From: Spirochaetia bacterium
GTDB lineage: Bacteria; Spirochaetota; Spirochaetia; SZUA-6; Bin103
Direction: 5' to 3'
Length of the DNA stretch: 64,000 bases
Assembly (NCBI GenBank): GCA_965208575.1
Contig: CBDBOV010000005.1
Location: 1,088,001-1,152,000, forward strand
In this document: positions 1 to 64,000 of the stretch, piece after piece
How the letters are laid out: every line of letters starts with the position of its first letter
How positions within the stretch are numbered: position 1 is the stretch's first letter
Made by a program: the position numbers and the translations under genes
The notes under the pieces: generated by a model
The model's input: the letters and a program-made list of their open reading frames with translations, nothing else
What the model was told of the DNA's origin: nothing
Database searches by the model: none

Positions 1-229
1 CCAATCAATATAGATGTATCAATTTATTCTGAATGCTGCTGCGAACTGTTGTTGCTCCCCTGGATGGCGTCGACGGAGCTCCTCCTCCGTAAGCCACGCG
101 AACGCGTCGTGCGGCGGTACGGCGGCAGGGCGATCCCATGCTGATGAGGACTGAAAATCCCTGGAGGCAGTCTCCATCGCGGGCGCGCTGCTCATCCTCG
201 CTGCACTGCACCGCCAGTTCGCGGGTCCC

Positions 230-1894
230 TCAGGGAGCGCCGCCGCGCGCCGCCGCCACGGGCGGCTGCCACAGCACGTCGAGCGCCGCCGCCACGTGCA
301 GCGATTCGCCGAACCACTCGGGAGTAGCGGTGTGCGGACCGATGCTGATGCCGGCCGCCGCCAGGCGCTCCACGGTCGGCGCCAGCGGCGGCCCGACACC
401 CTCCCAGCGCGGCGCCGGTGGCACCGCCGGCAGCGGCTCGCCATTCGGCCGTAGGAACTGGAACCCCCCGGCGCCGTCAGCGACCACCTGAAACCCCTCC
501 TCGTGGACCGCGCGGTGGTGGAATTTACACACAAGAACCAGGTTGGAGAGCTGCGTCTCCCCGCCGTCGGCCCAGTGCATGACGTGATGGGCGTCGCAAT
601 GGCGGGACTCGCAGCCGGGGTACTGGCACTGGTTGCGATCCCTGCTCTGCAGGGCACGGCGCAGCGCGGTCGGGATGGTGCGGGTCCTGCGGCGTACGTC
701 GAGCACCTCGCCGTCGGCGCCGTGGCGCAGCTCCACGAGGCCGGCATCGCAGGCGACGCGACGCGCTGCCTCCTTGCCGACGTATATGCCTCCTGCTTGT
801 TCGATCACCGCCTGCCCGGCGTCGGGGCCAGGCATCGCGACCGCCAGGTCGCGGTCGGGCGTCGCCTCGGTGGCCGGTAGTTGCTCCGCGTGCTCGATCG
901 ATACTTGCTCCGCCACCCCGTCCAGTAACGCTGCCGCCGGTGCGAAGGCTGCCTCGCTGCCCGGCGCAATTTCCGCGGAAACGTGCCGCGGGACCGCGGC
1001 GGCCTCGCGGCAGGAAAGCCCGTCAGCCTCCACGTGTACCGTCACCTGGAAGCGGTCGCCGCTGCTGCCCGGATCAAGCCCGCCGGCCAGCGCGCTCTCG
1101 GCCACCAGCCCCAGCGCATCCGCACGCCGCTGCGCGATGTTCGCCTCGTCGCCGCCGGCGGCATCCTCCTCCTCCGCCGCCGGCACCTGCTCCAGGGCCG
1201 CCTCCAGGGCCCGCAGCACTACCGCGCCTACCTCGGGCGTAAGCCGCGCCCGCAGCACCACCATGCCGTCCTCGTCCACCCGCGTGCTCAGCGTGCGCCG
1301 CGCGAGCCGCACCTGCTCCGCGTCCGGCTGCGCCTCCCGGTCCGCCTGCCGCCACCCCCGCACCAGCCGCTCCACCTGCGCCGCGGTGGCACAGCAGGCC
1401 ACGGCAATCAGCCGTGCCTCGTTGTCGGCGGTGGCCACTCGCGTCAGCGCGCGTACGATGGAGTAGGACAGCCGACCGCAGGCCATGGCCGCGGAGAGGT
1501 GGTTGAGATCGGCCAGCGCAGCGGCCACGCGCAGCTTCTCGCGGGCAGCGCCGAGGTCGAGGCCGGTGCGCCAGTTGAGCCAGTGGGCGCAGGAACGGAA
1601 GCCCTCCCAGCCGTGGTGGCGGTCGAACTCGCGCACGTAGCACAGCAACTCGTAGGTGGCGGCCTGGATGCGCGCCGACAGCTCGGCGATGCGGTTGCCG
1701 AGCTGATCCAGGTCGGGGGCTTCCTCCGGGGCCGGAGGCGCTGCGCTGTCGGCAACGGCGAGCGGCGCAGTCTCGCTCGCGCCGGGCGCCCTCGCAGCGG
1801 TGGTGGCCGCGGTCGCGGCTGGGCCGGTGGCTGCCGGTTCAGGCCGCGCTGACGGCGTCGGCGGGCGCGGCAGCGTATAGGTGTCAGGTGTCAT
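230..1894 (-). CDS. DUF222 (13E12-repeat-like) domain HNH endonuclease
   Basis: C-terminal CQYPGC..CDAHHVMHWADGGETQLSNLVLVCKFHH HNH motif; N-terminal GFRSCAHWLNWRTG/GRLSYS typical of DUF222. Start moved from ORF start 2074 to ATG 1894 (MTPDT). Confidence 0.85.
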   Translation of the reverse strand: MTPDTYTLPRPPTPSARPEPAATGPAATAATTAARAPGASETAPLAVADSAAPPAPEEAPDLDQLGNRIAELSARIQAATYELLCYVREFDRHHGWEGFRSCAHWLNWRTGLDLGAAREKLRVAAALADLNHLSAAMACGRLSYSIVRALTRVATADNEARLIAVACCATAAQVERLVRGWRQADREAQPDAEQVRLARRTLSTRVDEDGMVVLRARLTPEVGAVVLRALEAALEQVPAAEEEDAAGGDEANIAQRRADALGLVAESALAGGLDPGSSGDRFQVTVHVEADGLSCREAAAVPRHVSAEIAPGSEAAFAPAAALLDGVAEQVSIEHAEQLPATEATPDRDLAVAMPGPDAGQAVIEQAGGIYVGKEAARRVACDAGLVELRHGADGEVLDVRRRTRTIPTALRRALQSRDRNQCQYPGCESRHCDAHHVMHWADGGETQLSNLVLVCKFHHRAVHEEGFQVVADGAGGFQFLRPNGEPLPAVPPAPRWEGVGPPLAPTVERLAAAGISIGPHTATPEWFGESLHVAAALDVLWQPPVAAARGGAP

Positions 1895-2162
1895 GCCGCC
1901 ATGGTACACCCGGTATTCGGTGGCCCCGTGCCGGCCCGTGGACGAGCCGCCCGTCCGATTTGGGCTTTGCGCGCCAGACCCGGACGCGGCGGGCCGAGAG
2001 CGCGCGCTGAGGGCGCCAAGGGGAGCGGAACAGGCGGGGTCGAGGACGTGGCGCAATCGCGCGCCCGAAACCATGTCAACCCCCTCAGGCCCGCAGCGAG
2101 CGATTTTCTCGACTTTTTTTCAGGCACTCGGCCCACGGCGAACCATTCGCTGACCGTAGGCT

Positions 2163-2246
2163 GGTCCGAAAAAGCCGGCTGGTGGGCGATGCTCGGGCAT
2201 CGGTTTTCATCGTCTTCCCTGTCACGGAGTGACCGTACAGGCTCAC
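2163..2246 (+). repeat. Dispersed ~84-bp two-hairpin repeat, copy 1
   Basis: Aligns by eye with 32164-32247 (reverse) and 34238-34317; CGATGC-N4-GCATCG stem and CTGT(C)ACGG..CCGTACAG stem. Confidence 0.8.
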
Positions 2247-2412
2247 GTGAATCGTGGCATGAGAACCGCGGTTCAGGTGCAGGTCGCCAGAATCGATGGG
2301 GCGGCGACGAGGCGGTGCGTGACAGACCGCGGTTTCGTAGCGTGGGATAGTCCTGGCGTGACCCCGCTGCCCGGCTGACAGCGGCCGTCGTGGCCGCATA
2401 GAATCGCGTTCC

Positions 2413-3435
2413 ATGAGCACCGACCCGGCCCTGCTGCGGCTCGCCTTCGTCGGCTGCGGGCGCATCGCCGGCTTTCATCTCGACGGCATCGAGCAGGCTG
2501 CGCCGCGCACCCGCGTCACCGCGGCCGTCGATCCCGATCCGGACGCGGCCGCCGCGATCGCGGCGCGCACCGGGGCGCGCACGTTCGCTTCGTTGCAGCA
2601 AGCCCTCGGCGCCGGCGGCTTCGACGCGGTGGACATCATGGTGCCGCACGACCTGCACGAGGCGCTTGCGGTCGAGGCATTCGCCGCCGGCAAGCACGTG
2701 CTGCTGGAGAAGCCGATGGCGCTGACCCTGGACGCCTGCGAGCGCATCCAGCAGGCCGCCCGCCGCGCCGGCACCGTGTTCATGGTGGCGGAGAACTCGC
2801 AGTACTGGCCCGACGTGGTACGCGCCCGCGAACTGCTGGCCGGCGGCGCGATCGGCGAGGCGGTCACCGCACGCGCTTCGTTCGAAGCGCTGCACGATCC
2901 GTTCTGGTATCCGGAGGACTCCTGGCGCTATGAGTTGTCCCGCACCGGCGGCGGCGTGGTGGTGGACGGCGGCGCGCACTGGATCCGCCCGCTGCGCATG
3001 TGGCTCGGCGAACTGGACGAGGTGGTGGCCACCACGGCGCGGGTCCTGCCGGTGATGCAGGGCGAGTCGCTCGCTCACGCGCTGCTGCGCTTCCGCTCCG
3101 GCGTGGTGGCGAGCTTCCAGGCGATTACCCACGACGCGCCGTTGTGGGCGGGGCCGTGGTGGCGGCTCACCGGCACCGCGGGCGAGATCGTGATCCATGG
3201 CGGCTTCGACGGCGGCATGACGCTGGTCGACCGGCAGCACCCGCGCGGCCGCCCGATTGCCGGCGAGCACGGCTACGCGGCGTCGTTCGCCCCCGAGCTG
3301 GCGGATTTCGAAGCGGCGGTCCTGGATGGCAAGCCGCCGGAGGCGCCGCCCGAGGCATCGCTCGGCGAACTGCGCACGGCGCTGGCGATCTACCGCTCGG
3401 CGGCGTCAGGACGCTGGCAAAAGGTGTGGAGCTGA
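2413..3435 (+). CDS. Gfo/Idh/MocA family oxidoreductase
   Basis: GCGRIA Rossmann motif, HVLLEKPMA, GGGVVVDGGAH. Confidence 0.9.
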   Translation: MSTDPALLRLAFVGCGRIAGFHLDGIEQAAPRTRVTAAVDPDPDAAAAIAARTGARTFASLQQALGAGGFDAVDIMVPHDLHEALAVEAFAAGKHVLLEKPMALTLDACERIQQAARRAGTVFMVAENSQYWPDVVRARELLAGGAIGEAVTARASFEALHDPFWYPEDSWRYELSRTGGGVVVDGGAHWIRPLRMWLGELDEVVATTARVLPVMQGESLAHALLRFRSGVVASFQAITHDAPLWAGPWWRLTGTAGEIVIHGGFDGGMTLVDRQHPRGRPIAGEHGYAASFAPELADFEAAVLDGKPPEAPPEASLGELRTALAIYRSAASGRWQKVWS

Positions 3436-3449
3436 ACGGAGGCTAAGGG

Positions 3450-3658
3450 GTAGGGAGCTCGCCGGACCTACAGAGCTCAAACTCGCCGCTCTCCCCGGCC
3501 TTCGGGAAGGGCGAGTCGGTGGTTCTCAGTGTGAACTTCTGTGGCCGCCTCAGTGAGCGGCCCTCATACTGTCCATCGGCCCAAGTTCCCCCTCAGGTGA
3601 CGTACTGTTCTGCAAGGTAGCTTCTCCGATCGGAGAGAGGTCCGGCGAAGCTCCCTAC
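3450..3658. other. 209-bp self-complementary structured element (candidate ncRNA, MITE or REPIN-like)
   Basis: Terminal inverted repeat GTAGGGAGC(T)TCGCCGGACCT at 3450-3469 and 3638-3658, plus three internal hairpins; intergenic between convergent genes. Confidence 0.55.
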
Positions 3659-3776
3659 TACCGACACGTTATCAGACCCCGCTCGTGCAATGCAAGGCGG
3701 CGGAACAGTTTTTTTCTGGTGCGGGATCGAAACGAGATGCGGATCCCGGGCACCGTGCCGTCCGCCGCGCCGGCGG

Positions 3777-6700
3777 TCAGTGCCGCAGCTTCAGGTCGAG
3801 CTTGAGCATCTGCTCGGGCCCGGCCGCGCCGCCCTCGCGGTGCTCGCCCGCGAGCTCGACGCCGAGATTCATGTGCTCCGCCTCGAACCGGGTCCCGAGC
3901 CGGAGCCGCCAGTCATCGTCGGCGAGCCCGGCCTCGGCGAACGGCGTCAGCAGCCCGTGCGAAGCCGCCCCGACCCCGTAGCCGATCCGCGCGTCGAGCG
4001 CGCCCGCATCCCCGGGCGGCGCCCCGGCCGCCGTCGGCAGCTCGTCGCGCCACAGCGCCTCCGCGCCGCCCGTGCCCGCGCCCCAGCGCGGGCTCAGCAT
4101 CAGCGACAGCCCGCGCCCGTGCGCCCCGGGCCCCATCCGCGCGGTCATGCTCAAGCCCCGCTCCTCCGCGCCCTCCTCCGAGTGCGCGGCGAGCCACCGC
4201 CCGCGCGCCTCGATGTGCAGCCGGGGCGCCTCGAGGCGCAGGCCCCCGGCCACCTCGAGGCCGGTCCCCTCGAGACCGTCGCCGCCGTCCTGGCGCCCCG
4301 CCGCCTCGACGAAGGGGGTGAGCGCGGTGTCGCCGTGCAGCGCGATGCGCCGCGACGCCTCCAGACCCAGGCGCGCCCGCCAACTGTCGGCGGTCAGCCC
4401 GTCGACGTAGTCCGGGCCGTCCTCGGTCACCATCCGCGCGATGCTCGCATCCGCCCGCACCGCGAGGTCGACCGTGGCCAGCGTGGGCAGCCCGTAGCGC
4501 ACGCCCGCCGACGCCATCCCCATCGTGAGGCCGCCGGTCTCCCACTCGCCGCCGTCCAGGCGATGCCGCGCCACGCCGCGCCCGGCGCCAAGCACGCCGC
4601 GCAGTTCAAGGCCGTCTGCAAGGGTCCAGCGCCCGTAGGGGTAGAGCGCCGTCAGCTCGGTCTCAAGACGGCCGTCTCCGGAACCCGCGGCGCCGTCGAA
4701 GCGGTAGTCCGTCTCGCCGGTGCCGTGGCTCACCGCAAGCCCCGCTACCCACGGCCCGACCCGCACGTCGATGCCGAGCCAGCCCGTGCGCAGCTCGCCC
4801 TCGTAGCGCATCCCCGCCTCCGGGCGGCCCGCGAACGCGCCCAGGTCGCCCCGGCCCCACACCGACCACAGCGGTGAAGGGGAGGAGATCCCCGACCCCT
4901 CCGCCGCGCCCAGCGTCAGCGAGAACGCGCTCGCGGGCAGCAGCTCCGACACCTCGCCGGTCCGGCTGCGCTCCGCCACCGGCGCGCAGCCGTCGCGCGC
5001 CGCGCCGCCGCCGACCGGCCCGAGCCGGTGGCCGCCGGCGGAACCCGGCGCGCAGGCCTGCTCCCTGGCCGCGAGCCCGGCGCCCGCGCCGGACACCTCG
5101 AACGGCACCGTCTCGCCCGCCAGCGTCAGCCCGCTCGCCGGCACCGAGGCCGCGAACCGCGCCCCGATGTTGCCAAGCGCGCTCGTCAGCACCTGGTGCG
5201 CCACCGCCGCCAGCGTGTGCCGCACCGCCCGCTTCACCTGCGCCGTGCGCGGGTCGATCACGGCAACCGCGAACGTCAGCACCGCCGCGTCCGCATCCGC
5301 CCGGTTGTCGTCCGCATCGTCGGCCCGCCAGGTGAAGACGTAGCGCCCCGCCGCCTCCGCCGCCGGCGTGCCCGACAGCGTCCGCGTCGCCGCGTCGACG
5401 GACAGGCCCGCAAGCCCCGCCGGATCGGAGGTCAGGGCGTAGGAGAGCGCCCCGTTGCCGCCCGTCGCCTCCGGCAGCACCACCGGCGCCATCGCCTCGC
5501 CCGGTACCAGAACCAGCGACGGCACCCGCGCCGCGCCGAAGGACGGCGCCAGGTCACGCACCGTCACCGTCACCCGGTCGCTGTCCGAAAGGCCCCCCGG
5601 GTCCGTCACCGTGAGCTGGAACTCCAGCGCGCCCGGCCGCTCCGGCGCCCTGAACGTGGTCCGCGCCGCAGTGGCGAAAAGGGTCACCGCCGCACCCGAG
5701 ACCCGGCTCCAGGCATACGTCAGCACCTCCCCGTCCGGGTCCGTGCTCCCCGTGCCGTCCAGCGTCACCGAAGCCCCGGGATCCACCGCGAGGTCGGCCC
5801 CGGCGTCGGCCACCGGCGATCCCGGCGGGGGCGCCGGCGTCTCGTTGGTCACCGTCCGCGTGAAGTCCGCCACCGCGTTGCCCGCGACGTCGCGCAGCCG
5901 GGTGTCGTGAGCCGCGGGCCGGGTGTAGCGCACCTCGACCGTCTCGCCGTGGGCCACCGCCGCCGGTAGCGTCAGCGTCACCTTCCCGGGCGTGACCCGG
6001 TTATCCACCTCGACCGCCGACGGGGTGACGCGGTCGCCGCCGCGCGCTCCATGCCCTTGTGCAGGACCTTGCACTCGATCACCCTCGACCGCCGACGGGG
6101 TGACGCGGTCGCCGCCGCCCACCATCACCTCGAACGCCGCCGGCGGCACCGCGCCGCCGGCCAGCCGCTCGTCGAAGACGATCGTGAGCGTCGCGCCGTC
6201 CACCGTCGGCGCGGCCGAAACCCGCGGCGGCGTCGTGTCACGAGGCTGGGGAGGTTGGGGAGGCTGCTGCGGCGTCCCCGCAATGCGCCAGTCCACCTTG
6301 TGGCCGGCGTCGTGGGCCAGTCCCGCATGCCCCAGAACCGCGTTCACGGTCCCGGCCCTGATCGTGCCGCCGTTCAGCGCCAGCGTGTTCTCGAGCACCG
6401 CGATGCCCACGGACGACCTGTTGGGGTCCACCACCGTGTGGGCGAAGGTCAGCACGGTCGAGCCGCTGCCGGACTCGTAGTTCGCCCGGATCTCGCCGTA
6501 GTTCGGGTCCATCTTGATCGTCAGGCGCGGCGTGCCGGTCACCGTCACCGCCTCGCTGAAGGTCACCTGCACCCGAATCTTCTCGGTCTGCCCGTAGGTC
6601 TCCGGCGTACCGCTGTCGTCCGTATCGAGCGAGGGCGTCGACCAGATGGCGACCCCGGTGACCGTCGGTGCGTTGTTGGACGCCGCCACCACGATGTCGA

Positions 6701-9700
6701 AGGTGTCGCTCACCGTGCCGCCGAAGCCGTCGCTCGCGGTCACCTTCACCGACAGCGTGCCGGCGTCGCCCGCCGCCGGCGTGCCCGAGAAGGCGCGGGT
6801 GCCCGCGGTGAAGCTCAGCCACGACGGCAGCGCGCTGTTGTCGGACTTGGTCGCGGTGTAGGTCAGGGTGTCGCCGGAGTCCGCGTCCGCGAAGGTGTTG
6901 GCCGGGAAGGCGTAGCTGAAGGCCGTGCCCGCCGCCGCCGTCTGGTCCGGGATGGCGTTCGCCACCGTGGGCGCGCTGTTGGACGCCTTCACCACAATGT
7001 TGAAGGTGTCGCTCACCGAAGCGAAGCCGTCGCTCGCGGTCACCTTCACCGACAGCGTGCCGGCGTCTGCCGACTGCGGCGTGCCCGAGAAGGTGCGGGT
7101 GCCCGCCGTGAAGGTCAGCCACGACGGCAGCGCGCCGCCGTCGGGCGTGGTCGGGGTGTAGGTCAGCGTGTCGCCGGTGTCGGTGTCCGCGAAGGTGTTG
7201 GCCGGGAAGGCGTAGCTGAAGGCCGTGCCCGCCACCGCGCCCCGGTCCGGGATGGCGTTCGCCACCGTCGGCGCGGTGTTGGACGCCTTCACCACGATGT
7301 CGAAGGTGTCGCTCACCGAAGCGAAGCCGTCGCTCGCGGTCACCTTCACCGACAGCGTGCCGGCGTTGGCCGACTGCGGCGTGCCCGAGAAGGTGCGGGT
7401 GCCCGGCGTGAAGGTCAGCCACACCGGCAGCGCGCTGCCGTCGAACTTGGTCGGGGTGTAGGTCAGCGTGTCGCCGGTGTCGGTGTCCGCGAAGGTGTTG
7501 GCCGGGAAGGCGTAGCTGAACGCCGTGCCCGCCACCGCCTTCCGGTCCGGGATGGCGTTCGCCACTGTCGGCGCGGTGTTGGACGCCTTCACCACGATGT
7601 CGAAGGTGTCGCTCACCGACGCCGTGCCGTCGCTCGCGGTCACCTTCACCGGCAGCGTGCCGGCGTTGGCCGTCTGCGGCGTGCCCGAGAAGGTGCGGGT
7701 GCTCGCGGTGAAGGTCAGCCACGACGGCAGCGCCGTGCCGTCGGACTTGGTCGCGCTGTAGACCAGGGTGTCGCCGGTGTCCTTGTCCGCGAAGGTGTTG
7801 GCCGGGAAGGCGTAGCTGAACGCCGTGCCCGCCACCGCCGCCTGGTCCGGGACGGCGTTCGCCACCGTCGGCGCGTTGTTGGACGTCTTCACCACGATGT
7901 CGAAGGTGTCGCTTACCGAAGCCTTGCCGTCGCTCGCGGTCACCTTCACCGACAGCGTGCCGATGTTCGCCGACTGCGGCGTGCCCGAGAAGGTGCGGGT
8001 GCCCGCGGTGAAGGTCAGCCACGACGGCAGCGCCGTGCCGTCGGACTTGGTCGCGGTGTAGGTCAGCGTGTCGCCGGAGTCCGCGTCCGCGAAGGTGTCG
8101 GCCGGGAAGGCGTAGCTGAACGCCGTGCCCGCCACCGCGACCCGGTCCGGGATGGCGTTCGCCACCGTGGGCGCGACGTTGACGGTGCGGATGTGCTTCC
8201 AGACCGACGGTGCGACACCGGTGGTATGCTTGATTCGCACCCAGTAGTCCGTGTTGACGGTCAGGCCGGTGAATGTGTGCTTCACATTATTGGTCCAGCC
8301 CGTCTCCGTGACCGTACTCGAGCCCGACGTGCAAAGCTCAAACCGGAAAGATGATAACCCCTGACGGATGTACGACACCGCGATGGTCGTAGCCGTCGAG
8401 ATCAAAGAGAAATGCTCCGCCCGGACATGGGGGGAGCTCGAGGCCGCGCAGGGCACGGACGTCCTCACCACGATGTCGAAGGTGTCGCTCACCGACGCCG
8501 TGCCGTCGCTCGCGGTCACCTTCACCGACAGCGTGCCGACGTTCGCCGTCTGCGGCGTGCCCGAGAAGGTGCGGGTGCCCGCGGTGAAGGTCAGCCACGA
8601 CGGCAGCGCGTTGCCGTCGGACTTGGTCGCGGTGTAGCCCAGGGTGTCGCCGGAGTCCGCGTCCGCGAAGGTGTTGGCCGGGAAGGCGTAGCTGAACGCC
8701 GTGCCCGCCTCCGCCGCCTGGTCCGGGATGGCGTTCGCCACCGTCGGCGCGTTGTTGGACGCCTTCACCACGATGTCGAAGGTGTCGCTTACCGAAGCCG
8801 TGCCGTCGCTCGCGGTCACCTTCACCGACAGCGTGCCGATGTTCGCCGACTGCGGCGTGCCCGAGAAGGTGCGGGTGCCCGCGGTGAAGGTCAGCCACGA
8901 CGGCAGCGCCGTGCCGTCGGACTTGGTCGTGGTGTAGGTCAGGGTGTCGCCGGAGTCGGTGTCCGCGAAGGTGTCGGCCGGGAAGGCGTAGCTGAACGCC
9001 GTGCCCGCCACCGCGACCCGGTCCGGGATGGCGTTCGCCACCGTGGGTGCGGCGTTGGCGGTGCGGATGTGCTGCCAGAGCGACGTGCCGCCATGAAAGA
9101 TTCGCACCCAGTGGTCCGTGTCGACGGTCAGGCCGGTGAATGTGTGCGTCGGATTGCGGCCGAGTGTCGTCGACGTGACCGTACTCGAGCCCGACGTGCA
9201 AAGCTCAAACCGGAAAGCGGTGGGCCCCTGAGAGATGTACGTCACCGTGATGGTCGTAGCCGTCGAGGTCGCCGAGAAGTGCTCCCTCTGGACATCGGGG
9301 TTGTTCTTGGCCGTGCAGGGCGGGGTCGGCTCGACGAAGATGTCGAAGGTGTCGCTCACCGACGCGATGCCGTCGCTCGCGGTCACCTTCACCGATACCG
9401 TGCCGACGTTCGCCGTCTGCGGCGTACCCGAGAAGGTGCGGGTGCTCGGCGTGAAGGTCAGCCACGACGGCAGCGCCGTGCCGTCGGACTTGGTCGCGGT
9501 GTAGCCCAGGGTGTCGCCGGAGTCGGTGTCCGCGAAGGTGTTGGCAGGGAAGGCGAAGCTGAAGGCCGTGCCCGTGTCCGCATCCTGGTCCGGGATGGCG
9601 TTCGCCACCGTGGGCGCGTTGTTGGACGACTTCACCACGATGTCGAAGGTGTCGCTCTTCACATCGACGCCGTACAACGCGGTCACCTTCACCGACAGCC

Positions 9701-10529
9701 TGCCGACGTTCCCCGGCCCCGGCGTACCCGAGAAGGTGCGGGTGCCCGGCGTGAAGGTCAGCCACGACGGCAGCGCCGTGTTGTTGGGCTTGGTGGCTTT
9801 GTATTTCAGCGTTTGGCCGGAGGCCGCGACCGCGAACGTGCTGGCCGGGAAGGCGTAGCTGAACGCCGTGCCCGCCAGCGCCGCCCGGTCCGGGATGGCG
9901 TTCGCCAACGTGGGCCTGACTCTGGCGTAGCCGAGGACCTCCATCTTGATGGACGCGCCGCCGCTTTCGCTGCCTGCCATTTTGCCAGTATTCCCAATGC
10001 TCCAGCCCGCGGCGCCGCCGCTGTCCTCGTTGTCGCTCTGGGTTGCGTCAACACGGACCTTGGCGCCGAAGAGCTGCACCCAGTACGTCGTGTTGGGACT
10101 CAGTGAGCCGCTCCCGACGAACAGTGCGTTCTGAAAGGAACCGGACAGGGCCGGACTCCGCGGCGTGGTAATGAGGGTGCCGGCGCGGCCCCCCTGGCGT
10201 ATCGTCATATCGTAAGAGCCGGGGGAACTAGTTGCCCGCTTGGCTACGAGCTTCACGCCCCGCAATACATAGCCCAAGGCGTTGCTGCCGGTCGTGAACG
10301 ACGTGTCCGTGCTAGCGAAAGTGATGTTGCCGTCGCCCCACGACGTCTGGCCGAGGTTGGAGACCAGCTTGGCCGTGGTCTGCGCCTCGGCGGTGTGCGC
10401 GCCCGGCAGCAGGAACAGCGCCGCCGCGAGCAGGCACACGCCCAGCGGCGCGAGGCGGGCGAGGCCGGGAGGCCGGAGTCGGGAAAGAAAGCGGGGAGGC
10501 GATGCGGAAAGAATGGACGGGGCCGTCAC
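3777..10529 (-). CDS. Large autotransporter adhesin: variable N-terminal domain, 9 cadherin-like/putative Ig repeats, 2 FN3-like domains, SwmB-like and PKD-like domains, C-terminal beta-barrel
   Basis: Signal-like LLAAALFLLPGAHTAEA; nine APTVANAIPD...LPSWLTF...FSGTP repeats; PVADAGAD..LDGTGSTDPDG PKD motif; WSVWGRG/LYPYGRW/LTPFVE barrel motifs. Confidence 0.85.
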   Translation of the reverse strand: MTAPSILSASPPRFLSRLRPPGLARLAPLGVCLLAAALFLLPGAHTAEAQTTAKLVSNLGQTSWGDGNITFASTDTSFTTGSNALGYVLRGVKLVAKRATSSPGSYDMTIRQGGRAGTLITTPRSPALSGSFQNALFVGSGSLSPNTTYWVQLFGAKVRVDATQSDNEDSGGAAGWSIGNTGKMAGSESGGASIKMEVLGYARVRPTLANAIPDRAALAGTAFSYAFPASTFAVAASGQTLKYKATKPNNTALPSWLTFTPGTRTFSGTPGPGNVGRLSVKVTALYGVDVKSDTFDIVVKSSNNAPTVANAIPDQDADTGTAFSFAFPANTFADTDSGDTLGYTATKSDGTALPSWLTFTPSTRTFSGTPQTANVGTVSVKVTASDGIASVSDTFDIFVEPTPPCTAKNNPDVQREHFSATSTATTITVTYISQGPTAFRFELCTSGSSTVTSTTLGRNPTHTFTGLTVDTDHWVRIFHGGTSLWQHIRTANAAPTVANAIPDRVAVAGTAFSYAFPADTFADTDSGDTLTYTTTKSDGTALPSWLTFTAGTRTFSGTPQSANIGTLSVKVTASDGTASVSDTFDIVVKASNNAPTVANAIPDQAAEAGTAFSYAFPANTFADADSGDTLGYTATKSDGNALPSWLTFTAGTRTFSGTPQTANVGTLSVKVTASDGTASVSDTFDIVVRTSVPCAASSSPHVRAEHFSLISTATTIAVSYIRQGLSSFRFELCTSGSSTVTETGWTNNVKHTFTGLTVNTDYWVRIKHTTGVAPSVWKHIRTVNVAPTVANAIPDRVAVAGTAFSYAFPADTFADADSGDTLTYTATKSDGTALPSWLTFTAGTRTFSGTPQSANIGTLSVKVTASDGKASVSDTFDIVVKTSNNAPTVANAVPDQAAVAGTAFSYAFPANTFADKDTGDTLVYSATKSDGTALPSWLTFTASTRTFSGTPQTANAGTLPVKVTASDGTASVSDTFDIVVKASNTAPTVANAIPDRKAVAGTAFSYAFPANTFADTDTGDTLTYTPTKFDGSALPVWLTFTPGTRTFSGTPQSANAGTLSVKVTASDGFASVSDTFDIVVKASNTAPTVANAIPDRGAVAGTAFSYAFPANTFADTDTGDTLTYTPTTPDGGALPSWLTFTAGTRTFSGTPQSADAGTLSVKVTASDGFASVSDTFNIVVKASNSAPTVANAIPDQTAAAGTAFSYAFPANTFADADSGDTLTYTATKSDNSALPSWLSFTAGTRAFSGTPAAGDAGTLSVKVTASDGFGGTVSDTFDIVVAASNNAPTVTGVAIWSTPSLDTDDSGTPETYGQTEKIRVQVTFSEAVTVTGTPRLTIKMDPNYGEIRANYESGSGSTVLTFAHTVVDPNRSSVGIAVLENTLALNGGTIRAGTVNAVLGHAGLAHDAGHKVDWRIAGTPQQPPQPPQPRDTTPPRVSAAPTVDGATLTIVFDERLAGGAVPPAAFEVMVGGGDRVTPSAVEGDRVQGPAQGHGARGGDRVTPSAVEVDNRVTPGKVTLTLPAAVAHGETVEVRYTRPAAHDTRLRDVAGNAVADFTRTVTNETPAPPPGSPVADAGADLAVDPGASVTLDGTGSTDPDGEVLTYAWSRVSGAAVTLFATAARTTFRAPERPGALEFQLTVTDPGGLSDSDRVTVTVRDLAPSFGAARVPSLVLVPGEAMAPVVLPEATGGNGALSYALTSDPAGLAGLSVDAATRTLSGTPAAEAAGRYVFTWRADDADDNRADADAAVLTFAVAVIDPRTAQVKRAVRHTLAAVAHQVLTSALGNIGARFAASVPASGLTLAGETVPFEVSGAGAGLAAREQACAPGSAGGHRLGPVGGGAARDGCAPVAERSRTGEVSELLPASAFSLTLGAAEGSGISSPSPLWSVWGRGDLGAFAGRPEAGMRYEGELRTGWLGIDVRVGPWVAGLAVSHGTGETDYRFDGAAGSGDGRLETELTALYPYGRWTLADGLELRGVLGAGRGVARHRLDGGEWETGGLTMGMASAGVRYGLPTLATVDLAVRADASIARMVTEDGPDYVDGLTADSWRARLGLEASRRIALHGDTALTPFVEAAGRQDGGDGLEGTGLEVAGGLRLEAPRLHIEARGRWLAAHSEEGAEERGLSMTARMGPGAHGRGLSLMLSPRWGAGTGGAEALWRDELPTAAGAPPGDAGALDARIGYGVGAASHGLLTPFAEAGLADDDWRLRLGTRFEAEHMNLGVELAGEHREGGAAGPEQMLKLDLKLRH
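6008..6118. repeat. Exact 36-bp direct repeat flanking a 39-bp insert
   Basis: CCTCGACCGCCGACGGGGTGACGCGGTCGCCGCCGC at 6008-6043 and 6083-6118; unique 39 bp between. Confidence 0.9.
6670..9915 (-). repeat. Nine ~300-bp intragenic repeats (cadherin-like/putative Ig domains)
   Basis: Near-identical units with 300-bp period (e.g. 6925/7225/7525/7825), interrupted twice by FN3-like domains. Confidence 0.9.
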
Positions 10530-10573
10530 GACGGCGCGTCCGGCAGGTGCCGAGCGGGCGCACCGGTGGGCTC

Positions 10574-10592
10574 GGGGGGGGGGGGGGGGGGG
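10574..10592. repeat. G19 homopolymer (C19 on coding strand) at the 5' end of the autotransporter
   Basis: 19 consecutive G, lying between ATG 10618 and GTG 10529. Confidence 0.95.
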
Positions 10593-10849
10593 ATTATGCC
10601 GTCGGTAAGGCCTGCCATGTCAAGCTGTTTCCGCGCTTCGCTCACCATCATTCGCCTGCTCCCCGGCCGGCAACGCCAACACTCTGCTCACGCGGCATCG
10701 GCGCGGCGCTGCAACACGCAGGGCAACCCGATTGAATCTTACCACTTTGCACGTCGATATTGTGTGAAAGATACGTGAATATTTTGCGATTTTGCGTGTC
10801 AATTTAGGGATTTAGGAGGGGTATTCGATATATCTCAGGCCGCGACCGA

Positions 10850-11050
10850 GACGGCAGCCGCCGGCAGCGAGGTGAGCGTGGGCGGATTCTCCATCGAGCA
10901 GTTGCTCCAAAGCGGCGAGACGATACGCGCCGGAGGAGGTGGTGCTGTCGGTGCCCGACGGGCGCAGCGTGCGGGCGCTGGTCAACGCCACGCCGATCCG
11001 CGCCGGGGAGGGGAATGCCATCGGCTCGGTGGCGGTGACCGTGCAGGACC
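10850..11050 (+). pseudogene. Frameshifted PAS/PAC sensor-domain remnant
   Basis: GETIRA / EEVVLSVPDGRSVRALVNATPIRAGEGNAIGSVAVTVQD across a frameshift near 10931; no complete ORF. Confidence 0.6.
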
Positions 11051-11083
11051 GGGCCGGGTTCGCCGCGGCTCGTCCAGCTCGCG

Positions 11084-11860
11084 CTAGTGCATGGTGGAGC
11101 CGCCGGACAGGTTGAGGGCCTGGCCGGTCATGCCGCGGGCGGCGTCGGAGGCGAGATAGACCGCCAACTCGGCGATCTCCTCCGGCTCCAGCAGGCGGCC
11201 CATCGGGTTGATGTTGGCCTCGACTTCGGCCACCGGCGCGCCGCGCAACTCCGCGTCCACCTTGAGGCGCCGCAGCATCATGACGGTGCGGGTGGCGCCG
11301 GGGCAGATGGCGTTGACCGTCACGCCGGTGCCGGCCGTTTCCAGGGCGGCGGTGCGGGTCAGGCCGATCAGGCCGTGCTTGGTAGCGGTATAGGCGCCGC
11401 CGGCCAGCAGGCCGCGCTTGCCCGCCACCGAGGCCATGTTGATCACCCGGCCCCAGCCCCGCTCGATCATCGCCGGCACCAGCGCCTTGGCGAGCAGGTA
11501 GGGCGCCGTCAGGTTGATTGCCAGGCTCAGGTCCCAGAAGGCGTCGTCATAGTCGACGATGCGGTGCGGGGAAGCGTTGCTGCCGATGCCGGCGTTGTTC
11601 ACCAGGATGTCGACCGCCGGAAAGTGGCTTGCCACCCGTTCCGGTAGCGCGATCGCCGCGGCGCGGTCGCTCAGGTCGACCTCCAGGGCCGCCGCGGAGC
11701 GGCCCAGGGCGGTAACTTCCGCCGCCACCTGTTCGATCTCCGCGGCGGTGCGCGCCGTCACCGCCACGTCCGCCCCCTCGCGGGCGAACGCCAGCGCGAC
11801 GGCGCGTCCGATGCCGCGTCCCGCGCCGGTTACCAGCGCGACTTTGTCCTGCAGTCTCAT
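11084..11860 (-). CDS. SDR family oxidoreductase
   Basis: TGAGRGIG, NNAG and YTATK motifs. Confidence 0.9.
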   Translation of the reverse strand: MRLQDKVALVTGAGRGIGRAVALAFAREGADVAVTARTAAEIEQVAAEVTALGRSAAALEVDLSDRAAAIALPERVASHFPAVDILVNNAGIGSNASPHRIVDYDDAFWDLSLAINLTAPYLLAKALVPAMIERGWGRVINMASVAGKRGLLAGGAYTATKHGLIGLTRTAALETAGTGVTVNAICPGATRTVMMLRRLKVDAELRGAPVAEVEANINPMGRLLEPEEIAELAVYLASDAARGMTGQALNLSGGSTMH

Positions 11861-12019
11861 GACCCGGCATTGAACCATCTTCGCCGTTGCGACAGAAGTA
11901 CCTGCCGTGTTGTGCGCCGCGGTGTGGGTGGCGGTCGACCGTGGTGATGGCGCAGCGGTTGACGAACATGGCCACCAGTGGGGATCGTGCGGGCACCATG
12001 GCTGATCGGGTAGTGAGGT

Positions 12020-12130
12020 TTTTCGCCGAAGTGCTGGCGCCCGGCGACCCGGAGCGGCGCGCCCGCACGGCCCGCTCCCGTGACGGCATCACCCTGCCCG
12101 CTGACGTGTGGCAAGCGCTGAATGACACCT
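12020..12130 (+). pseudogene. C-terminal remnant of Ldh_2 (malate/lactate/ureidoglycolate) dehydrogenase
   Basis: EVLAPGDPERRARTARSRDGITLPADVWQAL resembles the conserved Ldh_2 C-terminus; remainder absent. Confidence 0.5.
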
Positions 12131-12179
12131 CCGCCGCCGTAGGGGCGGCCGCGCCGCAGGTCGGCCGTGAACGCGGCCA

Positions 12180-12215
12180 TTGCCAAGAGGAAAGAAAGGA
12201 AGTAAGATATCCTTG
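12180..12215 (+). promoter_or_regulatory. Sigma70-type promoter with overlapping operator for the TA operon
   Basis: TTGCCA-17bp-TAAGAT; AAGGA-N9-TCCTT inverted repeat over the -10 box; GGAGG RBS downstream. Confidence 0.6.
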
Positions 12216-12245
12216 CTGTAGCCGTGTGGCTCAGGGAGGTGCTTC

Positions 12246-12470
12246 GTGGTCGCCAAGCTCACGTCAAAGAATCAGCTTACGCTGCCGAGGGCGGTCGTCG
12301 CTAACTTTCGCGGATACGAGTATTTCGAAGTCGGCCAAGAACATGGACGCATTCTGCTGACCCCGGTGCGGCTCAACCGCGCCGCCGCCGTGCGTGCCAA
12401 GCTGGCTGAACTCGGTGTTTCGGAAGGTGACCTCGCCGATGCCGTGGAGTGGGCGCGAACGGCTGACTGA
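12246..12470 (+). CDS. AbrB/MazE/SpoVT family antitoxin
   Basis: AKLTSKNQLTLPR swapped-hairpin motif; upstream of a PIN gene. Confidence 0.85.
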   Translation: MVAKLTSKNQLTLPRAVVANFRGYEYFEVGQEHGRILLTPVRLNRAAAVRAKLAELGVSEGDLADAVEWARTAD

Positions 12471-12475
12471 TCCCG

Positions 12476-12889
12476 GTGCGGGTGGTAATGGACACCAATG
12501 TCCTCCTCTCGGCGCTCCTGTTCCCGTCCGCGTCGCTGTCGTGGCTGCGTGAGGCTTGGCAGTCCAATCTCATCGTCCCGTTGGCAAGCCGCGTCACGAT
12601 CTCGGAGTTGTTGCGGGTCCTGCACTACCCGAAGTTCCGCTTGACCGCCGCTGAACGGGAGGACCTGCTGGCGGACTACCTGCCCTGGGTCGAGTCGGTG
12701 GTGGTGTCGACGCCACCCGCCGTCCCGCCGTGCCGTGATCCGAAGGATCGTCCGTTCCTGGAGCTGGCGCTGGCCGGCAACGCTGACGTGCTCGTAACCG
12801 GCGACGGCGACCTGCAGGATCTGGCCAGTCGTTTCGCAGTTCCGATTCTCGCACCCGCTGCCGCGAAGGCTCGCCTCGTGCAGGAGTGA
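12476..12889 (+). CDS. PIN-domain (VapC-like) toxin
   Basis: VVMDTNVLLSAL, CRDPKDRPFLELA, LVTGDGDL. Confidence 0.9.
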   Translation: MRVVMDTNVLLSALLFPSASLSWLREAWQSNLIVPLASRVTISELLRVLHYPKFRLTAAEREDLLADYLPWVESVVVSTPPAVPPCRDPKDRPFLELALAGNADVLVTGDGDLQDLASRFAVPILAPAAAKARLVQE

Positions 12890-12913
12890 GGATCGCTTCC
12901 GACGCGACCGAGT

Positions 12914-14566
12914 TCAACGACGCGGCTGGCGGGTGCCCATCGGTTCGAGGCGGCAGCCGTCGACGAATACTTCGAAGAAGTCGGAGGCGGTCTCCAACTC
13001 TACGTGCTCGATTCCGGCGACCAGCTCTTCCAGGGCGCGCCGCCTGGACACCGACAGCAGCACCTCGCGGGTGCCGCGCAGGGCGGCGTTGCCGATCTTG
13101 ACGATCCGATGTTCGGCTACCGGCGCCAGGAACCCGATGTCGATGGCGCTGTGCACGTCCACGTAGTTGGCGAAGCCGCCGGCCAGGTACAGGCGGTCCA
13201 CCTCGTGCGGCGCCACGCCGAGGGCTCGCGTGACGATGAGCTGTCCGCAGTAGTTGGCCGCCTTGGCCTGCGCCAGGTTGCTGGCGTCCAGGCGTGAGAA
13301 GGTGATGCCGTACTCCGGCACCACCGCGACTTCCCTGGCGCGGCGGTCGTGGGTGAACACGCCCTTGGCGGTCATCTTGCCGTGGCGGCGCAACTCGGCG
13401 AGCAGGTCGATCAGGCCGGATCCGCAGATGCCTTCCGGGGCGGCCTCGCCGATGGTGTGGTAGCGGAACCGGTCGCCGCACCAGCGCAGCCGCTCGATGG
13501 CGCCCTCGTAGGCGGGCATGCCGTAGCCCACCAGGCCGCCCTCGAACGCCGGCCCGGCGGGGCAGGAGGCGGCGATCATGCGTCCGTCCAGGTTGGCCAC
13601 CACCTCGGTGTTGGTGCCCACGTCGACCAGCATCGTCAGGCCGCTCTGTCCCGCCATGTCCATCGCCACCAGGTCGGCCGCGGTGTCGGCGCCGACGTGG
13701 CTGGCGATCAGCGGCAGGCCGTACACGCGCGCCTGCGGATGGACGATCAGGCCGAGCGGGCGCGGCAGGCTGGACAGCGCGGTGGTGGTGCGCTCGCCGT
13801 CCCGGAACTGGTGCTCGACGTGCGACTTGTACGGTTTCTGACCGAGCGTTTGCACGTCGATGCCGAACACCAGGTCGCGCATGGTGGAGTTGCCGGCGAT
13901 GGCGATTTCGTAGATCTGCCGCCGCCTGGTGCCGAGCTCCCGCCCGATGTCCACGATGGCGCTGTTGATGCCGCTGACGATGGCCGCCTGCAGCTCGCCG
14001 CGGAACGCGCCGCCGTCGTAGGAGACGCGGTTCATGATGTCGCTGCCGGCGAACAGTTGCGGGTTCCCGAACGAGCTCACCTGCAGCGTGTCGCCGTTCT
14101 CCAGGTCGACCAGCTCCATGGCAACGGTGGTGGTGCCCACGTCCACGGCCAGGCCGAGCATGCGCCCGTGGTAGCGGTCGATGGGTTCGCCGTCCAGGTA
14201 GACGCCGTCGCCGCGGCGCGTCACCGCCGGGTCGATCGCCGCCGCGCCAGTGTACCCGGGCGCGGCGGAGACGCCGGCCGTGAGCACGCGCGGCTGGCGG
14301 CGCAGCGGCGCGAATTCGATGTCGGTACCGGCGTTCTCCACCACCGCCTGGCAGGCGAGGCGAAACGGGTCGCGCAGGAATTGCTCCGCCTCGGTGCGCT
14401 CGCACAGCGCCGCCATGCCGGCCTCGACCTGTACCACGCACTCGTGGCAGGTGCCGGCACGCCCGCACGAGGTGGCGACGCGCACGGCCAACTCGTCGGC
14501 GTAGTCGAACACGGTCCGGCCGCGCTTCAGTTCGCGTACGTCGTTGTCGTGAGTGATGGTACCCAT
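12914..14566 (-). CDS. ASKHA-domain reductive activator of corrinoid proteins (RACo/DUF4445) with N-terminal 2Fe-2S domain
   Basis: SCGRAGTCHEC...RLACQ ferredoxin; DVGTTT, DVGTNTE, AGPAFEG, GICGSG, LAGGFA, GNAAL motifs. Confidence 0.9.
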   Translation of the reverse strand: MGTITHDNDVRELKRGRTVFDYADELAVRVATSCGRAGTCHECVVQVEAGMAALCERTEAEQFLRDPFRLACQAVVENAGTDIEFAPLRRQPRVLTAGVSAAPGYTGAAAIDPAVTRRGDGVYLDGEPIDRYHGRMLGLAVDVGTTTVAMELVDLENGDTLQVSSFGNPQLFAGSDIMNRVSYDGGAFRGELQAAIVSGINSAIVDIGRELGTRRRQIYEIAIAGNSTMRDLVFGIDVQTLGQKPYKSHVEHQFRDGERTTTALSSLPRPLGLIVHPQARVYGLPLIASHVGADTAADLVAMDMAGQSGLTMLVDVGTNTEVVANLDGRMIAASCPAGPAFEGGLVGYGMPAYEGAIERLRWCGDRFRYHTIGEAAPEGICGSGLIDLLAELRRHGKMTAKGVFTHDRRAREVAVVPEYGITFSRLDASNLAQAKAANYCGQLIVTRALGVAPHEVDRLYLAGGFANYVDVHSAIDIGFLAPVAEHRIVKIGNAALRGTREVLLSVSRRRALEELVAGIEHVELETASDFFEVFVDGCRLEPMGTRQPRR

Positions 14567-14582
14567 GCCGCGGGCCGGCGAT

Positions 14583-14870
14583 TCAGCTTGCGTCGGCGTC
14601 GCAGGACGGGTCGGTTTCCCACGCGCCGCGGTAGTCGAGCTTGTCGTCGCCGCCGCACATCAGGAGCTCGCCGCCGGGGCGCGGCCGGCGCTGGTTGCGG
14701 CAGCCGAACTTGGCCGTGCACTCGTCGTGGCGGTTCTTGTACGGGCAGCGGAAGCTGGCCTGCACCATGGCGTGATCGGCCATTGCGGACAGGATGGTGC
14801 TGAGCCGTTCGCGCCGCCGCTCCCATGCCGCCGCGTCCACTTCACGGGCACCGTGCGAGCGCTCACTCAC
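14583..14870 (-). CDS. Small Cys-rich hypothetical protein in the corrinoid operon
   Basis: RCPYKNRHDECTAKFGCRNQ..CGGDDKLDYR; coupled to neighbours; start GTG 14870 inferred. Confidence 0.65.
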   Translation of the reverse strand: MSERSHGAREVDAAAWERRRERLSTILSAMADHAMVQASFRCPYKNRHDECTAKFGCRNQRRPRPGGELLMCGGDDKLDYRGAWETDPSCDADAS

Positions 14871-15288
14871 TGCTGCGGAACCCATGCCAGCCTGGCACCG
14901 CCGCCGCCTGCCGGATCCACTCCGCCATCTGGCGCTCGTCGAGCTTGCCTTCGTAGATGTCGACCCAGCGTCCGTCCGGGTCCTTGCCGGAACCGGGTGG
15001 CTCAGGATGCAGCGCCGCACCGTTGAAAAAGGTCACCTTCACGTAGCGGGTCAGGACGTGGTAGCTCGCGAACCATCCCTGGCCCGCGACGCCGTAGAAC
15101 GGCGAGTTCCACCGCACCGCCTTGCACACGTCCGGCACGATTCGCACGATGAGGTCGTCGAGCCGGCGCCCGACGGCGCTCTTCCAGCCCGGCATGGCCG
15201 CGATGTAGGCCTGCACCGGCGCGTCGCCGTCGGCCTTGGCGATCTGCGGGTTGCCGCCCGACAGAAGGACCGGTTTTCCGTCAATCAT
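14863..15288 (-). CDS. DUF1801 (YdhG-like) protein
   Basis: LLSGGNPQIAKADGDAPVQAYIAAMPGWK, KAVRWNSPFYG. Confidence 0.8.
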   Translation of the reverse strand: MIDGKPVLLSGGNPQIAKADGDAPVQAYIAAMPGWKSAVGRRLDDLIVRIVPDVCKAVRWNSPFYGVAGQGWFASYHVLTRYVKVTFFNGAALHPEPPGSGKDPDGRWVDIYEGKLDERQMAEWIRQAAAVPGWHGFRSSE

Positions 15289-16036
15289 CCTCGCTCTCCG
15301 CCAACAATCGCTTGGCCAGTTCCACGCACGCGACCGCGTCCTTGCCGTAACCGTCGGCGCCCATGTCGTCGGCGAACTCCTGGGTTACCGGCGCGCCGCC
15401 CACCATGATCTGCACGTCGTCGCGCATGCCGGCGTCGATGAACGCCTCGATGGTACGCCCCATGTTGGGCATGGTGGTGGTGAGCAGGGCCGACATGCCC
15501 ATCAGCTCCGCCTCGTTCTCCTCTACCGCGTCCAGGAACTCGTCCGGCGCGGTGTCCACGCCGAGGTCGATCACCTCGAAACCGGCGCCGCGCAGCATCA
15601 TGATGCACAGGTTCTTGCCGATGTCGTGCAGGTCGCCCTTCACCGTGCCCATGATCACCTTGGCGATCGACTCGATGCCGGACGCCGACAGGATCGGCTC
15701 GATGTGCGCCATGCCCGCCTTCATGGCCCGCGCGCAGGACAGCACCTCGGGTACGAAGATGATGTTCTCCCGGAACTTGATGCCGACGATGCCCATGCCG
15801 GCGATCAGACCGTCGTCCATGATCTCGGTGGCCTCGACGCCGCCGTCGAGTTGCTGCCGGGTAATCTCGTCCACCACGTCGTCGTCGCCTTCGATCAGCC
15901 CGGCCGCCATCTCCTGCAGCTCGGGGCGCACCGCCGCGAAGATGTCGATCATGCGCTGCCGCTCGTCGGGGCGCTCGATGAACTGCTCGATCTCCTCGCG
16001 GATGAACTCGTTGTCTACGTCGCTCAACTCTGCCAT
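15281..16036 (-). CDS. Corrinoid (B12-binding) protein, MtbC/MttC-like
   Basis: GTVKGDLHDIGKN (DxHxxG), SALLTTT, MVGGAP. Confidence 0.92.
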   Translation of the reverse strand: MAELSDVDNEFIREEIEQFIERPDERQRMIDIFAAVRPELQEMAAGLIEGDDDVVDEITRQQLDGGVEATEIMDDGLIAGMGIVGIKFRENIIFVPEVLSCARAMKAGMAHIEPILSASGIESIAKVIMGTVKGDLHDIGKNLCIMMLRGAGFEVIDLGVDTAPDEFLDAVEENEAELMGMSALLTTTMPNMGRTIEAFIDAGMRDDVQIMVGGAPVTQEFADDMGADGYGKDAVACVELAKRLLAESEDD

Positions 16037-16055
16037 CTGTCGGTTATCCGTCCTG

Positions 16056-17105
16056 TCAGCCGCGGCCGTGGCCGTTGCCGCCCGAGTGCGCATCGTGCCA
16101 CTCGCGCACCGCCGCGGGAATCGCGCGCAGGTTGTCCAGCGGGGTCTGCAGCGGAATGGCGCACTCGGGTCCGATCAAAGGTACTCCCGCATCGAGGTTC
16201 TCGAACACCTCGGCGCGCACTTCTTCCGGGCCGCGCGCGAACAGGGTCTCCGGGTTGTTGATGTTGCCGACCAGGGCGATGCGGTCGCGCACCAGTTCCA
16301 TCGCCTGCGCCGGGTTGTTCTTGGAGTCGTAGTGAAAGGCCGCGAAGCCGGTCTGTGCGATCGCCGGCATGCGGTCCAGGGTCTTGCCGCAGATGTGCAT
16401 GATCAGCGGCACCGGCAGTTGCTCGGCGAACTCCTTGTGCAGGTCGCGCAGGTAGCGGCTGTACCACTCGCCGCTCACCAGGTCGCCGGTGGCGTGGTCG
16501 GGCAGCGTCAGGGCGTCGGCGCCGGCTTCGATCTGCGCAATCCCGAAGTCCACCGTAGCCTTCTTGAGGCGGTCCAGGATCAGCTTGGTCTTGCCGGGGT
16601 CGTCGAGCGACAGCAGCAGGAACATCTCCACGCCGAAGCAGTGGTAGGCGAGCGACCACGGCCCCATGGTCTTGCCGACAATCGCCACCTCGTCGCCGTA
16701 GTCGCGCTTCAGGATCCGAATCGACTCCATCACGCACGCGGTGTCGGGGTGGGTGAGGAAGTCGGGCGGAATGTGGATGTCGTCGGCGTCCTGCCAGATC
16801 GGCTCGCTCATCTTTACCGTCGGCCAGTTGTCCTTCTGCTCCCACTGGATCTTGCAGCCCAGGGCCGAAGAGTCCTGGATGATGCTGAACACCGGCATGA
16901 TGGTGTCGAAGCCGAGCTCGGTGTAGCCGGTGGCGGCGAGCCGCGCCATCAGCTCGCCGTCGCGGTTGGCGTCCGGGAACGGTGCGTCCACCAGGTCCAT
17001 CAGCTCCACGGTGGCCACCGAGGTGGGATTGCAGAGCGGGGTGCGATCCACCGGCTCCCCGGCGAGCGCGGCGAGCACGCGTTGGCGTCCGTTCATCTGT
17101 GTCAT
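16056..17105 (-). CDS. MtaA/CmuA family methylcobamide methyltransferase (URO-D fold)
   Basis: GPWSLA, QIEAGAD, HICG, GNINN, GPECAIP motifs. Confidence 0.85.
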   Translation of the reverse strand: MTQMNGRQRVLAALAGEPVDRTPLCNPTSVATVELMDLVDAPFPDANRDGELMARLAATGYTELGFDTIMPVFSIIQDSSALGCKIQWEQKDNWPTVKMSEPIWQDADDIHIPPDFLTHPDTACVMESIRILKRDYGDEVAIVGKTMGPWSLAYHCFGVEMFLLLSLDDPGKTKLILDRLKKATVDFGIAQIEAGADALTLPDHATGDLVSGEWYSRYLRDLHKEFAEQLPVPLIMHICGKTLDRMPAIAQTGFAAFHYDSKNNPAQAMELVRDRIALVGNINNPETLFARGPEEVRAEVFENLDAGVPLIGPECAIPLQTPLDNLRAIPAAVREWHDAHSGGNGHGRG

Positions 17106-17133
17106 CGGCAACCTCTCCTTGCTTGTCGCCGGC

Positions 17134-17775
17134 TCAGCGCTGCTGGCTCGGCGCGGCCAGCACGCCGCGCGCCGCGGTCAGTTCCTGTTCGCGCAGCACG
17201 CCGCGCGCGTTCAGCGCCAGCTTCAGCAGCATCGCGACCAGCTTGTGGTGGTCGTAACCGCAGGCGAAGCGCACCCGGTCGATGGAGGCGGGTACCGGCT
17301 CCATGCCGGCCAGCTTCACCAGCCCGCCGGCTACCGTGGCCACCCGCCGCACCACCTTGGCGCCGTCGGCGTCGGCGGCTGCCCGGTACAGCCCGCCGCC
17401 CTCCGGGATGACGCGAATGGTGGCGTCGGTCTTCTTGTCGTACACCTCCAACGGGCGCGCTGCCGGCGGCTCGCCGGGGTCCAGCTTGCACGCCTCGATG
17501 AACGCCCGCCGGGTGGCCTGCTCGTGCGCATCGCCGCAGGCGAACCGTACCCGCAACGGCGCGCCCGGTGCCGCTTCCATGCCGGCCACCTCCTGCATCG
17601 CCGCGGCGATGGCCTGCAGCCGTGCGCCTGCGCCGTTGCGGGTGCTGTAGCTGTGGATGTCGTACGCCGGGCCGCCGTCCGCGTCCACCGCCCGGTGCAG
17701 CGCCACCGTGATGTCGTGAAAGTGGGCATCCATCGCCACCAGTTCGATGCGCCGGCCCAGGTCGGTCCGTGTCAC
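17134..17775 (-). CDS. Hypothetical protein, first full-length gene of the corrinoid operon
   Basis: AAGGAG RBS before GTG; good codon bias; two internal RFACG..H motifs. Confidence 0.7.
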   Translation of the reverse strand: MTRTDLGRRIELVAMDAHFHDITVALHRAVDADGGPAYDIHSYSTRNGAGARLQAIAAAMQEVAGMEAAPGAPLRVRFACGDAHEQATRRAFIEACKLDPGEPPAARPLEVYDKKTDATIRVIPEGGGLYRAAADADGAKVVRRVATVAGGLVKLAGMEPVPASIDRVRFACGYDHHKLVAMLLKLALNARGVLREQELTAARGVLAAPSQQR

Positions 17776-17987
17776 CGTGTGGTTCTCCTTGCGTCGTCGC
17801 CGCCCGCACGCCCGGGCAGGATCCGGTCCACCGCCAGGCGCAGGTCGGGCAGCGCGGCGGGCGCGATCGTCTCGCCCCGCTCGACGCGCCGCGTGGTGCG
17901 GTCCGCACGCGCAAAGCGCCGGCGCCGAACGTCCGGGACGGAACGCGGTTCGGCTGGCGTCGCAGTCATGATCCCGGTAGCGGCCAT
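17772..17987 (-). pseudogene. Internally deleted copy of the Uma2 endonuclease gene
   Basis: 5' and 3' ends and upstream DNA match 22577-23232; ~430 bp catalytic core missing, in frame. Confidence 0.85.
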
Positions 17988-18103
17988 GTGCCGAAAGATA
18001 CCACAACCGGCGCGATGCGTGTCGTTGCGGGCATGTCTGTCTCGCATGTTCGTTCTGAGCGCGATTGCGGGGATCGGGTAACCGGAATAGGCTGAGATCG
18101 CAT

Positions 18104-19099
18104 ATGTTGCCGTTCATCCTCCGACGCATCGGCGTGATGGTCATCGTGCTCGCCGCGGTTTCGGTGTGCGCGTTCGTGATCATCCAGTTGCCGCCCGGCG
18201 ACTATCTCGACGACTACATCGCCGGGCTGCAGGCGCGCGGCACCGAGGTGGACCAGGCGGAGATCGAGGCGTTGCGGCATCAGTATGGCCTGGACCGGCC
18301 GATCTACCTGCAATACCTGCGCTGGATCGGCAAGATCGTGCGCGGCGACATGGGGTACTCGTTCATCTACGCCAAGCCGGTGGAGGTGTTGCTGAAGGAA
18401 CGCCTGCCGTTGACCGTGACAATCTCCGTGTTGACGCTGCTGTTCGTCTACGCCGTCGCCGTGCCGATCGGCATCTACTCGGCTACCCACCAGTACTCGT
18501 TCGCGGACTACGGCTTTACCGTGTTCGGCTTCGTGGGACTTGCGACGCCCAACTTCCTGCTGGCGCTGGTGCTGATGATGCTGTTCTTCTACCTGTTCGG
18601 GCTCAACATCGGCGGGCTGTTCTCCATGGAGTACGTCGGTGCTCCGTGGAGCTTCGGGAAGGTGCTCGACCTGCTCGCGCACCTGCCCGTGCCGATCGTC
18701 GTCCTCGGCACCGCCGGCACCGCCGGGCTCATTCGCGTGCTGCGCGGGTCGCTGCTCGACGAGCTGGCCAAGCAGTACGTCATCACCGCCCGCGCCAAGG
18801 GCCTGGACGAGCAGCGCCTGCTGTTCAAGTACCCGGTCCGGGTGGCCGTGAACCCGATCCTCAGCACCGTGGGCTGGTTGCTGCCGGAGATCGTATCGGG
18901 GGAAACCATCGTCGCCATCGTGCTGGGGCTGCCCACCATCGGCCCGCTCGTGTTCAACTCGCTGCTGTCTCAGGACATGCTGCTCGCCGGGAGCACCATC
19001 ATGCTGCTCAGCTTCCTGACCGTGGTCGGCACCCTGATCTCCGACCTGCTGCTGGTACTGGTGGATCCCCGCATCCGCTTCGAGGCGGTGCAATCGTGA
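18104..19099 (+). CDS. Peptide/oligosaccharide ABC permease (DppB/OppB-like)
   Basis: IIQLPPGD, YGLDRP, YVITARAKGL EAA-type motif. Confidence 0.9.
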   Translation: MLPFILRRIGVMVIVLAAVSVCAFVIIQLPPGDYLDDYIAGLQARGTEVDQAEIEALRHQYGLDRPIYLQYLRWIGKIVRGDMGYSFIYAKPVEVLLKERLPLTVTISVLTLLFVYAVAVPIGIYSATHQYSFADYGFTVFGFVGLATPNFLLALVLMMLFFYLFGLNIGGLFSMEYVGAPWSFGKVLDLLAHLPVPIVVLGTAGTAGLIRVLRGSLLDELAKQYVITARAKGLDEQRLLFKYPVRVAVNPILSTVGWLLPEIVSGETIVAIVLGLPTIGPLVFNSLLSQDMLLAGSTIMLLSFLTVVGTLISDLLLVLVDPRIRFEAVQS

Positions 19100-20223
19100 G
19101 TCGGCGGGAGGCCCGCACCGCCACCGAGACGGTTCGGAACGAGCGCGCCGAACAGTATTTCGTAGCCACGCAATGGCAGTTGATGTGGCGCAAGTTCACG
19201 CGCCATCGGCTGGCGGTGATCGGCGGCGTGGTGCTCGCCGTGTTCTACTTCTGGGGTCTGTTTCCGGAGTTCCTGTCACCGAGCGTTCCCTCGGAGCGGG
19301 TCAGGGAACTCGCGTATTCTCCGCCGCAGCGTGTCCGGTTCGTGCACGAGGGCAGGATTCGCGGGCCGTTCGTGTACGGTTACGTGCAGTCGATTGACCC
19401 GCTGACGCTGCAAAAGCTGTACACCGCCGACACCACCGACCTGCGCCCCATCCGTCTGTTCGTGCGCGCTGCCGAGTACAGGCTGTGGGGTCTCTTCCCC
19501 GGCAACCTGCACCTGTTCGGATCCGACCGCGGCCCGGTCATGCTGCTCGGCGCGGACAGCTTCGGGCGTGACCTGTTTACCCGCAACCTCTACGCCGCGC
19601 GGGTGTCGCTGTCGGTTGGGCTGGTGGGCGTGGTGCTGAGCTTCGTGCTCGGTCTCGTGCTCGGCGGAATCTCCGGCTACTACGGGGGCATGGTCGACAA
19701 CGTCATCCAGCGCATCATCGAGTTTCTCATTTCGCTGCCGACGATACCGGTGTGGATGGGACTGGCCGCGGCCCTGCCGCCGGAGTGGGGGTCGATCCAG
19801 ATCTACTTCGGCGTGACGATCATCCTCTCCATCGTGGGCTGGACCGGTCTGGCGCGCGTGGTTCGCGGCAAGCTGCTGGAGTTGCGCGAGGCCGATTTCG
19901 TGATGGCGGCCCGCATTGCCGGCGCCAGGCAGCGGCGTATCATCGCCGGCCACCTGATACCCTCGTTCCTGAGCTACCTCATCGTCCACCTTACGCTGGC
20001 CATTCCGCGGATGATACTCGGCGAGACGGCGCTGAGCTTCCTGGGACTCGGGATCAGGCCACCCGCGGTGAGCTGGGGAACCCTGCTGCAGGACGCGCAG
20101 AACATCCAGACCGTGGTGCTCTACCCCTGGCTGATGTTCCCCGCGCTGTTCGTCGTGGCTGCGGTGCTGATGTTCAACTTCCTCGGCGACGGGCTGCGGG
20201 ACGCGGCGGATCCCTACAAGTAA
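19096..20223 (+). CDS. Peptide/oligosaccharide ABC permease (DppC/OppC-like)
   Basis: LGADSFGRD, ETALSFLGLG, FNFLGDGLRDAADP; GTGA overlap with upstream stop. Confidence 0.9.
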   Translation: MSRREARTATETVRNERAEQYFVATQWQLMWRKFTRHRLAVIGGVVLAVFYFWGLFPEFLSPSVPSERVRELAYSPPQRVRFVHEGRIRGPFVYGYVQSIDPLTLQKLYTADTTDLRPIRLFVRAAEYRLWGLFPGNLHLFGSDRGPVMLLGADSFGRDLFTRNLYAARVSLSVGLVGVVLSFVLGLVLGGISGYYGGMVDNVIQRIIEFLISLPTIPVWMGLAAALPPEWGSIQIYFGVTIILSIVGWTGLARVVRGKLLELREADFVMAARIAGARQRRIIAGHLIPSFLSYLIVHLTLAIPRMILGETALSFLGLGIRPPAVSWGTLLQDAQNIQTVVLYPWLMFPALFVVAAVLMFNFLGDGLRDAADPYK

Positions 20224-20242
20224 CGCCGCGACCGGGACTCTA

Positions 20243-20284
20243 CCCGCGACCGGGATTCTCCGCAAAGAGAGCCCCGGTCACGGG
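20243..20284. terminator. Hairpin between convergent genes (possible terminator)
   Basis: CCGCGACCGGG...CCCGGTCACGG stem; no clear U-tract. Confidence 0.35.
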
Positions 20285-20304
20285 CATCCTGGAGCGACTC
20301 CGAT

Positions 20305-22332
20305 CTACTCCTTGTACCACTGAAAGGCGCCGCTGAACGCGAACACCAGCGGAGGCAGCCGATCCAGGTCGACATTCCTCAGGTTGTTGCGCGCAAAGCG
20401 CACGTCCGGCGCCGGGGCCACGATGCCCATGTGCCACTGGTTCTCGGCCAGGTTCTGCAGCGCCATGTTGCCGAGCCGCAGGCGTTCGGACTCGTCCAGC
20501 GTGGTCGGGATCGCGCGCCACGTTTCGATGTATTCCTTGGCCGCCGGGATCGGCTCCTCGCCCTCGGCGCCACCGGTCTGGTACCACTGCTGCCAGCGCC
20601 GCGCCCAGAACTGGCCGCCGCTCCACCAGCCGGCCCTGCTCTGCGTGGCGGCGAAGTCGCTGCCGTCGATGCCCCAGGCCGAGATCATCGACTCGTTGGC
20701 CCCGAACTTCTGCCACATCGTTCCGCGCGGACCGACGTCGTCGATGATCGCGGCGACACCTACCTGGCCCCAATGATCGACGATCAACTCGACCGTCGGC
20801 GGGATGGCTGCGCGCCGGGCCCCGGCGATGGTGATGATCAATTCCAGCGGCGATCCGTCGGGCCGCGTGCGCACACCCTCGGCGTTCGCCGTCACCCCTA
20901 CCTCATCGAGCAACTGCATGGCCAGCTCGGGGTTGTACTCGGTGTACTTGTCCTGGTACTCCAGCGCGCCGTACGCGGCCTGCGCCTGAATGGAGGCGCC
21001 GCGCGGCGTGCCGACGCCGGCAAACACCAGGTCATTCACCTCGTCCCGGTCGATGGCATGGGACAGCGCCTGCTTGAACTTTGCCGTCGCGAACAACTCA
21101 CGCAGCCCCGGATCGTCTATGGTGTGATTGAACAACAGCGTCACTTCGGTGGCGAATGCGTCATGCCCGGTGGGCTCCAGGGAGACGCGATAGTTGTTGC
21201 GCTGAGCGTTCTTCATGAACACCGGGAACTTGTCGATGGTCATGCTGCCGCCGTAGATGCCGGCGCCGATATCCTGCTCGCCGCTGATCGCCTTGGCCGC
21301 GACCAGCTCGTTGCCCTCCACGACTTGACCGATGACATGGTCGATGTAGGGGAGCTGATTGCCGGCGGTGTCGATCTTCCAGTAGTAGGGGTTGCGGGTC
21401 ATCAGCACGCGCTCCAGGGTCACCGACTCCACCCACCACGCATCGAGCACCGGCAGGTCCTGGGCGTAGGTGTCATCGCTGTACTGGCGCTTGCTGGCGA
21501 AGAGCTGGTACCACTCGTCGAATCCGGCCTCCTTGGCCAGGTCGCCGGCCTTGTCGTTGTAGTCGATGTGGAACTGCTTGAGGTAGTGCGCCGGATGAAA
21601 GGGACCGCGGAACGTCTGCGACGCCGCTCCCCAGCGGCTGGACAGCGTATACTGCATGGCCGGCAGCGCGACCGCGAACGTGAATTGCACCGTGGTGTCG
21701 TCGATCTTCCGAAAGCGCACCAGCTCACCACCCGAATTCCAGGGGCTCGGTTTCCGCGGCATGATGTCGTCATTCTGCAGCATGTCCTCGTACCAGAACA
21801 CGAAGTCGTCGGCGGTGAACGGCGCCCCGTCAGACCAGTGCATGCCCTTGCGCAGGTGCAGGGTGAAGGTCTTGGCGTCCGCACTCTGCTCCAGCTCCTT
21901 GGCCGCGTTCGGAAGCACCTGCACCAGGTCGGGACGGGCTCTGATGAACAGCTCCTCCAGGTGCATGTACGACTGCGGGCCCCACACGTCGGCGCGAGCG
22001 GTCACGTTGAGCTGATCGGTGTACTTGCCGATCCGCTCCAGGGGCTGGACCACCAGCGGCTCCTCCGATATGCGCTCTTTCACCGGTGGCAGGTCGCCGC
22101 CGCTCACCATCGCCGCCAGCATGGGTGACTCGCCGAAGCTCATGATCCGGTTGCCGGTCGCCGACTCGTAGTCGGCCAGCGTTACCCAGCGGCCCCCGGC
22201 GGCGAGCGGGCCGGGGCCGACATCCATCATACCGGCACCCGCCCCCGCGGCGCCCTCGCCCTCAGCGCCGGCGTAGGCGCCGAAAGCCGCCGTGGTCGCG
22301 ATCAACGCCGCGACCAGAACACGTTCTACCAT
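20305..22332 (-). CDS. ABC substrate-binding protein, family 5
   Basis: AAGGAGG RBS; LRKGMHWSDGAPFTADD; RNPYYWKIDTAGNQLPYID. Confidence 0.9.
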   Translation of the reverse strand: MVERVLVAALIATTAAFGAYAGAEGEGAAGAGAGMMDVGPGPLAAGGRWVTLADYESATGNRIMSFGESPMLAAMVSGGDLPPVKERISEEPLVVQPLERIGKYTDQLNVTARADVWGPQSYMHLEELFIRARPDLVQVLPNAAKELEQSADAKTFTLHLRKGMHWSDGAPFTADDFVFWYEDMLQNDDIMPRKPSPWNSGGELVRFRKIDDTTVQFTFAVALPAMQYTLSSRWGAASQTFRGPFHPAHYLKQFHIDYNDKAGDLAKEAGFDEWYQLFASKRQYSDDTYAQDLPVLDAWWVESVTLERVLMTRNPYYWKIDTAGNQLPYIDHVIGQVVEGNELVAAKAISGEQDIGAGIYGGSMTIDKFPVFMKNAQRNNYRVSLEPTGHDAFATEVTLLFNHTIDDPGLRELFATAKFKQALSHAIDRDEVNDLVFAGVGTPRGASIQAQAAYGALEYQDKYTEYNPELAMQLLDEVGVTANAEGVRTRPDGSPLELIITIAGARRAAIPPTVELIVDHWGQVGVAAIIDDVGPRGTMWQKFGANESMISAWGIDGSDFAATQSRAGWWSGGQFWARRWQQWYQTGGAEGEEPIPAAKEYIETWRAIPTTLDESERLRLGNMALQNLAENQWHMGIVAPAPDVRFARNNLRNVDLDRLPPLVFAFSGAFQWYKE

Positions 22333-22543
22333 TGTCCCCTCCTTGAAGTGGGATAGCTCATGGTATGCCATCGATAACCGGCACACAAGCTGGCGCCGCG
22401 CACCGACTTCGCCGACTTCGGGGCGCGGCCGCGAGCAGCGCCGCCGCCGGCACGCTTCTTCGACTACGCTGCGCCGAGCGCCGGATGGCCGTTCTCACCG
22501 ATGCCGGCGGCAGCGGCCACCGCGGTCACGCCGGACCGTGGCG

Positions 22544-23191
22544 CTACCGGCGCACCGACGGCGGTCCGCTGTCCGGACGCCCGGGAAGGATACGGTCCAC
22601 CGCCAGGCGCAGGTCGGGCAGCGCGGCCGGCGCGATGGTCGCACCCCGTTCGACGCGCCGCGTCGCACGGTAGCCTCCCGGCGCGGGGTCGGTGTACACC
22701 TCGATGCGGTCGTGCACCAGGTCCACCAGCCACACCTCGCGGACGCCGTCGGCGGCGTACAGCGGGATCTTGGTGCGCCGGTCGAAGGCCAGCGTGGAAT
22801 CGGCCACCTCCACCAGCAACAGCACTTCTCCGGGGTCGGGGTGGCCGTCGGCGTAGCGGTCGGAGCGGTCCGCCAGCAGCATCAGATCGGGCTGTGGCTC
22901 CGAGTGTTCCGATTCCGCCAGCGGGTTCTGTACGCGTACCAGCGCGCGCCCCGCGAGTGCGCCCGACTCGAAAAACGCGGCATTGATCCAGTCCACGCAG
23001 GCGGCGTGTCGCCTGCCGATCGGTGACATGACGAATATCTCTCCATCGATCAGTTCCAGGCGCTCCCGATGGTCGAGAATGCCCGCTCGCCCCATGGCGT
23101 GGTAGTCCGCGCGGGTGAACCTCCGGCGCCGAACGTCCGGGGCGGAACGCGGCTTGGCTGGCGTCGCGGTCATGGTGCCGGTAGCGGCCAT
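22544..23191 (-). CDS. Uma2 family endonuclease
   Basis: ELIDGEI..MSPIG..H, SEPQPD, LLVEVADST, YAADGVREVWLVD. Confidence 0.9.
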   Translation of the reverse strand: MAATGTMTATPAKPRSAPDVRRRRFTRADYHAMGRAGILDHRERLELIDGEIFVMSPIGRRHAACVDWINAAFFESGALAGRALVRVQNPLAESEHSEPQPDLMLLADRSDRYADGHPDPGEVLLLVEVADSTLAFDRRTKIPLYAADGVREVWLVDLVHDRIEVYTDPAPGGYRATRRVERGATIAPAALPDLRLAVDRILPGRPDSGPPSVRR

Positions 23192-23356
23192 GTGCCGAAG
23201 ATACCACAACCGGCGCGTTGCGTGTCGCTGCCCGACGCCTGACGGGCAGCCGCGGGCGGCGACGGACCGCCGGGGTTCGCCGCAACCGGCATTCGCGGTA
23301 GGATCGACCCGGGTGCGGCGCTCTCCGGTCTCGGCCGGCGGTCGCACCAGGGAGGG

Positions 23357-24625
23357 ATGATGGCGCGGCTACACCGGATGGTCCTTGCCGGCTGTGGAGG
23401 CATGGGGCGACGCCACCTGCGCAGCTACCGGGTGCTCGGCGAGGCGGAGCCGGGGCGCGCCGAGCTCGCCGCGGTGGTCGACCGGGAGCCCGAGCGCGCC
23501 GAGTTCGTCGCCGCCGAAGCGGAGCAGTTCCTGGGGCGCCGGCCGCCGGCGTTCACTTCCCTGGAGGCGGCTGCCGCTGTGGTGCCGGAGCTGGACGTGG
23601 TGGACATCGTCGCCGCCGCGTCGGCGCATCATCGTATCGCGCAAGTGGCCTGTGCGGCCGGCATGCACGTGCTGTGCGAGAAGCCGATGGCGCCCACGGT
23701 GGCGGCCTGCCGCGCCATGGGGCGCGCCGCCGAGCAGGCGGGCCGCGTGCTGTCGGTGGCCGAGAACTACCGCCGCGACCCGATCAGCCGGCTGGCGCGT
23801 GCCCTGGTCGGCGCCGGCGCCATCGGGGAGGTGCGTTCGCTGATTGACCTGTCCGGCAGCGGCGGCAGCCGGGGCAGCGCCGGGCCGTGGCGCTACCGGC
23901 GCACCGAGGGCGGCCCGATCCTGGAGGCGGGCGTGCACAACGCGGACATGCAGCAATACCTGGCCGGCGCGGCGACGCGGGTGAGCGGTCAGGTGCGCCT
24001 CAACGAGCCGCGGCGCATGTACCGCGACACGCCCCTGAAGGTGTTCCACGACCACTACGCCCACACCAACCCGGAGGTGGCGCCGGCCGACGCGCCCGAC
24101 CTGCTGATGGCAACGGTGGAGCATGCCGGCGGCGCCCTCGGCCAATGGCTGTACGACGACGCGCTGCATGGCCCGCGGCTGCGCCGCTTCACGCTGTTCG
24201 GCAGCGAGGGGCAGATCGACCTGCCCGGCGTGCGCAGCGGCCGTCCGCTGCAGGTGTTCCGCGACGGCCATGACGGCGCGCTGCCGGACGCCGCCGTGCT
24301 GGCGCTGGTGCCCGACTTCGCGCTCGACGAGCGCACCGCGCGCCTGTTCGGCGGCGAGCGGCTGGCGCGCTACGAGAACAGCGGCGGCGGCATGGGCGGC
24401 GGTGCGGACCTGAAGCTGCTGGCGCTGGAGATGGCCGAACTGCTGGACGCCGCCGACGGCGGCCCGCCGGTGGAGGTGGACGCGGAGGTGGGCCTGTCCG
24501 CCGCTGCGCTGGTGTTCGCCTGCCACGAGTCCTCCACCGCCGGCCGCCCGGTCACGCTGAACGAGGTGATCGACGGCACCCTGGACACCTACCAGCGCCC
24601 CGCCAACCAGGCCCTGGGCCTGTAG
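23357..24625 (+). CDS. Gfo/Idh/MocA family oxidoreductase
   Basis: GCGGMG, HVLCEKPMA, AENYRRDP. Confidence 0.88.
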   Translation: MMARLHRMVLAGCGGMGRRHLRSYRVLGEAEPGRAELAAVVDREPERAEFVAAEAEQFLGRRPPAFTSLEAAAAVVPELDVVDIVAAASAHHRIAQVACAAGMHVLCEKPMAPTVAACRAMGRAAEQAGRVLSVAENYRRDPISRLARALVGAGAIGEVRSLIDLSGSGGSRGSAGPWRYRRTEGGPILEAGVHNADMQQYLAGAATRVSGQVRLNEPRRMYRDTPLKVFHDHYAHTNPEVAPADAPDLLMATVEHAGGALGQWLYDDALHGPRLRRFTLFGSEGQIDLPGVRSGRPLQVFRDGHDGALPDAAVLALVPDFALDERTARLFGGERLARYENSGGGMGGGADLKLLALEMAELLDAADGGPPVEVDAEVGLSAAALVFACHESSTAGRPVTLNEVIDGTLDTYQRPANQALGL

Positions 24626-24669
24626 CACGGTCGCGGATCGCGAAGCCGGCGCGTCGGTCCCCGCGGCAT

Positions 24670-24773
24670 TCGAGTTAATCGAAGTTAGATAAGTTAATAA
24701 AGATTAATTATGTTCCGGGCAAGAAGTTCCGCGCACGACGGCTTTGACGGGAAGCGGTGTCACCGGCTATAGT
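24670..24773 (+). promoter_or_regulatory. Sigma70 promoter with AT-rich upstream repeats for the cox cluster
   Basis: TTGACG(24744)-18bp-TATAGT(24768); AGTTA repeated three times at ~24673-24697. Confidence 0.55.
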
Positions 24774-24798
24774 GGGCGTCCGGCGCGAGGTCAGCGAG

Positions 24799-25269
24799 AT
24801 GCATCTGCAAGGCGAACACACCTTTACCGCACGTCAGCGGCACGTATGGGAGTTGTTGAACGACTCCGGCGTGTTGGCCCGCATCACGCCGGGTCTGAGC
24901 GAGCTGGAGGCCGACGGCGACGACTCCTACCGCGCCCGATTCGCCATCAAGATGGGGCCGATCAACAGTACATTCAACGGCACGTTGCGGGTGGTGGACC
25001 GGGTGGCGCCGGAGCGCTTCCGGCTGCTGGTCGAGATAGCGGGCAAGGCGGGCACGGTAGCCGCCGAGGCCACCGTTGCCGCGCAATCGACGGCGGGCGC
25101 CGGTGCGGAGCACACCCGGGTCACCTTCAGCGCGGACGCCAGGCTCACCGGACTGCTGGTGCGCATGGGCCAGCGCGTCCTCAGCGGCGTCGGGCGCCTG
25201 CTCACCAAGCAGTTTTTTCAGGCATTGGAACAGGAGATCGAGCGGTCGCCGGCGCGGGAGTCTGCGTGA
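24799..25269 (+). CDS. coxG: CoxG/SRPBCC family protein
   Basis: VWELLND..LARITPG; adjacent to coxS. Confidence 0.8.
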
Positions 25270-25312
25270 GGCGGCCATGTCAACCACACGGATACGAGGA
25301 GGAGCGAGAGAG

Positions 25313-25780
25313 ATGAGCGTAACGATCAGCGTTACTGTCAACGGCCACAGTCATCGGCATGAGGTCGAGCCGCGGCTGCTGCTGGTGGACTACCTGCGCG
25401 ACGTGCTGGGACTCACCGGTACCCACGTCGGCTGCGACACCAGCGGCTGCGGGGCGTGTACGATCGCCTTCAACGGCCGCGCCGTGAAGTGCTGCACCCT
25501 GCTGGCGGTGCAGGCCGACGGAGCAGAGATCACCACCATCGAGGGGCTCGCCACGGGCGGCGAGCTGCATCGCCTGCAACAGAGCTTCAACGAGCAGCAT
25601 GGTCTGCAGTGCGGGTTCTGCACGCCCGGCATGATCATGGCGGCGCGGCAGCTTCTGGAACGCAACCCCGATCCCAGCGACGCGGAGATCCGGCACGCCC
25701 TGGAGGGCAATTTCTGCCGCTGCACCGGGTATGAAAACATCGTCAAGTCGGTACGCGCGGCGGCCGGCTCGGCGGCCTAG
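25313..25780 (+). CDS. coxS: Molybdoenzyme small 2x[2Fe-2S] subunit
   Basis: [28 protein letters not shown]. Confidence 0.92.
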
Positions 25781-25791
25781 GAGGTCCGGCC

Positions 25792-28167
<2,376 letters not shown>

Positions 28168-28195
28168 GGATTCGGGGCAAGGCAAGGAGAAACTG

Positions 28196-29047
28196 ATGAG
28201 CAGTGCATTCAATTACCACCGTGCAGCTTCCGTGGACGACGCGCTGGCAGTGCTTGGGCAGCATGACGACGCGGCGCTGTTGGCCGGCGGCCACAGCCTG
28301 ATACCGTCGCTGAAGCTGCGCCTCGCGGCGCCCGGTACGCTGGTCGATATCGGCCACCTGGAAGAGTTGAACTACATCCGCCAGCAGGGCAGCGGGGTGG
28401 CTATCGGCGCCGCCACCACCCATCACGACGTGGCGACATCCACCGTCGTTTCCGGGCAGGCGCCGCTGCTGGCGCAGGCCGCGGCGGTGATCGGCGACCC
28501 GCAGGTGCGCAACATGGGCACGATCGGCGGTTCGCTGGCGCACGCCGATCCGGCCGCGGACTACCCGGCCGCGGTGCTGGCGAGCGGCGCACACATCGTG
28601 GTGCGCGGCCCCGATGGCGAGCGGGTGATCGGGGCCGGCAGCTTCTTCGTCGACCTGTTTTTGACCAGCCTGCAGCCGGGCGAGATCATAACCGAGGTAC
28701 GTATTCCGGCGCAGCCGCCGGGTGCCGGCGCATGCTACGCCAAGTTCCCGCATCCGGCGTCGCGGTTCGCGGTAGTGGGATGTGCGGCGGTAGTCGCCGC
28801 CAACGCCGGCGTGTGCACCGATGTGCGGGTGGCGTTTACCGGCGTTGCCAATGCGGCGTTTCGCGATGCGGGAGTCGAGGGCGCGCTCGCCGGTCAGCCG
28901 CTGAACGGCGGCCGCATCGACGCGGCGGCGGCCGTGGCGGCACAGGGGGCGGAGGTGCTCAGCGACGCGTTTGCCGGCGCCGACTATCGCCGTCACCTGG
29001 CCACGTTGTTCGCCGGCCGGGCGCTGCGCTCCGCGGCACGGCTTTAA
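28196..29047 (+). CDS. coxM: FAD-binding medium subunit
   Basis: LAGGHSL, QVRNMGTIGGSLAHADPAAD. Confidence 0.9.
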   Translation: MSSAFNYHRAASVDDALAVLGQHDDAALLAGGHSLIPSLKLRLAAPGTLVDIGHLEELNYIRQQGSGVAIGAATTHHDVATSTVVSGQAPLLAQAAAVIGDPQVRNMGTIGGSLAHADPAADYPAAVLASGAHIVVRGPDGERVIGAGSFFVDLFLTSLQPGEIITEVRIPAQPPGAGACYAKFPHPASRFAVVGCAAVVAANAGVCTDVRVAFTGVANAAFRDAGVEGALAGQPLNGGRIDAAAAVAAQGAEVLSDAFAGADYRRHLATLFAGRALRSAARL

Positions 29048-29122
29048 GGGCACGGGCGCGGCGGCAGTCCGCGGGGCTCGGGGGAGATTTGCATTGACCG
29101 GCGTGCGATGCGGCGCTTTACT

Positions 29123-29944
29123 ATGGGTGTGATGGGGAAGAAAGAGCCGAAGTACATCTTTCACCTCTACCGAACCGACGGTCAGTCGCTCATCCTCAAT
29201 CCGTTCGAGGCGCCCGACAAACTGCGCACGGCGCTTGAGACGCAGGAGATCGAGGGGCGCTACGGGGCCGAGCCGCCGGTCGCGCTGCTCACCACGTTTC
29301 GCAACGACCTGTACCGCGCCGTGGAGGCCGCCGTGCGCCGCTTCCTGTCCGATGCGCGCTTCGTGCCACGGTTTCTGTTGTCCGCCGGCGCGTTCTTCGC
29401 CTCGTTCATGATCCTGTCATACGCGGTGCCGGATCCGATCCTGATCGTCGATGAGTTGCTGGTTGCCGCCGCCGCCGGGATCGGCACCTACCTGTTCATG
29501 GGGCGGCGCGATCTCGGTTCGGACGCGGCGATGAAGAAGCGCATCGCGCTGCGCAACTCGGTGGATCGAATCAAGTTCGTGCCGAGCGCGTTCCTCGCCC
29601 GCGTGGAACGGGAGTTGCACCGCACGGAAAGCGGCAACTTCGAGGAGGCGGTACGCGCCATCCTGGACCCGGAGAAGAGCGCCGACGGCGACGGGGAACC
29701 GGGTGGTGCGATCACCGCGTTGTCGGACGAAGAGCGCGCCGAGGTGGCCCAGTTCGTGCTGCTGCTTGAGGAGAAGTACCGCTTCAAGCGGTTGCGCCGC
29801 GAGGAGAAGGTGCTGCGCAGCTACGCCTCGCGCGCCGCTTCCGATCGTGGCGACTCGTTGCGCCGCTGGTCGGACACCAAGAAGCTCGACCTGCCGCTGT
29901 ACGCCATCTACAAGCGCTTCAAGCGCACCGTGGAGCGGGTGTAG
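29123..29944 (+). CDS. Hypothetical membrane protein
   Basis: Long ORF with strong GC3 bias; hydrophobic hairpin around VPDPILIVDE. Confidence 0.7.
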   Translation: MGVMGKKEPKYIFHLYRTDGQSLILNPFEAPDKLRTALETQEIEGRYGAEPPVALLTTFRNDLYRAVEAAVRRFLSDARFVPRFLLSAGAFFASFMILSYAVPDPILIVDELLVAAAAGIGTYLFMGRRDLGSDAAMKKRIALRNSVDRIKFVPSAFLARVERELHRTESGNFEEAVRAILDPEKSADGDGEPGGAITALSDEERAEVAQFVLLLEEKYRFKRLRREEKVLRSYASRAASDRGDSLRRWSDTKKLDLPLYAIYKRFKRTVERV

Positions 29945-29985
29945 CGCCCGCGGCCACGGTCCCTGCCGCAGCTCTTTCCGCCCAG

Positions 29986-30438
29986 GTGGCGCGTTCGGTC
30001 CGCGTATCTGTTCCCGCAGCGCTCGTCGCGGTATGTGTTCTGGGCCTTTCGGCAGCGGGGTGCGGGTCCGACGACGGCCGCGTCCGGCTGTCGGTGGGCG
30101 GAGAGGCGTTCGATGTCGAACTGGCCGTCACTCCGGAGCAGCGCCGCCAGGGACTGATGTTTCGCGAGCAGCTCGGTGAGCGCGAGGGGATGCTGTTCGT
30201 GTTCGACGAGGAACAGACCGTGTCGTTCTGGATGCGCGACACGCCGCTGCCGCTGTCGATCGCGTTCATCGACGCACGCGGCGTGATCGTGCACGTGGCC
30301 GACATGGTGCCCTACTCGGAGGCCCCGGTCCCGTCACGATATCCGGTTCGCTATGCCCTGGAAGTGAACAAGGGAGCGCTGGAGCGCGCCGGAGTCGAGG
30401 TCGGCGACCTGGTCGAGCTGCCCGACCGGCTGCGGTGA
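29986..30438 (+). CDS. DUF192 family protein
   Basis: GLMFR, GMLFVF, FWMRDTPLPLSIAFID, ALEVN. Confidence 0.9.
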   Translation: MARSVRVSVPAALVAVCVLGLSAAGCGSDDGRVRLSVGGEAFDVELAVTPEQRRQGLMFREQLGEREGMLFVFDEEQTVSFWMRDTPLPLSIAFIDARGVIVHVADMVPYSEAPVPSRYPVRYALEVNKGALERAGVEVGDLVELPDRLR

Positions 30439-30468
30439 ACGCCCTTCCTTGTGGTGAGTGAGCGCTCG

Positions 30469-30720
30469 CTACGAACTGTCGCCGGGATGGGGGCCGTGGT
30501 CGGCGAACGGCTCGAGCACCGGGGCTGAGTCTCCCCGGCCCGGTTCGCTCACCACGATCTCGATGCGGCGGTCGATCTTGGCCAGTTCGCGCTCGAGCGT
30601 CTTGGCGAGCTTCACGCCCTCTTCGAACAGTTCCATCGCCTCTTCGATCGGCTGGTTGCCGTGACGCAGCGCTTCGCCGATCTGTTCCAGCCGTAGCAGG
30701 CGGTCTTCAAAGGTTGCCAT
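30469..30720 (-). CDS. xseB: Exodeoxyribonuclease VII small subunit
   Basis: TFEDRLLRLEQI..EEAMELFEEG; follows xseA. Confidence 0.9.
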   Translation of the reverse strand: MATFEDRLLRLEQIGEALRHGNQPIEEAMELFEEGVKLAKTLERELAKIDRRIEIVVSEPGRGDSAPVLEPFADHGPHPGDSS

Positions 30721-32041
30721 TCGTTGCCTGTGCCGTCTCCTCTTCCGTCTCGGTTACCGAGGCGTGCAGGGCGCCGCGGTGGAATTGCACGCGCACCCGG
30801 TCGCCGCGGCGCACCTGTCGCGCGGCGGTCACGTAGCTGCCGTCCGCCGCCGTGGTGACCAGCGCGAAGCCGCGCTCCAACACCGCCCGCGGCGAGGCCA
30901 CGGCCACGCTCCGGCCGGCCAGTTCCAGCCGGTGGCGCAACGTGCCCGCGGCGGCGTTGGTTGCCTGGAGCATTTCGCCGCGCGCTTCGTCGAGGCGCTG
31001 CCGTACCGGGTGGGTAAGCAGGCGCATGCTGCGCGCCAGTTGCTCCGGCGAACAGCGGTCCACGGTTGCCCGATGCCGCCGTGCGCGCCGTTCCATCGCC
31101 ATGCCGGTCGTGTTGCGCAGGCCCGCGACCCGGCGTTGCAGTTCGCCGCGCGAGGCAGCCACCACCTCGGCGGCCGCGGACGGGGTGGGGGCACGGTGGT
31201 CGGCGGCGAGATCGCTCAGCGCCACGTCCACCTCGTGGCCGACGGCGGAGATGACCGGCGTGCCGGCCTCGGCGATGGCGTGCACCACCGCCGCGTCGGA
31301 GAACGGCAGGAGGTCCTCCAGCGAGCCGCCGCCGCGGGTTACGATGATCACGTCGCCGAGCTGCCAGCGGTCGGCGGCGCGAATGCGCTTCGCAATGCGG
31401 GCGGCGGCGTCCGGTCCCTGTACCGGCGTCGGCACGATGATCACGTCGACGCCGGCATTGCGGCGGCCGAGCACGCGCAGCACGTCGCGCACGGCGGCGC
31501 CGGTGGGCGAGGTCACCAAGGCCACGCGGCGCGGCAGCAGGGGCAGCCGCTGCTTGCGCTCCGCGGCAAACAGGCCCTGCGCCGCGAGCGCGCGCTTGCG
31601 CCGTTCCAGAATGGCCAGCAGGTTGCCTTCTCCCGCCTGCTCGATCGTCTCGGCGATGAGCTGGTAGCTGCCGCGCTTGCCGTACACCGAGATGGCGCCG
31701 CGTATCCGCACCAGCATGCCGTCCGCCGGCCGGAAGCTCAGCAAGTGGTGGCGGTTCTTGAACAGGGCGACGCCCAGGGTTGCCTCGCGATCGACCAGGT
31801 TGAAGTAGTAGTGGCCGGTGCTCGAAGGCCGGAAGCCGCTCACCTCGCCCTCGACCAGGACATCGAAGAAGCGGTCCTCCAGCAGGCGCTTCACGTAACG
31901 GGTCAGCTCGCCGACCGTAAGCGGGCGCCGGTCGCTGCTGACCGACGCGGGGCCGGGCGCGGTGCGCAGCGGCTGCTCGGCAGCGATTCGCTGCGCGGAA
32001 GCAGGACGCCCGTCGTGCGGTCCTTGCGGCCATCTCCTCAT
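30707..32041 (-). CDS. xseA: Exodeoxyribonuclease VII large subunit
   Basis: VEGEVSG..GHYYF, VTSPTGAAVRD, RGGGSLEDL, SAVGHEVD, APTPSAAAE; start uncertain. Confidence 0.93.
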   Translation of the reverse strand: MRRWPQGPHDGRPASAQRIAAEQPLRTAPGPASVSSDRRPLTVGELTRYVKRLLEDRFFDVLVEGEVSGFRPSSTGHYYFNLVDREATLGVALFKNRHHLLSFRPADGMLVRIRGAISVYGKRGSYQLIAETIEQAGEGNLLAILERRKRALAAQGLFAAERKQRLPLLPRRVALVTSPTGAAVRDVLRVLGRRNAGVDVIIVPTPVQGPDAAARIAKRIRAADRWQLGDVIIVTRGGGSLEDLLPFSDAAVVHAIAEAGTPVISAVGHEVDVALSDLAADHRAPTPSAAAEVVAASRGELQRRVAGLRNTTGMAMERRARRHRATVDRCSPEQLARSMRLLTHPVRQRLDEARGEMLQATNAAAGTLRHRLELAGRSVAVASPRAVLERGFALVTTAADGSYVTAARQVRRGDRVRVQFHRGALHASVTETEEETAQATNGNL

Positions 32042-32150
32042 CGCCGCAGAGCATACGGCCCACCCGCACCGGCACACAAGAACCCGGCTCCGCGGCGACG
32101 CCCCCCGGCGGCCGATTCACGCGACCGCGGCGGCAGGACGATAATCTCTC

Positions 32151-33308
32151 ATGATGGGCCAGTGTGAGTCTGTACGGTCGCTCCGTGACAGGGAAGGCGA
32201 CGACAACCGATGCCGGGGCATCGCCGGCCGGCCGGCTTGTTCGGCCCGGGGCCGAGCGTTCGCCAATCCGCTCGGGCGGGCTCGCCGCCTGCTCGCGGTC
32301 GTCCTGGTGCAGACCGCCATGGTGGGGTGGGGGCCGGCCCTGGCGGTGGCCGATGGGGTCGACCTGCTGCAGCTTGCAGAAGAGTTGGGCGCGGTGCTGG
32401 AGTGGAACCCGGTGCGCCAGTTGGGCGTATTGGCCGCCGGCAACCGCAGGGTGGCGCTTCGGGTAGGCACGCCATGGGTACTGGTGGACGGCACCGACCC
32501 GCTGTTCGTCGGCGACGTGGTGCGCCGGGCGGGGGCGATCGAAGTTCCTTCCATGGGTGCCGACGAGCTGCGCCGGGTGTTGCGGGAGGGCACCGGAGCG
32601 CCGGTGCACCGGATCGGCGCCATCCTGATCGACCCGGGCCACGGCGGCAAGGATCCGGGCGCCGTCGCCAACCACGTCATGGACGGGCGCGAGGTGACGA
32701 TGCTGGAAAAGGACATTGTGCTGGAAACCAGCATCGTGCTGCACCGGTTGCTCAGTGAAGGCTTTCCCGACAAGAAGGTGGTGCTCAGCCGCGCCGACGA
32801 TCGCTATCTGACCCTGGAACAGCGTACCCTGCTGGCCAACAACCTGCTCGACGAGACCGGCGCGCCGGTGATCTTCATCTCCATACACGCCAACGCTTCG
32901 CTGAGCAAGGTGGCGCGCGGCTTCGAGGTGTGGCACCTGCCGGAGGATCACCGCCGCGACGTCCTGCCCGACAGCTCGGCCGCCAAGTCGCGGGAACTCG
33001 CTCCGATTCTCAACTCGGTCCAGGAGGAAGAGTTCACCCGCGATTCGCAGCTCCTCGCGCACACCATCATCGACCACTTCCAGCACCGCGTCGGCGATCG
33101 CAGCATCAACCGCGGCGTCCACGAGGAGTCGTGGTTCGTGGTGCGCAACGCCAAGATGCCGGCCGTGCTGGTCGAACTGGGTTTCGCGACCAACAAGCGG
33201 GAGGCCGCGCTGCTGGCGGACCCGGGATACTTGCGGACCCTGGCGGAAGCCATCTACAGTGCGGTGGCGGCGTTCGTTGCCACCTATGAGGAGAGCGAAT
33301 CCAGATGA
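32151..33308 (+). CDS. N-acetylmuramoyl-L-alanine amidase (Amidase_3)
   Basis: IDPGHGGKDPGA, EK, ISIHANA, VLVELGF; true start probably downstream of the repeat at 32164-32247. Confidence 0.9.
   Translation: MMGQCESVRSLRDREGDDNRCRGIAGRPACSARGRAFANPLGRARRLLAVVLVQTAMVGWGPALAVADGVDLLQLAEELGAVLEWNPVRQLGVLAAGNRRVALRVGTPWVLVDGTDPLFVGDVVRRAGAIEVPSMGADELRRVLREGTGAPVHRIGAILIDPGHGGKDPGAVANHVMDGREVTMLEKDIVLETSIVLHRLLSEGFPDKKVVLSRADDRYLTLEQRTLLANNLLDETGAPVIFISIHANASLSKVARGFEVWHLPEDHRRDVLPDSSAAKSRELAPILNSVQEEEFTRDSQLLAHTIIDHFQHRVGDRSINRGVHEESWFVVRNAKMPAVLVELGFATNKREAALLADPGYLRTLAEAIYSAVAAFVATYEESESR
32164..32247 (-). repeat. Dispersed ~84-bp two-hairpin repeat, copy 2
   Basis: Reverse complement aligns with 2163-2246. 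Confidence 0.8.
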
Positions 33309-33915
33309 ACCGGCCCGGTCGCTGCGCGCCCGAGCGGAGGCCGAGGCGCCGCAGCCGGACGGTACCCGCGCGGCGCGTCGGCGAGGGGGCGGGGAACACT
33401 GGAACCTGGTGACCGCGGTCGCCGCGGTGGCATGGCTGCTCGTGCTCGGATACAGCGCGCTGATGCAGCAGGACGCGGCCAGCGGGCGCGTGCGGCGGGT
33501 GCTGTTCTTCCCCGAGCTGCCGTACCACGGTGCGGCGCACGGCGAGCAGCGCGAGGCTCGCGTGCTGCACCGGGAAGTGCGCTACGTCCCCTACCGGTCG
33601 CACGCGGAACCCGCGCTGCGTTTGCTGGTGGAGGAGACCATTCTCGGACCGGCGGATCATCGCACGTACCATCTCCTGCCCGCCGGCGTACGCGTCATTT
33701 CCACCCACGTCGCCGACGGCGTGGCGTACGTCAATCTGACCCATCACGCCTTGCTCGGCGCCACGGCGGTGCCGAGTACGGGCGCCGAGCGGATCGGCAC
33801 GCTGACCGAGATCATTCTTTACAATTTTCCGCGCCTGCAGGCGGTTCGTATCCTGGTGGACGGCCAGGAACCCCGCCTCGCTCCGGCGCCGACGGAAGGA
33901 GCAGACGATGGCTGA
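33286..33915 (+). CDS. GerMN-domain-like membrane protein
   Basis: One TM segment; LVEETILGP, VAYVNL, NFPRLQAVRILVDG; follows the amidase. Confidence 0.65.
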   Translation: MRRANPDEPARSLRARAEAEAPQPDGTRAARRRGGGEHWNLVTAVAAVAWLLVLGYSALMQQDAASGRVRRVLFFPELPYHGAAHGEQREARVLHREVRYVPYRSHAEPALRLLVEETILGPADHRTYHLLPAGVRVISTHVADGVAYVNLTHHALLGATAVPSTGAERIGTLTEIILYNFPRLQAVRILVDGQEPRLAPAPTEGADDG

Positions 33916-34201
33916 ACCCCTGAACGAACGACAGGTACGCGACGCGCTCGCGGAGTTGCCCGGCTGGGCGCATGCCGGCGATGCGATCACCAAGACTTAC
34001 ACGTTCGCCCATTTCCGCGAAGCGGTCTCGTTCATGGTGAGAATCGCGTTTTCCGCGGAGGCGGCGAATCATCACCCCGAGTTGTGGAACGTCTACAACC
34101 GGGTGCGCGTCACGCTGGCGACGCATGACGCCGGCAACCGGGTGACCGCCAAGGATATCGCGCTGGCAGGCGAGATCGAGCAGGTGTCCTGGGTCGAATA
34201 A
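33908..34201 (+). CDS. Pterin-4a-carbinolamine dehydratase
   Basis: AEAANHHPE, YNRV..LATHDAG. Confidence 0.9.
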   Translation: MAEPLNERQVRDALAELPGWAHAGDAITKTYTFAHFREAVSFMVRIAFSAEAANHHPELWNVYNRVRVTLATHDAGNRVTAKDIALAGEIEQVSWVE

Positions 34202-34237
34202 CCCGCCCGGCCCGCCGCCGGCGGCTGCCGGTTTCCT

Positions 34238-34317
34238 GGTCCGAAGGGGCAGGCCCGCAGGCGATGCCTGGGCATCGGTTTACCGTCTTCCATGTTCCGG
34301 AGTGACGGTACAGAACC
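34238..34317 (+). repeat. Dispersed ~84-bp two-hairpin repeat, copy 3 (more diverged)
   Basis: GGTCCGAA..GGCGATGCCTGGGCATCGGTTT..CGTCTTCC..GGAGTGACGGTACAG. Confidence 0.7.
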
Positions 34318-35405
34318 TACAACAGGTCGGGGCGCCGCTTGCCGATCTCCTGCACCGCGTCGCGCACCAGTTGGGTGCGGCCCTTGCGGGTCACCAGTAC
34401 GGCGCCGTTCTTCACCACCACGATGAGATCGTCGACGCCGGCCAATGCCACCGGAAGATCGCTGTACACGGCGTTGCCGCGCGCCTCGGCGGCCGCCACC
34501 GGCTCGTCGCCGTCCGCGATGCGCGCCAATTCGTCCCAGCTTCCGACGTCGCTCCAGCGAAACGAGGCCGGCACCGCCGCCACCCGGTCGCTGCGTTCCA
34601 TCAGGGCATAGTCTATGGAGATGGCAGGGACCCCGTCGTAGGCGGCGCGCAACTCCGGCGTGGGTGGTGCGACCAGCGGACCGCCGCCGTCGGCGGCGGA
34701 TGGCGCCGCGTGGAATGCCTCGACGTCGAGCAGCGCCGCAACCTCCGGGGCGTGCCGGCGCATCTCGGAGGCGAACAGCGTGAGGGGGAACAGGAACATG
34801 CCGGCGTTCCACAGGAATCCGCCGGCCGCGAGGAAGCGCTCGGCGCTGGCGCGGTCCGGCTTCTCCCGGAACGCGGCCACCCGATAGCCGCCGCCGAGCC
34901 GTCCGCCCAGTTCCAGGTAGCCGTAGCCGGTCTCCGGCCGCGTCGGCCGGATGCCGAACGTGGTCAGCCAGCCGTGCCGCGCCAGATCCCGCGCCGTGCG
35001 CACGTCGGCGGCGAAGGCGGCCTGCGGCTCGATGGCGTGGTCCGAGGACAGCACCAGCAGCGCTGCCTCGCCCGGGCCGCCGGCGCCGATCCGGCCCGCC
35101 AGAGCGGCACCGAGGGCGACCGCCGGTGCGGTGTTGCGCGCCGCCGGCTCGCCGACGACGTAGCAGGGCGCCGCCGCCGGCGCAGCGTCCAGGGCGGCGG
35201 TCTGTGCCGCCACCATGTCCACCTGGTCCTCGGCAGTCACCACCATTACCGCCTCGGACGACACCGTCCGCGCGCGCAGCAGCGCCTGCTGCAGGTAGCT
35301 CGGCCCGCCGTCGAAGCTCAGGTACTGCTTGGGCGCGGCGGCACGAGAGGCGGGCCACAGGCGCGTGCCGCTGCCGCCGGCCAGAATCAGGGTAATCAGG
35401 CTCAT
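34317..35405 (-). CDS. manC: Mannose-1-phosphate guanylyltransferase
   Basis: ILAGGSGTRLWP.SR..PKQ, EP..RNTAPA, ETGYGY, ISIDYALME, WSDVGSW. Confidence 0.92.
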   Translation of the reverse strand: MSLITLILAGGSGTRLWPASRAAAPKQYLSFDGGPSYLQQALLRARTVSSEAVMVVTAEDQVDMVAAQTAALDAAPAAAPCYVVGEPAARNTAPAVALGAALAGRIGAGGPGEAALLVLSSDHAIEPQAAFAADVRTARDLARHGWLTTFGIRPTRPETGYGYLELGGRLGGGYRVAAFREKPDRASAERFLAAGGFLWNAGMFLFPLTLFASEMRRHAPEVAALLDVEAFHAAPSAADGGGPLVAPPTPELRAAYDGVPAISIDYALMERSDRVAAVPASFRWSDVGSWDELARIADGDEPVAAAEARGNAVYSDLPVALAGVDDLIVVVKNGAVLVTRKGRTQLVRDAVQEIGKRRPDLL

Positions 35406-35544
35406 GGTGGCGTTCAGGGGGGCACCAGGCGGCCGGAGAGGGGCGCCGGCCGCGGCCATGGCGCCGGCGCCAAAGTGATCAGGCTCATCGCGGCGCCGGG
35501 CAGGTGCGCGAGGCGGGCAGATGGGTATTGGCGCGACAGCTCAT

Positions 35545-36257
35545 TCAGGGCAGTACCAGGCGGTCGGCGAGCGGCGCCAGCCGCCGGCGCAGCTCCGGCG
35601 ACAAGGTAGCGGCGATTTCGTATTGGGTGGCGCCTCCCGCGCGGGTGTACCCGAGGTGCAGCATGCGCCGCGGGCCGGAGCTGTAGTTGGCGCGCGCACC
35701 GTGCCAGGTGTCGCCGTGCAGCAGGATCGCCGACCCGGCCGGGCAGGTGGCCAGCACCTCTCCCGGCACCGCTGCGAATGGATCGTCCACCTCGGTGGCC
35801 GGAAACGGGCGCCGGTGAGAACCGGGCACGAGGCGCGTGGTGCCATTCTCGGGGTGATGTCGTCCAGGGCCAACAGCACGTTGAAGTAGGCGGGAGTGTC
35901 GCGCCAGCTTTGCCGGTCGGCGTGTATCGCCTGGTGCGGATGGTGGTGGCCGGGCCACGGATCGTGGGCGTTCATGGCGTGCCAGGTTACCGGGCGGCCA
36001 ATCATCAACTCGGCGAATTCCAGCACCAGGGGATCGGTGGCCAGCTCGACGAACACCTCGCCCTTGCTGAACAGGTTGCACAGCCGGCGCACGAACGGTG
36101 CCACCGCGGGCTGCTCCCAGCCGGCGCGCGCGCCCTCGCGCGCGTACAGGTGTTCGACCGCGTCGACCAGCGCCGCGACCCGCGCTGCCGGCAGGTAGCG
36201 CTCGACGATCACGTATCCGTCGCGCCGGAACGCGGCGCGCAGTTCGTCGTTGCTCAC
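35545..36257 (-). pseudogene. Phytanoyl-CoA dioxygenase (PhyH) family gene with a 1-nt frameshift
   Basis: FRRDGY..IHAD..ALDDITP in one frame; ENGTTRLVPGSH..TWHG in another; junction ~35850. Confidence 0.8.
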
Positions 36258-36355
36258 CCCGCCATCGTAAGCACTGCGGCGGAACGGTCAAGAGCACCGG
36301 CCGCGAACCATGGCGAACTGACCGCGAGCTTCCGGCGTGCGCAGCCGGGCGGCAC

Positions 36356-36793
36356 TCAATAGCTGCGGGCGTCGATCCGTTCGTCGCCGGCGCCCTCCAC
36401 GGCCACGAACACGCGATTGGGCAGGCACGCGATCCACTGGCCGGGCCGCGACACGGTGCCGCTCTTGACGCAGATCTGGTTGGCGCACGGGGCGGACTCC
36501 ACGAATACCTCGCCGCCGCGCACCACGATGCGACTGCTGCCGAGGGGGCCGGTCGCCTCCAGCACCTGGTCCTCCTCGGGGCGCAGCAGCCAGGTGGCGT
36601 TGGGAGCGGTCACGCGGATCATCGCTCTCCCGCCGCGCGAGCCGAGCACCCAGCGCGTTATGGCGCCCGCAACCCCCAGCGAGCACAGCAGTGCGGCGAC
36701 GTCCAGCAGGCGCAGCGGCAGCCAGCGAAGGAAGCGGCGCCGGCCGGGATCGGCCGGCCGGCCGCCGCGGACGGAGTCAGGTTGCTCGCGCAC
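36356..36793 (-). CDS. NusG domain II-containing (DUF1312-like) membrane protein
   Basis: GPLG, SAPCANQICV, WIACLPNRV; start uncertain. Confidence 0.8.
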   Translation of the reverse strand: MREQPDSVRGGRPADPGRRRFLRWLPLRLLDVAALLCSLGVAGAITRWVLGSRGGRAMIRVTAPNATWLLRPEEDQVLEATGPLGSSRIVVRGGEVFVESAPCANQICVKSGTVSRPGQWIACLPNRVFVAVEGAGDERIDARSY

Positions 36794-36843
36794 CCAGCGG
36801 CCCGGTTGTTGACGGGCGTCGGCGCAGGACGTATGCATGCCGT

Positions 36844-37332
36844 GTGAGCGTATACACCCCCATCGTCGGCACGCTCGGCTACGTGGTCTCTCCCGACCGC
36901 CAGCGCACGCTGCTGGTGTACCGCAACGCCCGCCCCGACGATGACCACCTCGGCAAGTACAACGGCCTCGGCGGCAAGATGGAGCCGCGGGAAGACATTG
37001 CCACCTGCATGCGGCGCGAGATACGGGAGGAAGCGGGCATCGAGTGTCGTGAGATGTCGTTGCGCGGCACCATCAACTGGACCGGCTTCGGACCGCGCGG
37101 CGAGGACTGGCTCGGATTCATCTTCCGCATCGACCGCTTCGACGGTGAGCCGTACGCCAGCAACCCGGAGGGTGTGCTGGAGTGGCATCCGATTGCCGGC
37201 CTCCTGTCGCTGCCGCTGTGGGACGGCGACCGCCACTTCCTGGCGATGGTGTTCGACGAGGATCCGCGCCCCTTCCACGGCTACATGCCCTACGAAAACG
37301 ACCGCGCGCTCGAGTGGCGGTACGTGCGCTGA
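36844..37332 (+). CDS. NUDIX hydrolase (MTH1-like 8-oxo-dGTPase)
   Basis: YNGLGGKMEPRE...REIREEAG Nudix box; LWDGD. Confidence 0.88.
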   Translation: MSVYTPIVGTLGYVVSPDRQRTLLVYRNARPDDDHLGKYNGLGGKMEPREDIATCMRREIREEAGIECREMSLRGTINWTGFGPRGEDWLGFIFRIDRFDGEPYASNPEGVLEWHPIAGLLSLPLWDGDRHFLAMVFDEDPRPFHGYMPYENDRALEWRYVR

Positions 37333-37380
37333 GGAAACGTGCGTCGAGGGAGCGCGCGCCGAGGGGGCGGCCGGCGCGCT

Positions 37381-38379
37381 TCATGACGCGGCCGCGCGGC
37401 CCCGGTCCGCGCTGACCGCCTGAATCAGCGCGCGAATGTAGCCGAGGATATACGCTTCGCCCGCGTCGCCGGTCCCGTCGCCGAGTTGCGGCACGTGGTC
37501 GGGCACCACCATGCCGTCGTAGCCGACCTCCGCAAGCGCGGTCATGATCCGGTACATGTCCAGGTAGCCGTTGTCGGGGAAGGTTTCGTGGAAGTCGGGC
37601 ATCGGCGAACTGATGTTGCGGAAGTGCACCTGGAAGATGTGGCCGCGGCTGCCGAACTCGTAGATCGCTCCGGCCACGTCTTCGCCGCTGCCCTCGGGGC
37701 CGAACATCTCGGCAAAGCAGCCGACGCAGAACAGGATGCCGGAGTGCGGGCTGTGGCCGGCAATCTCCATGGCGCGGCGGAACGCCAGCCGGCTGCTGAA
37801 CAGCCGCGGTACGCCCTGGTGGTCCACCGGCGGGTCGTTGGGATGCAGTTGCAGGCGCACGCCGCTGTCCTCCGCCACCGGCAGGATCTCGCGGATGAAC
37901 GCGGCGTAGTTGTCCCACAGTTCGTCGTGCGAGTAGCGCCGCCCGTAGGCGTCGGGCAGCGCCTGCGCCTCGGCGAGCTGGAACAGGCGCGTGCTGCAGC
38001 CGCGCGTCTCGGTGCGGCCGGTGGCGTAGGCGCCGCCGGTGTGCCAGGCGTAGGTCATGACGCCGACGCCGGCGCGCCCGATGTCGCGGATGAAGCGCTT
38101 GAACAGGCCGATCTCGGCACCGCTCTCGGGCAGGCCGAGGGCGATGGGGCGGCAACTGTAGCGGTCGGCGAGCATGATCTCGTGCAGCCCCAGGCCGGCG
38201 CTCTCTACCGTGTCGCGCACCCGGCAGATGTCGTCGTAGCCGCACTCGCTGCTCGGGATGCGCACCTCGACCTTCTCCACTCCCATCTGGCGCAGGAAAC
38301 GCAGGCGCGACGGGGTCAGTGTCTCCGGCGTCTGGTGGCTGACGCCGAGTTGCAGGGCAGGGGAACTCATCGCCGCCAT
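37381..38379 (-). CDS. uxuA: Mannonate dehydratase family protein
   Basis: LHPNDPP, VHFRN, FHETFPDNG, PDHVP. Confidence 0.8.
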   Translation of the reverse strand: MAAMSSPALQLGVSHQTPETLTPSRLRFLRQMGVEKVEVRIPSSECGYDDICRVRDTVESAGLGLHEIMLADRYSCRPIALGLPESGAEIGLFKRFIRDIGRAGVGVMTYAWHTGGAYATGRTETRGCSTRLFQLAEAQALPDAYGRRYSHDELWDNYAAFIREILPVAEDSGVRLQLHPNDPPVDHQGVPRLFSSRLAFRRAMEIAGHSPHSGILFCVGCFAEMFGPEGSGEDVAGAIYEFGSRGHIFQVHFRNISSPMPDFHETFPDNGYLDMYRIMTALAEVGYDGMVVPDHVPQLGDGTGDAGEAYILGYIRALIQAVSADRGRAAAS

Positions 38380-38380
38380 C

Positions 38381-39187
38381 CTACCACTCCGGCACCGGCG
38401 GTGCCCATGCGCCGATCGCCATCACGCCGCCGTCCACGTTCACGTACTCGCCGGTCATGAAACCGGCGTGCTCGCTGGCCAGGAACACCATCGCCTTGCC
38501 GATCTCCTCCGGACGCCCGAGGCGGCCGAGCGGCTGGTTGCGCGCGAACATCGCCAGCGCCGCGGCCGGATCGTCGGTGGCGGCCGCCGCCTCCTGCACC
38601 AGCGGCGTGTCGATGGTGCCGGGGTTGACCGCCAGCACGCGGATGCCTTCCTTGGCGTAGTCGATCGCCATCTGGCGGGTCAGTGACATGATGCCGCCCT
38701 TGCTGGCCGCGTACGCCGGAACCTCGGGCATCGACTGCAGGCCCTGCACGCTGGCCACGTTGATCACCGCGCCGCCGCCGCGCTTGCGTATTTCCGGGAT
38801 ACAGTACTTGGCCATCAGGAAGTGGCTCTTGAGGTTCACCGCCAGGATGCGGTCCCACAGCTCCTCGGTGGTATCCTCGACGGTGCGGTAGGAGTCGGTG
38901 CTCTGGATGCCGACGTTGTTGATCAGCACGTCGATCGCGCCGAAGTGTGCCGCCGTCTCGGCCGCCGCCCGCCGGCACTCCGCCGTGATGCCGAGATCGG
39001 CGCCGATGAACACCGCTCCCGGGCCGCGCGCCGCCGCCTCCCGGGCGGTCGCCGCGCCGTGCTGCGCGTCCACGTCCACCACCGCCACGCGCGCCCCACT
39101 GGCCGCGAACTCCAGCGCGATGCCGCGCCCGATGCCCTGCGCGGCGCCGGTCACCAGCACCACCCTGCCGCCGTAGTCGATCGTCAT
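38381..39187 (-). CDS. SDR family oxidoreductase
   Basis: TGAAQGIG, NNVG, YAASK, VDGG. Confidence 0.9.
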   Translation of the reverse strand: MTIDYGGRVVLVTGAAQGIGRGIALEFAASGARVAVVDVDAQHGAATAREAAARGPGAVFIGADLGITAECRRAAAETAAHFGAIDVLINNVGIQSTDSYRTVEDTTEELWDRILAVNLKSHFLMAKYCIPEIRKRGGGAVINVASVQGLQSMPEVPAYAASKGGIMSLTRQMAIDYAKEGIRVLAVNPGTIDTPLVQEAAAATDDPAAALAMFARNQPLGRLGRPEEIGKAMVFLASEHAGFMTGEYVNVDGGVMAIGAWAPPVPEW

Positions 39188-39242
39188 GCTGCCTCCTCGG
39201 CGCCCATGATACCCGCTGCGCGGGTCCGTGCGCATGGCTGAC

Positions 39243-39272
39243 CGCCCAACGCCCAACGCCCAACGCCCAACG
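39243..39272. repeat. (CGCCCAA)x4 heptamer tandem repeat
   Basis: Read directly; intergenic, upstream of the SDR gene. Confidence 0.9.
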
Positions 39273-39287
39273 GGCCAAGGCGAGCGT

Positions 39288-40370
39288 TCAACTCCAGCGC
39301 GGTTTGAGCACGTGGTAGCCCTGGTGCGCACTGAGCTTGCGCGCGATCTCGGCGACCTGCGCATTGGGGTCGTACAGCGCCAGCTCGAACAGTCGGCGGT
39401 GCTGCCGCGGGTCGAACCGGGCCAGCTCGCGCGCCGCGGCGAGCCGAACCACGTCGTCGGGATCTCGCAGGCCGCGCATGCACCACTCCGCGCCATCCCC
39501 GCCGCCGAGATGCGACAGTCCGGCGACGGCGGCGGCACGTAGCCCCTTGTGACTACACCGCGCATACGGCACGAGCAGGTGCGCATCGCCATCGTCGGTG
39601 CGCGCGATCAGCTCCAGGGCAGTGCGGCGCACGTTGTGGTCGTCGTCGCCGAGCATCAGCGCGCACCAGTCGACCAGGTCGGGGTCGCCGGCGCGGTTCA
39701 GGCGGCGCAGGCCGCGCAGCCGGCGCCGGGCGCTGCCCGATGCGAGTGCCTCCTCCACCTCGTCGGTGACCTCCTCGCTGCCCGCCGATTGCTCCAGGTC
39801 GGGGAGCACGGTCAGTTCGGCGGCGTGCCGGTGGACCCGCAGGGTCGCAGGATCTATCGACAGGTTCCGGAACCACTCCGGCAGCCAGCCGGCGGCGCGC
39901 TCCAGGATTTCGGCGTCGCGCAGGCGCGAGCGCGGCTGTGACATGCGCCGGTTCCGGATCCAGCGCGCCAGCCGTACCAGGCCCGGGTCGCCGCGGCCGA
40001 TGCCGCGATACGGCTTGAGCCCAAGCACGTTGTTCAGCCATGCCGCCAGCTCCGGCTCCGAGGAGGGCGGGTCCCACACCCCGGGTGCGTTGCGCAGCAC
40101 AGTGACCGGCAGGCTGCCGTTGATCGAGACGATGCCCGCGCGGTACACCACCCGTCCGGTGCCAAGCTTGCGGCGCAGCGCCGCCAAGTCGAGCTCGCAC
40201 TGCAGCACCACCGGGCGGCTGCCGCTGCGCCGCGCCTTCACCTTGGCGCGGCGCAGCGCGTAGCCCTTGCTCTGCGCGAACCACACGCGCCGCGACGGCT
40301 TGCGCGGCGCGAACCCCTCCAGGGCGATCTGCTCGGCGCTGCGCCGCGTGGTGCCGTGGTACAGCAGCAT
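39288..40370 (-). CDS. Hypothetical protein: N-terminal ADP-ribosyltransferase-like fold plus C-terminal HEAT repeats
   Basis: LYHGT..GF..VWFA..YA N-terminus; LGDDDHNVR, LRDPDDVVR, LYDPNAQVA HEAT/PBS-like repeats. Confidence 0.65.
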   Translation of the reverse strand: MLLYHGTTRRSAEQIALEGFAPRKPSRRVWFAQSKGYALRRAKVKARRSGSRPVVLQCELDLAALRRKLGTGRVVYRAGIVSINGSLPVTVLRNAPGVWDPPSSEPELAAWLNNVLGLKPYRGIGRGDPGLVRLARWIRNRRMSQPRSRLRDAEILERAAGWLPEWFRNLSIDPATLRVHRHAAELTVLPDLEQSAGSEEVTDEVEEALASGSARRRLRGLRRLNRAGDPDLVDWCALMLGDDDHNVRRTALELIARTDDGDAHLLVPYARCSHKGLRAAAVAGLSHLGGGDGAEWCMRGLRDPDDVVRLAAARELARFDPRQHRRLFELALYDPNAQVAEIARKLSAHQGYHVLKPRWS

Positions 40371-40374
40371 GCGG

Positions 40375-40953
40375 CTACCCGCCGCGCTCCCAGCGGTAGT
40401 GGTACGAAACCGGCGGCGTGTGCTTGTCGAACCACTGCCGCCCGGCGTGGTCCAGCTTCCGGTATGCCTGCGCGGTCAGCACCACGCCGCGTCCGCCGAG
40501 CCGTGCGGCCACGTTCACCGCCTTGCCGATCACGTCGTAGCGGCGCAGCCCCGGCGGCCCGAACTCGCCGCTCACCACGGCGCCGAAGTGCACCTGCGCG
40601 CTCAAATGGGCGTCGAATCGGTGCTCGCGGGCCAGCCGGCGCACCGCTCCGGCGAACTCGCACAGCGCCTGCACCCCGTCGGCCATCCCGGCCGCAGGGA
40701 TCACGCACAGGCCCTCGGCGCCGTTCAGCTTCACCAGCCGCGCGCCGGCTCCGGCAATCGTGCTGCCGGCCAATTCGTAGTAGGACTGCAGAAACCGGGC
40801 GACGCGCCGGTCCTCGCTGGCCGAGTGCCACTCGCGAAGCCGGCCGAGGCCGAAAAAGGCGACCCCCAGTTCCTCGTTCTGCCACGGAACCGGAGGCGTG
40901 CTCACAGACGTGGATTGGACATCGCCAACCCCGCCGGCGGGTAGATCTGACAT
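40375..40953 (-). CDS. Stand-alone class III nucleotidyl cyclase-like protein with degenerate metal site
   Basis: VHFG.VVSGEFG..RYDVIGKAVNVAARL; the expected FxD and GD positions read FFG and GA. Confidence 0.75.
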   Translation of the reverse strand: MSDLPAGGVGDVQSTSVSTPPVPWQNEELGVAFFGLGRLREWHSASEDRRVARFLQSYYELAGSTIAGAGARLVKLNGAEGLCVIPAAGMADGVQALCEFAGAVRRLAREHRFDAHLSAQVHFGAVVSGEFGPPGLRRYDVIGKAVNVAARLGGRGVVLTAQAYRKLDHAGRQWFDKHTPPVSYHYRWERGG

Positions 40954-41060
40954 GGTGCGCTCCTGATAAGGCGTATACTGACGACGAATCTGGGCAACCA
41001 TCGGCCGCCCACCCGCGCCATCCTCAATCTACCATCGCTCAAGGCGGAGCTGCAATGCCT

Positions 41061-41387
41061 TCATGTGCCGATGCGGGAGCGCTCGGCGTCGATGAATTCA
41101 CGCGGCGACACGACACGCACGCCGGCTCGGCGGTCAGGTGGGAAGTGATCGCCGTTCCCGGATACCAGGTACTCCGCCCGCGCCGCGACCGCCACTTCGA
41201 GAAACGGCTCGTCATCGGGATCCGGAAGGCGCACCGTCAATGGGACCGGTGAGGCCAGCACGCCTCCCGCTTCGATCTGGGCCGTCAGCGCACTGATCTC
41301 GTCCCGGCTGAACGGGAAAGCCTCCCGGTTGAGCACCTCGGTGTATTCGGCAACGATCCTGGCGTCATAGCAAATATTCAGCCGGCC
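41061..41387 (-). pseudogene. 3' remnant of a PIN-domain toxin
   Basis: EYTEVLNR..LPDPDDEPFLEVA..LVSGN; N-terminal DTN motif missing. Confidence 0.75.
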
Positions 41388-41974
41388 TGTTCGCTATGCT
41401 CGTCGCCCAGTTCGAGAAAGTCGAAGGTGTACTCGTCGCGGACCGCCAGGTGCGCCTGGGCGCGCAGTTCCGGTGTGACCGTCCGATCGAAGTTGGTCTG
41501 GCCCAGCAGGTACTTCCGGTAGCTCTGGTTCTCGATCTGGTGCATGAGAACGTTTTTGGTCCAGCCGAACTTGCGCGTCATGCGGATGTAAAACTCGCGC
41601 TCCAGCGGCTCCTTGCAGCGCCCCATGATCACCAGGTTCTTGCTCCAACTGATTTCTCCAACCAGCAGTTGGAGTTTCGGGTCCTCGTGATACTCCAGGA
41701 AGAACTGCCGCATGTACCAGAGATTCTGAGCGGAATACCCCGGTACGCCGGGAAACTCAGCCTGCAGGTCCTTGGCGAGCTGCTCGACCACCGACTTTCC
41801 CCAGGCTTGAGCCCTTTGCCGCTCCACGATCGTGCGGCCGATGTCCCAGTACAGACCGACCAGTTCCTTGTTCACCGCGTTCAGCGCGGCATACCGGGCC
41901 GCACGGACCCGTTCCTTCACTTCCGCCAGAAGGCTCACATAATCCGCCGGCAGTCGCGACCCGGTCTCACCCAT
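41378..41974 (-). pseudogene. 5' remnant of DUF1016/YhcG PD-(D/E)XK nuclease
   Basis: VNKELVGLYWDIG, WGKSVV, NLWYMRQF, TNFDRT, DEYTFDFL; ends before the nuclease domain. Confidence 0.85.
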
Positions 41975-42146
41975 GGCTGCCCGCCAGTGCCCAAGGGTAG
42001 TTGATGACAGGGCGAAAGACAGGTTCTTGGCGATCGTGCCGTGTAGAACTACTGGACGGAGCACCTGACGCTGTTGTCTGAGTGTACAGGCCCCGGGTCG
42101 GAAACGCGATCACCATCACACGCCGCCTATCACGATCTCACCCAGC

Positions 42147-43070
42147 CTAACCCTTGACGGCGCCGACGGTGAAGCCCTGGATGAGGCGGTCGAGGAACAG
42201 GTTGTATACCAGGCCGACCGGGATGGCGATGATCAGGGCGGAGGCGAGCAGCGGCTGCCAGAAGAACACGTCGCCGAGGATCAGCTCGGAGGGCACGCCG
42301 ACGCTCAGCGTGCGCCACTCGGAGCGGGTGATGAACACGAGGGCGTAGATGAACTCGTGCAGGGTGAGGGTGAAGCTGAACACGACCACGGAGATGATGC
42401 CGGGGCGGGCGAGTGGCAGCGCCACGCGCAGGAACGCGCCGTAGGGGTGGTAGCCGTCGCACAGCGCCGCCTCCTCGGTCTCCGGCGGGATCGACTTGAA
42501 GAAGCCCATCAGCAGCCAGGCGCTGAACGGCACCGTGATGGTGGGGTAGACCACGATCAGCGACAGCAGCGAGTTGCTCAGGCCGAGCGCGACGATGATC
42601 CGGAACAGGGGGATGAACAGCAGCGTCGGCGGCACCAGGTAGACGATGAACATCAGGATGCCTGCGCGTTCGCCCCAGCGTCCGGTGAGGCGCGCCAGCG
42701 AGTACGCCGCCGGCAGCGCCAGCAGCAGCGTGATGACCACCACCGACGCGCCCACCACCATCGAGTTGCGCACGAAGACCACGTAGTTGGTGTCGTTGAA
42801 CAGGTTGTCCAGGTGCTCCAGGGTGGGCGCCTCGGCGTAGTCGAACGGACTCGCGTCGCGCCGGTACAGGTCCTTGTCGGTCTGGAAGGTGGTGATGCCC
42901 ATCACCAGGAACGGCGCCGCGGCAACGAGGCAGAACAGCAGCACGGCCACGGTGTACAGCGTGCCCTTGACGACGCGCCGCGGACTGACGCGTGCGAACG
43001 AACCGGGGGCACGCGCCGGCGGCGCCGCCGCCCGGTCCGCGTGCGCACCCGGCGTCACGGAGGCCGCCAT
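42147..43070 (-). CDS. Carbohydrate ABC permease (MalG-like)
   Basis: GFFKSIP..EEAALCDG EAA motif. Confidence 0.9.
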   Translation of the reverse strand: MAASVTPGAHADRAAAPPARAPGSFARVSPRRVVKGTLYTVAVLLFCLVAAAPFLVMGITTFQTDKDLYRRDASPFDYAEAPTLEHLDNLFNDTNYVVFVRNSMVVGASVVVITLLLALPAAYSLARLTGRWGERAGILMFIVYLVPPTLLFIPLFRIIVALGLSNSLLSLIVVYPTITVPFSAWLLMGFFKSIPPETEEAALCDGYHPYGAFLRVALPLARPGIISVVVFSFTLTLHEFIYALVFITRSEWRTLSVGVPSELILGDVFFWQPLLASALIIAIPVGLVYNLFLDRLIQGFTVGAVKG

Positions 43071-44083
43071 CAGCGCACCTGCGCCCGGCTGGCGCCGCGC
43101 AGCATCACGATCGCCACCGCCAGCAGCACCGGAAAGATGAACAGCGCGATCGCCGCCCCCTGCGACAGGTTGCCGCCGTCGATGCCGACCAGGAAGCTGT
43201 ACATCGGCAACGTCAGCGTGTGGTTGATCGGCCCGCCGCGGGTCAGTACGTACACCACGGTCAGGTCGCCGAACGTGAAGATGAACGAGAACAGCAGCGA
43301 GTTGAGCATGATCGGCAGGATCAGCGGAAGCTTGACCTGGAACAGGGCGCGGAAGTAGCGCGCGCCGTCCGCCTTGGCCTGGTCGGACAGGTCGGTGGGG
43401 ATGCTCGACAGGCCGGCCATCAGGATCACCGTCGCCAGCGGCGTCATGCGCCACACGTGCACGAAGATGATCGACGCCTTGGCCAGGTAGGTCTTGCCCA
43501 GCCAGGTGAGGTTGCGGGAGGGCCCCCAGACGGTGCCCGGGCCGAGCAGGCCGATCTGCTCCAGCAGGTAGTCGATCGGGCTGTACTTGGAGTCGAACAT
43601 CCACAGCCAGCCGATCACGGACAGCGCCAGCGGCGTGGCCCACGGCATGATCAGCAGCAGGCGCGCGCCCCACATGCCGCCGCGCACCAGGCGGTTCTGC
43701 GGCAGCGGCGCGGTGAGAATCAGCGCCAGCATGTTGGCCAGGATCAGCACGAACACCTGGGCGACGATCGTGAACACGAAGGTGTTGCGCAGCGCGGCGT
43801 GGAAGTCGGGTGCGCTCAGCACGGTCTCGAAGTTGCGCAGGCCGGCGAATCGGAAGTCTGTGTTGCCGACCGTGGCGTCGCTCAGGCTGTAGGCGAACGC
43901 GGTGACGAACGGCACCCCGATCAGCAGCACGATGTACACCACCGCCGGCGCCAGGAACGCGAACCCCATCAGGCGCCGGTTGTCCAGCAGCCCGCCGGTC
44001 GCCGCCGCCACCGCCGCGTTGCCCGATGCGGGGGAGCCGTGCGGTCGCCGCTCCCCGTGTCTGTCCGTTGTGTTGCCGGTCAC
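43070..44083 (-). CDS. Carbohydrate ABC permease (MalF-like)
   Basis: FLAPA, GLRNF, AGLSSIP..AKADGA, LTRGGP. Confidence 0.9.
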   Translation of the reverse strand: MTGNTTDRHGERRPHGSPASGNAAVAAATGGLLDNRRLMGFAFLAPAVVYIVLLIGVPFVTAFAYSLSDATVGNTDFRFAGLRNFETVLSAPDFHAALRNTFVFTIVAQVFVLILANMLALILTAPLPQNRLVRGGMWGARLLLIMPWATPLALSVIGWLWMFDSKYSPIDYLLEQIGLLGPGTVWGPSRNLTWLGKTYLAKASIIFVHVWRMTPLATVILMAGLSSIPTDLSDQAKADGARYFRALFQVKLPLILPIMLNSLLFSFIFTFGDLTVVYVLTRGGPINHTLTLPMYSFLVGIDGGNLSQGAAIALFIFPVLLAVAIVMLRGASRAQVR

Positions 44084-44354
44084 GGCGCGGCGGTCCTGGG
44101 CGCGCCCTGTTCGGCGCCGCTGTCATTGCCCGACCGGGGCACGCCAGTCGTCGGGTCGCCGCAAAATTCGCAGCAGTCGGTTGGGGGGACGGCGCTGGAA
44201 CGACTGTGTCGCTGCCCGCCTCGGTCAGGCGGCTCTCGGGCCGCTGTCGACGCCGAGCCGAACGGGGCGGTTCGTGCCGCGGCGGCTGGGGGCACCGCTT
44301 GGATGGAGGGCACTGGTCGGCGGCCGTTCCGGATCTCGGTTCCGAGCGGACCGA

Positions 44355-45425
44355 TCATCGGTGCGCCCTCCCGCGGCGGACGCGGCCTGCGCCGTCCTCC
44401 GCGAGCCGAGTGCCGCTACGGCGGTCGAAGCGGTGCGCACGGGTAACCGCGAACGGGTAGGTGCGGCCGACCTCCAGCGCGATGGTGACATTGCTTGGCA
44501 GCCGCGCGAGGGTCAGGTGCGGGTTGCCCTGAGAGTCGTCGACGTGGCCGTACAGCAGCCGGTCGGCGCCCAGGTACTCCTGGCGCGTGACCTGGTAGTC
44601 GAAGCGCCACGTCGAGCCGGCGGGGGCCGCGCCGTCCTCCGCCGGCTGCAGGTGCTCGGGACGGAAGCCGAGCAGCTCGTCCTCGGCCACCGGCAGCAGG
44701 TTCATGCCCGGTGAGCCCAGGAAGGTGGCGACGAAGGTATTGGCCGGCTGGTCGTAGATTGCCTGCGGCGGTCCCACCTGCTGCACCAGGCCGTGCTCCA
44801 TCACCACGATGCGGTCGCCGAGGCCCATCGCCTCGATCTGGTCGTGGGTCACGAAGATGGTGGTGATGCCGAGCTCGCGCTGAAAGAATTTCAACTCGTC
44901 GCGGGCGTAGGCGCGCAGCTTGGCATCCAGGTTGCTGAGCGGCTCGTCGAGCAGCAGCACCTCCGGCTCGGTGACGATGGCGCGCGCGATCGCCACGCGC
45001 TGCCGTTCGCCGCCGGAGAGCTGGCGCGGGCGCCGGTCGAGGAGGTGGTCGATGCTCACCTTGCGCGCCGCCTGCAGCACCCGCTCGGCGCGCTCGTTGC
45101 GGTCCGGGCAGCGCCCCTGCGCCTTGAGCGGAAAGGCGATGTTGCCTGCCACCGTCATGTGCGGGTACAGCGCGTAGGACTGGAACACCATCGCGATGCC
45201 GCGCTTGCGCGGCGGCAGGGCGGTGACGTCGCGCTCACCGATGTGCACCCGCCCCGCGGACGGCGTCTCCAGGCCCGCCACGGTGCGCATCAGGGTGGTC
45301 TTGCCGCACCCGGACGGCCCGAGCACCACCAGGAATTCTCCCGACTCGACCTCCAGGTCCACCCCGGCCACGGCCACGACGTCGCCGAACCGCTTCACGA
45401 CCCCGGCCAAGCGAACCGCGCTCAT
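44355..45425 (-). CDS. Carbohydrate ABC ATPase (MalK-like)
   Basis: [35 protein letters not shown]. Confidence 0.95.
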
Positions 45426-45502
45426 ACGTGTTCCTCAGTACATCGTCCGGCACTCGCCAGAGTCATCGGCGGCTTTGCGACCTGGTCAGGCGCCAGCACG
45501 GA

Positions 45503-46105
45503 TCATGACAGGCTTCGCAACCGACTCAGGAGTTCCTTGGCGTGTGGACATGCAGCCTCCACGCAACTGGAGTTGAGCTTCGCCAAGAGGTCGAACGACA
45601 CTTTCCCTTTGTCGTAAGGAGGCGAACACCGAGCGGTCGCCGCTTGAAGCGCAGAGAGAACAGTCGTTTTCGGCACCTCCTCAAGCACGGGCCATGCTTT
45701 GAAGTGGCTCTCAACGAACTCGCGACCGAAGTATCCCCTCAACAGTTCGCGATCCGCGAGAAACCACGTCTCCATTGCCACCACCATGAGAAACGCTTGA
45801 TCGTCGCCTGCGCCGTCCGGTCGTGTCCAGCAATCACGGCTCTGCAGATGCTGCCATACGGTCGCCCCTTCCCTTACCCTGTCTTCGCTGTCTACGAGCA
45901 GGACTGGAAGCTTCCGAGCATGCGGGTTGCGAACTGCATGGGCGAACTTCTCGTACGTCTGGTCGCGGCCACCGCCACGCACAATGGCAGGCATGCGGCC
46001 GGACAGACCTGCCGATCTGAAGAATTCGCTCCAGGCTTTGCGGAATCTCTGCTCGTGCAGCTGCCCGTCGCCGCCACCCTCGATGAAGATCTGTGCGCTC
46101 ACCAT
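45503..46105 (-). CDS. DUF4276 family protein (TOPRIM/RloB-like)
   Basis: IFIEGGG, LLVDSE, METWFLAD, YDKG; overlaps the ATPase stop. Confidence 0.8.
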   Translation of the reverse strand: MVSAQIFIEGGGDGQLHEQRFRKAWSEFFRSAGLSGRMPAIVRGGGRDQTYEKFAHAVRNPHARKLPVLLVDSEDRVREGATVWQHLQSRDCWTRPDGAGDDQAFLMVVAMETWFLADRELLRGYFGREFVESHFKAWPVLEEVPKTTVLSALQAATARCSPPYDKGKVSFDLLAKLNSSCVEAACPHAKELLSRLRSLS

Positions 46106-47289
46106 CGGTTACCTCCGATGTCCCCGCTACTCCAGAGATCTCCCAGCGTTGCCGACGCGCCGAATTGCTCCAACCACTGCTTCAGGTGCGCTTCGTCCAA
46201 ACGCGTAAACTGCGATTCGCCATTCTCCCTGGCGCATACCACCACGGTCGAAGGGTGCTCGGTGAGCGCGTCCACCAGCATCCGAGAATGGGTCGTCACC
46301 ACGAGCTGCATGCGTCCGGACGCCTCGATCAAGAGTTCGGCAATCTCCGGGATCAGGTCCGGATGAAGCCCAAGCTCCGGTTCCTCGATCGCAACCAGCG
46401 GCGGAGGATCGGGATGCAACAGGATGGACAGGAGCGTCAGATAGCGCAGAGTACCGTCGGAAAGACGGGCCATGGTGATCAGACGCCCGCCGCTCTCCTT
46501 CAGAAAGAGCAGGAGGTTGCCGTCCCGAATCGTTGCGTAGATACCATCTACGTCTTCGTACAATTGGCGCAGCGCATCGACGAAGCGATTCTCGATGCGC
46601 GGCAGAATGTTGGACAGCACAAGAATCAGGTTGTTGGCGCCGTCGTCGAGGATGTCGTTTCTGCCGTGACTGCTCTGCATGCGCCGCAGTGGCGTAGACG
46701 GACCGAATGTCCAGTCTCGGTACAGGCGGATTCGTTCGTATTGTTCCTGGAGCCAGCCGAGAACCGGATACCGCTCCGGATCCTTCACCTGGGACAGAAT
46801 CGACTTCTCCGGCTTCACGCTCTCCCGTCGAAGCCCTCGAACTCCCGAGTCAACGATGACCGGCTCTCCGCGCTGATAGCGATAGAAGAAGAACGTGTCC
46901 TGAGAGCCTGGCCGCGGACGTTCGTGTTCGATTCGTTCGTCTGCGATCTCAAAACGTTCGCCATGCCGAGTAATCTCCAGGACGTGGCGTAGCGGCATCC
47001 GGGCGTGCGACGGAGACTCGATGACCGCGTCGACGGTCGCTACGCTCACCGCATTGGTCAGGGTGGGAACCGTCGGCGCTTTCCAGAGCCACTCCTGCAC
47101 GCCGCCCATCGCCTTGATCGGTGCCGGAAGATCATGCGGCGACGCGCGCAATAGCGCCAGCACCTCGAGCAGATTCGACTTCCCCGAACCGTTCGGACCA
47201 ATCAGGACGTTCAGCGGCTGCAGCGGCAGGTCGATCCCACCCGGCCCGAACGACAACAGGCCGGCTACCCTAAGCCGATGTATCAACAT
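46099..47289 (-). CDS. AAA_21/AAA_15-type ABC-family ATPase
   Basis: IGPNGSGKSN, LSDGT, IEEPELGLHP, TTHS; C-terminal LGDLWSSGDIGG. Confidence 0.9.
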   Translation of the reverse strand: MLIHRLRVAGLLSFGPGGIDLPLQPLNVLIGPNGSGKSNLLEVLALLRASPHDLPAPIKAMGGVQEWLWKAPTVPTLTNAVSVATVDAVIESPSHARMPLRHVLEITRHGERFEIADERIEHERPRPGSQDTFFFYRYQRGEPVIVDSGVRGLRRESVKPEKSILSQVKDPERYPVLGWLQEQYERIRLYRDWTFGPSTPLRRMQSSHGRNDILDDGANNLILVLSNILPRIENRFVDALRQLYEDVDGIYATIRDGNLLLFLKESGGRLITMARLSDGTLRYLTLLSILLHPDPPPLVAIEEPELGLHPDLIPEIAELLIEASGRMQLVVTTHSRMLVDALTEHPSTVVVCARENGESQFTRLDEAHLKQWLEQFGASATLGDLWSSGDIGGNRW

Positions 47290-47323
47290 GCCGCGCGGGA
47301 ACTCCTCTCTACGGGAGGACTGG

Positions 47324-48634
47324 TCAGCGCAGGTAGCCGCGGGCGCGCCAGTCGGCGAAGATCTCCTCGGCGCGCGCGTGCGCCTCGGCCACCGACTCTT
47401 CGGCGCTCTGCTCGCCCTTGGCCACGCGGGCCACCATGTTGACCACCAGGTTCTCGCCGAACGCCTGCATCACGGCCGGGTTGGCGGTGCCGGGGTAGCC
47501 GATGTACACCGACCACTCGTTCACCGTTTCCAGCACCTTGAGCTTGTCCGCCGGCTGCGAGCCGAACGGGTCGTTCGCCACCCAGCCGGACAACTCCGGC
47601 ACCGTGCTCGGGTAGCACGGGAAGTTGTACAACTCGGAGTGGTACACCGCATCGCTGTACGCCGCAGTGTGGTCGAGGATGAACTTCTTGGCCGCCTCCA
47701 GCTCGGCGCCCTGCACGTACGTGGGAATGACGTAGATCTGCCACACGTGACTGGATGCGAAGGCGCCGGCCGGGCCCGCGAGGGCCGGTACGAAGCCGAT
47801 GTCGGCGGCGGCTTCCTCGTCGATCTTCTGCAGCGAACGGTAGGCGGAGATCGAGTTGAGAATGTAGCTCAGCTCGCCGGCGATCAGCCCCTGGTTGTTG
47901 GAGGAGGCGGTCCAGCCGAACACTTCGTCGGTCATGGTGTCGTTCTGCAGCCTGGCGTAGTACTTGACCGCGGCGATGGTCTCCGGGGAGTTCAGCACCA
48001 CGTTCTCGTCCGCGTCCTGCACGCTGCCGCCGTGCGACCAGATCACGGCGCGCGTGGCCATGCGGCTGTCCAACTCGGGGCTCAAGCCGATGCCGACCGG
48101 GACGCCATGCTTCTCGTAGACGGCGAGGCCGCCCTCGTACAACTCGTCCCAGGTGGAAGGCCCGTCCGGCATGCCCACGTCCGCCCACAGGCTGATCTGG
48201 TAGTCGCCCGGATCGGGGATGTAGCCGTGGGTAAAGCCGACGTAGGTGTCGTTGATCGGCAGGTAGCTGGTCGCCTGACAGTTGGCCGTGCGCTCGCCGT
48301 GCGCGGCGGCCGCCGCCTCGTTGACGTCGTTGAGCGGATGCAGCCCTTCGATGAATGCGGTGGGCGGGAATACCATCTCGATGATGCTGTGCCCTTCACC
48401 CGCCTCGATGGCGGCGGTCAGCGCCGCCGGCAACTCCGCCACGTTGACGTGGTCGACGCGTACCTTGAGCCCGTTCGCCTTGCCCCAATCCTCGGCCCAG
48501 GCGTCGAACCACTTGTCGTAGCGCGGTACGAAGTGGCTCCACTGCAGGAGCGAAAGCTCCTGCGCCAGTGCCAGCGGTGCGCTGCCGGCCATCAGCAGCG
48601 CCACCGCCAACCGAAACACACGTGAAAGACCCAT
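47324..48634 (-). CDS. Carbohydrate ABC substrate-binding protein
   Basis: Signal peptide ALA-Q; LQWSHFVPRYD; GAAGGAGG RBS. Confidence 0.88.
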   Translation of the reverse strand: MGLSRVFRLAVALLMAGSAPLALAQELSLLQWSHFVPRYDKWFDAWAEDWGKANGLKVRVDHVNVAELPAALTAAIEAGEGHSIIEMVFPPTAFIEGLHPLNDVNEAAAAAHGERTANCQATSYLPINDTYVGFTHGYIPDPGDYQISLWADVGMPDGPSTWDELYEGGLAVYEKHGVPVGIGLSPELDSRMATRAVIWSHGGSVQDADENVVLNSPETIAAVKYYARLQNDTMTDEVFGWTASSNNQGLIAGELSYILNSISAYRSLQKIDEEAAADIGFVPALAGPAGAFASSHVWQIYVIPTYVQGAELEAAKKFILDHTAAYSDAVYHSELYNFPCYPSTVPELSGWVANDPFGSQPADKLKVLETVNEWSVYIGYPGTANPAVMQAFGENLVVNMVARVAKGEQSAEESVAEAHARAEEIFADWRARGYLR

Positions 48635-48727
48635 TTGGCCCTCCTTCAGGAAGTTATTCGGTTACTCTATCTCATAGCGATACGGCTGCCAAACACCGTG
48701 AGGGGCAACCGGGGCAACCGTGCAGCC

Positions 48728-50470
48728 TCACGCCGGCCGCAGGGTGGCGCCGAACACGGTTACCCCGTCCGGCGTCCCGTCCACCACGCGGATGGCACGC
48801 AGCGTAAAGCGGTGGGTGCCGGGCTCGCCGATCTCGATACGGCCGAGGGTTACCGCGTACTCGGGGAAGTACTGCGAACGCGGCGTGTCGATCGCGGTTG
48901 CGGCGCGCAACGGCCCGCCTGCCGCGCTGCCGGCGGCGGCCACTTCCAGGTGGTGCTCGTTCACCTCGGTGGTGTCGTACTGCGGGGCGGCGGTCACCGT
49001 CACCTCGTAGCTGCCGGGCTCGCACACCTTTACCTGCCACGACAGCTCGCCCTCGGTGTCCATCCAGCCGGCGGTCATGCCGTTGGACAGCACCTCGAGG
49101 GTCGAGTCAGGCCCCTTGGCCACGCTCGCCAGGTGGGCGTGCAGGTGGATGGCGCCGTCCGGCTGCTGCACGGTGAGGGGGTCGGCTTGCGCGTCGCCTG
49201 CGAGGTCGAGCGCAATCACCGGAACCGGCCCGCTGCCGCTCAGGTCGGGCAGCGCGATGCGCAGCCGATCAACTTCGCCGGCGGCGGAGCGACCCTGCTC
49301 GAAACGCACCTCCGCCGCCGACCCCAGCAGCCGTGCGCCGGTGACCCGCGACCGCAGTCCGTGCACGACGAGCTGTTCCGCCGGCCGCAGCAGGTGCAGG
49401 TAGAGGCGGCCCGGCTTGGCCGTCATGCGCAGCCGGTCGTGCTCGTAGGGAAACGGGCTGCCCTGCGTGCCGTAGATCGCCTCGCCGTTCACCTGCAACC
49501 AGGCGCCGATGGCGCGCAGCCGCTCGGCGCTCGGCTGCGGTATCACCCCTTCCGCCGTGGGACCGACGTTGAGCAGGTAGTTTACCCCCTTGCTCGCCAG
49601 GTCGATCAGCAGCAGCAGCAGGGTCTGCACCGACTTCCAGTTGTGGTCGTGCGTCTTGAATCCCCAGGTGTCGTTCAGCGTGGCCGGGGTCTCGTAATCG
49701 GCCTGCACGCGCCCGGCGGGAATCTGGTTGTCGCCCAGGCTGCCGTAGTCGCCCACGTCGTTGCCGATACGCCCGCTCACCAGGCAGTCCGGTTGCAGCC
49801 GGTGCACGAAGTCGCGCAGCTCGATGCTGTGCTCGCGGCTGATCGAGTAGGGGGTATCGAACCAGATCAGCCCCACCGGCCCGTACCCGGTCAGCAGCTC
49901 GCGCAACTGCGGCTTGACCTTGCGTTCCAGGTAGGCGCCGAAGTCCTTCTCCTCCGGAGCGAAGTCCCAGTCGTTGCGGGAGCCGCCGGGGTCGTGCCAG
50001 TCCTGGTCCTGCGAGTAGTAGAAGCCGAGCATAATGCCCGCTTCTCGGCACGCATCGGCCAGCTCGGCCAGCGGGTCGCGCCCGTACGGGGTGGCGTCCA
50101 CAATGTTGTAGGGACAGCACGGCGAGCGGAACAGGGCGAAACCGTCGTGGTGCTTGGCGGTAATCACCAGGTAGCGCATGCCCGCCTGCACGGCGAGGTC
50201 CACCCACTCGCGCGCATTGAACCTGACCGGATTGAACTGCTTCGCCAACGGCTCGTACTCGGCGCGCGGAATGCGCTTTCGGAACATGATCCACTCGCCG
50301 ATGCCGTCCACCGGCTCACCCTTCCAGACGCCCGCCGGAATGGCGTACAGGCCCCAGTGAATGAACATGCCGAAGCGCGCCTCGCGCCACCAGTCCAGGC
50401 CGGGATGATCCACCACGGGCGCGGCATTGCGGCCGCCCATGCGTGCCCGCCAGGTCGTGAACTCTGCCAT
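48728..50470 (-). CDS. Alpha-L-fucosidase (GH29) with C-terminal beta domain
   Basis: ARFGMFIHWGLY, TAKHHDGF, IWFD, LLNVGP; start uncertain. Confidence 0.92.
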   Translation of the reverse strand: MAEFTTWRARMGGRNAAPVVDHPGLDWWREARFGMFIHWGLYAIPAGVWKGEPVDGIGEWIMFRKRIPRAEYEPLAKQFNPVRFNAREWVDLAVQAGMRYLVITAKHHDGFALFRSPCCPYNIVDATPYGRDPLAELADACREAGIMLGFYYSQDQDWHDPGGSRNDWDFAPEEKDFGAYLERKVKPQLRELLTGYGPVGLIWFDTPYSISREHSIELRDFVHRLQPDCLVSGRIGNDVGDYGSLGDNQIPAGRVQADYETPATLNDTWGFKTHDHNWKSVQTLLLLLIDLASKGVNYLLNVGPTAEGVIPQPSAERLRAIGAWLQVNGEAIYGTQGSPFPYEHDRLRMTAKPGRLYLHLLRPAEQLVVHGLRSRVTGARLLGSAAEVRFEQGRSAAGEVDRLRIALPDLSGSGPVPVIALDLAGDAQADPLTVQQPDGAIHLHAHLASVAKGPDSTLEVLSNGMTAGWMDTEGELSWQVKVCEPGSYEVTVTAAPQYDTTEVNEHHLEVAAAGSAAGGPLRAATAIDTPRSQYFPEYAVTLGRIEIGEPGTHRFTLRAIRVVDGTPDGVTVFGATLRPA

Positions 50471-50540
50471 GGCGCGCAGGGTAGCGGAACTCACGCTCAG
50501 GTTCCACTGCCGGCGCGCGTGCGCTATGATGCCGCCCATC

Positions 50541-51644
50541 ATGGCGGATACCCTGGTGCAGACTTCGCAGACGCCTGCGGCGCCCCCGGCCACCACCGGC
50601 TTCATCGACGCGGACTGCCACGCCGCCCCCACGTCGATCGAGGCTCTGTATCCCTACCTGGCGCCGCGCTGGCGCGCGTTCGTGCAGGACACCGGCTACG
50701 CGGAGCCGACGGCGATCCACTACCCGAAGGTGTACGCCAACGCCGCGCGCCGCGACGCCTACCCGCCGGGCGGCGGCAAGCCGGGAACCGACGAGCGGTT
50801 CGCGGCCGGGCAGCTCCTCGACACCTGCGACCTTGCCTACGCAATCATCAATCCCTTGTACGCCCACTCGCTGGTGCGCAACCTGCATCTCGGCAGCGAG
50901 TTCATGCGGGCGGTGAACCGCTGGGTGGCGGCCGAGTGGCTGGACGCCGATCCCCGCTGGCGCGGGTCGATCGTGGTGAACATCGAAGACCCCGATGCCG
51001 CGGCCCAGGAGATCCTCACGGTGGCGCGCGATGGCCGATTCGTGCAGGTGCTGCTGCTGGTGCGTTCGCCGGAGCCCTACGGGCGGCAGCGGTTCCGGCC
51101 CATCTTCCGCGCTGCGACCGAGGCGGGGCTTCCGGTAGGCATCCACTTCGGTGGCGGCGGCGGCCCGATCACCGGCGTTGGCTGGCCCTCCTACTACATC
51201 GAGGACCACACCGGCATGGCGCAGGCGTTCCAGTCGCAGGTGATCAGCCTGGTGTGTGAGGGGGTGCTGGAGGAATTGCCTGGCTGCCGCATCGCCCTGA
51301 TCGAGGGCGGCTTTGCCTGGCTGCCGCCGCTGATGTGGCGCCTCGACAAGAATTACCGCGGGTTGCGCCAGGAGGTGCCGTGGCTCACCCGGCTGCCGAG
51401 CGAGTACATTCGCGAGCAGTTTCGCGCCACCACCCAGCCGATGGAGGAGCCGGACGATCCGCGCCACCTCCTGCAGGTCATCGACATGATCGGCAACGAC
51501 GAGTTCCTGATGTTCGCCACCGACTATCCGCACTGGGACTTCGATGCGCCCGACCGGGCCATTCGTCCGCTCGAACGCACCGGGCTGCATGCCGGCGTGG
51601 CCAGCGGGAACGCGCGTCGATTCTACGACTTCGAGCGTGCCTGA
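50541..51644 (+). CDS. Amidohydrolase_2-fold protein (possible dinuclear oxygenase)
   Basis: IDADCH, GIHFGG, IEGG..W, FATDYPHWD. Confidence 0.85.
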   Translation: MADTLVQTSQTPAAPPATTGFIDADCHAAPTSIEALYPYLAPRWRAFVQDTGYAEPTAIHYPKVYANAARRDAYPPGGGKPGTDERFAAGQLLDTCDLAYAIINPLYAHSLVRNLHLGSEFMRAVNRWVAAEWLDADPRWRGSIVVNIEDPDAAAQEILTVARDGRFVQVLLLVRSPEPYGRQRFRPIFRAATEAGLPVGIHFGGGGGPITGVGWPSYYIEDHTGMAQAFQSQVISLVCEGVLEELPGCRIALIEGGFAWLPPLMWRLDKNYRGLRQEVPWLTRLPSEYIREQFRATTQPMEEPDDPRHLLQVIDMIGNDEFLMFATDYPHWDFDAPDRAIRPLERTGLHAGVASGNARRFYDFERA

Positions 51645-52116
51645 GCCGTCCGCGGGGCGGCCCGTCGACGTGGGGCCGGTGGCGGCGTTCCCCGACGGCA
51701 GCATTCGGCCCGTGGTGGTCGGGAGGCGCTCCTTGGTGGTGGTGCACCACGCCGGGTGCTGGCACGCGCTGCGCGACCGCTGCCCGCACCAGGGCGCACC
51801 GCTGTCCCGCGGACGCATCGTCGAACAGGCGTGCGCGCACCTCGAACAAGGGCGTCCGGTATTCGGAGCCGCGGTGCCTGCCCTGCAGTGCCCCTGGCAC
51901 GGCTGGTCGTTCCTGCTTGCCGACGGCATGCATGCCACGGGCGGCATACATGCCAAGGGCGGCATACATGCCACGGGCACCTCCGCGGCAACGGCCACGG
52001 CGCGCGTGCGCAGCTATCCGGTGCGCGTCGTCGCCGGCCGCGTCACGATCGAAATGCAGGATGGCACCGATCGCCACCCCCGACGAGCGACTGATCGCAA
52101 AGGAGCAGATCGATGA
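51637..52116 (+). CDS. Rieske [2Fe-2S] ferredoxin
   Basis: CPHQG...CPWHGW; overlaps both neighbours. Confidence 0.85.
   Translation: MPEPSAGRPVDVGPVAAFPDGSIRPVVVGRRSLVVVHHAGCWHALRDRCPHQGAPLSRGRIVEQACAHLEQGRPVFGAAVPALQCPWHGWSFLLADGMHATGGIHAKGGIHATGTSAATATARVRSYPVRVVAGRVTIEMQDGTDRHPRRATDRKGADR
51925..51978 (+). repeat. 18-bp tandem repeat x3 within the Rieske gene
   Basis: GGCATRCATGCCAMGGGC x3, encoding GMHATG-GIHAKG-GIHATG. Confidence 0.9.
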
Positions 52117-53522
52117 ACAGCTACCAACCCACGTGGTCGTCTCTGGCCACCCACCCCACGCCGCGGTGGTTCCTGGACGCCAAGTTCGGCATCTACACGC
52201 ACTGGGGCCCCTACTCGGTCGCCGCCTACGGCGCCAACGGCACCTGGTACCCCAAGCAGATGTACAATCCCGAACGGCCCGAGTATCGCTACCACTGCGA
52301 GACCTTCGGGCCCCCGGAGCAGGTCGGCTACAAGGAACTGATCGCCCGCTTCACCGCCGACAAGTTCGATGCCGACGAGTGGGCGGAACTGTTTGCCGCC
52401 TCCGGAGCGCGCTTTGCCGGTCCGGTGGCCGAGCACCACGACGGCTTCTCGATGTGGGATTCCGGGATCAACGGTTGGAATGCCGCCCGCATGGGGCCGA
52501 AGCGGGATGTGACCGGCGAACTGGCGGCGGCAATCAGGAGCCGGGGAATGAAGTTCGCCGCCACCTTCCACCACGCCCAGAACTGGTACATGTTTCCTAC
52601 CGACGACCAGCGTTACGACTGCTCCGACTCCCGCTACCGTGACCTGTACACCGGCCCGCACGCCGCCGACGCGCGTCCTGACGATTGGTTCCTCGACCGC
52701 TGGGAGGGCAAGCTGTACGAGGTGGTGGACGGCTATCGGCCTGACCTGATCTGGTTCGACTTCGGGCTCGGCTTCATTCGCGAACAGCGCCGCAAGCGGT
52801 TCCTGGCCTACTACTACAACAAGGAACGGGAGTGGGGCAGCGGCGTTGTGGTGACCTTCAAGGAGATTCCCAAGGGCTGGTTCAACCTGCCGCCGATGAC
52901 CGGGGTGGCAGACCTGGAGCTGGGCCGAATGTGGGAGCTGACCAACCACGTCTGGCTGACCGACACGACCGTGGACGCGCACGGCGTGTGGTCATACGTC
53001 AAGGACGCCGGCTACAAGTCGGTCGAGCGTCTCATCCACAACCTCGTGGACCGGGTCAGCAAGAACGGGCATCTGCTGTTGAACGTAGGGCCGCGCCCCG
53101 ACGGCACCATTCCCGAACAGGCTGCCGACTGCCTGCGCGGCATGGGACGCTGGCTGGAGATCAACGGCGAAGCGATCTACGGCACCACTCCCTGGGTGTC
53201 GTTCGGCGAAGGGCCTACCCAGCGGGAGGGGAGCGGCCACTTCACCGAGAAGAGCGAGCCGCGCTTCACGGCCGAGGACATCCGCTTCACGACCAGGGGC
53301 GACGCGGTGTACGCGATCTGCCTCGGCCGCCCCGGCGACGCCATCACCATCAAGGCGCTGCGCCTGTTCTACGATGACGAGGTGGCCGCCGTGACCGCGC
53401 TTGGCGTCCCCGGAGCGCTGAAGTGGCGCCGCACCGACGCGGGAATGACCATCGAGGTGCCGCGCCGCCTGCGGGGAGAGCACGCCTTCACCTTCAAGGT
53501 GCAACTCGCGCCCGCAGCCTGA
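52113..53522 (+). CDS. Alpha-L-fucosidase (GH29)
   Basis: DAKFGIYTHWG, AEHHDGF, IWFD, LLNVGP, NGEAIYGT. Confidence 0.93.
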   Translation: MNSYQPTWSSLATHPTPRWFLDAKFGIYTHWGPYSVAAYGANGTWYPKQMYNPERPEYRYHCETFGPPEQVGYKELIARFTADKFDADEWAELFAASGARFAGPVAEHHDGFSMWDSGINGWNAARMGPKRDVTGELAAAIRSRGMKFAATFHHAQNWYMFPTDDQRYDCSDSRYRDLYTGPHAADARPDDWFLDRWEGKLYEVVDGYRPDLIWFDFGLGFIREQRRKRFLAYYYNKEREWGSGVVVTFKEIPKGWFNLPPMTGVADLELGRMWELTNHVWLTDTTVDAHGVWSYVKDAGYKSVERLIHNLVDRVSKNGHLLLNVGPRPDGTIPEQAADCLRGMGRWLEINGEAIYGTTPWVSFGEGPTQREGSGHFTEKSEPRFTAEDIRFTTRGDAVYAICLGRPGDAITIKALRLFYDDEVAAVTALGVPGALKWRRTDAGMTIEVPRRLRGEHAFTFKVQLAPAA

Positions 53523-53587
53523 ACCCCGCCGCGATACCGCCCGATCCAGCGGGCGGCACGTACGACAGCGCCCATCCCCCTGAAGGC

Positions 53588-53644
53588 AAAAAAAACCGCC
53601 GGCGCGCTCTCTCGCTCTCGTGAGTCGAGAGAACGGGCCGGCGG
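53588..53644 (-). terminator. Intrinsic terminator of the giant lipoprotein gene
   Basis: CCGCCGGC...GCCGGCGG long stem followed by T8 on the minus strand. Confidence 0.8.
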
Positions 53645-53667
53645 CGTAGCCGCGCCGGCTGTGCCGC

Positions 53668-56600
53668 TTACGGCGCGGCTACGTACACCTGCGTGAACTC
53701 CACCGGACCGTGGAGGGTGCGCAGTGCGATCGTGTCGCCGCCGCGCACTCCCGTGCCGACGCTGACGGTGAGATGTTCCTCGCCGTTGACCAGGAGGGTC
53801 GTCATGCCGGTGTCGCGGTAGAGTGCCTCCACGTTGATCATCGAGGAGAGGCCATGCGGGATCCTGCTGCTCGCGAGCCACATCAGCGTGTTGTCGTCCG
53901 CCGACTCGTAGAACTGCAGGTGCAGATCCTCGGAGTCGTAGAACGGATCCTGGGTCACCCACAGCAGATAGGACGTGCCGTAGTTCCAGGTATTCCCTGA
54001 ATCCGGGGTAGCCGAGGCCAGAATGTGCAGTCCGAATCCAACCTTGCTTCCGCCGTCGGCGTTGGCCGAGAACCCGAACAGCAACGTGTCCGCCGACTGG
54101 CCCGCCGGAATAGAGAACTTGGCGTGGGTCGAGTCGGCGTCGGTCTGAACGATCGATCCACCCCGAGAATCCCACGTTCCTTCGCCCGGAAGCGCCTCAC
54201 CGCCGGCAAAACCGTTCACCACGAAGTTGCCGGTTCGGATCAGGTTGTCGCGGGCAAGTTCGCCGCGCGTGCGCACGTCCCAACCGTCGTCGCTCGCCGC
54301 CACCATCACCTGGCCGTCGGCGCCGCGTGTCAGCGTCAGGGTATGGGCACGGCCCTCGATCCCGACGTTGGAGATGACCAGCTTGTCATCCTGGAGAGTC
54401 GGTTGCGCCGCATCGAGCTGCAACGAGTCGGCAACCAGGTTGGCCCCCTCGAACAGCGCCGTTGCCGTTGCCGTGCCGGCGTCGTAGCGAATTCGCGCCG
54501 ACACCGGGGCGCCGGCATACTGGATTCCGGAAATGTAGACCTCGTTTGGCCCGGCGGCCGACAGGGACGCCGCTTCAAGATCAAGCAGACCGACGTTCAG
54601 GCCAGGCAGGGTCGACCCTTCCATGAGAGCGGCGATTTCCGTCTCCAGCGCCATCGCACGGCTCTCGGCCATGCCCAGCGCATCGTTTGCCGCGTCCAGC
54701 TCGCTGTTTGCCGCGGCCAGCGCGTTGTTCGCCGCCGCCAGCGCCAGGCGCGCTGCTTCGGCGTCGGCATTCGCCGCATCGAGTTCCTGCTTCTGCGCGG
54801 CGAGCTCGGTCAGTGCCGCGGACAGCTCCGCTCGGGCATCGGCCAGGTCCGCGCGCGCATCGGCCAACAGGGCTTCAGGCTTCGTCGGCAGGTTCACGCG
54901 GCTCAGGCCGGATACCTGCAACTGCCCGTCCCCGGTGTACTGCAGCGTTCCGGAGTACCCGGCGCCGCCAACACCGACGTTGGAGACCCGGAACGAGTCC
55001 GGCGCCTCGAACGCTACCGTGGTCTGTGAGAGGTCGACCGAGTCGGGAATCAACTTGCCGACCGGCCCGAACACGTACTGCACGGTGGCGCTCGTGCCGC
55101 CCGCGTACTTGAGCAGGGCGGAGTAGGGCTGACCATCGTACATGATGTTCGAGACGTAGATGGCGTCGGGTCCGGCCAGCGAAACCTGCGCGCTGCCGAA
55201 GTCGGCAAGACCGGCATCGAGCTGAGAGAAGGCGACCTGCACCGCCGAAGGCTGATGCATCGCCATCTTCATCGCGTCCATCTCGGCTTCCGCCGCCGCG
55301 GCGCGCGCCATCGCGGCGTCTACCTTGGCATCGGCGTCGGCCATGGCCGCGCTCACCATTTCGTCCGCGGCGGCCTTGACATCGCTGACCATCTGGTCCG
55401 CTTCGGCCATGGCCGCGCTCACCGCGGCATCGGCGTCGGCCATGGCGGCGCTGACCATCCGGTCCGCATCGGCCATCGCCGCATCGATCGCCGCGGCGGC
55501 CTTCTCGGCCTCGGTCGGCGGCAGGGTGACGCGGCGAATGCCGGTCACCTGCAACTGCCCGTTGCCGGTGTATTGCAGCGTGCCGGAGTAGCCGACGCCG
55601 CCCACGTTGACGTTGGAGACCGCGAAGGAATCGGGCGATACGAAGGCGACCGTGGTCTGCGACAGTCCGACCGCATCGGGAATCAGCTTGCCGGCTGCCC
55701 CGTACACGCCGAGCACGGTAGCGGTGGTGCCGCCCTCGTACTTGACCAGCGCCGAATAGGGCTGCCCGTCGTACATGATCGACGAGATGTAGATCCTGTC
55801 CGGGCCGGCGAGCGACGCCTGTGCGTTGTCGAAGTTCGCCAGCGCGGCGTCCAGGCTGCCGAACGAGATCATCACGTCGGATGCCTGGCGCATGGCCATC
55901 TTCATGGCTTCCAGTTCGGCGCGCGCCGCATCCGCTTCCGCCCTGGCGTCGGCCACCCTGGCATCGGCGTCCGCCATCGCGGCGGCCACTTCCGCGGCGG
56001 CGTCGGCCATCGCCGCGCTCACCATTTCCTCGGCTTCGGCCTTGGCGTCGCTCACCATCCGAGCGGCGTCGGCCTTGGCCGCCTCGATGGCGGCGTCGGC
56101 CATCTCCGCCTCGGTCGGCGGGAGCGTGACGCGGCGGATGCCGGTCACCTGCAGTTGTCCGTTGCCGGTGTACTGCAGCGTGCCCGAGTACCCGTTGCCG
56201 CCGACCGACACGTTCGACACCGCGAACGTGTCAGGAGAGCGGAAGGAGATTTCGGTCTGTGCCAGACTCACCGAATCGGGAATCAGCTTGCCGTCCGGTC
56301 CGAACACCTGCTTCACGACGGCGGTGGTGCCGCCGGCGTATGCGAGCAGGGCCGAGTAGGGCCGTCCGGCGTACATGATGTTGGAGACGTAGATGGCGTC
56401 GGGTCCGGCCAGCGACGCGACGGCGTTGCCGAAGTCCACCAGGCTGGCGTCCAGGTCGGCAAACGAGACCATCACCTCGGACGCCTGATGCATCGCCATC
56501 TTCATCGCGTCGAGTTCCGCGTTGGCCATGTCCGCGGCATCCTGCGCGGCGTCGGCAGCGGCCTGCGCCGCGTTGGCCTCGGCCTGTGCCGCTTCAAGGG

Positions 56601-59600
56601 CGGTCTGCGCGGCCTGCAGTTCGGATTCCAGAGACGCAATCTGCTCGCCCTTTGCGCTGGCGTCGGCAAGGGCGGCTTCGAGTTCCGCCTTGGCGTCGGC
56701 CAGCATGTCCATCGTGGTCGGCGGCAGTTGCACCTGGCGAATGCCGGTGACCTGCAGCTTGCCGTTGCCGGCGTACTCCAGGGTACCGGAATAGCCGGCT
56801 CCGCCCACGGAGACGTTGGACACCTCCCAGGCGTTCGGCGCCACGAAGACCAGCTCCGTCTGCGACAGATCCACGGAGTCAGGGATCACCTTGCCGCTGC
56901 TGCCGAATACGTGGCTGACCTCGGCGGTGGTGCCGCCGGTGTAGCGCAGCAGCGCCGAGTAGTTTTGGCCGTCATACATGATCGACGACACGTACACGGA
57001 ATCGGGCCCCGCAAGGGAAACCCGGGCGCCGGCGAAGCTGGCGCGGCTCGGATCGATCTGGCTGTCCGAGATCATGATCGCGGACGGCTGGAACGCGGCG
57101 GCGATCATGGCGGCGAGTTCATCGCCGGCCATGTCCGCTTCCGCCTGCGCCTCATCGGCAGCGGCTTGCGCGGCGGACGCCATGTTGTTGGCGGCCTCCA
57201 GATCCGCTGCCAGGGAAGCGATCTCCTCGCCCTGCGCGCTGTTCTCCGCTTGCGCGGCTGCCAACGCCGCCTGTACTTCAGCGAGCGCGGCCTGCGCCTC
57301 CTCCAGTGCGGTAGGCGGCAACTCCACCATGCGGATGCCGGTGACCTGCAGCGTGCCGTCGCCGGCGTACTCCAGCGTGCCGGAGTAGCCGACCCCGCCC
57401 ACGGAGACGTTGGACACCTCCCAGGCGTTCGGCGCCATGAACACCATCTCGGTTTGCGACAGGTCGACGGAGTCCGGGATCAGCTTGCCGCTGCTGCCGA
57501 ACACCTGCCGGACTTCGGCGGTGGTGCCGCCGGTGTAGCGCAGCAGTGCCGAGTAGCGCTGCCCGTCATACAGGATCGACGATACGTACACCGAATCGGG
57601 ACCAGCGACCGCCACCCGGGCGTCGGCGAAGCTCGCCTTGCTCGGGTCGATCTGGCCGTCCGAGATCATCACCGCGGATGGTTGGAAGGCGTCCGCCATC
57701 ATCGCTTCAAGCTCGGCCTGGGCCATGTCGGCGTCCGCCATCGACATGGCGGCGCTCGCCTGCGCGTCGTCGGCCATCGCCTGCGCGTCGGCGAGATCCG
57801 CCTCCAGCGCGGCGTTGTCCGCCGCAAGGGCGTCGTTGTCCGCCTGCGCGGCGGCCAGCGCCGCCTCGACCTCGGCCAGAGCGGCCTGCGCCTCTTCCAG
57901 CGCGGTAGGCGGCAACTCCACCATGCGGATGCCGGTGACCTGCAGCGTGCCGTCGCCGGTGTAGGCGAGCGTGCCGGAGTAGCCGGACCCGCCTACCGAG
58001 ACGTTGGACACCTCCCATGCGTTGGGAGATACGAACACCAGCTCGGTCTGCGACAGGTCCACGGAGTCGGGAATCAGTTTCCCTGCGGAGCCGTAGATCT
58101 GCTTCACCTCGGCGGTGGTGCCGCCGGTGTAGCGCAGCAGTGCCGAGTAGCGCTGCCCGTCGTACATGATCGAAGACACGTACACGGAGTCGGGGCCTGC
58201 GACCGCCACCCGGGCGTCGGCGAAGCTCGCCTTGCTCGGGTCGATCTGGCCGTCCGAGATCATCACCGCGGACGGTTGGAAGGCGTCCGCCATCATCGCT
58301 TCGAGCTCGGCCTGGGCCATGTCGGCGTCCGCCATCGACATCGCCGCGCTCGCCTGCGCGTCGTCGGCCATCGCCTGCGCGTCGGCAAGATCCGCCTCAA
58401 GAGCGTCGTTGGCGGCCTGCGCGGCGGCCAGCGCCGCCTCGACCTCGGCCAGAGCGGCCTGCGCCTCTTCCAGCGCGGTAGGCGGCAACTCCACCATGCG
58501 GATGCCGGTGACCTGCAGCGTGCCGTCGCCGGTGTAGGCGAGCGTGCCGGAGTAGCCGGACCCGCCTACCGAGACGTTGGACACCTCCCATGCGTTGGGA
58601 GATACGAACACCAGCTCGGTCTGCGACAGGTCCACGGAGTCGGGAATCAGTTTCCCTGCGGAGCCGTAGATCTGCTTCACCTCGGCGGTGGTGCCGCCGG
58701 TGTAGCGCAGCAGTGCCGAGTAGCGCTGCCCGTCGTACATGATCGAAGACACGTACACGGAGTCGGGGCCTGCGACCGCCACCCGGGCGTCGGCGAAGCT
58801 CGCCTTGCTCGGGTCGATCTGGCCGTCCGAGATCATCACCGCGGACGGTTGGAAGGCGTCCGCCATCATCGCTTCGAGCTCGGCCTGGGCCATGTCGGCG
58901 TCCGCCATCGACATCGCCGCGCTCGCCTGCGCGTCGTCGGCCATCGCCTGCGCGTCGGCAAGATCCGCCTCAAGAGCGTCGTTGGCGGCCTGCGCGGCGG
59001 CCAGCGCCGCCTCGACCTCGGCCAGAGCGGCCTGCGCCTCCTCCAGCGCGGTAGGCGGCAGCTCAACCATGCGAATGCCGGTGACCTGCAGCGTGCCGTC
59101 GCCGGTGTAGGCGAGCGTGCCGGAGTAGCCGGACCCGCCTACCGAGACGTTGGACACCTCCCATGCGTTGGGAGATACGAACACCAGCTCGGTCTGCGAC
59201 AGGTCCACGGAGTCGGGAATGAGCTTCCCTGCCGAGCCGTAGATCTGCTGCACCTCGGCGGTGGTGCCGCCGGTGTACTTGAGCAGCGCCGAGTAGCGCT
59301 GGCCGTCGTACAGGATCGAAGACACGTACACGGAGTCGGGGCCGGCTACCGCCACCCGGGCGTCGGCGAAGCTCGCCTTGCTCGGGTCGATCTGGCCGTC
59401 CGAGATCATCACCGCGGACGGTTGATACGCGTCGGCCATCATCGCGTCGATGGTGGCCTTGGCCTCGGCCGCCATGGAGTGCCCCTCGTCGGCGCTGAAC
59501 TGAGCGGCCTGCAAATCTGCCTCAAGAGAGGCCACGTCACCTTCGAGCGACGCTACCTGGTCGCTCATCGCGGCGTTGTCCGCCTGCGACGCCGCCAGCG

Positions 59601-61140
59601 CGGCTTCCACCCGGGCCAGCGCGGCCTGCGCCTCGCCCAGGGCGTCGGCCGGCAGTTCGACCTGGCGGATGCCGGTCACCTGCAGCTTGCCGTCGCCGGC
59701 GTACGCCAGCGTACCGGAGTAACCGACGCCGCCAACGGACACGTTGGACACCTGCAGGCTGTTGGGCGCCACGAACGTCAACTCGGTCTGCGAAAGATCG
59801 ACGGAGTCGGGAATCAGCTTCCCGGCGCTGCCGTACACCTGCCTGACCTCGGCGGTGGTGCCGCCGGTGTACTTGAGCAGGGCGGAAAAGCTCTGCCCGC
59901 CATACTTGATCGAAGTGATGTACACGGAGTCGGGACCGGCAACGGCGACGCGGGCGTCGGCCAGGCTGCCGAGGCTCGGATCGAGCTGATCCTCCGCAAC
60001 CATGACCGCCGAAGGCTGGAATGCGTCGGCCATCATGGCCTCAAGAGCGGCTCGGGCCGCCGCGGCGTCGGTCTCCGCCACCCACTGCGCGACGCCGGCG
60101 TCCTCGGCCATGATTTCCGCTTCCGATCTGGCCAACTGGGCGGCGTTCCGCTCCGCGCGCGCCGCTTCCGCGTCGGCCATGGCAGCCTCGGCCTCGGCGC
60201 GGGCATCGCCGGCGGCAACGTCCGCCTGCAGCACCAGCGCTTCGGCAGCGGCCAACTCGGCGCGCAGCGCGGCGATCTGTTCGTCCGCGGTGGGCGGGAG
60301 CACGACGCTGCGCAGGCCGGTGACCTGCAGCTTGTTGCCGCCCACGTACGTCAACTCGCCGGAGTACCCCGCCGAGCCGACGGCGACGTCCGCCACCATC
60401 AGCTTGTCAGGACCCCGGAACACCAGCCTGGTTCGGCTCAGGTCGACGGAGTCGGGAATCATCTTGCCGCGGGCGCCGAAGATGGCCGCCACCGTGGCGG
60501 TGGTGCCGCCGGAGTACTCGAGCAGGGCCGAATAGGTCTGCCCGTCGTACATGATCGACGACAAGTAAATCGAATCCGGACCGGCCAGCGAGGCTTGCGC
60601 GGCGCTGATGTCGAGCAGGGCAGGGTCGAACTGATCCGCCGACACCATCACCTCGGCGGGATGGGGAGCCATCGCCATCATCAGCTTGTCGGAGGCCGCA
60701 TCGGCTTCCGAACGCGCCATTTCGGCGTCCTTCATGGCGCTCTCGGCGTCCGAGCGTGCCATTTCGGCATCCATCATGGCGCCTTCCGCTTCCGCGCGCG
60801 CCATGTCCGCCTCTTTCATCGCCGCTGCTGCCGCCGCCTCGGCCGCGGCCTGCGCCGCTGCCGCCGCCTCGGCGGCAGCCATCGACTCCTTGGCCTGGGC
60901 CATGGCCTGCTCGGCCTCGGCCTGCGCCGCGGCCAGCGCCGGGTCGGCGTGGTCGGCTGCTCGCAACGACGCACACGCTGTAGCCGCGACCGCACACGCC
61001 GATAACAGTAGTAGGCGCAGATGCTTGAGCTTGAGGCGCGGGCGGGTCGACTTCGGACGTGAGGGATTGTCGTCCATCTCGTCAACTGAACCGAATGAGT
61101 CCGTAGTGAGGGAAACGGTACCAAAGCTTATCTTGCGCAT
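53668..61140 (-). CDS. Giant (~2490 aa) putative surface lipoprotein: 10+1 repeats of an unknown beta domain separated by Ala-rich coiled-coil linkers
   Basis: GGAGGAGG RBS before ATG 61140; basic-hydrophobic segment ending VAATAC; repeated AGPDSVY..YSALL.Y.GGTTA..GKLIPDSVDLSQT units. Confidence 0.8.
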   Translation of the reverse strand: MRKISFGTVSLTTDSFGSVDEMDDNPSRPKSTRPRLKLKHLRLLLLSACAVAATACASLRAADHADPALAAAQAEAEQAMAQAKESMAAAEAAAAAQAAAEAAAAAAMKEADMARAEAEGAMMDAEMARSDAESAMKDAEMARSEADAASDKLMMAMAPHPAEVMVSADQFDPALLDISAAQASLAGPDSIYLSSIMYDGQTYSALLEYSGGTTATVAAIFGARGKMIPDSVDLSRTRLVFRGPDKLMVADVAVGSAGYSGELTYVGGNKLQVTGLRSVVLPPTADEQIAALRAELAAAEALVLQADVAAGDARAEAEAAMADAEAARAERNAAQLARSEAEIMAEDAGVAQWVAETDAAAARAALEAMMADAFQPSAVMVAEDQLDPSLGSLADARVAVAGPDSVYITSIKYGGQSFSALLKYTGGTTAEVRQVYGSAGKLIPDSVDLSQTELTFVAPNSLQVSNVSVGGVGYSGTLAYAGDGKLQVTGIRQVELPADALGEAQAALARVEAALAASQADNAAMSDQVASLEGDVASLEADLQAAQFSADEGHSMAAEAKATIDAMMADAYQPSAVMISDGQIDPSKASFADARVAVAGPDSVYVSSILYDGQRYSALLKYTGGTTAEVQQIYGSAGKLIPDSVDLSQTELVFVSPNAWEVSNVSVGGSGYSGTLAYTGDGTLQVTGIRMVELPPTALEEAQAALAEVEAALAAAQAANDALEADLADAQAMADDAQASAAMSMADADMAQAELEAMMADAFQPSAVMISDGQIDPSKASFADARVAVAGPDSVYVSSIMYDGQRYSALLRYTGGTTAEVKQIYGSAGKLIPDSVDLSQTELVFVSPNAWEVSNVSVGGSGYSGTLAYTGDGTLQVTGIRMVELPPTALEEAQAALAEVEAALAAAQAANDALEADLADAQAMADDAQASAAMSMADADMAQAELEAMMADAFQPSAVMISDGQIDPSKASFADARVAVAGPDSVYVSSIMYDGQRYSALLRYTGGTTAEVKQIYGSAGKLIPDSVDLSQTELVFVSPNAWEVSNVSVGGSGYSGTLAYTGDGTLQVTGIRMVELPPTALEEAQAALAEVEAALAAAQADNDALAADNAALEADLADAQAMADDAQASAAMSMADADMAQAELEAMMADAFQPSAVMISDGQIDPSKASFADARVAVAGPDSVYVSSILYDGQRYSALLRYTGGTTAEVRQVFGSSGKLIPDSVDLSQTEMVFMAPNAWEVSNVSVGGVGYSGTLEYAGDGTLQVTGIRMVELPPTALEEAQAALAEVQAALAAAQAENSAQGEEIASLAADLEAANNMASAAQAAADEAQAEADMAGDELAAMIAAAFQPSAIMISDSQIDPSRASFAGARVSLAGPDSVYVSSIMYDGQNYSALLRYTGGTTAEVSHVFGSSGKVIPDSVDLSQTELVFVAPNAWEVSNVSVGGAGYSGTLEYAGNGKLQVTGIRQVQLPPTTMDMLADAKAELEAALADASAKGEQIASLESELQAAQTALEAAQAEANAAQAAADAAQDAADMANAELDAMKMAMHQASEVMVSFADLDASLVDFGNAVASLAGPDAIYVSNIMYAGRPYSALLAYAGGTTAVVKQVFGPDGKLIPDSVSLAQTEISFRSPDTFAVSNVSVGGNGYSGTLQYTGNGQLQVTGIRRVTLPPTEAEMADAAIEAAKADAARMVSDAKAEAEEMVSAAMADAAAEVAAAMADADARVADARAEADAARAELEAMKMAMRQASDVMISFGSLDAALANFDNAQASLAGPDRIYISSIMYDGQPYSALVKYEGGTTATVLGVYGAAGKLIPDAVGLSQTTVAFVSPDSFAVSNVNVGGVGYSGTLQYTGNGQLQVTGIRRVTLPPTEAEKAAAAIDAAMADADRMVSAAMADADAAVSAAMAEADQMVSDVKAAADEMVSAAMADADAKVDAAMARAAAAEAEMDAMKMAMHQPSAVQVAFSQLDAGLADFGSAQVSLAGPDAIYVSNIMYDGQPYSALLKYAGGTSATVQYVFGPVGKLIPDSVDLSQTTVAFEAPDSFRVSNVGVGGAGYSGTLQYTGDGQLQVSGLSRVNLPTKPEALLADARADLADARAELSAALTELAAQKQELDAANADAEAARLALAAANNALAAANSELDAANDALGMAESRAMALETEIAALMEGSTLPGLNVGLLDLEAASLSAAGPNEVYISGIQYAGAPVSARIRYDAGTATATALFEGANLVADSLQLDAAQPTLQDDKLVISNVGIEGRAHTLTLTRGADGQVMVAASDDGWDVRTRGELARDNLIRTGNFVVNGFAGGEALPGEGTWDSRGGSIVQTDADSTHAKFSIPAGQSADTLLFGFSANADGGSKVGFGLHILASATPDSGNTWNYGTSYLLWVTQDPFYDSEDLHLQFYESADDNTLMWLASSRIPHGLSSMINVEALYRDTGMTTLLVNGEEHLTVSVGTGVRGGDTIALRTLHGPVEFTQVYVAAP
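57842..58987 (-). repeat. Essentially identical 573-bp tandem duplication within the lipoprotein gene
   Basis: Same sequence starts at 57842, 58415 and 58988. Confidence 0.9.
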
Positions 61141-61414
61141 TTGCTCCTCCTCCGTAGTTTGGCGCCGCGCACCGCCGTAACCCGCGCCCACGCCGTGCCG
61201 GAGAATATATTGTTGTCTAGCTTGAACGATAGCGGCGGGCGTGTCCACTACTTTCGAACGGGCACGACACCGGCACTATCGCACAAGCGTGCGATCTATC
61301 CTGCGCTATAATCCCAAACGCGCGGGCGTCTGTCAAACACGAATCGAGACACGGGTCGGCGCGGCCCCGGATCGGCTCCGTCGAGCCGTCACTCGGGTGC
61401 CGAAACCCCCGTTC

Positions 61415-61750
61415 TCACACCGCGCCGAAGGGTGCCCCGGTCATCGCCACGCTGGTCAGCGCCACCGCGTCATCGGGCTGTCGGCGGCCGCCGGCGACCC
61501 GGTTGACCCGCACCGCGCCGCACGCCTCGCAGCGATGCACCAGTTGCCAGCCCTTGCCTCCGGCCCACTGCAAATCCACCGGCGCCATCAGTCCGCCGCA
61601 GTCGCTCGCGCGGTCTCCGGGCAGCACGTCGAGGTGCCGCGAGTACAGGCACCGGGGACAGTGGTTGCGATAGCTGCCGTCCGCCACCGGCTCCACCTCG
61701 CAGCCGCAGCGGAGGCAGCGAAAGCCGGTGTTGTGCCGTTTCTGTCCCAC
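61415..61750 (-). CDS. RNHCP domain protein
   Basis: FRCLRCG..YRNHCPRCLYSRHLD..PGDRA..CGGLM. Confidence 0.88.
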   Translation of the reverse strand: MGQKRHNTGFRCLRCGCEVEPVADGSYRNHCPRCLYSRHLDVLPGDRASDCGGLMAPVDLQWAGGKGWQLVHRCEACGAVRVNRVAGGRRQPDDAVALTSVAMTGAPFGAV

Positions 61751-61758
61751 CCGGACCG

Positions 61759-62823
61759 TTACAGGGACACGAGCTCCAACTCGAATACCAGGAACGAATC
61801 GGGAGGTATCACTCCGGGCACGCCGCGACTGCCGTAGCCGAGTTCCGGCGGAATGATCACGGTGCGCTGTTCGCCCTGCACCATGTCCAGGAGCGCCTCG
61901 TTGACGCCGGCGATGAGCTGGCCGATGGTGAACTGCGCCGGGCTGCCCCGGTCGTGCGAACTGTCGAACTTGGTACCGTCGAGCAGCTTGCCCGTATAGT
62001 GCACCGTGACTGTCTGGCCCTGCTTCGGCTTCTCGGTGCCGGCGCCGCCGGCGGTGACCTGGTACCACAGGCCCGACTCCGTGGTCACCGCGTCGGGCCA
62101 GGTGGCGGCGATGATCCGTTCCGCCTCGGCGCGCTCTTCGGCCGCGGCCCGTTGCGACCGCCCCCCGACCTGCTCGAGCAGGGCGTCGAACCGTTCCTGG
62201 TCGACGCGGTACGCCTCCGCGTCGTCGCCGATGCGGAGGATCTTCACTTCTTCGATGGTGTCGCCCTGCTTCACCGCATTCACGACATCCTGTCCTTGAA
62301 CGACCCGCCCGAATACCGTGTGGCGCCCGTCGAGCCACGGCGTCGCGACGTGGGTAATGAAGAACTGGCTGCCGTTGGTGTTGGGGCCGGCGTTGGCCAT
62401 CGACAGCACGCCGGGGCCGTCGTGGGTCAGTTCGGGAACGATTTCGTCGGGAAACGAGTACCCCGGTCCGCCGCTGCCGGTGCCGTGCGGGTCGCCGCCC
62501 TGAATCATGAAGTCGGGAATGACCCGGTGGAATGCGAGGCCGTCGTAATACGGCCCGGCGTTCCGGTTCTGGAACGCTATGGTGCCCTCCGCGAGGCCGA
62601 CGAAGTTGGCCACGGTCAGGGGCGTGCGTTCATGTTCGAGCAGCAGGTAGATGGTGCCGTGGGTCGTCTTGAGGGCGGCGTACAGGCCGTCGTCGAGCTT
62701 CGGCTGCTGTTCGCCCGATGCGCACGACGTCAGGGTGACGGCAAGCACGGGCAGCAGAACCGGCAACGCGGCGAGCGGACGGCCACGCGGCAGGAGTCCG
62801 TGGAGCGGGTGTCGATTGATCAT
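61759..62823 (-). CDS. Peptidyl-prolyl isomerase, cyclophilin plus FKBP fusion (lipoprotein)
   Basis: LTSC lipobox; [33 protein letters not shown]; [21 protein letters not shown]. Confidence 0.93.
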
Positions 62824-62867
62824 GTCGGCGCAGTGTATTGCAGCTTGCGAGGCCCCGGCAACAGGAT

Positions 62868-64000
62868 CTAACCCCAAGTTTGGGGGCCCGTTCTTGTAAG
62901 TACTTTATATCACAAGAATTAGCGTGTTTGTGGGTGTAAATCGTGTCCATGTAAATCGTCCTTGTTTTCAGCGGTCTTTTTCTCTCATCTAATTGACAGT
63001 CAATCATTAAATGATTTACTCTTCCTTCCCGAAGGGTGCCCATGTACATCGACACCGTCCCCAACCGCAACTCTCCCCCAGCCGTCCTCCTCCGCGAATC
63101 CTTCCGCCAGCACGGCAAGGTCCGAAAACGCACCATCGCCAACCTCTCCAAGTGGCCCGATCACCTCGTCGATGGTTTGCGCGTCCTCCTCAACGGCGGT
63201 ATCGCTCTCCGCTCTCCCAACGAACTGCTCTCCATCTTGCGCAGCTATCCCCACGGCCACGTCGCCGCCGTCCTCGGTTCCCTCCGCAAGCTCTCCCTCC
63301 ATTCCCTCGTCGCTCGTCCCGCCTCCCGGGAGCGCGACCTGGTCGTCGCCATGATCGTCGCTCGCGTCGTCGACGCACGCTCCAAGCTCGCCACCGCTCG
63401 CGGCCTCAACCCCGAAAGCGCCGTCTCCTCCCTCGGCCACCTGCTGCAGTTGGGAGCCGTCGACGAGAATGAGCTGTACAACGCCATGGACTGGCTACTC
63501 GCTCGCCAGCACGGCATCGAAAAGCGCTTGGCCAAGCGCCATCTGCAGGACAACACGCTCATGTTGTACGACCTGACTTCCAGTTACTTCGAGGGACACA
63601 CCTGCCCGTTGGCGCGCCGCGGTCACAGCCGCGACGGCAAGCGCGGCACCTTGCAGATCGTGTTCGGCCTGCTGTGTACCGCCGCCGGCTGCCCCATCGC
63701 CGTCGAGGTCTTCGAAGGCTCCACCGGCGATCCCAAGACGGTCGCCGCTCAGGTCGACAAGATTCGCAACCGTTTCGGCTTGCAGCGCGTCGTGCTGGTC
63801 GGCGACCGCGGCATGCTCACCGGCGCGCGCATCCGCGAGGACCTGCAGGGGATCGACGGTCTGCGCTGGATCACGACCCTGCGGGCGCCCACCATCCGCA
63901 AGCTGATCAAGGCCGGTGAAGTGGCGCAGACCATGTTCGACGAGCGTGACCTGGCGGAGATCAGCTCACCCGAGTTCCCGGGCGAGCGGCTGATCGTGTG
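62868..64000 (+). mobile_element. IS1634-family insertion sequence, left part
   Basis: Abrupt AT-rich segment beginning CTAACCCCAAGTT, followed by a transposase; exact end inferred. Confidence 0.75.
63042..64000 (+). CDS. IS1634-family DDE transposase (runs off the window)
   Basis: MYIDTVPNRNSPPAVLLRESFR..TIANLS, LYDLTSSYFEG, GHSRDGKRG..QIV.GL, VGDRGM; not in the ORF track because it has no stop. Confidence 0.9.
   Translation, partial: MYIDTVPNRNSPPAVLLRESFRQHGKVRKRTIANLSKWPDHLVDGLRVLLNGGIALRSPNELLSILRSYPHGHVAAVLGSLRKLSLHSLVARPASRERDLVVAMIVARVVDARSKLATARGLNPESAVSSLGHLLQLGAVDENELYNAMDWLLARQHGIEKRLAKRHLQDNTLMLYDLTSSYFEGHTCPLARRGHSRDGKRGTLQIVFGLLCTAAGCPIAVEVFEGSTGDPKTVAAQVDKIRNRFGLQRVVLVGDRGMLTGARIREDLQGIDGLRWITTLRAPTIRKLIKAGEVAQTMFDERDLAEISSPEFPGERLIV

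Follow-up and report, generated by a model that had tools for sequence, protein, structure and literature searches.

How did a 39-nucleotide piece of one gene come to lie, between two identical copies of host sequence, within the reading frame of another? The locus is located in the 64,000-nucleotide stretch of Spirochaetia DNA analysed here, called the window. An initial annotation proposed that the structure has the geometry of an off-target CRISPR spacer integration. This proposal is supported by the lengths of the native repeats (36 nt) and spacers (mostly 38 or 39 nt), by the presence of Cas4/1 and Cas2, and by a TTC directly upstream of the homologs of the fragment. Thus, we consider it likely that the structure is a recent natural off-target integration by the organism's own type I-G Cas4/1-Cas2, placed in frame in an autotransporter gene. 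The features of the locus are as follows.

3777..10529, minus strand: host gene, coding for a 2250-aa repeat-rich autotransporter-type surface protein (open reading frame and Pfam)
4278..4859, minus strand: match to the Autotransporter beta-domain PF03797, which covers 2-204 of the 255 profile positions and residues 91-284 of the translated piece 3780-5129
5913..6026, minus strand: C-terminal half of an Ig-like SWM_repeat domain split by the insertion (profile positions 50-85 of 86)
6008..6043, unstranded: 36-nt target duplication, copy 1, of the length of the native CRISPR repeat
6011..6036, unstranded: perfect 7-bp inverted repeat within the 36-mer (arms 6011-6017 and 6030-6036)
6044..6082, minus strand: 39-nt spacer-length insert, an AAA-ATPase/PD-(D/E)XK-like gene fragment, VIECKVLHKGMER
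6083..6118, unstranded: 36-nt target duplication, copy 2, an exact match to copy 1
6086-6092 and 6105-6111, unstranded: the inverted-repeat arms of copy 1, recurring in copy 2

Anatomy of the duplication

Positions 6008-6043 and 6083-6118 are identical at all 36 nucleotides, and the 39-nt insert between them (6044-6082) has no second copy anywhere in the 6.5-Mb genome. The exact 36-bp duplication and the unique 39-bp segment that had been described from the window are therefore both confirmed at the scale of the genome. Because the bases that precede the two copies differ (A at 6007 versus C at 6082), as do those that follow them (G at 6044 versus C at 6119), the ends of the duplication are unambiguous. 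The internal inverted repeat CGACCGC..GCGGTCG is also as annotated, and is perfect over 7 bp. An inverted repeat of at least 7 bp is found in 2.9% of 20,000 random 36-mers from the same genome, and the native CRISPR repeat likewise carries 7-bp inverted-repeat arms. Tandem duplication or slippage can be dismissed as a source of the structure, given that the flanks are unrelated at period 75 (identity only 0.33 and 0.37) and that the insert matches another gene family.

The host gene and its paralogs

The host protein has Pfam matches to He_PIG (Ig-like) in 10 stretches, and to Big_9, a K319L-like PKD domain and SWM_repeat. Its last 450 residues include the C-terminal beta-barrel, for which PF03797 scores 43.5 bits versus a cut-off of 26. 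SWM_repeat is matched in two stretches, the best of which covers residues 133-170 of the translated piece 5700-6422 (minus strand). Around the insertion site, the minus-strand open reading frame reads ..GGDRVTPSAVE[GDRVQGPAQGHGARGGDRVTPSAVE]VD... The net gain of 75 nt was said to keep the frame, and this is true of the minus-strand frame at 3777-10529 (2250 aa). Since 75 nt (36 plus 39) divides evenly into codons and brings no stop into the host frame, the autotransporter gene stays open, and the insertion adds 25 residues within the Ig-like SWM_repeat domain. In a structure model of the split domain, built from an alignment of three sequences, the mean pLDDT is 54.9 and the block means of the sandwich are 72-87. 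Residues 104-127, which correspond to the first copy and the insert, fall below 50, and the model hints that the insertion is looped out.

The single-copy state is seen directly in two paralogs that the genome also encodes, one 90% and the other 77% identical. Each has one copy of the 36-mer region, lacking 78 and 75 nt, respectively, and each carries SWM_repeat as one stretch (profile positions 2-85 of 86) where the host domain is split. Because both paralogs are single-copy with an unsplit domain, the insertion is the derived state. The annotation had looked to orthologs for an empty allele. The single-copy state is provided by the paralogs, whereas a search of 40 relatives yielded no gene orthologous to this region, the best match being about 75% identical.

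A contig of the X7 set that skips from 6031 to 6110 (78 nt; depth 15.5) was considered as an empty allele and rejected. It carries other differences and fits the paralog on contig C4 that lacks 78 nt.

The native type I-G CRISPR-Cas system

The genome carries a CRISPR array (G000:C4:1137374-1142153) with 65 repeats of 36 nt, all of them identical (65/65), and 64 spacers. The spacers are mostly 38 nt (24) or 39 nt (21) in length, with others of 36 (8), 40 (6), 37 (3) and 35 nt (2). Because the repeats are 36 nt and the spacer modes are 38 and 39 nt, the 75 nt formed by duplication and insert equal a native period. The duplication matches the native repeat length (36 versus 36 nt) and the insert falls inside the native range of 35-40 nt, at a length shared by 21 of the 64 spacers, so the lengths on which the annotation hinged agree with it. 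Arrays in relatives belong to the same repeat family and likewise have spacer modes of 38 and 39 nt (881 unique spacers).

Cas1 (as a Cas4/1 fusion) and Cas2, the two proteins on which the proposal depends, are both encoded. The only Cas1 match in the genome is an open reading frame that scores 812.9 bits on the Cas4g/Cas1g profile NF049935 (cut-off 560) and is intact over the full profile length (1-546 of 546). It is adjoined by cas2 (63 bits), and this adaptation module is located beside the array, whereas cas3, csx17/cas8g and cas7g are found on its other side. Within the locus as a whole (C4:1127297-1143900), TIGR04113 and TIGR02570 are matched at 587.1 and 114.4 bits, and TIGR01587 (cas3_core) exceeds its cut-off. 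Judged from these genes, the presumed agent is a type I-G CRISPR-Cas system with a Cas4/Cas1 fusion, csx17/cas8g, cas7g and cas3. The window is on another contig, C5, but the six contigs of the assembly belong together because all have tetranucleotide correlations of at least 0.995 and five of them, including C4 and C5, share an IS-like element with identical 61-mers.

The spacers themselves, native or from relatives, led to no protospacer. No match of at least 26 nt to the 64 native spacers is present in the genome outside the array, and the 881 spacers of relatives yield only one partial match of 26 nt in this genome. The whole native array has no match in phages or plasmids, the 28-nt cores of three native spacers have none in viral_contigs, and the combined 945 spacers have none outside arrays in all loci of the searched collection.

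Origin of the insert

When the insert is read in a shifted frame of the minus strand, it encodes the 13 residues listed above, and all 13 codons end in G or C, as the annotation had stated. The closest matches lie in the C-terminal region of proteins 530 aa long that carry AAA_22/AAA_35 domains. These proteins also have a weak PDDEXK_9 match (E 0.018) that is below the Pfam cut-off. The resemblance to an ATPase-nuclease family that the annotation had suggested therefore holds, with the nuclease portion represented by this sub-threshold match. In its host, this AAA-ATPase/PD-(D/E)XK-like gene fragment is read out of frame.

The nearest homologs of the insert differ at 3 of 39 positions and are found in genomes of a sister genus, whereas the donor-family copies of the organism's own genome all differ at 5-8 positions. 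Among 92 genomes of the order, matches with at most three mismatches are present in 4 of 13 sister-genus genomes and in none of the 10 from its own genus. Going by these sequence comparisons, the insert is not self-derived and the event is recent, because the two copies remain identical (36/36) while the insert is 5-8 bases away from all family copies in its own genome.

None of genome_contigs, viral_contigs and metagenome_contigs contains the exact 39-mer. A degenerate pattern that covers all DNA coding for the same 13 residues has no match in genome_contigs or metagenome_contigs, and a relaxed pattern has none in viral_contigs. The annotation had looked for a donor locus with a PAM in its flanks. 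The insert does originate in another gene family, with TTC upstream of its homologs, but the exact donor was not found in the genome or in the contig collections. A plasmid donor was considered and rejected. Homologs of the donor family that are about 40% identical occur on 16 of 72,556 plasmid records, mostly cyanobacterial, which is too weak a link, and none were found in phages.

Because no exact donor was found, the PAM is inferred from the homologs. The trinucleotide TTC lies directly 5′ of the fragment in nine of nine homologous loci, five in the same genome and four in relatives. By comparison, the chance of a TTN immediately before a random position is 2.6% on a given strand and 5.1% when either orientation is allowed. 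An upstream TTN is described as the PAM that is chosen by a type I-U/I-G Cas4/1 and that licenses interference (PMC6547450). The TTC of the homologs fits this published motif, with the PAM taken from another I-G system.

These observations also bear on a process in which the CRISPR-like lengths are a coincidence, namely template switching during replication or repair (of the FoSTeS/MMBIR kind) or end-joining capture. Here, a fork or broken end would copy 39 nt elsewhere and resume 36 nt behind its point of departure. Such a process would be at ease with the absence of an exact donor from the genome and the contig collections, and the action of an enzyme is proposed from sequence features. However, the insert was not copied from the organism's own genome, and no microhomology is evident between the donor flanks, as judged from those of the homologs, and the host junctions. 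Moreover, it would require the chance agreement of four independent features, namely a duplication of repeat length, an insert of modal spacer length, the TTC upstream of all nine homologs and a palindromic target. We therefore regard template switching as quite unlikely.

The target site and the insertion unit

The duplicated 36-mer matches the native repeat at 14 of 36 positions in one orientation and at 10 of 36 in the other, versus a background of 9.7 ± 2.6. Any likeness of the target to the repeat or leader is not significant, and by eye the flanks do not resemble the leader. The end of the native repeat, ATTGAAGC, is absent from the duplicated 36-mer, and no orphan native repeats (at most nine mismatches) were found elsewhere in the genome. 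The 36-mer is not repeat-like in sequence, and therefore crRNA processing is not expected. The unit holds a single insert, and what surrounds it is protein-coding sequence from the host gene rather than a growing array with a leader. Because its 'repeats' are host coding sequence, the unit would not be expected to act as a CRISPR locus. The term 'neo-array' used in the initial annotation consequently overreaches, as only 14 of 36 positions agree with the native repeat. The same is true of its suggestion of a mechanism that diversifies a surface adhesin, since one event, confined to one gene, amounts to an accident and not to a system of diversification.

Similar structures elsewhere in the genome

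The genome outside the CRISPR array was scanned, at periods of 45-120, for exactly matching direct copies of 24 nt or more that enclose an insert of 20 nt or more. This uncovered 141 structures, only 19 of which have unrelated flanks. Most of these 19 are short-unit tandem repeats, and about six remain on inspection by eye. The annotation had suggested looking for other duplications of this kind. Two older look-alikes were found (C5:279749 and C6:873173), but in the exact scan the window locus is the only one with a 36-nt duplication. The footprint at C6:873173 is shared with a congener. Three other candidates were discarded as analogues: C4:423454 (61+56) is located at one terminus of an IS-like element that is present in multiple copies, and C4:1301298 (43+40) and C4:718172 (28+69) appear to be tandem duplications that have diverged.

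Three structures with a duplication and a unique insert have totals of 75, 75 and 74 nt, and the other 12 of 15, which are unexplained, are of other sizes. This spread of sizes, and an older look-alike whose homolog is not flanked by TTN, are features that template switching would readily accommodate. The similar totals could also be the product of an undescribed, lineage-specific process, independent of CRISPR, that adds a nearly constant 72-75 nt as a short DNA copy plus a compensating duplication of the target. The three totals suit such a process, as does the fact that, for the duplications of the two older footprints, a length of 38 nt is possible in place of 36. However, the totals also coincide with the periods that predominate in the native array, 74 and 75 (45 of 64 spacers), the inserts are not copies of the genome's own DNA, and the fresh event, whose ends are unambiguous, duplicates exactly 36 nt. 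This makes a constant-total process quite improbable.

It is conceivable, although we hold this only tentatively, that the type I-G integrase of this lineage repeatedly mis-writes spacer-sized pieces of the chromosomal genes of neighbouring organisms into palindromic sites of the chromosome, leaving one fresh footprint and at least two old ones. If so, CRISPR adaptation would measurably contribute insertions and new protein sequence in nature, beyond its role in immunity, and such events could survive within genes as in-frame insertions.

Reliability of the assembly

The window is part of a 1.26-Mb contig within a six-contig assembly. On either side of the site, 5500-5820 and 6186-6314 are matched exactly, with 0 differences, by contigs from the same run. 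Among the public Logan contig matches listed, no piece bridges 5990-6130, and so the assembly at the junctions relies on the genome record itself. This gap would leave room for the 75-nt structure to be an artefact of assembly or consensus, as might the fact that the run bearing the organism contains 72% of sampled words. Nevertheless, misassembly does not yield an exact 36-nt duplication around a piece of an unrelated gene while leaving the host frame intact. The long contig and its exactly covered flanks also argue against an error, and one older footprint with this geometry is found in both G000 and G006, which are independent assemblies. An artefact is thus very improbable.

Several X7, X8 and X2 contigs match from 6044 onward and carry ATPase-gene-like sequence before this position; these may be donor-family genes. 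Runs labelled as sponge or marine metagenome contain small shares of the sampled words (0.04-0.17).

Proposed mechanism and implications

The insertion seems, on the basis of its sequence features, to have been catalysed by a Cas1-Cas2 complex. In this model of off-target integration, a prespacer would be excised from DNA that is foreign or comes from a relative. It would lie within an AAA-ATPase/PD-(D/E)XK-like family gene, directly downstream of a TTC PAM, which Cas4 would remove. The complex would then attack the palindrome-bearing chromosomal site instead of the leader-repeat junction of the array. Two transesterifications would take place 36 bp apart, the ruler spacing for the native 36-nt repeat, and gap repair would leave a copy of these 36 bp at each end of the 39-nt spacer. 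A type I-G Cas4/1-Cas2 complex can probably use a site that is merely palindromic and is not a repeat.

Off-target spacer integration has been documented mainly with over-produced E. coli Cas1-Cas2, and its natural frequency, its sites and its cost to the host are at issue. This locus is an unusually complete natural case, in that the agent, the 36-nt ruler, the 39-nt spacer, the PAM-consistent origin and the single-copy state in paralogs are all found in one genome. It indicates that a surface-protein gene can retain an integration product in frame, and it provides a concrete substrate for integration assays. The native repeat length together with the native spacer length also gives a search image for counting such scars across genomes.

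Comparison with known systems

Off-target integration by Cas1-Cas2 was reported by Nivala, Shipman and Church (2018) to give 'neo-CRISPR' units (described in PMC7054753, PMC6698737 and bioRxiv 10.1101/148544). As in these units, the insert in the window has the length of a spacer, occupies a non-CRISPR chromosomal site and is bordered on both sides by a duplication of repeat length. The earlier work employed the type I-E system of E. coli, with over-produced Cas1-Cas2 and supplied oligonucleotides, and the evidence from two other species is circumstantial according to bioRxiv 10.1101/148544. By contrast, the event in the window is natural, involves a type I-G system with a Cas4/1 fusion, is in frame in a coding gene and has a PAM-consistent origin.

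The components are those of canonical type I-G (formerly I-U) adaptation, as presented by Almendros 2019 (PMC6547450) and a dual nuclease study (PMC10504553). There, too, a Cas4g/Cas1g fusion acts with Cas2, and an upstream TTN PAM is removed before integration. The native repeat begins with GTTTCC and has the same end as the I-G repeat of M. barkeri, which it resembles. Native spacers are mostly 38-39 nt in this genome, whereas those of the Geobacter system are given as 36 bp (PMC6547450). Canonical integration occurs at the leader-repeat junction, whereas the target in the window is coding DNA with no similarity to repeat or leader. Use of non-CRISPR DNA as a surrogate repeat is also described for Cas1-Cas2 of Pyrococcus furiosus in an in vitro plasmid assay, where the off-target sites share sequence motifs with the repeat (PMC6698737). 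The target in the window has only its palindromic character and its spacing in common with the repeat.

Insertion by casposons and other transposons likewise proceeds by staggered strand transfer and then repair, which creates a direct duplication. However, the insert in the window consists of only 39 nt, with no terminal inverted repeats or coding capacity, and the single Cas1 homolog of the genome is located in the CRISPR locus. Casposon target duplications are 14-15 bp, far shorter than the 36 nt observed here. The structure seems to be the natural footprint of a process known from the laboratory, of a kind that is rarely caught this cleanly in nature.

A 36-nucleotide duplication surrounding a unique insert

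The 36-mer CCTCGACCGCCGACGGGGTGACGCGGTCGCCGCCGC occurs twice in an autotransporter-type gene, where the copies flank a 39-nucleotide insert that has no second occurrence in the 6.5-Mb genome. The features are as follows.

6008-6043: 36-mer copy 1, identical to copy 2
6044-6082: insert of 39 nucleotides, unique in the genome
6083-6118: 36-mer copy 2, identical to copy 1
3777-10529, minus strand: host ORF, 2250 amino acids, containing the duplication and insert

The outer bases of the two 36-mers differ on both sides (A versus C before, G versus C after), and thus the duplication is exactly 36 nucleotides and the insert exactly 39. This agrees with the initial annotation, which described an exact duplication (36/36 positions identical) around a single-copy segment and proposed off-target CRISPR spacer integration. 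We consider it probable that the duplication and insert indeed arose by off-target integration.

Assembly support

Logan contigs of the public sequencing run X7 include exact pieces on both flanks at a depth of about 19.8. Among the contig matches listed, no piece spans positions 5990-6130, and so the assembly itself is the basis for the junctions; a contig lacking 78 nucleotides here is consistent with a paralog on contig C4. The assembly consists of six contigs, including the 1.26-Mb C5, of which the window covers positions 1088001-1152000. These belong together because their tetranucleotide correlations are at least 0.995 and identical 61-mers of an IS-like element are present on five of them. 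Misassembly is the least probable explanation for the structure, since misassembly would not give rise to an exact duplication of repeat length that preserves the reading frame.

The native type I-G CRISPR-Cas system

The Cas1 and Cas2 proteins invoked in the original proposal are encoded in this genome. The only Cas1 match lies in a 599-amino-acid ORF that is a Cas4g/Cas1g fusion (NF049935, full profile, 812.9 bits against a cut-off of 560), and cas2 adjoins this gene. Beside cas4/1-cas2 is a CRISPR array (C4:1137374-1142153) whose 65 repeats of 36 nucleotides, GTTTCCGCCGGTGAATTCCGGCGGCCTCATTGAAGC, are all identical. Its 64 spacers measure 38 (24), 39 (21), 36 (8), 40 (6), 37 (3) or 35 (2) nucleotides. 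The far side of the array carries cas3, csx17/cas8g (587 bits) and cas7g, which makes this a complete type I-G system. The orientation assigned to the repeat, which places the leader beside cas2, is consistent with the ends of the M. barkeri I-G repeat quoted in an excerpt of PMC10504553. Relatives in the genus and family have the same repeat family, again with spacer modes of 38 and 39 nucleotides (881 unique spacers). Because native repeats are 36 nucleotides and spacers are mostly 38 or 39, the sum 36+39=75 is among the two most frequent native periods, and the proposal passes on length, with 21/64 spacers being as long as the insert.

Several other characteristics of this region were observed. 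Spacers 59 and 60 are identical, 30 and 31 are one base apart, and 32 and 40 look as if they came from overlapping parts of related targets. Spacer 63, on the trailer side, matches a sequence of the congener G006 at 91%, about 16 kb from the arrays of that genome. Upstream of cas4/1 on C4, a 171-amino-acid ORF (6221-6736, minus strand, of extracted locus L009) has a weak, sub-threshold HEPN (RiboL-PSP) match (E 6.5e-5), and no family matches were found for two large ORFs beside it.

Origin of the insert and PAM

The minus strand of the insert translates to VIECKVLHKGMER, and all 13 codons end in G or C, as originally noted for this shifted frame. The match is to the C-terminal region of proteins of about 530 amino acids with AAA_22/AAA_35 domains, which form a multi-copy family. 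The suggested resemblance to an ATPase-nuclease C-terminus holds, and the family also has a weak, sub-threshold PDDEXK_9 match (E 0.018). The five AAA-ATPase/PD-(D/E)XK-like gene copies are located as follows, four of them clustered in less than 50 kb and surrounded by ordinary transporter genes.

C4:497846
C4:503889
C4:514691
C4:545917
C6:291279

Homologs about 40% identical are also carried by large cyanobacterial plasmids.

Each of the five copies in this genome carries 5-8 mismatches to the 39-nucleotide insert. A comparison across 92 genomes of the order places every match of at most three mismatches in the sister genus (4/13 genomes), with 0/10 in the genus to which this genome belongs. 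The donor locus sought by the initial annotation did not emerge, as no exact 39-mer is present elsewhere in the genome or in genome_contigs, viral_contigs or metagenome_contigs. DNA coding for the same 13 residues is likewise absent from genome_contigs and metagenome_contigs, as is a relaxed pattern from viral_contigs. Because the two 36-mers are still identical, the insertion event is young, and given the 5-8 mismatches the donor is therefore none of the copies now in the assembly. Judging from these comparisons, the insert likely came from the DNA of a related bacterium, or from an unassembled or lost copy.

In all nine homologous loci, which do not include the donor itself, TTC immediately precedes the fragment on its 5′ side. 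According to an excerpt of PMC6547450, type I-U/I-G Cas4/1 selects an upstream TTN, and interference is licensed by TTA, TTT, TTC and TTG. The background for TTN before a random position is 2.6% per strand and 5.1% in either orientation. Judged by the homologs, the insert begins immediately past TTC, as would be expected had Cas4 removed a PAM. Template switching or end-joining capture might instead have made the structure, but this is very unlikely, as it needs four independent coincidences and the homolog flanks reveal no microhomology.

The target site

Compared with the native repeat, the 36-mer target is identical at 14/36 positions in one orientation and 10/36 in the other, where the background is 9.7 +/- 2.6; it is not repeat-like in sequence. 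The pseudo-repeats lack the native sequence, and thus the locus is not a functional CRISPR locus and the original description as a one-spacer neo-array is not sustained. The target does contain a perfect 7-bp inverted repeat, as does the native repeat, and such a feature is found in only 2.9% of 20,000 random 36-mers of the genome. Off-target integration by Cas1-Cas2 favours palindromic DNA.

The host gene and its paralogs

The host protein carries ten He_PIG Ig-like repeats, PKD and SWM_repeat (Pfam), with a C-terminal Autotransporter beta-domain (PF03797, 43.5 bits versus a cut-off of 26). As originally proposed, the net 75 nucleotides keep the frame, adding 25 residues (..GGDRVTPSAVE[GDRVQGPAQGHGARGGDRVTPSAVE]VD...). 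Two paralogs in the same genome have a single-copy 36-mer region without the extra DNA.

C4:784546-785176: paralog 1, about 90% identical, without 78 nucleotides
C6:471791-472436: paralog 2, 77% identical, without 75 nucleotides

SWM_repeat is one unbroken stretch in both paralogs (profile 2-85 of 86; 60.6 and 54.7 bits), and the host match is broken into two. In an AlphaFold model of the split domain from a low-depth alignment (mean pLDDT 54.9), the sandwich folds using the second 36-mer copy, and residues 104-127 (first copy and insert) fall below pLDDT 50. This model gives only a hint that the insertion might be tolerated as a loop.

Similar structures in the genome

An exact scan (duplications of at least 24 nucleotides, inserts of at least 20, periods 45-120, array excluded) yields 141 structures. 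Nineteen have unrelated flanks and are mostly short-unit tandem repeats, leaving about six. Among the remaining six or so, only this locus has a 36-nucleotide duplication. A divergence-tolerant scan (periods 50-110) yields 15 clean structures, including three at period 74-75 with 36-38-nucleotide duplications.

6008-6118: this locus
C5:279749-279859 (350-460 of extracted locus L068; outside the window): period 75, 36-38-nucleotide copies 89% alike, unique 37-39-nucleotide insert
C6:873173-873282 (1463-1572 of extracted locus L077; outside the window): period 74, 36-38-nucleotide copies 89% alike, 36-38-nucleotide insert

The C5 structure belongs to a multi-copy family of HNH-endonuclease genes and is situated in the upstream part; the 75 nucleotides are missing from four of the paralogs. 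The C5 insert has no match at up to three mismatches in 23 relatives, and the structure may be an older off-target integration. The congener G006 has the C6 structure too, at its orthologous locus. The inserted segment is a piece of a Zn-ADH-like gene that six congeners carry and this genome lacks; the homolog in the congener G007 differs at 2 of 36 positions, and its flanks are not TTN. Central palindromes can be read in both targets, that of C6 being CTTCGGCGCCGAAG.

Three structures at period 74-75 compare with about 0.5 expected (15 structures over 61 periods), or two with about 0.46 when the ascertained locus is omitted, an excess that is suggestive only. A process independent of CRISPR that adds a fixed length would fit the totals of 74-75 nucleotides. 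However, the inserts are foreign in origin and the fresh case has exactly a 36-nucleotide duplication, which makes such a process very unlikely.

Other repeats were also encountered. An IS-like element is present in multiple copies with 100% identical 61-nucleotide stretches, at C4:423454-423631 and in 10 or more further places on C1, C3, C4, C5 and C6, and the C4:423454 copy has a local 117-nucleotide partial duplication of the element end. At C3:557257-557805 and several other loci, tandem 72-nucleotide (24-amino-acid) units of period 72 translate to leucine-rich-repeat-like motifs (..LTSLPPGVFDDLTAL..).

Comparison with known off-target integration

A full-text literature search returned no report of natural in-frame off-target integration within a gene, nor of off-target integration for type I-G. 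Non-canonical integration is known to generate neo-CRISPR units in E. coli (Nivala 2018, as described in excerpts of PMC7054753, PMC6698737 and bioRxiv 10.1101/148544), and the evidence in two other species is only circumstantial according to the excerpt of bioRxiv 10.1101/148544. As far as these excerpts describe them, the E. coli units are of the same kind as the present locus in its reading as a probable off-target integration. Thus, the kind of event is already known, and this case stands out for the completeness of its evidence.
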